Virus record (IMG/VR): IMGVR_UViG_3300031454_000242
Coordinates: 1-27,919 of that record
Source: a virus
Lineage: Duplodnaviria; Caudoviricetes
Reading direction: 5' to 3' (one strand)
DNA: 27,919 nt
The position numbers and the translations under genes are program-made. This document shows positions 1 to 27,919 of the stretch, in pieces (the first letter of the stretch is position 1; the number at the start of each line of letters is the position of its first letter). Below the pieces are notes generated by a model. It did no database searches. It was given only the letters and a program-made list of their open reading frames with translations, and had not been told where the DNA came from.

Positions 1-3000
1 CACGGTTGTGGCGCCACCGCGACCGCTGCCGGTCGGGACCATCGTGGTGCGGGGCATCGGCGTCGGGGTGAGGTTCGGGCTTGTGCGACCGGAGCCGGTG
101 TAGTTGATGCCGCCAGCCGCCATCGTTTTGAAGGTGAGTTGGCCCATGCCGATCTTCTTGGACCCGCCGCCCCCGCCACCGCCACCCGATGCCCGGGCCG
201 GTGCCGCTGGCTTGGCCCAGTAGGTCTTGGTCTTTGCGGCTGGAATCCAGCTACCGTCCTCGGCCTGTACGGCGCCGGGCTGACCCCGGTTCGGGGAGTT
301 CATGCTGTTGGCTTCGAACCCATCGTCGAGGTAGCCCGGGTCACCGGCCTGCAACTGTCGCACCACCCCGCCGCCGGCCATCTTGTGCGCCATGTCCTTC
401 GGGACGACCGCAGCGTTGAACCACGAAGCGGTCTCAGCGAGGATCGCCATCGACCGGGCAGCGTCACCCCGGAACGGGATGTACGCCTCCTTGACGGTTT
501 CGGGTTCGGCGAACCGGATCAGATCACCCCGGTAGATCCCGGCGGTCGTGATGTTGTTGACGCCGCCGTCGGCGTAGGAGTCGATGCCGCCCCAGCGTCG
601 ATACAGACCGGGCGAGTAGTTCTGGGCGAGGGCCATGGGCGGGACCGAAGCCGGAGCTCGCTTGACCTGCTCCACGATGCTCACGTACCTGGTGCGAGCG
701 GCGTTGTCGAGGATGGCGTTGGCTTCGCCAGCTGACGCCTGGGCAACGATCGGGGCGGTGCGGTTCCGGGCTGCGTTGTCCAGCTCCCCGGGCGCGCTGC
801 CCAGGTTGGCGTCCGCCAACAGTGTGGCGATGCGTTTGCGACCGGCCACCGAGTTCAGGTCGAGGTCGGCGCCATCGGCGAGGGCTTTGGCCAGGATGTC
901 GGCGACCCGTTTCTTGTCGGTCACGTTCTGGAGGCCGTACTGAGCTTCGCCGGTGATCGCGTTGGCCACGACGTCGGCGATGCGCTGACGACCGGCCACA
1001 GTGTTCAAGTCGGCGTCAGCATTGCCGGTGATGGCCATCCCGATCAGGACGGCGATGCGTTCCCGGGCGGTGGCATTGAGCTGGCCCTCGGCTCCTCCGG
1101 TGTCGGCCTGGGCGGTGGTCGTGGCGAAACGGGTACGGCTGGCGGTGTTGAGTTTGGCGTCGACCGTCTCAACCCCGAACGCTTCAGCGACGATCTGGGC
1201 AATCCGCTGGCGACCAGCAGCGGTGTCCAGGTCGATGGTGGCGTCAGCCGCCAGAGCGTAAGCGATGATCTGGGCTACACGCTTCTTATCGGTGACGGAC
1301 TGCAACCCGTATTCGGCGTTACCGGTGAACACTGCGGCGGTGAACGTGGCGACGCGGTTACGGGTGACGTTGTCGATCTCGGCGTTGGCCGCGCCGACAC
1401 CAAAGGTTTGAGCGACGATTGAGGCAATGCGCTCCTGTCCCTCCACCGTACGCAAGTCGATGGTGGCGTCGTTCGTTAGGGCTTCGAGGATGACCTGAGC
1501 GACCCGCTGTTTATCGGTGACGTTGGCCAGCCCGTACTCGGCCTTGCCGGTAATGGCATCAGCTGTAACGTTGGCGATCCGGGTCCGGCTGGCCAGACTG
1601 TCAAGGTCGGCATCGGCGTTGGTCATCACGGCGTTCGCAACGACCTTCATCACCAGTTCATTGGGGAACACGTTCTGAAACTCGGCGGCTGCCGCGTCTG
1701 CCCCGTTGAGTTGGACGAACGTGTCGATCTGGTCGGGGGTGAGTTCGATCGTCTGCAGGTAGCCCTCCAGTTCTGCGGTCGGGATACCGAAGGACTCACC
1801 GAGCCGGATCACCTCGTTACGGGTGGCCATCAGCGCGTCGGTGGCCCCCTTGCTGTTGCCGGCCTCGCTCATCGACTTGGCGACGGCGTAACCCCTGTCG
1901 ACAAGCGAGGAGAACGCTGCTTCGGTGGCCAGCCCTGAAGCGGTGAGCCGATCGAAGGCTTCGGCGCCGCCAGCGGCGAAGGCCGCAGGGTCAGTACCGA
2001 CCAGTTCGTAGAGGGCAGCACTGGTGTCGCGGATGGACTGCTGCCATTCCCGCTGAGCATCGGCGAGGCTCTTCGGGATGCCGAGGGCTGCGTCCATGGC
2101 GTCCTTGAAGGCCTCCATGCGGTCGGTGGCGTCGGCTGTCTCGTCGCCCAGGGTGGCGACGGCCTCGGTCAGGGTCTGGGTTGCCGGGGTCCCGGTGGCT
2201 GCCGCGTCGGAGGCCTGTTTGATCCGTCCGGCGACGTAGTCGTAGTCGGTGAGGCGGTCCTCGGGGATCTTGAGTTTCTGGATCCAGCGTTCGACCAGGT
2301 CGCCCGACATCCCGGTCTCGGAGGAGACGGCTTCAATGGCGTCGCTCAGCGTGTCGTAGCGGTCACGCAAGGCATCGAGCGCCGCCTTTCCCTGTTCGGC
2401 CCCCTCCTTCGTTTCCAGGAAGGTGTTGGCGACCATGGGGTTCAGCACTTCGTGGGTGGCGATGAGGCTGTCGAGCGTGTTGTTCATGCCGCCCCATTTG
2501 TCGTTCAGCGCGCCCACTTGCGGAGCCGCGTTGCCGATGGCGGTCGACAGGCTTTCCAGGTCGTTGTACTTGACCCCGTCGGACAGCGAATCGGCGAACT
2601 CCTTGCCCTTCTTCTTGGCGTCGTTGAAGGCCGACGCGATGCCAGCGAGAACCACGGCCATCCCTGCGATGCCGGCCGCCGGGGTCAGGAACGCTGACGC
2701 CAAACCGCTGGCCCCTTGCTTGATCATCCCGAACCCTGCCGAAGCCGAGGTGGTCATGGTGGCGAGACCGGTGCCGATGAGCTTGAGCTGGCTGAGGACC
2801 GTCGACCCGAACTGGACCGCCGCTGTCTTAGCCATAGCGTCACGGGCGTACAGAAACTTGAGCGCCAGAGTCTCCGCCGCCGACGACAACGCCGAGAACC
2901 CCTTCACCGCGGCGAGCCCAACCAGGGCCAGGGTGAGCGCCCGCACCAGGCCCTCGTTTTCGGCGAGGAACCCAGTGAGCGACGACAACCCCGAAGCGAG

Positions 3001-4368
3001 CGCGGACAGGCCGACGATCCCGGCCGCGGCAGCGAGCTTGGCCATGTCGCCGGCCAGCGGGCCCACGAAGCCACCGACCTCACCGAGGATGTTGGCCAGG
3101 TCCCCGCCGATGTCAACGACGTTGCGCCACGCCGGCTCCAGGTTGCGGGCCGCGTCGAGGACCGGATCAAGGAAGGTACCGGCCAGGTCACCCGACGAGA
3201 TGGCGTTCACGAAGCTCGTGGCCCCGTCTGCCGCGTCACGCAGGAACGGGGTCAGGTTGGACCCGACCTTGATCATCAGGGTCTCGACGGAGCCTTTGAG
3301 CTGCTCCAAGGAGCCGCCCAGGTTGTTCATTCGCTCGGCCGCCACCTCGGCCGCAGTGGTCTTGCTGACTTCGGCGTTCAGCTTGTTGAACCCGTCGGCT
3401 CCCAGCTCGGCCACCACTGCGGCACCCCGGATGGCGTCCGATCCGAACAGGGTGTTGAGCGTGGCGAGCTTCTGCTGATTTGACTGACCTTCGAGCGCCG
3501 TGGCCAACACACCGGAAACCTCGGCCATCGACTTCACGTTGCCGGCGGCGTCGAAGAACTTGTTCGAGCCGTCCGCGGTGATGATCCCGAGGTCCGACAT
3601 CAGCCCGGAGGCCTTCTCCGTGCTCGGCTCCAAACGCATGAACATCGTCTTCAATGACGTACCAGCGTCGGAACCTTTGATCCCGGCGTTACCCATGGCG
3701 GTGATGGCCACGGCCGTGTCGTCGAAGCTGAACCCGACCAGGTTGGCCACGGCCCCGACCTGCGACATTGACATACCGAAATCGGAGACGTCGATGGACG
3801 AGGCGTTGGCCGCGCCGGCGATCTTGTCGGCTATGCCAGGCAGATCCGAGGCGGCCAGATTGAACTGGTTCATGGCGTTCGCCGCGATCGCGGCGGCCTC
3901 AGGCAGCTCGATCCCGCCAGCCGCAGCCAGCGCGACCGTGGCGTCAGCAGCGCCGTTCATGATCCCCTCGACCGGGACACCGGCCTTGGCCAGCTCCTCC
4001 ATGGCCGACGCCGCCTCAGACGCAGAGAAAGACGTGTCGGCGCCGAGCTGCAAGGCCTTCTCTCGCAGCATGTCCATCTCGCTGGCGGTCGCACCGGAGA
4101 CGGCACCGATCGCGGACATGCCGGACTCGAACTTCGACGCAGCAGAGATCGACGCGCCGAGGAACGCGCCGACAGCCAGCACCATCCCCGCTGCGCCGAC
4201 CGCGACGATCTTGTTCAGCGAGGTCCAGCTCGAGCCGGCCTTCTTCGTGCCCGCGTCAACTTCGGAACCCATCTTGCGGGTCGCCGCAGAAGCCGCCCCG
4301 AGGGGCCCGAGGTAGCCGGACGTGTCGGCCTTGAGGGCCACGGAGATCGTGCGCCACGCCCCGCCCAT
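1..4368 (-). CDS. Tail tape measure protein (TP901-like); 3' end runs off the window
   Basis: Not in the ORF track because it is open-ended. ATG at 4368 (MGGAWRTISVALKADTSGY...), with the same frame open at position 1 (>=1456 aa). TP901-type core ASKFESGMSAIGAVSGAT...LREKALQLGADTSFSASEAASAMEELAKAG...GIKGSDAGTSLKTM; C-terminal YADGG and RFAEPETVKEAYIP motifs; follows the tail chaperones. Confidence 0.95.
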   Translation of the reverse strand, partial: MGGAWRTISVALKADTSGYLGPLGAASAATRKMGSEVDAGTKKAGSSWTSLNKIVAVGAAGMVLAVGAFLGASISAASKFESGMSAIGAVSGATASEMDMLREKALQLGADTSFSASEAASAMEELAKAGVPVEGIMNGAADATVALAAAGGIELPEAAAIAANAMNQFNLAASDLPGIADKIAGAANASSIDVSDFGMSMSQVGAVANLVGFSFDDTAVAITAMGNAGIKGSDAGTSLKTMFMRLEPSTEKASGLMSDLGIITADGSNKFFDAAGNVKSMAEVSGVLATALEGQSNQQKLATLNTLFGSDAIRGAAVVAELGADGFNKLNAEVSKTTAAEVAAERMNNLGGSLEQLKGSVETLMIKVGSNLTPFLRDAADGATSFVNAISSGDLAGTFLDPVLDAARNLEPAWRNVVDIGGDLANILGEVGGFVGPLAGDMAKLAAAAGIVGLSALASGLSSLTGFLAENEGLVRALTLALVGLAAVKGFSALSSAAETLALKFLYARDAMAKTAAVQFGSTVLSQLKLIGTGLATMTTSASAGFGMIKQGASGLASAFLTPAAGIAGMAVVLAGIASAFNDAKKKGKEFADSLSDGVKYNDLESLSTAIGNAAPQVGALNDKWGGMNNTLDSLIATHEVLNPMVANTFLETKEGAEQGKAALDALRDRYDTLSDAIEAVSSETGMSGDLVERWIQKLKIPEDRLTDYDYVAGRIKQASDAAATGTPATQTLTEAVATLGDETADATDRMEAFKDAMDAALGIPKSLADAQREWQQSIRDTSAALYELVGTDPAAFAAGGAEAFDRLTASGLATEAAFSSLVDRGYAVAKSMSEAGNSKGATDALMATRNEVIRLGESFGIPTAELEGYLQTIELTPDQIDTFVQLNGADAAAAEFQNVFPNELVMKVVANAVMTNADADLDSLASRTRIANVTADAITGKAEYGLANVTDKQRVAQVILEALTNDATIDLRTVEGQERIASIVAQTFGVGAANAEIDNVTRNRVATFTAAVFTGNAEYGLQSVTDKKRVAQIIAYALAADATIDLDTAAGRQRIAQIVAEAFGVETVDAKLNTASRTRFATTTAQADTGGAEGQLNATARERIAVLIGMAITGNADADLNTVAGRQRIADVVANAITGEAQYGLQNVTDKKRVADILAKALADGADLDLNSVAGRKRIATLLADANLGSAPGELDNAARNRTAPIVAQASAGEANAILDNAARTRYVSIVEQVKRAPASVPPMALAQNYSPGLYRRWGGIDSYADGGVNNITTAGIYRGDLIRFAEPETVKEAYIPFRGDAARSMAILAETASWFNAAVVPKDMAHKMAGGGVVRQLQAGDPGYLDDGFEANSMNSPNRGQPGAVQAEDGSWIPAAKTKTYWAKPAAPARASGGGGGGGGSKKIGMGQLTFKTMAAGGINYTGSGRTSPNLTPTPMPRTTMVPTGSGRGGATTV

Positions 4369-4387
4369 CAGGTCACTCCGGGGGCGG

Positions 4388-4786
4388 TCACTCCGGCACG
4401 GTGTCGGCCGCCCGCGCCTCCAACTCGGATGCAGTCAGCCGCCGGAACGCCAGTTGCAGACCGGCGATCGGAGCGATCCCCTCCCTCTGCTCCTCCTGGG
4501 CCTCGCGTTCGTAGCGTTCCTTCTCGGCGCACGACGGGCACGAGATCTCGACCATCGTGAACGGAGGTTCCTGCAGGACCATGCCGTCCTCGTCGAGCCA
4601 GTCCGAGCGTTGCTGACCGCAGCCGCCGCAACGGTCGTCCTCCCGGGCCTGCCAAGCCATCGCCGCCGCCCGGCTGTACCCGTCCCAGCCGTCGCCGACA
4701 CCCAGCCACACGCTGTAGGCGATGCCGAGAGGACCGCAGTACCGCATCGCTGCGGCGAACGCCGGGTCCTCGGTCAGTCGTTTCCC
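4388..4786 (-). CDS. Tail assembly chaperone, frameshift extension (gpT-like part of a gpGT fusion)
   Basis: ORF 4388-4747 is in the -1 frame reached from the slippery site at 4780-4786 (GKRLTEDPAFAAAMRYCG...). It has CxxC pairs and lies between the chaperone and tape measure genes. Confidence 0.8.
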   Translation of the reverse strand, partial: GKRLTEDPAFAAAMRYCGPLGIAYSVWLGVGDGWDGYSRAAAMAWQAREDDRCGGCGQQRSDWLDEDGMVLQEPPFTMVEISCPSCAEKERYEREAQEEQREGIAPIAGLQLAFRRLTASELEARAADTVPE

Positions 4787-5343
4787 AGGTCACCGACACC
4801 CGAGTCGCGTTGGTCAAGTCCGAGCGTCGTCAGGAACAGGGTGGATTTGTCGCCGAGCGGCAGCCCGGTGGAACGCCAGATGGCGGTGGCCTGGCCGATG
4901 TCAATGCCGTCCACGTCGGCGACGTCATCGTCGGAGTGAACGATGCGGGTCACACAGGCAGCGAGCATCGCGGGCGGGAACGTGTCGTCGTTCCAGCCGT
5001 TGCCCGGTGCACCGTTGTTGGCTTTGCGGGCCGTGGCCTTCTGCTCTTTGGTTGCGGGGTGGGCACGCATGATCTCCTCGACGACGTGCGGCCCGATGCC
5101 TTGCAAGTGGAAGGTGATCGTCGCCAGGTCACCCTTGAGTGCGTCGTAGAGGGCGCGTGCGTCCTCGACCTCACCGGCCGCCTCAGCCTTCGCCTCCGGG
5201 GTCCTGGCCGCCTGCTCACGGGTCTCTGCTCGAGCGACAGCGAGACGGGCCTTGGTGAGCTTGGGGGCGTCGTCAGGGTTGGCGGCGAGGATGACGGTAT
5301 CGGTGGCCGGTTTGCGGTCCACGAGGGCAGCGAAGGCATCCAT
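4774..5343 (-). CDS. Tail assembly chaperone (gpG-like)
   Basis: Start re-called at ATG 5343 (MDAFAALVDRK) after AAGGAG. Lies between major tail and tape measure genes; WNDDTFPPAMLAAC motif; ends in the slippery site. Confidence 0.82.
   Translation of the reverse strand: MDAFAALVDRKPATDTVILAANPDDAPKLTKARLAVARAETREQAARTPEAKAEAAGEVEDARALYDALKGDLATITFHLQGIGPHVVEEIMRAHPATKEQKATARKANNGAPGNGWNDDTFPPAMLAACVTRIVHSDDDVADVDGIDIGQATAIWRSTGLPLGDKSTLFLTTLGLDQRDSGVGDLGND
4780..4786 (-). other. Programmed -1 ribosomal frameshift site G GGA AAC
   Basis: Canonical X XXY YYZ heptamer in the correct phase, followed by one codon and the chaperone stop (CTG GGA AAC GAC TGA). The -1 frame is open into the next ORF. 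Confidence 0.88.
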
Positions 5344-5386
5344 GCGGGGTGGTTCTCCTTGGGATGATCGAGGGATGCTGGGATGC

Positions 5387-5424
5387 GTGGGACCGGCCGG
5401 ACCATCCCAGCCGGCCGGCCCCAC
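5387..5424 (-). terminator. GC-rich hairpin after the major tail gene (terminator or stabiliser)
   Basis: GTGGGACCGGCCGG...CCGGCCGGCCCCAC inverted repeat about 10 nt after the stop; no U-tract. Confidence 0.45.
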
Positions 5425-5435
5425 TACGGGGCGGC

Positions 5436-5921
5436 TCAGGCAGCGACGGTGGCGTTCAGTTCCGGCACGTCACGGAAGGCCAGAGAGACCATCGTCTTGG
5501 CCGGTTCGTTCACTGCCCGGTTCGCCGGGGACTTGGAGATGACCGTCACCGGCCACACCTCGACCTTCTTGGCGGCCACGGCCAGTCCGTTGCGGCTGAT
5601 GACCACGAACCCGATGGCATCCAACGAGAAGAGGGCGAGGATCACTTCTTCGGTGGAGCCCGCCGTCGTGTTCTCGAAGAGCGTGATCGACATGTCAGCG
5701 ATCTCGTACATGCCGCCCACGACGATCGGGTACTTCGTGTCGATGTCGGCCGCGTCCTCGGTGCCGGCGGTGACCCGGAACCCCTCGACGCCACCACGAG
5801 GTATCGCCGGGGAGAGCAGCTTCCCGGAAGTGGTGAGCTCGGCAACGGTCGGCGCAGCCTTGTTGGTGATGGTGGGCGACCAGTAGTACTTTTCGTTGGG
5901 GATCAGGTTGCTGCGTGGCAT
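5436..5921 (-). CDS. Major tail (tube) protein
   Basis: 161 aa; N-terminal WSPTITNKAAPTVAELTT resembles actinophage tail tube proteins; immediately upstream of the chaperone. Confidence 0.82.
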   Translation of the reverse strand: MPRSNLIPNEKYYWSPTITNKAAPTVAELTTSGKLLSPAIPRGGVEGFRVTAGTEDAADIDTKYPIVVGGMYEIADMSITLFENTTAGSTEEVILALFSLDAIGFVVISRNGLAVAAKKVEVWPVTVISKSPANRAVNEPAKTMVSLAFRDVPELNATVAA

Positions 5922-5979
5922 CAGTTACTCCGTGTCGATGGACCGGCACCGGCGGTGCCACTGGTGGTGGGGGCGGACA

Positions 5980-6297
5980 TCACTTGGCGCGCTTGGCCTC
6001 GGTGGGCGGGGACGGTTCCGACAGGGCAGGGTCGGGGGCGTTGCCGGGGGTCGGCCGGTCGAGGGTGAACCCCTTCGGCTTCGAGTTCGCGGTGATCACG
6101 ACCCGCTCGTCGGACACCACGCGGGCCTCGTAGGCGGCGTTCTGGGCGTCGACGATCGCCTTTGCGGCGCTGTCGACGTCGGCCTGCGAGGCGAGCTTCC
6201 AGCCGGTCGTGGCCATCGCTTGGGCCTGGTCGAGCGAGGTCGCCTCGTAGACGCTCCCCTCGGCCTCGGGGTGGGTGAGGTAGATCGACTCAGGCAC
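5980..6297 (-). CDS. Hypothetical virion-module protein
   Basis: 105-aa ORF with a GGAG RBS, filling the gap between the tail terminator and major tail genes. Confidence 0.65.
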   Translation of the reverse strand: MPESIYLTHPEAEGSVYEATSLDQAQAMATTGWKLASQADVDSAAKAIVDAQNAAYEARVVSDERVVITANSKPKGFTLDRPTPGNAPDPALSEPSPPTEAKRAK

Positions 6298-6377
6298 GGC
6301 AGCGGCTCCGGAACAGGGGGGCGGTCACGGCGCCACTGTCCGACCGGATAGCCCGACTGGTCCGGATGCAGGGGGAG

Positions 6378-6809
6378 TCAGGCCGGTACGACCCACAGGT
6401 CGACGTCGACGACGACGTTCACGACCGGGCCCTGATGGTCGATGCCACCGTCAGCGACGAACTCGCGGGCAGCGACGATCCACGTCGCACCCGAGAGCGG
6501 GACCGTCCTGTCGAGCAGAGCGGTCGTCAACCGGTAGGCGACCCGTTGCGCCTGTTCGCGTGCCCCGTCGATCCGTGACGGTGCCGCAGAGTCGGCGCCG
6601 ACGGCACGAATGCGGCCATGCCAGATCAGGTCCCATTCCGGCTGGTCGATGTCTCCGTCGCTGATCCCACCGGGCGGGTACTCCAGGACCCCGTAAGGGG
6701 CGGCGGCACCGGAGGGGGCGACGAGGTCGTAGACGGCAGGGTGAACGGACCGCAGGCGGGCCAGCACGGCGGCGGTGACTTCGTGGGCGGGGATCATCGG
6801 CGCGGCCAT
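6378..6809 (-). CDS. Tail terminator / tail completion protein
   Basis: VYDLVAP...PYGVL motif and position in the connector cluster. Confidence 0.65.
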   Translation of the reverse strand: MAAPMIPAHEVTAAVLARLRSVHPAVYDLVAPSGAAAPYGVLEYPPGGISDGDIDQPEWDLIWHGRIRAVGADSAAPSRIDGAREQAQRVAYRLTTALLDRTVPLSGATWIVAAREFVADGGIDHQGPVVNVVVDVDLWVVPA

Positions 6810-7180
6810 GCGACGGCTTCGACGGCGGCCTCGAACTCGGGACCGATCTTGTCGAGGGCCGGACCGAAGTGCGGGTACGCAGGCTGGTTGTAGTTGCGGC
6901 CGAGTGCGTCGGTCCCGAAGAACCCGAGCTCGAGGCGGCGACCCTGCGGCTTGGACACGCCGACCTCGGCGACGGACTCGTTGGCGCGCATCGTGGTGCG
7001 CCGGTTGATGGCCCGCCGGTAGTCACCTGTCGGTGCATTCGGGCCGGGCCGACCAGAAGCGCCGGCCTTGACGCTGGCCTGGAGTCGGGCACCGAAGGCG
7101 ACAACGACCTTGTGGGTGGCGACGCGTGCGACGGCGGTGAGCTGCGCGAGATCGGCGGCGACCTGGTTCGGGGTGCTCAC
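6794..7180 (-). CDS. HK97 gp10-like neck/tail-completion protein
   Basis: PTGDYRRAI...GRRLELG...QPAYPHFGPA motif pattern; synteny. Confidence 0.72.
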   Translation of the reverse strand: MSTPNQVAADLAQLTAVARVATHKVVVAFGARLQASVKAGASGRPGPNAPTGDYRRAINRRTTMRANESVAEVGVSKPQGRRLELGFFGTDALGRNYNQPAYPHFGPALDKIGPEFEAAVEAVAWPRR

Positions 7181-7608
7181 GTCGGGACCCCGTCCCCGGG
7201 GCCCGCTTCGACGCAGGCGAGTCGGCGCAGGATCAGAGTGCTGCGGGAATCGACGGACCGAACGACGAAGGTCCGGTCGATCAGGGTCGGGTCGCCTTGG
7301 GGGCCGACGGCGGTGAAGGTGACTGCGTCACCGGCTTTCACCGCGGGCGCGGATGAGCGCAACCGGACCGTGTGCGTGTCGATGAGGGCGTCGGTGGCGC
7401 CCGCCGTTGACCGTCCACCGCCCGCCGCCTCCGACGGTGACACCGAGCACGGTTCGTTGGCGGCGATGATGTCATCGGGTCCGGTGACAAGGGCCAACGT
7501 GACCGGATCAACGGTGCGCGACACGTCGGAGTCGGTGCGTGTGATCCGGCACCGGTCGGTCAACGTCGCCTCGGCGGTGGCCCTCGCCTCGGTCAGATCG
7601 GGGATCAC
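7177..7608 (-). CDS. Head-to-tail stopper (head closure; DUF6093-like)
   Basis: LTDRCRITR...VKAGDAVTFT...DRTFVV pattern; GTGA overlaps with both neighbours. Confidence 0.65.
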   Translation of the reverse strand: MIPDLTEARATAEATLTDRCRITRTDSDVSRTVDPVTLALVTGPDDIIAANEPCSVSPSEAAGGGRSTAGATDALIDTHTVRLRSSAPAVKAGDAVTFTAVGPQGDPTLIDRTFVVRSVDSRSTLILRRLACVEAGPGDGVPT

Positions 7609-7949
7609 CGGTTCCGTCCGACCATGTCGGCGATGACGGCCAGGTAGTTGCCGGCCATCGTGTCCTCGGGGAGGTCAGAGGCCATGACCGCTTCCTCGAC
7701 CACGGCAGGGTCGAGGGCACGGATGGCGTCGACCGGGTCCTGACCGGTGCGGGTCACCTCGACGATCGCGGTCCCGGTGAGCGACCCCGGTCGCTGCTCC
7801 TCGATGAGGAGCCGGGTCGGCTGCCCGTAGCCGAGATGCACGGTGACTCCGCTGATCTGCTCGGCGATGTCGACGCCGTCGACCTCAACGACCGCGGGGG
7901 TGACGGTGGCGTCGATCCGGTAGGCGACGGTGCGGGGCGGGGTGTCCAC
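7605..7949 (-). CDS. Hypothetical protein
   Basis: 114-aa ORF coupled to the downstream gene; preceded by the late-promoter motif at leaderless spacing. Confidence 0.65.
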   Translation of the reverse strand: MDTPPRTVAYRIDATVTPAVVEVDGVDIAEQISGVTVHLGYGQPTRLLIEEQRPGSLTGTAIVEVTRTGQDPVDAIRALDPAVVEEAVMASDLPEDTMAGNYLAVIADMVGRNR

Positions 7950-7982
7950 GATGCGAACCGTGGATCGGTGGCTGCCTGGTGG

Positions 7983-8882
7983 TCAGGATGCAGCGACGCG
8001 TGGCCGGCGGGCCGTCCGTCCTGCACGCCCCGTCCTGGCCGTCCTGAGGGGCCGGGGGGCGATCGTGGCCGCCTCGGTGCCTCTCGGTGGGCCGATGTCC
8101 CGCGACGCCTTAGACGGCAACTGAGCCGGCACCGACGGGGCCAGGGCCCGGCGGCATCTCGGGTGGGATAGGTACACGACGTCGTCGAGGTCGACGATCA
8201 TGCCGTTCGCCAACGGACCGACACTGTGCCCGGGTCCGACGCAACACCCGTCACCGTCGAGGTACTCGACCTGTTCGATGCCGTCGGTGCGGCACTGAGT
8301 GAGCGTCCCCTGGTTGTATGCCTCTGCGGTGGTGGCGCGGATCGTCGAGTCCGCCCAGTCAGCGATCGTGTGGCGCGCCCCGTTGGAGTAGGTGACCGAC
8401 CCGATGCCCTGACGTGCCGCCTCGGTGGCCAGCTCGCGGCCGGCTTGCACCGCGGTCCGGTTCTCGAGGAGCGCCGACCGGGTGGCGTCGCGGACCTGTG
8501 AACGCAGCGCGGCACGGGTGTCGGCCCGGAGTTCTTGGAGTCGGGGGGCGACGTCGTCCCATGTGCGGGCAGCGAACTGCTCGATTGCTTCGACGTGCGG
8601 TGCGGTCCACGCGAACGACGTGCCGATGATCTCGGCCGCGGCCGCGGCACCGGCGGCGTGCAGCTCGGGGAGGGTCCCGGTGATCCACGTCCTCGACGCG
8701 TCGACCAGTCCGTCAGCGACGGCCTCAGTAGTGCGGATCAGCTCTCGGAGCCGGGCGGTCTGACGGGTTCTCGACGGGTCATCGACGACGTCGGCGTACT
8801 CGGCGAGGAGCCGGGCGTGCGCCTCGTCATAGAGGGCTACCAAACGTTGGGCGGCTGCGTCGTTAGCGGCGGGCTGGGGCAA
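7983..8882 (-). CDS. MuF-like / phage minor capsid protein
   Basis: VTYSNGARHTIADWADSTIRATTAEAYNQG and C-terminal SHPRCRRAL (HPxCR) motifs of MuF/minor capsid families. Confidence 0.78.
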   Translation of the reverse strand: MPQPAANDAAAQRLVALYDEAHARLLAEYADVVDDPSRTRQTARLRELIRTTEAVADGLVDASRTWITGTLPELHAAGAAAAAEIIGTSFAWTAPHVEAIEQFAARTWDDVAPRLQELRADTRAALRSQVRDATRSALLENRTAVQAGRELATEAARQGIGSVTYSNGARHTIADWADSTIRATTAEAYNQGTLTQCRTDGIEQVEYLDGDGCCVGPGHSVGPLANGMIVDLDDVVYLSHPRCRRALAPSVPAQLPSKASRDIGPPRGTEAATIAPRPLRTARTGRAGRTARRPRVAAS

Positions 8883-8885
8883 GGC

Positions 8886-9248
8886 TCACCACCGCAGATC
8901 GGTGCCGCATTCGCCCAGTGTCGCCATGGAGTCGTGCCCGTTGAGAATCGGGACCGACGTGAGCGCAGGCAACCGTGACGGCGCTATCTCGCCGACGACG
9001 CCTTCGAGCCGGGCGATCTTGGCGTCGAGGGCACGCAATCCCTCCACGCTGACCGCACCCCACGACGCATCGCCGGCCACAGCGAACGACCGGTCAGCGT
9101 CGAGGTTGGCTCGACGGCGTCGCAGGATCGACAGGGCGGCACGGGCCGCAGGCTCGGTGACGGCGGCGTAACGGTCGAGGAAGTCGAGCACCGTCGCATC
9201 GTCGGGTTGGTTGCCGACGTGGTCGCGGACGTCGTCGAGCAGCGACAT
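8886..9248 (-). CDS. Putative head-to-tail adaptor
   Basis: 120-aa helical protein downstream of the capsid; size and position typical. Confidence 0.55.
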   Translation of the reverse strand: MSLLDDVRDHVGNQPDDATVLDFLDRYAAVTEPAARAALSILRRRRANLDADRSFAVAGDASWGAVSVEGLRALDAKIARLEGVVGEIAPSRLPALTSVPILNGHDSMATLGECGTDLRW

Positions 9249-9541
9249 CAGCCGATGGCGTCGCGCAACGCGTCACGCAGCTTGTCCACGCCGAGACGGC
9301 CGTCGACGTCGAGGTCGTGGGCGTCACGGAAGGCGAGCAGCGCATCCTTGTCCTCGGCGACGGCATCAAGATCGGCGACCGTCGGAACAGGAGGCGGATC
9401 AGCGGCGCCGTCGGGTGCCGTGTCCCACGCTGCCGGATTCGTGATCTGCTTCACCACGTCGGCAGGCACGTTGGCTTCGTTGCCGTGCGCGGGCCCGTAG
9501 CCGACACCCTCGACGTACACGTTGGCGACGAGCTTCGACAT
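9248..9541 (-). CDS. Small capsid-associated hypothetical protein
   Basis: Start re-called at ATG 9541 (MSKLVANVYVEG) after AGAGGA; the longer ORF overlaps the tRNA. ITNPAAW motif and a short helical C-terminal domain. Confidence 0.7.
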   Translation of the reverse strand: MSKLVANVYVEGVGYGPAHGNEANVPADVVKQITNPAAWDTAPDGAADPPPVPTVADLDAVAEDKDALLAFRDAHDLDVDGRLGVDKLRDALRDAIG

Positions 9542-9564
9542 CAGGTTCCTCTTTCGGGTTGGCT

Positions 9565-9641
9565 TGGTTGCGGGGGCAGGATTCGAACCTGCGACCTCCG
9601 GCTTATGGGGCCGGCGAGCTGACCAACTGCTCCACCCCACT
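9565..9641 (-). tRNA. tRNA-Met(CAT), initiator-like, atypical
   Basis: 77-nt cloverleaf AGTGGGG TG GAGC AGTTGGTCA GCTC G CCGGC CCCATAA GCCGG AGGTC GCAGG TTCGAAT CCTGC CCCCGCA ACCA. Encoded CCA; 1:72 mismatch and A11:U24 as in tRNA-fMet; anticodon at 9605-9607. Confidence 0.9.
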
Positions 9642-9650
9642 GCGACAGGA

Positions 9651-9679
9651 CCGGCCAACCAAAGGGGGAGGCTGGCCGG
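9651..9679 (-). terminator. Hairpin between the capsid stop and the tRNA
   Basis: CCGGCCAGCC-loop-GGTTGGCCGG (10 bp including one G-U) about 10 nt after the stop; no U-tract. Confidence 0.45.
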
Positions 9680-9688
9680 CCCCGAGGG

Positions 9689-10696
9689 TTACGCGACGTC
9701 TGCCGAGAACGTGAGGTCAGGGTTCGCCAGGACCGGCAGGGCGATGGCGGCCGCCTTCGTCCAGACCGCTACCGGGTCATCTGACTTGTACGACCCGGCA
9801 ACCACGCCGGGCTCGGACCCGGTCAGGTTGTAGCCCGGCTCGGACGCCTCGGCGGTGACGCCGTAGAGCACGGCACCGAGATCAGCGGAAGTGGCCGGGA
9901 GGAACACCACTCGGTCGTCGGGGATCACCCGGGTGGCCACGCCGTTCACCCGGACCTGTTCGTCGTTGACCACCAGCGGGGGTAGCCCGTAGGCGGCCAT
10001 GGCAGCGTCGATGCCGGTGCGGGTCACGATGCCGGGCGAACCGGCGAGCGAACCGACTGACGTCGAGATCTTGGCGTTGCGCTGGATGAGACCCATGATC
10101 CGGGTCGACACGATCGCTGCGCCGGGAGCTTCACCGTTGGTGGTGGTGTAGGTGGCCACCCATGCCGACAGGTCGTTGATGACGTCCGCGTTGGCCACGG
10201 TGGTCCACGGGGTCGCCGCGGTCACGGTGTGCCCGGCGGCCCGACCGAAGTCGACGGTGGCGACGATGCCGTTCTCGGCGAGCACGATCTTGCCGGTCGA
10301 GAGGGCTTCGCCTCGGGCCAGTTCCATGCGGGCCGCGATGCTGAGCGCCATGCGCTCGGCGTCGCTGAACACCTGGTCCCGGATCGCGCCGTCGGCGTTG
10401 CGGAGACGCAGCGAGTCGTACTCGCCGAGCCGGATCTTGCGGCTGATCGGCGGCAGTTCGCCGGTGACCCGGGTAGCGCCGACCCGGTCCCCGATCGGGG
10501 ATTCGGCGTCGTAGGTCCGGAACGTGGCCGCATCGGCGAGGCCACCGCCACCGGCCTGGAACCGGTACAGCAGGTCGTTGACGGGCCGCGACGGCAGGTA
10601 GGCGGAGAGGGCGAAACGGTTGGCTTCGCTGTCAGCGAGGCTGGCCCGGACGTAGCCGGTGAGCTCCGCGGGGTCGATGAGATCGGAGAGGCGCAT
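9689..10696 (-). CDS. Major capsid protein (lambda gpE-like family)
   Basis: 335 aa; A.FRTYDAESPIG, GELPPISRKIRLGEYD, ARMELARGEAL..GK, VDFGR and DPVAVWTKAAAIALPVL motifs. Confidence 0.92.
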   Translation of the reverse strand: MRLSDLIDPAELTGYVRASLADSEANRFALSAYLPSRPVNDLLYRFQAGGGGLADAATFRTYDAESPIGDRVGATRVTGELPPISRKIRLGEYDSLRLRNADGAIRDQVFSDAERMALSIAARMELARGEALSTGKIVLAENGIVATVDFGRAAGHTVTAATPWTTVANADVINDLSAWVATYTTTNGEAPGAAIVSTRIMGLIQRNAKISTSVGSLAGSPGIVTRTGIDAAMAAYGLPPLVVNDEQVRVNGVATRVIPDDRVVFLPATSADLGAVLYGVTAEASEPGYNLTGSEPGVVAGSYKSDDPVAVWTKAAAIALPVLANPDLTFSADVA

Positions 10697-10707
10697 GGTT
10701 CAGGCTC

Positions 10708-11097
10708 CTAGGCGAAGATGATCCGGCCAGCGACGTCGGCCTTACCGGCGGCGTCGACAGCGATGGGCAGGAGGGCTTCGACCACGCGGCCGTGCTCGTA
10801 GAGCGGGCCTTGTACGTCGACGGTGGTCGGCGACCCAGGCTTCACGTCGACGAACAGGAACCCGGCGAGGGTCTCGGCACCGTTCGTTGCGGCGTTGTCG
10901 TAGGGGCCGTAGATCCCGGTGGCGGTGATGCGGCCGAGTGGGGTCCCGGAGCGGAGGTAGCCGTCGGGGTAGTGGGTGCCGGCGGTGAACGCCGAGGTGT
11001 CGAGCGTGATGGTGCGGCACGAGCTGGTGCCGTGCTCGGAGCCCAACCACGACTGCTTGTCGGTGGTGAAGCTCTCCTTGCGGGTCGTGAGATCCAT
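10708..11097 (-). CDS. Head decoration protein
   Basis: ITLD...YPDGYLRSGTPLGRITATGIYGPYD...GFL...HGRV...LP; directly upstream of the capsid gene. Confidence 0.85.
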   Translation of the reverse strand: MDLTTRKESFTTDKQSWLGSEHGTSSCRTITLDTSAFTAGTHYPDGYLRSGTPLGRITATGIYGPYDNAATNGAETLAGFLFVDVKPGSPTTVDVQGPLYEHGRVVEALLPIAVDAAGKADVAGRIIFA

Positions 11098-11115
11098 TGC
11101 CTGGTGTTCTCCTGG

Positions 11116-11724
11116 TTAGGCGGCGGTGGTGTGACGGGACTTGTAGAGGTCGCGACCGGCTTCGACACCGGTCTTGGTTCCGCCTCCGCCGACGGGCGTG
11201 CGGGGCGGGATGATGCCGACAGCCGGGGCGGCCTGACCGGCGGGCAGGAACAGGGAGGGCAGCCGTTCGGCGAGCGCCTTGACCTCAGCGCCGAGGTCAT
11301 CGGCGCCGGTGTCGATGAGCCGGAGCCCGTCGGTGAGCAGCGCCGGGTTGAGCCCGGCAGCGAGGAGCGCCTGGGTGGCGTCCGCCTGAGCCTGGACCGT
11401 GGCGGTCTTCGCTTCGGCGGCGACCGTCTTGGCGTCGGCGTCGACCTTCTCAGCCTTGAGCCGGTCGATCTCCTCCATGCCCGCCCGCTTGGCTTCCGCG
11501 TCCTGCGCGGCCAGGTAGGCGCCGATCTCCTGCTCCTTGGCCGTCGCCGCGGTCCGGGATGCCTGAGCGACCCTGCCTTGGACGATCTGGTCGAGGTGGG
11601 CCTGTTGCTCGGCGGTGAACACCACGGCCTGCGGGACACCACCGCTGCCACTCTCGGACGCGGACGCGTCGTCGATGGTGGCGAGGTGGCGGTCCAGTGG
11701 GCTGCGGCGCAGGTTGTCGAGCAT
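11116..11724 (-). CDS. Capsid scaffolding protein
   Basis: FTAEQQAHLDQIVQGRVA, an Ala/Glu/Lys coiled coil and P.LF near the C-terminus; upstream of the decoration and capsid genes. Confidence 0.82.
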   Translation of the reverse strand: MLDNLRRSPLDRHLATIDDASASESGSGGVPQAVVFTAEQQAHLDQIVQGRVAQASRTAATAKEQEIGAYLAAQDAEAKRAGMEEIDRLKAEKVDADAKTVAAEAKTATVQAQADATQALLAAGLNPALLTDGLRLIDTGADDLGAEVKALAERLPSLFLPAGQAAPAVGIIPPRTPVGGGGTKTGVEAGRDLYKSRHTTAA

Positions 11725-11854
11725 CGGTGCTGTCTCCGTTGGTTGCTTGCCCCCGCTTCACGGCTGCGGGTGGTGCCGCCCGGCCAGGAGAGGCCGGTCG
11801 GGGCGAAGCGTGCGGGCCGGTCGACGGGATGGCCCGGATGCAGGAGACTGAGGC

Positions 11855-12097
11855 ATGGCCGATGCGCTCGACAGCCTCCACACCGCCGTCGCTGGGATCA
11901 CCGCCCTCTACGCCGAAGGCGACCCGTCGGAGATCCTCAGCGCCGTCCTCGTTGCCCCGACCTCGGTCGATCAGGCTGCGATCGCATCGGCGCTGACGCT
12001 TCTAGCGTCCCGTGCGATGCACGAGATCGACCGGCTGGATGGTGAGGGAGCGGGCGTGGAGTGGCTGCAGGCAGAGGCGCTCCGGCTGGAGCAGTAA
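11855..12097 (+). CDS. Small hypothetical protein on the opposite strand
   Basis: 80-aa ORF with GGAG/GAGG upstream, occupying an otherwise empty gap; convergent with 12115-12474. Confidence 0.6.
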   Translation: MADALDSLHTAVAGITALYAEGDPSEILSAVLVAPTSVDQAAIASALTLLASRAMHEIDRLDGEGAGVEWLQAEALRLEQ

Positions 12098-12114
12098 CTA
12101 CTCGCGGCCAGCGG

Positions 12115-12474
12115 TCAGGCTGCGGGAGCAATGCCGGGGCGTGAACCAACGAGCCACAGATCCCGCTTGTAGATGCGCTCGTAGACGCGAACCTCTTTGA
12201 TCACGTCACGGTCGCCGTCGAGCGGCATGATCTCCAGTCCGGCGGGCACGTCCGACCAGGTCATCCACAGATCCCACGCCGGGACCTCTTCGTGGACCAG
12301 GCCGCTGAGCGCCCACGCCATCGACGGGCTGTCCGAGTAGCAGACGTAGGGCGGCTTCCATGCCCCGTCCACTGACCGGCTTGACGGGCACAGGCCGCGC
12401 CGCTCGATGCCGTTCCGGCGGCTCGACGGGGACCAGTGGTAGAGGAGTACCGGCCCCTCGTAAAGGTTCCTCAC
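12115..12474 (-). CDS. Putative ADP-ribosyltransferase-fold protein (Tpt1/KptA-like motif layout)
   Basis: GTG start overlaps the upstream TGA. LLYHWSPSSRRNGIERRGLCP...YVCYS...A...KEVRVYERI parallels the LYHGT...I...GL.P...S...E layout of ART-fold enzymes. Confidence 0.55.
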   Translation of the reverse strand: MRNLYEGPVLLYHWSPSSRRNGIERRGLCPSSRSVDGAWKPPYVCYSDSPSMAWALSGLVHEEVPAWDLWMTWSDVPAGLEIMPLDGDRDVIKEVRVYERIYKRDLWLVGSRPGIAPAA

Positions 12475-12791
12475 TCGTCGGGCTCGGTGAAGATCAGGTC
12501 GTCGCTGTATCGGATCTCGCGCAGGGTGCTGGCCACGAGTCCTTCGGTTCCCCACGCGGTTCCGCACCGAAGATGGGACTTCCCGGAGTCACCGTCGATG
12601 TCAACCCACCCGGCGATCACAACGCACTCGGCGACGATGCCCCCATCGGGTGGCCCGTACTCGGACCCGGCCAGAACCTCTTGGACGGCGTCGCGCATCC
12701 GGCGCTTCAAGTTGTCGTGCTCGTCGCTCACGTCCGCACCCATCGCCGTGCCAGCGGTGACCACTGCCCGCACCAGACCCGCCGACCCCAC
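12471..12791 (-). CDS. Small acidic hypothetical protein (start uncertain, possibly 12743)
   Basis: ORF coupled by GTGA to the ART-like gene. Confidence 0.6.
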   Translation of the reverse strand: MGSAGLVRAVVTAGTAMGADVSDEHDNLKRRMRDAVQEVLAGSEYGPPDGGIVAECVVIAGWVDIDGDSGKSHLRCGTAWGTEGLVASTLREIRYSDDLIFTEPDE

Positions 12792-12855
12792 GGTGCAGTC
12801 AACGGCACATCCCAGGCGATCACCGTGGCTCGACGGGCCGCCCAGCGGAGGAAGG

Positions 12856-14736
12856 TCACGGCAGGTCGATCACCGGAGGCGCCGCCGGCGGATCGGGCAA
12901 CGTCACGCCTAGACGCTCAGCGGCGGCCGATTCGCTTCCCGTTGCATCAGCGACCGCCCGGGCAGCCTCCGGATCCTCGCTGTAGATGCGTTGCACCTCG
13001 GCTTGGGCGTCGTCGATGTTGTAGCCCGCAGCAATCAGCATCCCCACGGCGGTCTGCGTGGAGATCGCATGCGCAACAAGCCCGGCAGTGACCGCCTCCA
13101 TGACCTGCACCTGGTCGGTCGGCAGGAACGCCCCGTACCGGATGCGTGTCATCGGGGTCGGCCCCGGGTCGAGGACCCCTGTGACCTGGGCCATGCGCTG
13201 CCCCATCTTGAGCAGCAGGCTGTCCTTCGGTGCCCGGGTGGCTCGCAGGTTCCCGACCACGGAGATCGCCGGGGCCAACTCGAGGAGCTTGCGAATCCCG
13301 GACTCGGCGCCGCCGGTGGCACGGGCCCGGCCTACCAGTTCACCGATGCCGAGCGACACACCAATGCGCCCCTCGATCGAGGCGCCCAGCGCCATGAGTT
13401 GGGGAAGCCCGGCGGACAGGTCCAGGGTGTGCATGACGCCGGTGGCGCCGAGCCCGTGGATCATGCCCGGCATGACCTGCGCGTCCGTGCCAACGTCGAC
13501 ACCGCTGGCCCACACGGCGGGCTTCCCCAAGAACTGGGCGCCCTTCATGGTCAACGTGTCGACCATGGCCAAATCGTCGAAGGCCCGCACCGCCAGGTCG
13601 CAGAGGGCCCGGCCATAGTGCTCGCGTCCCGTCGGCGTGTTGGGCCGATGGATGACCGGGATGAAGTCGATGCCCATGTCGTAGCGGTGGGCGGTGACGG
13701 TACGGGCCTCGGTGATGTCGAGGGCGAACGGTTCACCGGCCTGCACCGCGGAGAGTTCCCATGTGGCGTCGCTGAACAGGCAGGTGACGTCGGTGTCCTC
13801 GCCGTCTGTGTGCCACGGCAAGGTGCGGCGGATGATCCCGTCGGCACCGACACGTTCGGTCGGGGGCAGGGTCAGGGCCTCGCCTTCACGCAGTGGCGTC
13901 CCGTCGGGACCGACCCAGACCGGGACCCCGTCGACTTCGGTGGCACGGGTGGCGGTGATCGGGACGAGCTGCCATGTGAGGCGACGCACGAACCGTTCCG
14001 TCCGGCCAGCAGTCGTCTCGTCGAACTCCCAGGCGACGTGAACCACGTCAGGGAAGTCGACCTGGTCGCCGTTGGCTGGGATCTCCGGGAAGTAGAAGCC
14101 GGGGTCGTAGACCTGCACGGTCGGCCACCCGCCGGGACGGGGCCACAGGGCGATGATCCCGTCGCCGAGGGTGACCGCGTCGTCCTCGGCTTCCTGCAGC
14201 GTTAGGAGCAGCTGTACCCGGTCAGCCCATTCGCGGATCGCTTCCTGGCGGGCACGCAGCGACGGCGACGATTCCAGTCGGGCCGTCCAGTCGGCGACGG
14301 CGGCGTCGGCTTCGACAGCCCACGCAGCCATGCGGGCCGTGTGGACCTGGTCGTGGACGGCGTCGACCGTGGTGTCACCGGTCGGCGGGGTCGCCTGCGG
14401 GACATCAGGCAGGACGGGCCCGTCGAGGGGGTCGTCGTCGGCGCCGTCGACGGTGATCGTCTGGGTGTCACCTCGCAGCGCGGCGACCATGCGGGCGCAG
14501 TACAGGGCGGGGTCGCCGTACTCGCGGTGCGCCCGGTTCGCTTCGGGGCCGCCGGGCATGTGCCGCCACCCCTGGTTCGATGCGAGCGCTCGGCGGATCA
14601 GGTAGGCGCCGATGCGGCGAGCCTCGGATGCGGGTACCCATGTGTGGGCGAGGCGGAGCGGGCCACCGGTGTGCGGGGTGAGCTTGCGGTCCAACGGCGA
14701 GAACTGGTCGAGGGGTTCTTGGCCGGGGAGGGTCAC
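12856..14736 (-). CDS. Portal protein
   Basis: About 626 aa. WVPASEARRIGAY, DAVTLGDG, YDPGFYFP, DFIPVIHRPN and HYGR motifs; lies between terminase and scaffold. Start re-called at GTG 14736 to avoid overlap with the HTH gene. Confidence 0.85.
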   Translation of the reverse strand: MTLPGQEPLDQFSPLDRKLTPHTGGPLRLAHTWVPASEARRIGAYLIRRALASNQGWRHMPGGPEANRAHREYGDPALYCARMVAALRGDTQTITVDGADDDPLDGPVLPDVPQATPPTGDTTVDAVHDQVHTARMAAWAVEADAAVADWTARLESSPSLRARQEAIREWADRVQLLLTLQEAEDDAVTLGDGIIALWPRPGGWPTVQVYDPGFYFPEIPANGDQVDFPDVVHVAWEFDETTAGRTERFVRRLTWQLVPITATRATEVDGVPVWVGPDGTPLREGEALTLPPTERVGADGIIRRTLPWHTDGEDTDVTCLFSDATWELSAVQAGEPFALDITEARTVTAHRYDMGIDFIPVIHRPNTPTGREHYGRALCDLAVRAFDDLAMVDTLTMKGAQFLGKPAVWASGVDVGTDAQVMPGMIHGLGATGVMHTLDLSAGLPQLMALGASIEGRIGVSLGIGELVGRARATGGAESGIRKLLELAPAISVVGNLRATRAPKDSLLLKMGQRMAQVTGVLDPGPTPMTRIRYGAFLPTDQVQVMEAVTAGLVAHAISTQTAVGMLIAAGYNIDDAQAEVQRIYSEDPEAARAVADATGSESAAAERLGVTLPDPPAAPPVIDLP

Positions 14737-14785
14737 CGTGCGACACCACCCGGTCAACCCGTCATCAGGTCGGATGCAGCCGGAG

Positions 14786-14992
14786 CTACCCGGTGAGCCG
14801 ACCCGTAGCGGCGAGCCATGCGGTGACATCGCTCCAGTTCCACGCCGGACGGTTGCCGACGATCCAGCGCGGCGGAGGGAACGGCGGGTCGGTCGGGCCT
14901 CTGGGGCCGCGCCACCAGTCGACGGTACGGCGGGCCACGCCTGCCCGAGCGGCGATCTCAGGGATACCGACCGGGTCGCAGGCCCGGGTCAT
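14786..14992 (-). CDS. Small HTH DNA-binding protein (AlpA/excisionase-like)
   Basis: VGIPEIAARAGVARRTVDWWR...FPPP...PAWNWSDVTAWL. Confidence 0.8.
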   Translation of the reverse strand: MTRACDPVGIPEIAARAGVARRTVDWWRGPRGPTDPPFPPPRWIVGNRPAWNWSDVTAWLAATGRLTG

Positions 14993-15444
14993 GCCGCGGG
15001 CGCGCCTTCGTCCATGACGTAGATGGAGACGGTGCGGAGGATCGTCGCTGCCTCCTGCATCGAGGCCAAGGCCTGAGGGCCGACACGGTTATAGCTCTCT
15101 GCCCGGACTTGGTGGTCGACCTGCTTCTCCAGCGACACCGCTGCGTGTTCCATGAGGTTGCGGAGCATCGTGGCCTTGCTCGGGATCGCCGTCTCAGTGG
15201 CATCGGTGATGGCCTGCTGGATCTCATCGGAGGTCACTGTGGCTACCGCTGCGAGGTAGGTCTTGCGCTCGTCTGGGTCCATGGCGTCGTCGATGCGAAG
15301 CATTTCATCCAGCTCTTCCAGCCCCCCGTAGAGGTCGGTAAGGCGAACGCAGGTGGCGTGGGAACGTCCGCCGCCTCGGGTGTCGGCACGGCGCTGGCCT
15401 GGTTTCATGGGGCGGTCGCAGACGGCGCAAGGTTCCATGCTCAT
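14989..15444 (-). CDS. Hypothetical protein with N-terminal CxxC...HxxC motif
   Basis: Start re-called at ATG 15444 (ATGA overlap); coupled to genes on both sides. Confidence 0.65.
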   Translation of the reverse strand: MSMEPCAVCDRPMKPGQRRADTRGGGRSHATCVRLTDLYGGLEELDEMLRIDDAMDPDERKTYLAAVATVTSDEIQQAITDATETAIPSKATMLRNLMEHAAVSLEKQVDHQVRAESYNRVGPQALASMQEAATILRTVSIYVMDEGAPAA

Positions 15445-15653
15445 GCCGCCAGCCCGTTGACGTAGCCGTACTGCATGAGCCGCCGGTAGGGGCGGGTCAA
15501 CGCCTCGGGCGCCGCCGCGTCGATACCCACGAAGCCGTCGGGGAACCGGCGCACCCACCCGTCGGCCTCCAGCGCCCGACCCAGGAGGTCGAGGTCCCGG
15601 TCGAAGCACTCTTGCTGACTGATGGTGGCGGAAGGAACGGTCGCGGTGGGCAT
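15441..15653 (-). CDS. Hypothetical protein (probably leaderless)
   Basis: 70-aa ORF whose ATG lies 6 nt after a -10 hexamer. Confidence 0.65.
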   Translation of the reverse strand: MPTATVPSATISQQECFDRDLDLLGRALEADGWVRRFPDGFVGIDAAAPEALTRPYRRLMQYGYVNGLAA

Positions 15654-15659
15654 GCCGTT

Positions 15660-15703
15660 ACCCTACATCATGTCGGGAGTCGAGTCCAGCACTAATGTCG
15701 GGA
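15660..15703 (-). promoter_or_regulatory. SigA-like promoter with two TCCCGACAT direct repeats
   Basis: TGGACT (15683-15688)-17 nt-TAGGGT (15660-15665)-6 nt-ATG; repeats at 15670-15678 and 15695-15703. Confidence 0.65.
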
Positions 15704-15721
15704 TCACGTGCAGCCGCCGGG

Positions 15722-17125
15722 CTACTCGGTGAGCGAGTCGCGGTACGGGGCCGACGTGACCGGACCGGTGTCACCCAACATCAGCTCAGTCAACGCCCAC
15801 ACAAGCGCATCCAGACGGTCCGGGGAATCACCATCATCAGGCGACCACGTCGTCAGCTGCTCTTCAAGATTGGGGAACGTCCCGAGATGGCTGACCTTGC
15901 CGGCCTCGTAGAGCGCAGCGATCGGCTCCGCCCGCGTCACCTTGCCCCGCGATGCCCACACGGTTTGCACCGGCACCTGGGCGTCAACCGCCTTGAGGAC
16001 AGCGGTGACCATGTCGCCGCCGTTGTTGCGTTCGGCGACGATCCGATCCGCCTGGTGGTCCCGGTAGGCCTGCACGGCTCGGCGCCCCCACCCGTCGGGC
16101 GACAGTTGACAGGACCGGTCGGCCAGGACGTAACCGCGCCCGTCGGCTCCCTTGCCGGCGACGACGATCCCGGTCTCATCGGAGTCGGTCTTCGCTGACG
16201 CCGCCGGGTCGACAGCGACCACGACCCGGACCAGACCGCCGGCGAGGTGTTCGCTGCCCGGTGCCCGCCGGTGCGGTTCGATCCAGTCCCAATCCCAGAG
16301 GGTGCCTTCGATGCGGTCGATGGCATCCCAGTCGCCGAAGCCCACGGCTTCGCGCAGCGCCCGGTTCGAGATGCCGGCCAGCATGCGAGCCCGGTAGCCG
16401 GGGTCGCGGGCCATGAGTGCCGGGTTGTCCTCCAGCAGGGACGGCACGAACACGCGGCGCACCGGTGTCTGGTCTTCGACCTTCGGGACCGCGGACCACA
16501 CGTCGCCCGACTTGGGCACGACCGGGCCGACGACATCTTCGGGTTGGGGCCGCACCCATCGCCGCTTCACCCAACGGTGACCGGGCCCGCCGGGGTTCGT
16601 GGTGGCCACCATGTGGGCCCGGATGCCGGGCGCCGGTGCCCGCAGCCGGGTGGTCAGGAACTCCCACTGCGACTCGACGAACTCGGTGACCTCTTCGAAG
16701 CCGATGACCCCGTACTCGGCGCCTTGGTAGTTGTGGACCGAGGTGGCGTGTTCGAGATGCCCGAACTCGAGGATGGACCCGTTGGGCCACGTGAACGTGT
16801 GATCGTTGCGGTTCGGTTTGGTACGCCCGGCAAGCAGTGTTTCGGCGCGGGGCAGCAGTGTGCGGGCGAGGCGGGGCATGGTGCGGCGCAGGACAAGACC
16901 GCGGTTGCCGGGGTGGGCTTCCATTTCGGCGATGACGTGGAGCAGCAGCCACCACGATTTGCCGCCACCGACTGACCCACCGAAGAGCAGCTCATCGACC
17001 TGGCTGGACAGGTCTTCGGCGAGGGCCTGCTTCGGTTGGGCGACGACGTCGTAGTCGGCCCAGATCGTGGCAGCGTCGATGGTCGGCGGGTCGAGGAGGG
17101 CGGCGAGGCGGTGGGCGACGGTCAC
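15722..17125 (-). CDS. terL: Terminase large subunit
   Basis: Walker A GGSVGGGKS, Walker B IGFEE, TTNPGG motif, nuclease motifs AVDPA and SPDRLDALVWA. Confidence 0.96.
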   Translation of the reverse strand: MTVAHRLAALLDPPTIDAATIWADYDVVAQPKQALAEDLSSQVDELLFGGSVGGGKSWWLLLHVIAEMEAHPGNRGLVLRRTMPRLARTLLPRAETLLAGRTKPNRNDHTFTWPNGSILEFGHLEHATSVHNYQGAEYGVIGFEEVTEFVESQWEFLTTRLRAPAPGIRAHMVATTNPGGPGHRWVKRRWVRPQPEDVVGPVVPKSGDVWSAVPKVEDQTPVRRVFVPSLLEDNPALMARDPGYRARMLAGISNRALREAVGFGDWDAIDRIEGTLWDWDWIEPHRRAPGSEHLAGGLVRVVVAVDPAASAKTDSDETGIVVAGKGADGRGYVLADRSCQLSPDGWGRRAVQAYRDHQADRIVAERNNGGDMVTAVLKAVDAQVPVQTVWASRGKVTRAEPIAALYEAGKVSHLGTFPNLEEQLTTWSPDDGDSPDRLDALVWALTELMLGDTGPVTSAPYRDSLTE

Positions 17126-17811
17126 GTTTCAACACCTTCGGCGGGGAGGGCGCGCAGCCGGGCGGCGATCGCGGCACGCACCGCGGGGGAGTCGACCCCG
17201 GCGTCGGCGAGAGCGGCGAGCACCGCAGCGAAGTGCAGCTGCGCGGTGATCTCTTCGACGTTGGCGATCCGGTCGCCGATGTCAACCTTGGCCATGTCGA
17301 CGAGCAGACCCCGGTACTGACCGACGAGCCGTTCGTAGAGCTTCACGTACGGGTGGATGTCGTAGCCAGCCGGCGAGACGAGCAGGGGTGAGTCGAGCTC
17401 GGCCACCATGTCGAGCGCCGCGTCCTTAGCTTGTTCGAGCTCGCCGGCCAGGCGGGCCAGAGCGATAGTAGGGTCGCGGATCTCGCGCCGATTGTCGATG
17501 TCACCGAGGCGCCGCTTCAAGACCTTCTCGGCTTCGATGGCGGCGATGCGCTGTTGCGCCCCGGCTTTGGCCTGCGGCGTGTTGCCGCCGTGCTTGTAGC
17601 AGACGAGCTGACCGACCATCGGCGTCGACCGGCACGGGTTCCCGCGTGTGCCTTGGTCACCGCGGCTGTCCTTGGTGTGGCCGCGGCAGCGTTCATGGAT
17701 CTCACCGCACACCTGACTCGGCCGTTGCGGTGCGTCGGCGGGCCGAACATAGGTGCATGCGATGCCGTGGTAGGAGTCGATGACCCGCTGGACCGGGGCG
17801 CCGAAGGTCAC
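17122..17811 (-). CDS. Probable terminase small subunit (HGGxSTG-like motif)
   Basis: C...VCYKHGGNTPQ motif followed by a helical region; coupled to terL. Start re-called at GTG 17811 (GTGA overlap). Confidence 0.7.
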   Translation of the reverse strand: MTFGAPVQRVIDSYHGIACTYVRPADAPQRPSQVCGEIHERCRGHTKDSRGDQGTRGNPCRSTPMVGQLVCYKHGGNTPQAKAGAQQRIAAIEAEKVLKRRLGDIDNRREIRDPTIALARLAGELEQAKDAALDMVAELDSPLLVSPAGYDIHPYVKLYERLVGQYRGLLVDMAKVDIGDRIANVEEITAQLHFAAVLAALADAGVDSPAVRAAIAARLRALPAEGVET

Positions 17812-18008
17812 GATGCCCGCCGTTTCGAGCGAGGCCCGTCGAGCGGGTGACCGAGGTGAAGTTGCTGGCAGTGCGGGCAGCGATAAACCCCGAGCTTGGT
17901 CCTGCCGTAGCCGCGCATCTCCTTCACCACGGCCCGTGCCTCGGAGCGGGTGGCGTGGACGCGTTTGCCGTGACACTGGCGCTCCGGGTCGCCGACGAAG
18001 CCGGTCAA
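17808..18008 (-). CDS. Small Zn-finger protein
   Basis: C.GK...A...YRCPHCQQLHLGH, a pattern common in actinophage small proteins; TTGA overlap with the upstream gene. Confidence 0.7.
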   Translation of the reverse strand: MTGFVGDPERQCHGKRVHATRSEARAVVKEMRGYGRTKLGVYRCPHCQQLHLGHPLDGPRSKRRAS

Positions 18009-18586
18009 CGTTCCACCTTCCATGCTCCGCCGATCCGGGCCAGCACGACTCGCACGTCGCCGTCGTCGGGGACCAGCTCGGCGATCCGGGCCACGACACC
18101 GGCCGGCAGGGTGAACGGCTTCGGTAGCGGCAGCTCTTCGCCCCGCACGTCAATGGCTTCCTGGGCCATAACCGACCGCAGTGCGTGGACGGACAGGTCG
18201 TTGTCGACGGCGATGTCGAGGAGCCGGCTGCGATGACGTGGCGGCTGTCCGCTCACCAGCTCGTGATGCGACCACGACAGGGCAGGGCGGCGTTCCTCGG
18301 GCGAGAAGATGCGAGCCACCCGCTGGCACCGCACCGCCGTCGGCTGATCGATCAGCGGCTCATACCGGAACATGTCGGCGTCGCCGGCCTGCACCCGACC
18401 GAGAGCGGCGAGCTGAATGTCGCCCATCCACCAGTTGAGCGAGGCGCTGCGGGCATCGAGGGACCGAAGCATGTCGTTGATCTGCGACGCGGTCGCATCG
18501 GCCGCGACGACGGCGCTCGTCGACGTGAGGCTGTCCAGGCCGGGCAGATCGAGAGCAAGCTGAGCGGAGGCGACAAGCCCGGTCAT
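18005..18586 (-). CDS. LmbU-like putative DNA-binding regulator
   Basis: WWMGD...VARIF...RRPALSWSHHELV...LL..A....LSV..LR motif series; start at an ATGA overlap (18586). Confidence 0.65.
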   Translation of the reverse strand: MTGLVASAQLALDLPGLDSLTSTSAVVAADATASQINDMLRSLDARSASLNWWMGDIQLAALGRVQAGDADMFRYEPLIDQPTAVRCQRVARIFSPEERRPALSWSHHELVSGQPPRHRSRLLDIAVDNDLSVHALRSVMAQEAIDVRGEELPLPKPFTLPAGVVARIAELVPDDGDVRVVLARIGGAWKVER

Positions 18587-19059
18587 GCTGCCTTCCACCC
18601 GGGATTGCGGCCCTGCTGCGGTGCCGCCGCCATCTCGCCCTTCGCTGCGCAACTCCACCTGTCGCGTGCCCCCCGACCGTGACTGCTCGCCCGGCCGTGC
18701 GCCGCCCCGGCACCGTTGCGGTCCGGGACCGACTGAGCCACCGGATCATCGAGCCGCAGGAACACCCTCGACTCCGCCAGGCGGTACTGCGGGCCCGGCT
18801 CGCGTCCATCAGCCACCCACGCCCGCCGTAGGCCCCGCCGATCCGGATCCGCGACCCCGCCCCGGACCCCATGCTGATCGTTGGACTCCACGGCGTCGAG
18901 CAGGCAAGCGGCCCGCACCGGACACGACCGGCACGTTGCTTTCGCGGCTACGGCGTTGTCACCGCCACGCGTCGGGAACCAACGATGCGCCGTGATGGCA
19001 CCGTCGACAGGCGCGGAGCCTCGGCAGGCGGCACGGTGGCGCCACGGGACGGCGGTCAC
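18583..19059 (-). CDS. whiB: WhiB-family transcription factor with C-terminal extension
   Basis: W...AAC...WFP...AKATCRSCPVRAACL...GVRGG...R: four Cys and a variant of the G(V/I)WGG turn. Confidence 0.88.
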   Translation of the reverse strand: MTAVPWRHRAACRGSAPVDGAITAHRWFPTRGGDNAVAAKATCRSCPVRAACLLDAVESNDQHGVRGGVADPDRRGLRRAWVADGREPGPQYRLAESRVFLRLDDPVAQSVPDRNGAGAAHGRASSHGRGARDRWSCAAKGEMAAAPQQGRNPGWKAA

Positions 19060-19235
19060 GGCTCCACCTGATCGGACGGCTCCGGCCAGATGAGGGTGTC
19101 GATCCGAGCGGCGATGATGCGGATGTGATTCGCCGTGAGGGCGCACCTGGTCGTGGCTGCGAGGGATCGCAGCCACTCTGCGTCTGCGTTGGCCAGCTCC
19201 ACCCGTTCGGGGTCGGAGTCGTCAAGGTCGGTCAT
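19056..19235 (-). CDS. Hypothetical protein, 59 aa (not in the ORF track)
   Basis: MTDLDDSDPERVELANADAEWLRSL...EP*; GGAG RBS; stop overlaps the whiB GTG. Confidence 0.6.
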   Translation of the reverse strand: MTDLDDSDPERVELANADAEWLRSLAATTRCALTANHIRIIAARIDTLIWPEPSDQVEP

Positions 19236-19379
19236 GTCAGGTTCTCCGGTTCGGTGAGGGCCGCGGTGGCGGCGGTGGTCATAGTCGTTGCTCCTCGTCG
19301 TGGGGTTGTGGCGGCTCGGCTGTACTTCGTGGGGTCTCGCGGCTGGCGGTGAGGGGGCGGCGGCGACCGGGTGGAGCGG

Positions 19380-22019
19380 TCACCAGAGCCCTCCGTCGTC
19401 GTCGTCACTGTCGATGGCGACCGGCACGGATGGTGGTGCATTGTCGCGGTCGGTGGTGGCATCGTTCTGCGCGTTCTGCGCGTTCTGCGCGGGGGGTCGG
19501 CCATCCCCTTTTGAGAGAAAAGAGAGTGAGTGATCTTCTTTTTCTCCTCTAAGCCGGGAACGCGCATAACGCGCAGAAACTGTGGATAACTCGGGGTGGA
19601 GGGCGAACTCGACCGAACGCTTGTTCCGTTGGGTCAGGACCGGCCCTCCGTCCACTGTGCGGATCCAGCCACGCTCAGTGAGCAACAGAAGTGGCGGGAG
19701 CGTGTCGTCGGCCCTCTTGAAGGCCGAACGGTTGCCGGCATAGAGCTGCCGGACGGTGAACGAGGCGTTCCCGGCACCCTCAGCCCAGTCGAGGATCTTG
19801 CGGGCCATGGCGATGTCGGGCGACGATCCCCAGAGGTCGTGGACGTGGGCAGCGTGGGTCAGCCAGTACTCGCCGACGCTGATCGCCTGGGTGATCGTGG
19901 CCATCTCGACGGGCGCATCATGGGGGTGGCCGTGGGCGACGTGGAGCAGGACGGCGAGGCGCAGCACCGACGATTCGAGCTTGCCGGTCCATTCGGCCAT
20001 GGGTCGTAGATCGCCATCGGGGAGGCGGCGCCGCTCGAGGGCCTGGCGCCAGTCCGAGTAGTGCTGGGCGGCGGGGTCGCTGAGGTGCAGGGTGGCGGGT
20101 CGTTCCCATGACAGCATGCGTCGCCCGATGGTCATCATCTGGTCGTGGTAGCGGTCGTCGCTGCCGGAGTTGGTGGCTGGCCGGAAGGCGAGGTCGCGGT
20201 GTCCGAGGACATCGGGGGGGACGGCGTACATGAATCGGGCGGTGAGGCCTCGGCCGGCCAGCTCGGGCGTGTCGGCGAGGGCCCGGATCACCGATGGCTG
20301 CACGGTGAGGACCATGGTGAGGATTGCCTCGGGTGCTTCGTTGGCTTCGCGGCCTACCCGCACGGTGTCGAGACGGTCACCGGACCATCCCTGGAGGTAG
20401 ACGTCGAGGTTGGTGCGGTCGCTGTAGCGGCCGGTCATCAACCCGAACACGCCGCCTTCGGTGGAGTGGATGGCGATGCGCCCTCCGTTGTCGGCGATCA
20501 GCTTGGCCAGCGCTTCGGGGGTGGCGTCGCCGACGGTGAGCTTCGGGGTGGCGGTGGGTTGTTCCTGAGCGGTGAACAGCTTGGCTCGGAGGTCGACGAG
20601 CTGGCGGGGGTCCGGTGAGTCGAGAGCCTTGGCCCGTTTCAGTTCGCCTTCGATGCTGTCGACGATGTCCTGGTTGGCGGCGACGGTGGCACGGGTCTGT
20701 CGTGCATGTTCGGTTTCGAGCTCGGTGACCGCTGAGCACATGGCCTTGTAGGCGGGGGATTTGCCGGTGGATGGCGGCATGGCGATGACGATGTACAGGT
20801 TGGCGTGTTCGGTCCAGCGGCCTCGCACGTTGAGTTTGAGGTGCCCAGCGCAGAGGGTGGAGAGTGCGCCGATGGCGAGGAGGGCGGGGAGGTCGACGGG
20901 GACCTGGAGGTCGACGGCGACTTCTTCGGCGTGGTCGGCGATCCAGTCGGGTAGGACGTGGGTCGGGAACGGTGGGAGCGCGATGTTGGCGCCGAGGGGG
21001 ATCGGTTCGGGCCACGGTTCGTCGGGTGCCGTCGTTGTGCCGGTGGGTGCGTCGTCTCGCAGGCTGGCCCCGATAAGGCCTTCGAGATCGGGCGACGGCG
21101 GTCCGTGGTGCCCGTCGGCTCGCAGGGCGCTGGCGGCGGCGCTGTGGTCGCCTCCGTGGCGGGTGGCGGCCAAGTAGCCGATCTTCGTGTATGTGCCTTC
21201 GGGGTCGAGGCCTGCGGGCCCGAGCGACGACGTGAACACCTTCAAGACGTCGGAGCCCTTGTAGCCGGTGGTGGCCGAGGTGCCGTCGCGTCGTTGTTTC
21301 CCGGGCCGGGTCCAGTGGTCTTCGCCAGCGCGGTCGGTGTGATGGAGGGTCCAGCCGTCTGGCTCGAGGATCTGTGCCCAGCTGGTGGCGGCGGCCCAGA
21401 TGTCACCGGGGCGGTCGCTGCGGGCCTCACCGGCGGGGTGGTTGCGGGGTGCCGGTTCGGGGTCTTGGAGCATGGTGAGCATCCAGCCGGGAGCCTGCAC
21501 GCACCGGTCAGGTGCGGCGGCTTCGACGCTGTAGGGGTGGCCGTTGGCGTGGATCGACGGGGGGGCGACGATGAACCCGCCTTCGCCTCGCACGTCGAGG
21601 CCGGGGCCGAGGCGCCCGGAGGCGCTGTTGCGAATGGTCTGGCCGTCGGTGGGCCAAGCGAACAGGATGTGACGGCCACCTGATCCGGTGAGGTGCTCGC
21701 GGGTGGCAGGGAGCGGCCCGTAGGCGGCTTCGTGTTCGGCGAGGGTGTCGTCACCGGTTTTGCCGTCGGCGACGTCGACGTCGAGGGCCCAGATCCCGGA
21801 GGCGGCACCGGTGATGATCCCGATGCCGTGGTCGGGTGCCTGGCCCCACCAGTGCCGGATCTTCGCTTCGTCGGTGGACCCCTCACGTTGCCAGGCCGGA
21901 TGGCCTTGCGGGTACTTGAGGCCGGGCGGGATCGGGATGACCCGCCAGCCTCGTCGGGCGTAGGCGAGCGCCGCGTCGAGGTTGCCGGTCGGCATCGGGT
22001 CAGGGTCAGGCATGGTCAT
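19380..22019 (-). CDS. Bifunctional DNA primase/polymerase fused to a DUF3987-like helicase domain
   Basis: ALAYARRGWRVIP, GIGIITG, ALDVD, TGSGGRH, LDVRGEGGFIVAPPSIH; C-terminal half PPSTGKS, DATPEAL, EGG, G.TARF. Confidence 0.92.
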   Translation of the reverse strand: MTMPDPDPMPTGNLDAALAYARRGWRVIPIPPGLKYPQGHPAWQREGSTDEAKIRHWWGQAPDHGIGIITGAASGIWALDVDVADGKTGDDTLAEHEAAYGPLPATREHLTGSGGRHILFAWPTDGQTIRNSASGRLGPGLDVRGEGGFIVAPPSIHANGHPYSVEAAAPDRCVQAPGWMLTMLQDPEPAPRNHPAGEARSDRPGDIWAAATSWAQILEPDGWTLHHTDRAGEDHWTRPGKQRRDGTSATTGYKGSDVLKVFTSSLGPAGLDPEGTYTKIGYLAATRHGGDHSAAASALRADGHHGPPSPDLEGLIGASLRDDAPTGTTTAPDEPWPEPIPLGANIALPPFPTHVLPDWIADHAEEVAVDLQVPVDLPALLAIGALSTLCAGHLKLNVRGRWTEHANLYIVIAMPPSTGKSPAYKAMCSAVTELETEHARQTRATVAANQDIVDSIEGELKRAKALDSPDPRQLVDLRAKLFTAQEQPTATPKLTVGDATPEALAKLIADNGGRIAIHSTEGGVFGLMTGRYSDRTNLDVYLQGWSGDRLDTVRVGREANEAPEAILTMVLTVQPSVIRALADTPELAGRGLTARFMYAVPPDVLGHRDLAFRPATNSGSDDRYHDQMMTIGRRMLSWERPATLHLSDPAAQHYSDWRQALERRRLPDGDLRPMAEWTGKLESSVLRLAVLLHVAHGHPHDAPVEMATITQAISVGEYWLTHAAHVHDLWGSSPDIAMARKILDWAEGAGNASFTVRQLYAGNRSAFKRADDTLPPLLLLTERGWIRTVDGGPVLTQRNKRSVEFALHPELSTVSARYARSRLRGEKEDHSLSFLSKGDGRPPAQNAQNAQNDATTDRDNAPPSVPVAIDSDDDDGGLW
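19463..19589. other. Putative replication origin: inverted iterons, AT-rich core, DnaA box
   Basis: 3x CGTTCTGCG (19463-19489), purine/pyrimidine tracts (about 19508-19552), three degenerate inverted copies (19554-19580), then TGTGGATAA (19581-19589). Confidence 0.65.
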
Positions 22020-22028
22020 CGGGGCGCG

Positions 22029-22059
22029 CCGATGGCGCCCGTCGAGCGGACGCCATCGG
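22029..22059 (-). terminator. Hairpin between the TasA-like gene and the primase gene
   Basis: CCGATGGCG(T)CC...GGGCGCCATCGG, 12-bp stem just upstream of the primase start. Confidence 0.35.
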
Positions 22060-22126
22060 TCGGGGAGCGGTGCGGATTACTCACGGGCGCCTCGCGGCTG
22101 GCCGGCCCCGACGTGCCCGGGTCGGT

Positions 22127-23305
22127 TCATGCGGCCGCCTTCCAGAGCTGCCGGAGCATCTCTTTGCCGAGCTTGCGGAGGGCGTCGCCTTGCTGGTGGC
22201 CGCCACTCCAAGGGGCGCCGGGCTGGGCCGGCTTTCCAGAGGGTCCGCAGCGCACGCATTCCGTGGTGTGAACGCGGTCCCATGTGGCGTAGCGGGTGTC
22301 GATGTAGAGCTGCCCGAACGGTGAGATGGCGTGCCGGTTTGTCGGCGTGAACGGGACCTTCGGGCCCGGGGTGGTCTGGCGTACTCCGGCCTTGACCAGG
22401 CACTCGGCGACGAGGTGCGTGACCATCTTGAGGTTGGGTGAGCCGAGGGCTGCGAGGTCAGCAGCGGAGGCGCCCTTCTGTGCCCGTCCGGGGCGACCGT
22501 GGCCGCAGTACTGCCAGAGCTGCGAGACGGTGCGGGCGTAGGGTTCGTCGGCTACGAGGACCCGCTTGGAACCAGTGCCTTCCCAGTGGTGCGGGGTGGC
22601 GATCCGGGGGCGGCCGAGGTGGCCGATGAGACGGGCCATGAGCGGTTCGCCGAGTCCGCGACTGGTCTTCTGCCAGGTGCGGATCTCGGTGGGGACGACA
22701 CGCCGGTAGCAGAGGGCGAGTTGGCGGCCGACGACCTTCTCGGAGGTCTCTAGAGCGTCGATGTACGGCTGGTAGACGGCGGGGTCGACACCGCCGCGCT
22801 TGGCCCGGTTGTCAGCGGCGATCCGGGCCTGTTGGGCGTCGTGGAACATCTCGGCCCATATGCGAAGTTCGAGCCACCCGTCGTGACTGGAAGGGGTGTC
22901 GGGGGTCGCTTGGACGGGCGGCTCGAGAAGGTTCGACCCCGGCGCGGTTGCTGTGGGTGTCGCGGTAGCAATGGCTGGGGTCGAGAGGGTGCTGAGGTCG
23001 GCGGTCCCACATTGGGTGTCGCGCCGCGTATGGCCGACCTCAGCGGAAAGATCACCCGGACCAGACGGGTCACGTAGGGGCGCCGCGACTTCGGTGGTCT
23101 GGTCCGGGTGAGAAGTGTCGACCCCGGCGGCCGAAGCATGGGAATCGCGGTCCACTTGGCCGGGGTCGAGAGGGTCCACCACCAGCGGACCAACTCGGGG
23201 CGCCGTGGGTTCATTGGCTGGTGGTGGAGAAGGCGACTCACCGACGCGGGTCATCTGGGTGTCGTGATCTGCTTGGTCGGTGGGTCGGGTCAGGGTGGCG
23301 GTCAT
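22127..23305 (-). CDS. tasA: Nop/IS110-like RNA-binding protein without a nuclease domain (TasA-like)
   Basis: The last ~250 aa contain a coiled coil (ELRIWAEMFHDAQQARIAADNR...LETSEKVVGRQL), GLGEPLMARLIG, TVSQLWQYCG and terminal GHQQGDALRKLGKEMLRQLW. No RuvC/DEDD or HNH motif seen. The first ~145 codons are the guide array. Confidence 0.82.
   Translation of the reverse strand: MTATLTRPTDQADHDTQMTRVGESPSPPPANEPTAPRVGPLVVDPLDPGQVDRDSHASAAGVDTSHPDQTTEVAAPLRDPSGPGDLSAEVGHTRRDTQCGTADLSTLSTPAIATATPTATAPGSNLLEPPVQATPDTPSSHDGWLELRIWAEMFHDAQQARIAADNRAKRGGVDPAVYQPYIDALETSEKVVGRQLALCYRRVVPTEIRTWQKTSRGLGEPLMARLIGHLGRPRIATPHHWEGTGSKRVLVADEPYARTVSQLWQYCGHGRPGRAQKGASAADLAALGSPNLKMVTHLVAECLVKAGVRQTTPGPKVPFTPTNRHAISPFGQLYIDTRYATWDRVHTTECVRCGPSGKPAQPGAPWSGGHQQGDALRKLGKEMLRQLWKAAA
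22869..23287 (-). ncRNA. Stem-loop TIGR-like guide RNA array, 7 units
   Basis: Units at 23234-23287, 23175-23228, 23118-23169, 23052-23111, 22991-23044, 22933-22984 and 22869-22926. Each is a 10-14 bp stem + CCA + 9 nt + CG(A/G)NNCCC(A/C) + 9 nt + CG + stem, separated by 5-7 nt pyrimidine-rich linkers. Confidence 0.9.
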
Positions 23306-23751
23306 GCTGCGACCGCCAGGACATCGTTGAGACAGGAGACGCCGGCCGCTTCGATGATGTCGATCGCTTCGGCGTGGCGGGCGATCGTGTTGTCGATGCC
23401 GTTGCGGAGCGACGCAAGGAAGGCGATGCGGTCCCGGTGGTCTTGCACGGTGGCTTCACCCCAGACGACGTGCTTACCGCGTCCGATGCAGAACCGGTCG
23501 GCCAGGTACTCGGCGCGGTTGATTCCCCCAGCGACGCGTCGCTCTTGGGTATCGGAGGTTCCATGGTCGCTGGGGGAGTTCTCGTGGGCCCGCACGTCAG
23601 ACCGGATGGACCGTCGGCACTCGTTGCGGACCAGCGGACCGAACATGTCCCGCCACTTCTGCGGGCAGCCCAGAGCGTCGAACACCGCCGATGCGGTCTC
23701 GTCCGGGTCACCGTTGGACATCTGGTCGATCAGCTCGTTCAGGTTCGGCAT
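23302..23751 (-). CDS. Hypothetical protein coupled to the TasA-like gene and carrying an embedded guide unit
   Basis: 149 aa; GAGGAG RBS; ATGA overlap with 22127-23305. Confidence 0.78.
   Translation of the reverse strand: MPNLNELIDQMSNGDPDETASAVFDALGCPQKWRDMFGPLVRNECRRSIRSDVRAHENSPSDHGTSDTQERRVAGGINRAEYLADRFCIGRGKHVVWGEATVQDHRDRIAFLASLRNGIDNTIARHAEAIDIIEAAGVSCLNDVLAVAA
23524..23577 (-). ncRNA. Solo TIGR-like unit inside a CDS
   Basis: TCCCCCAGCGA-CCA-TGGAACCTC-CGATACCCA-AGAGCGACG-CG-TCGCTGGGGGA: perfect 11-bp stem with identical architecture. Confidence 0.85.
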
Positions 23752-23921
23752 CAGTTGCTCCTCGGGTTGGGATGAGGCAGTGGGGTGGTGGGTGGCCCGG
23801 TCGGGTGCATGCGGTCATGGATGCTCCTGGGGTGGGTGGCCCGGCCGACGGTCCTGGGAGTCGTCGGCCGGGCCGGTTCCGGTCGGGCCAGGGGACGGTC
23901 CGACCGGAGAACGGTGGCGGG

Positions 23922-24464
23922 CTACAGGTCGTCGAAGAGGTCGTCGCTGCTGGCCGCCGTGGCCGGAGCCGGAGCCGTGGGCGGAACGGGTGCCGGCGTG
24001 GGTGCGTCGGCGAGGAGGTCCCCGGTGTCGAGAGCCGGCGCCTTGTACGCCATCTCGTAGAGCTTCGGCGGGTTGAAGCCCCGCTTCGAGGCCGTGCCGT
24101 CGCCCACGTAGCGGACGGCGAGGATGCCGCCGACTTCGAGGCTGGTCGCCTTCGCTGCCTTGAGGGCACCGATGAGCGAGGCGGTGAGCGACTGCGTCTC
24201 GGGCTTCTTCGAGCCCTTCACGTACAGGTTCCGGACCCCGTCATCGTCATCGTCCTCGCGTTCACCGGTTTGCAGGGTGACGACGAGCTGCATCTTCGGC
24301 TTGCCGTCGTCCCAGAAAGCGGGCTTGTCGGTGTCCATGTCGATCTGCTGGCGCGTTTCGGCGGCGACGACGGTGCCTTTGATCTTGTCGCCGATGGTCT
24401 CGAACTTGGCTGATCGGCCGCCGCCTCCGGTGAGGAAGTCGGCGACGCTGGTGTCGATGCTCAT
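23922..24464 (-). CDS. Putative single-stranded DNA-binding protein
   Basis: Start at ATG 24464 after AGGAG. SAKFETIGD...G...WDDGKPKMQLVVTLQT; Pro/Ala linker and acidic tail DDLFDDL; follows the exonuclease. Confidence 0.65.
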   Translation of the reverse strand: MSIDTSVADFLTGGGGRSAKFETIGDKIKGTVVAAETRQQIDMDTDKPAFWDDGKPKMQLVVTLQTGEREDDDDDGVRNLYVKGSKKPETQSLTASLIGALKAAKATSLEVGGILAVRYVGDGTASKRGFNPPKLYEMAYKAPALDTGDLLADAPTPAPVPPTAPAPATAASSDDLFDDL

Positions 24465-24502
24465 GGTGTTGGTGTGCTCCTGTGTGTTGGTGGGTTGGGG
24501 GG

Positions 24503-26272
24503 TCACTGCGCGGCAGCGTCGAGCTGGGCGTAGTGGGTGGTGAGGCGGTCGCCGATGACGGCGCACACCTCTTCGTCGCCTGCGGCGAACCGCATGGCGA
24601 GACTGATGACGTTCTGCGCTTCGTCGATGGTGAGCGATCCGAGGACCGCCCCGGTCGACCAGGCGGGCTGCAGGTCGAGACCGATGGCGAGGCCGATGGC
24701 GGCTCGTGTGGCGGTGTCGTCGCCGGGGTCCACGTCATCGGCACAGACCAGGGCGCAGGCGATGGCGGCTGCGTTGACGGCGGCGACACGGCGGGTGGAC
24801 TTGGCCGTGTAGCGCCACGGCCGGCCTCCCCGCTTCCCTTCGGCCTCCCAGCCCTTGAGGATCGTTTTCTGTTCGGCGGTCATGGCGGCAACCGAGGCCC
24901 GCAGGTCGGTGTCTTGGGTTTTGGTGGCTTTGGCGCTGTCGTCGTCGATCGGGCGCAGGGTCGGGTTGGAAGCGATCTCGGCGTCGATCTCGGCGGTGCG
25001 GGCCGCCATCGCCTCGGAGAGCTTTTCGTCGGGGGATGGCTTCGTCGGGTCAGGCGGCGGGAACCCGATGCCGTCCAGGACCTCGACCTGGCAGAGCAGG
25101 GCATCGAGGACGTCGATGTCGGCGTCAGCCCACTGGTCGGAGTGGGCCGGCTTGGCTACGGCGGGAGGCCAGAACTTGGCGATGGCCTCCCGGCCCTTCG
25201 GGTCGCTGCAGTCCCGGATCGCCTTGAGGCGATCCTTGATCCATGCCACCCGCTGCGCAGCGACACCGATGGGCCGGACGGCGGGGGCGGGCGGCGCCGA
25301 GTCTTCGAACACGGGCAGGGTGCGAGCGGCGTAGAGCTTCGGTTTCGATCCCTCCCGCCACGGCTTCCATTCGGCGAACACCGCGCCGTCGTGGCGGGCG
25401 TTGCGGGCCCCGCCCAACGTCTCGACGATCGCTGTGGTCGCCCCGATCTCCTCAGCCTCCGCGGCCTTGCGGGCGGCGATGGCGGTCACGTAGCGGCGCA
25501 CCATCGCCTCCTCAACATCGACGCCTGCCTCGTCATCGACGAGCCCGTACACCTCCTGCTGCGCTTCGAGCGTCTTCGGGTGATCGTCGGGCGCCGGGCA
25601 GTCGTCGGAGTCGAGCCGGTGCAAGAAGGTGTCGGCAGCGTCGATGAGCTCGGCGACGTGGGTCGGGTCGTAGTCGATGACGTACTCGGCGTGCTCGAAC
25701 CATGGGAACTCGACAGCGACGTGGCAGCGCGACGCCCCGGCGCAGTGCATCTGCCACATGACCTGGTCCCGGTAGCCGGCAGGGATGGCATCGGTGCCGG
25801 GCTGGCCCCACTGTTCGGGCTTGCGGGTCGTCTTGATCTCAAGGAGGTCGAAGCAGTCGTGTTCGGGCTTGGCGATGAGTCGGTCGGGGGCGGCGCAGTG
25901 TCGGTCGTTGCCGGCGGCCACAAAGGTGCCGCAGGGCCGGACGGTCCAGTCGGGGTGGCGGTCGCGAAACCATGAGGCGATGCCGGGTTCGTGGTAGATC
26001 CCGGCGGCCTTCACGTCGTCGATGCCGTCGGGCTCGACGTGGCCCTTCATGACTCGGTACAGCCGGTACGGGGAGTCCCATGGGCTGCGGCCGACGATGG
26101 CGGCGATCTTCGATGCGGAGACGGTGCGGTACCAAGCGTCGGAGCCGGGTTCGGTGAGCGGGATCTCGGTGCCGGCGGGGAGGCCGTGGTCGGTGCGGGC
26201 CGGCGGTTCGACAGGGACCCGGCTGTTGGTGACCGGCGGAGCGAGGAAGGCGTCTACGTCGGTGGCGGTCAC
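24503..26272 (-). CDS. YqaJ/lambda-exonuclease-like recombination nuclease with a long C-terminal extension
   Basis: PGSDAW...SASKIAAIVGRSPW, APD, LLEIKT, Y..QV.WQM motifs; start re-called at GTG 26272 (GTGA overlap). Confidence 0.88.
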   Translation of the reverse strand: MTATDVDAFLAPPVTNSRVPVEPPARTDHGLPAGTEIPLTEPGSDAWYRTVSASKIAAIVGRSPWDSPYRLYRVMKGHVEPDGIDDVKAAGIYHEPGIASWFRDRHPDWTVRPCGTFVAAGNDRHCAAPDRLIAKPEHDCFDLLEIKTTRKPEQWGQPGTDAIPAGYRDQVMWQMHCAGASRCHVAVEFPWFEHAEYVIDYDPTHVAELIDAADTFLHRLDSDDCPAPDDHPKTLEAQQEVYGLVDDEAGVDVEEAMVRRYVTAIAARKAAEAEEIGATTAIVETLGGARNARHDGAVFAEWKPWREGSKPKLYAARTLPVFEDSAPPAPAVRPIGVAAQRVAWIKDRLKAIRDCSDPKGREAIAKFWPPAVAKPAHSDQWADADIDVLDALLCQVEVLDGIGFPPPDPTKPSPDEKLSEAMAARTAEIDAEIASNPTLRPIDDDSAKATKTQDTDLRASVAAMTAEQKTILKGWEAEGKRGGRPWRYTAKSTRRVAAVNAAAIACALVCADDVDPGDDTATRAAIGLAIGLDLQPAWSTGAVLGSLTIDEAQNVISLAMRFAAGDEEVCAVIGDRLTTHYAQLDAAAQ

Positions 26273-26472
26273 TGGGAGTGGTCTTTCACGCATCGGCCGT
26301 CGGGGGTGACGGTCCATACGTCGTCGGGTCGCCCGGCGGGCCATGCGCAGCCGGGCCAGAGCGCCCAGTGGTTGCCGGTGCGGGCTAGCGGGACGGCTTC
26401 GTCGTAGTTGACGGCGCAGCGGATCGCGGCGGCGAGGACGTGCTCGGGCGGGGCGTCGGTGGCGACGATCAT
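26269..26472 (-). CDS. Hypothetical protein, 67 aa
   Basis: MIVATDAPPEHVL...; ATGA/GTGA coupling on both sides. Confidence 0.65.
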   Translation of the reverse strand: MIVATDAPPEHVLAAAIRCAVNYDEAVPLARTGNHWALWPGCAWPAGRPDDVWTVTPDGRCVKDHSQ

Positions 26473-26795
26473 CGGACCACGTCCATGGCCCGCAGGTGGG
26501 TGACGACGAGGCATTGGGTGGCGGTCGACGGTGGCTTCTCGCCGATGATGGCTGCGACCTTCGTCCAGCCGTCTGGGTCGAGTTGGGTTTGGGCGAGGAC
26601 GGCGATCTGGTGGCAGGTGAGCCCGGCGGCGGTCCCTGGTCCGACACGGGCGGTGAGGGCGTCGGCGATGCGGCGGGCTTTGTCGGCCCGGTTGGCTTGG
26701 TGGCGGTCGGAGATCCGGTCGGCCTGGTCTTCTGCGTGGCGGTCGGCGTGGTCGAGGTGGTGGTCGAACCCGGGCGGGTCCTCGGTGACGGTCAT
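26469..26795 (-). CDS. Hypothetical protein, first gene of the leftward early operon
   Basis: Strong AGGAGG RBS; downstream of the leftward promoter. Confidence 0.72.
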   Translation of the reverse strand: MTVTEDPPGFDHHLDHADRHAEDQADRISDRHQANRADKARRIADALTARVGPGTAAGLTCHQIAVLAQTQLDPDGWTKVAAIIGEKPPSTATQCLVVTHLRAMDVVR

Positions 26796-26830
26796 GGGTG
26801 CCTCCTGGCGGGATGGATGCGATGCCGACC

Positions 26831-26965
26831 ACCATAGCGAACTTCAGCGAAGATGCAAGGAAGTTCTCCCAGATGGCCCCAGCGAACCCTCATCCGCTGG
26901 TGGAGCCGACGACAGTGCTGCAACTACAAGCCTGTAACTACGGCCAACTTCGCTAGGGTTCGCTG
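26831..26965. promoter_or_regulatory. Divergent promoters and putative repressor operators (YAGCGAA repeats)
   Basis: Leftward TTGCAT-16 nt-TATGGT (26831-26858); rightward -10 TAGGGT (26954-26959); five YAGCGAA half-sites. Confidence 0.65.
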
Positions 26966-27010
26966 ACCGTCGTTGGATTTCTCTGGATTCCTGGTGAAGG
27001 GTGCGGCCCT

Positions 27011-27442
27011 ATGACCACCGATGAGGCACGACACCGGGTCGCCGCGTACTTCAGGGCGCGACTGGAAGCCTCCGGGTTGCGTCCAACGACCTTCGCCAAG
27101 AGGTGGGGGACCAACGAGAAGACCTTGGCCAAGATCCTCAACGGTCTGCCGATCCGCGGCGACGCGATGGACAACATCATCTCCGCCCGCGAGTGGCCAC
27201 CAGATGCCTTCGAGCGGCTGGCTCGTGGCCAGAATCCGGAGACCGATCACGCGAACATCGAGGCCCGCGTCGCTGCCATCGAGGCCCACTTGGGACTCGA
27301 CAACGTCACCCCCATCCGCCGTCGCCCCACCGAGGATCTCGACGCGGTCGCCGCTCAGGGCGACGCGTCGAAGCGGTTCGAGGCCCGCAAGTCTCCGCGC
27401 AAGCGGCGCCCGTCGCCGCCCGTCGAGAACGACCAGCCGTGA
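27011..27442 (+). CDS. Immunity repressor (XRE-like HTH)
   Basis: FRARLEASGLRPTTFAKRWGTNEKTLAKILNG HTH; divergent from the lytic operon; upstream of an ImmA-like gene. Confidence 0.75.
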   Translation: MTTDEARHRVAAYFRARLEASGLRPTTFAKRWGTNEKTLAKILNGLPIRGDAMDNIISAREWPPDAFERLARGQNPETDHANIEARVAAIEAHLGLDNVTPIRRRPTEDLDAVAAQGDASKRFEARKSPRKRRPSPPVENDQP

Positions 27443-27475
27443 GGTCCACGATGTCAGACCCCCTCCGTACCGTTT

Positions 27476-27919
27476 ATGGCGATGAGGGCGAGGTGGAATC
27501 CGTGGAAGGCGTTGCGGTCGGCGGGTCCGACCGTCGAGCTGGCCTACGCGGAGCTCCCCGACGGGGTAGACGGTCTGAGCTATCCGCTGGCGGCGGACCG
27601 GGCCGGCGTCGAGTTGGACCATGGGCTCGGACGTGTCGAGCGCAACGCCACGTTGGGCCACGAGCTGATCCACGTCGAGTGGCGTCTGTGGTTCCCCCCG
27701 GGCACACCGCCACTGATCGTGGCCAAGGGCGAGGAGCGAGTGGACCGGGAGCTGATCCGGCGTCTGGTCCCGATGCCGGAGCTGGCGTTGTTCGTGGCGA
27801 TGCGCGCCGAGTTCGGCGCGGTCAACGCGACGATGGTCGCCGACGAGTTCGAGGTGCCGCACGGTCTCGCCCACCGGGCCTGTTGGCTGCTCAGCCAGCA
27901 GTACGGGGTGCTCTCCTAG
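27476..27919 (+). CDS. ImmA/IrrE-family metallopeptidase (anti-repressor protease)
   Basis: L..VERNATLGHELIH (HExxH), downstream EE..D, and a C-terminal HTH-like segment (VADEFEV). Confidence 0.85.
   Translation: MAMRARWNPWKALRSAGPTVELAYAELPDGVDGLSYPLAADRAGVELDHGLGRVERNATLGHELIHVEWRLWFPPGTPPLIVAKGEERVDRELIRRLVPMPELALFVAMRAEFGAVNATMVADEFEVPHGLAHRACWLLSQQYGVLS

What the first reader, a model, noticed from the sequence alone, without database searches (positions are those of the whole stretch)
23524..23577. Solo guide unit inserted in-frame in the middle of the upstream gene
SEEN: an eighth perfect unit (11-bp stem, CCA-TGGAACCTC-CGATACCCA-AGAGCGACG-CG) lies about 240 nt upstream of the array, inside CDS 23302-23751. 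It is 54 nt (18 codons, around SPSDHGTSDTQERRVAGG) and sits between two helical-looking segments. INFERRED: guide units can disperse into coding sequence as frame-preserving insertions, which may bear on how units are acquired and may put this mRNA under Tas-dependent processing.
Basis: partly seen in the sequence, partly recalled or inferred. Interest (0 to 1): 0.8.

Follow-up and report, generated by a model that had tools for sequence, protein, structure and literature searches.

The report
Guide RNA nested inside partner gene
A phage gene that sits just before an RNA-guided DNA-binding gene (TIGR-TasA) carries a guide-RNA hairpin inside the stretch coding for its predicted floppy loop; relatives keep the hairpin there while its two targeting segments differ, so the same DNA likely serves as both protein code and a working, re-programmed guide.

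Summary
The unit is real: 54 nt, 11-bp perfect stem, two 9-nt spacers, exactly codons 59-76 of the 149-aa gene, in a predicted disordered loop. The downstream protein has the Tas fold without a nuclease (TasA).

It is not an 18-codon insertion: homologues without a unit have a linker of the same length. It is an inherited feature. Fourteen of 68 homologue groups carry a unit in this linker, the stems covary at 11 of 11 pairs, and relatives 97% identical elsewhere share only 4 of 18 spacer bases, as their array units do. The host gene is a conserved tas partner (103 of 126 tas loci, 75 with a coupled start), also present in cultured phages.

Best reading: a working guide cut from the shared mRNA and loaded on TasA, its spacers rewritten in place. 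Expression, Tas binding and target are untested; the unit lacks the reported CUU processing motif. Guides inside tas itself are published; I found none reported in a non-tas gene. This scan noted the same arrangement earlier on other DNA (e1-6123029, e1-6183994).

The parts
23524..23577 (-). Embedded TIGR stem-loop unit (54 nt), codons 59-76 of the partner gene
23567..23577 (-). 5' stem arm (11 nt)
   Evidence: 11 of 11 Watson-Crick pairs with 23524-23534
23555..23563 (-). Spacer A (9 nt), between box C (23564-23566) and box D (23553-23554)
23537..23545 (-). Spacer B (9 nt), between second box C (23546-23548) and box D (23535-23536)
23524..23534 (-). 3' stem arm (11 nt)
23302..23751 (-). Partner gene, 149 aa, unknown function; conserved upstream of tas; stop overlaps the tas ATG (ATGA)
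23758..23763 (-). Shine-Dalgarno-like GAGGAG, 6 nt before the partner ATG
   Evidence: read
22869..23287 (-). Seven-unit stem-loop TIGR array, inside the 5' part of the open tas frame
22127..23305 (-). tasA ORF (392 aa from the coupled ATG; folded coiled-coil/Nop core about 22130-22870; no nuclease domain in the model)

Best explanation
A TIGR stem-loop unit is written, in frame, into the predicted disordered linker of a conserved gene that sits just before tasA, and it is likely a working guide RNA that would be cut out of the shared mRNA and loaded on TasA to bind, not cut, an 18-bp DNA target. SHOWN here: unit anatomy; Tas fold without nuclease; the partner gene is conserved and usually start-stop coupled to tas; the unit sits at the same linker in many homologues, in two reading frames; stems covary; spacers differ completely between near-identical relatives; linker length is unchanged. 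FROM PAPERS: stem-loop units, including ones inside tas coding sequence, are processed and recovered with TasA, and TasA represses transcription (Xu et al. preprint). INFERRED: a unit took over this tolerant loop in an ancestor of the lineage (one gain, one loss in the near clade; probably further gains in a distant subfamily); the same unknown process that rewrites array spacers in place also rewrites these, limited only by the need to avoid stop codons; releasing the guide must cut the partner message mid-gene and, through the ATGA coupling, would lower tasA translation, a possible negative feedback.
For: Covariation: 92.3% of cells paired, 11 of 11 pairs with changes on both sides, 0 of 500 shuffles reach the paired fraction, slid controls 34-47% (13 sequences). 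Ranking by box motifs alone, without any stem filter, gives 10 of 39 groups at 0-1 mismatches and the other 29 at 2 or more. L048 vs L050: rest of CDS 414 of 429 identical, stem arms 22 of 22, spacers 4 of 18; their four orthologous array units show spacers 3-6 of 18 and stems 20 of 20. In 3 of 4 multi-member protein clusters one member differs at 5 of 6 spacer-coded residues but only 3-7 of 143-146 others. Amino-acid signature in the linker of 16 of 152 family proteins, against a mean of 0.24 (max 3) in 500 shuffles and 1 of 152 outside the linker. The gene is a real gene: third-position bias such as 9/7/28, ten residues at least 90% conserved plus two invariant in 142 proteins. Tas: Foldseek top hits 9MTY (E 4e-6, TM 0.62) and TasH entries. 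Partner in 103 of 126 tas loci, 75 with a coupled in-frame start, 67 as a 4-base overlap.
Against: No expression or binding data for this unit. The CUU motif that Xu et al. place at processing boundaries is missing here: CTT lies just 3' of the stem in 2 of 13 embedded units and 5' in 0 of 13, against 28 and 24 of 70 array units. No target found. The unit is dispensable: 54 of 68 partner groups lack it, including L047 inside the unit clade, and L045 has a decayed second box. L003 vs L048 share 12 of 18 spacer bases, which fits gradual drift in that pair. Several embedded stems have only 6 uninterrupted pairs. Rows are related and were picked with a motif-plus-stem scan. Tree supports are below the starred level.
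Confidence: 0.74

Rival explanations
1. Passenger unit: the hairpin is kept and its spacers scrambled by recombination or conversion with array units, or by whatever rewrites them, but it is not released as a guide because ribosomes cover it and it lacks the processing motif.
For: CUU depleted beside embedded units; lost or decayed in some relatives; whole and half spacers recur within arrays, for example one spacer A three times in L004.
Against: None of 26 embedded half-spacers matches, within 1 mismatch, an array half-spacer of its own locus. Embedded stems are locus-specific yet covary at 11 of 11 pairs across proteins 37-53% identical to the window's, which needs long-term selection on the RNA.
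Confidence: 0.12
2. Operator-like site: the unit matters as a TasA-binding hairpin on the partner-tasA mRNA (feedback on translation or mRNA decay), and its spacers are free to drift because they have no target.
For: Position inside a gene translationally coupled to tas; boxes and stem conserved, spacers not; no target found.
Against: Spacers are not drifting at background rate: 4 of 18 identical where the rest is 96.5% identical (binomial about 1e-17 if sites were independent), the same pattern as array guides. Both roles can coexist.
Confidence: 0.1
3. Recent, frame-preserving 54-nt insertion of a mobile unit into an unrelated gene.
For: 54 nt is a multiple of three and the unit fills a loop; the L003 group has a linker about 12 aa longer and uses another frame, and three distant homologues carry a unit, so gains at this loop probably do recur.
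Against: No 18-aa indel against homologues; 11 of 12 groups in the window's clade carry the unit; the gene is a standing tas partner.
Confidence: 0.03
4. Chance hairpin in GC-rich coding sequence.
For: The bare core motif occurs by chance about 0.19 times per shuffled window.
Against: Core plus stem: 0 in 1000 shuffles; same site and covariation in homologues.
Confidence: 0.01

Closest known systems
Intragenic stem-loop tigRNAs inside tas, e.g. Bifidobacterium longum TasA (Xu et al., bioRxiv 10.64898/2026.09.09.750476; read parts 1-4 and 6 of 7)
   Same: [quoted passage not shown]
   Different: This unit lies in a different gene, not tas; it is single, about 240 nt from the array, and lacks the CUU motif. 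The text I read describes intragenic units only within tas.
Stem-loop TIGR-TasA of the Peromyscus leucopus gut contig (Faure et al. 2025, PMC12045711; passages and section 6)
   Same: [quoted passage not shown]
   Different: Subarrays there are described as separated by a ~450-nt intergenic region; here a 450-nt conserved gene carries a unit. Whether that region holds a partner homologue was not tested.
tasParB-tasA operons (Faure et al. 2025, passages)
   Same: A conserved second gene in an operon with tasA, arrays between or around the two.
   Different: Those have dual-repeat arrays and a ParB-like partner; this partner has no Pfam, NCBIfam or clear fold match and the arrays are stem-loop.
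'IS110-like' element of mycobacteriophage Omega (gp21) and A1 phages such as Bethlehem (Pope et al. 2013, PMC3706429; passages)
   Same: These loci are distant relatives of this cassette: partner homologue (Omega gp22, Bethlehem gp73), Tas homologue and stem-loop units.
   Different: None of the 8 cultured-phage loci examined has a unit in the partner linker; the paper treats gp21 as a transposase.

Membership tests
TIGR stem-loop unit (sequence definition, TIGRFinder criteria as read) | Two box C - 9 nt - box D intervals at most 15 nt apart | tested here: met
   CCA-N9-CG twice, 4 nt apart, no mismatch
TIGR stem-loop unit (sequence definition) | Flanking palindromic stem of at least 5 bp | tested here: met
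   11 Watson-Crick pairs; covariation in homologues
TIGR stem-loop unit (sequence definition) | Neighbouring Nop-domain Tas gene | tested here: met
   Foldseek 9MTY E 4e-6, TasH entries E 1e-5 to 1e-4
TIGR stem-loop unit (sequence definition) | Spacers variable, scaffold conserved | tested here: met
Mature, processed stem-loop tigRNA | CUU at the stem base (reported as frequent at processing boundaries, not part of the unit definition) | tested here: not met
   absent beside the window unit; 2 of 13 embedded vs 28 of 70 array units on the 3' side
Mature, processed stem-loop tigRNA | Released as a discrete RNA and bound by Tas | not testable with these tools
   needs RNP pull-down and small-RNA sequencing
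Mature, processed stem-loop tigRNA | Guides to an 18-bp target, one spacer per strand | tested here: inconclusive
   no credible match in the window, fetched loci or viral contigs; host DNA not available
Intragenic tigRNA within tas (BlTasA type) | Lies inside the tas coding sequence | tested here: not met
   lies in the separate upstream ORF, which ends at 23302
Intragenic tigRNA within tas (BlTasA type) | In frame, in a disordered region between structure elements | tested here: met
TasA | Coiled coil plus Nop domain, no N-terminal RuvC or HNH | tested here: met
   model of the 240-aa core starts with the coiled coil; the N-terminal extension is array-coded; fold hits
TasA | NCBIfam TIGR_Tas_endo above curated cut-off | tested here: inconclusive
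   E 1.1e-24, 87.6 bits, cut-off 100
tasParB partner | ParB-like domain in the partner gene | tested here: inconclusive
   not listed; an unlisted family is not excluded
tasParB partner | Dual-repeat arrays | tested here: not met
   arrays here are stem-loop
Frame-preserving 18-codon insertion | About 18-aa indel against homologues | tested here: not met

The most novel reading that the evidence does not exclude
This branch of stem-loop TIGR-TasA is a two-protein system. The overlooked partner binds TasA and takes part in guide maturation or in rewriting spacers in place, and the guide nested in its own message closes a feedback loop. Spacers are acquired by overwriting the two 9-nt slots of a fixed scaffold, even inside a protein-coding gene, not by adding units.
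Probability: 0.22. Interest if true: 0.86.

Novelty: new variant of a known kind. Interest (0 to 1): 0.64.

Why it matters
Both main TIGR papers name spacer acquisition as unknown and report no adaptation protein. A unit fixed inside a protein-coding gene gives a reference frame: flanking codons date the divergence, and they show the scaffold staying put while 18 spacer bases change wholesale. That argues for in-place rewriting and makes it testable. It also extends guide-in-gene overlap from tas to a second gene, and points to a conserved partner protein of unknown fold that is present in cultured phages of Mycobacterium smegmatis and Gordonia terrae, where it can be deleted and assayed. If the unit proves inert, the finding shrinks to a curiosity of a known family.

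Tried and rejected
Target search: the solo unit has no match with 3 or fewer mismatches in the window in either joining order. 427 distinct units against 574,804 bp of loci gave 18 and 10 hits at 2 or fewer mismatches for the two orders and 8 for a reversed control, none exact. Exact scans of viral contigs gave 0 and 1 matches; the one (L129) lies in a 39-50% GC contig with no visible link and is taken as chance. The paper passages read did not state the joining order. The longer record L036 could not be searched, so host targets are untested. RNA runs: no RNA holder listed. Partner function: no Pfam, NCBIfam or PDB fold match (best Z 4.8), no usable Atlas hit, unnamed phrog_4604 in 8 of 142 members; a blank does not show a new fold. 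Partner-first searches, to ask whether it occurs without tas, failed or found nothing new: no confirmed loci; could not run; one search found only the seed genome among 401. That question is open. No sigma-70 promoter or terminator match at 21900-24600; no Rfam match. Omega's 10 units do not match the empty site in Courthouse (best 4 mismatches). Rows P0279 and P0285 were dropped from the cluster count because my end-anchored comparison put them out of register.

Full report
OBSERVATION. The window looks like an actinobacterial prophage region (WhiB, Prim-Pol, YqaJ, HTH repressor). On the - strand, 23577-23524 is a 54-nt hairpin: 11 Watson-Crick pairs around CCA-N9-CG-N4-CCA-N9-CG. It occupies codons 59-76 of the 149-aa ORF 23302-23751. 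Seven similar units follow about 240 nt downstream. Core plus a stem of 6 bp or more appears 4 times in the window and never in 1000 shuffles. No other stem-bearing unit was found elsewhere in the window.

THE SYSTEM. The 240-aa core of the downstream ORF folds confidently (pLDDT 93.2) and matches TasR 9MTY (E 4e-6, TM 0.62) and TasH structures; NCBIfam TIGR_Tas_endo scores E 1.1e-24 but under its cut-off. No nuclease domain precedes the coiled coil, so it is TasA. Its frame is open from an ATG that overlaps the upstream gene's stop, straight through the array.

NOT AN 18-CODON INSERTION. The two homologues found first have a linker as long or longer. A profile search found 1406 family representatives, of which the best 150 were listed. 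In the 152 proteins aligned, the R50-L83 segment is 34 aa in the window, median 34.5 in 136 without the unit's amino-acid signature and 36.5 in 16 with it. Among loci, nine unit-bearing groups have 30-34 aa, one has 45, and unit-less groups 27-45. The unit has replaced the loop, not lengthened it. AlphaFold2 shows that loop as coil between helices 31-58 and 79-84.

AN INHERITED, COVARYING UNIT. I fetched 118 tas loci; they include duplicates, and L036 is identical to the window. A first profile found the upstream gene in 70 of 119 sequences, 39 groups at 80% identity. Ten groups have the box motifs in the linker at 0-1 mismatches, the other 29 at 2 or more, judged without a stem filter. Thirteen distinct embedded units align without gaps; 92.3% of stem cells pair, all 11 pairs show changes on both sides, shuffles average 55.7% and slid controls 34-47%. 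These rows are related and were picked partly on stems, so the shuffle count is not a probability. Two reading frames are used. With a second-round profile, 14 of 68 groups carry the unit (L021 added by hand, as a weak homologue): 11 of 12 in the window's clade (SH-aLRT 90) and three scattered in a distant subfamily; the label needs 5 changes against 12.9 for shuffles, and a single origin is not ruled out (an earlier 42-row tree gave 2 changes).

SPACERS CHANGE IN PLACE. L048 and L050 are identical at 414 of 429 bases outside the unit and 22 of 22 stem bases, but at 4 of 18 spacer bases. Their orthologous array units behave alike: stems 20 of 20, spacers 3-6 of 18. L040, L042 and L043 share stems 22 of 22 and spacers 6-8 of 18. 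Independently, in 3 of 4 protein clusters with several members, one member differs at 5 of 6 spacer-coded residues and only 3-7 of 143-146 others; remaining members differ at 0-1 (two rows dropped as out of register). One pair, L003 and L048, shares 12 of 18, which looks like drift. No embedded half-spacer has a near copy in its own array.

THE HOST GENE IS A TAS PARTNER. It is a real gene: GAGGAG before the ATG, third-position bias, conserved residues. The second profile finds it at 103 of 126 tas loci; of the 23 misses, 19 have 634 nt or less upstream of the tas match and 4 have about 3 kb. Seventy-five of 103 have an in-frame start at the partner's stop that reads open into tas, 67 as a 4-base overlap. 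Cultured phages carry the pair with stem-loop units: Bethlehem gp73/gp72, Omega gp22/gp21, Spooky gp49/gp50, LonelyBoi gp45/gp46; none of 8 such loci has a linker unit. All loci were found through tas, so whether the partner occurs alone is open. Complex prediction gave weak support: score 0.52, best of 3 controls 0.00, runs 0.53, 0.00, 0.52, agreeing in at least 2% of contacts, partner pLDDT at least 60. The mark was reached by 116 of 157 solved complexes and 2 of 215 mismatches, but at 0.60 or under by only 18 of the 157 and by both mismatches. I treat binding as a lead.

MECHANISM. Most likely the partner-tasA message is a guide precursor as well as an mRNA. Xu et al. report units inside tas coding sequence, in disordered regions, processed and recovered with BlTasA, and repression by TasA without cleavage. 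By extension the embedded unit would be excised, loaded on a TasA dimer and used against an 18-bp site. Excision must destroy that copy of the partner message and would uncouple tasA translation, which suggests feedback; this is inference. Against it: the CUU processing motif is depleted beside embedded units (2 and 0 of 13, against 28 and 24 of 70 array units), most partners lack the unit, and no target was found.

WHAT IS KNOWN. Xu et al. preprint: parts 1-4 and 6 of 7 plus passages; supplements closed. Faure et al.: passages, section 6 and a term search of 4 supplementary files with no hits; they name only a ParB-like partner and call adaptation an enigma. Passages only: 10.64898/2026.08.11.744272, 10.64898/2026.07.30.739390, 10.64898/2026.07.15.738680, 10.64898/2026.09.22.753630, PMC3706429. 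Four library searches showed no report of a unit in a non-tas gene or of this partner family; TIGRFinder's unreleased tables may well list such units unremarked. Earlier notes of this scan describe the same arrangement in other genomes; I had reached and recorded this reading before seeing them and count them as leads, not support.

VERDICT. Real feature; a new variant of a known kind. Interest 0.64.

Noticed in passing
window 23838-23874 (-): A 13-bp perfect hairpin upstream of the partner gene whose 11-nt loop resembles the central box D-loop-box C part of a unit with the spacers missing; a collapsed unit or a plain regulatory hairpin.
   Followed up: no
window 22869-22881 (-): The 3' stem arm of the last array unit encodes the conserved DGWLE start of the Tas core, so TasA translation has to run through at least that unit.
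   Followed up: partly
L121:414-2585 (phage Omega): A 2.17-kb block with the partner, tas and 9 of 10 units is missing from 14 other cluster J records; the junctions show a 26-bp imperfect direct repeat, and an orphan unit with other spacers remains in Courthouse (L128:759). Published as an IS110-like insertion; loss by deletion fits too.
   Followed up: partly
L119-L126: 88 phage records (83 Mycobacterium) encode a Tas homologue annotated as transposase or hypothetical; the loci examined carry stem-loop units and the partner gene, a ready experimental system.
   Followed up: partly
L037:2703-2734 (- strand): One unit is inverted relative to the rest, between the partner stop and the first array unit.
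   Followed up: no
P0167: A partner homologue with two unit signatures in a 51-aa linker, suggesting units can duplicate inside the gene; DNA not seen.
   Followed up: no
L004:2631-2839; L050:2573 vs L051:78: The same spacer A recurs with different spacer B partners, so the two halves can be exchanged independently.
   Followed up: no
L096: The partner frame runs on through two units without a stop, followed by only the 3' end of tas in another frame; a deleted cassette or assembly error.
   Followed up: no
L005, L008, L010, L113, L121: Arrays also lie upstream of the partner gene, so the gene splits the array into subarrays about 450 nt apart, the spacing Faure et al. call intergenic in the Peromyscus locus.
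   Followed up: no
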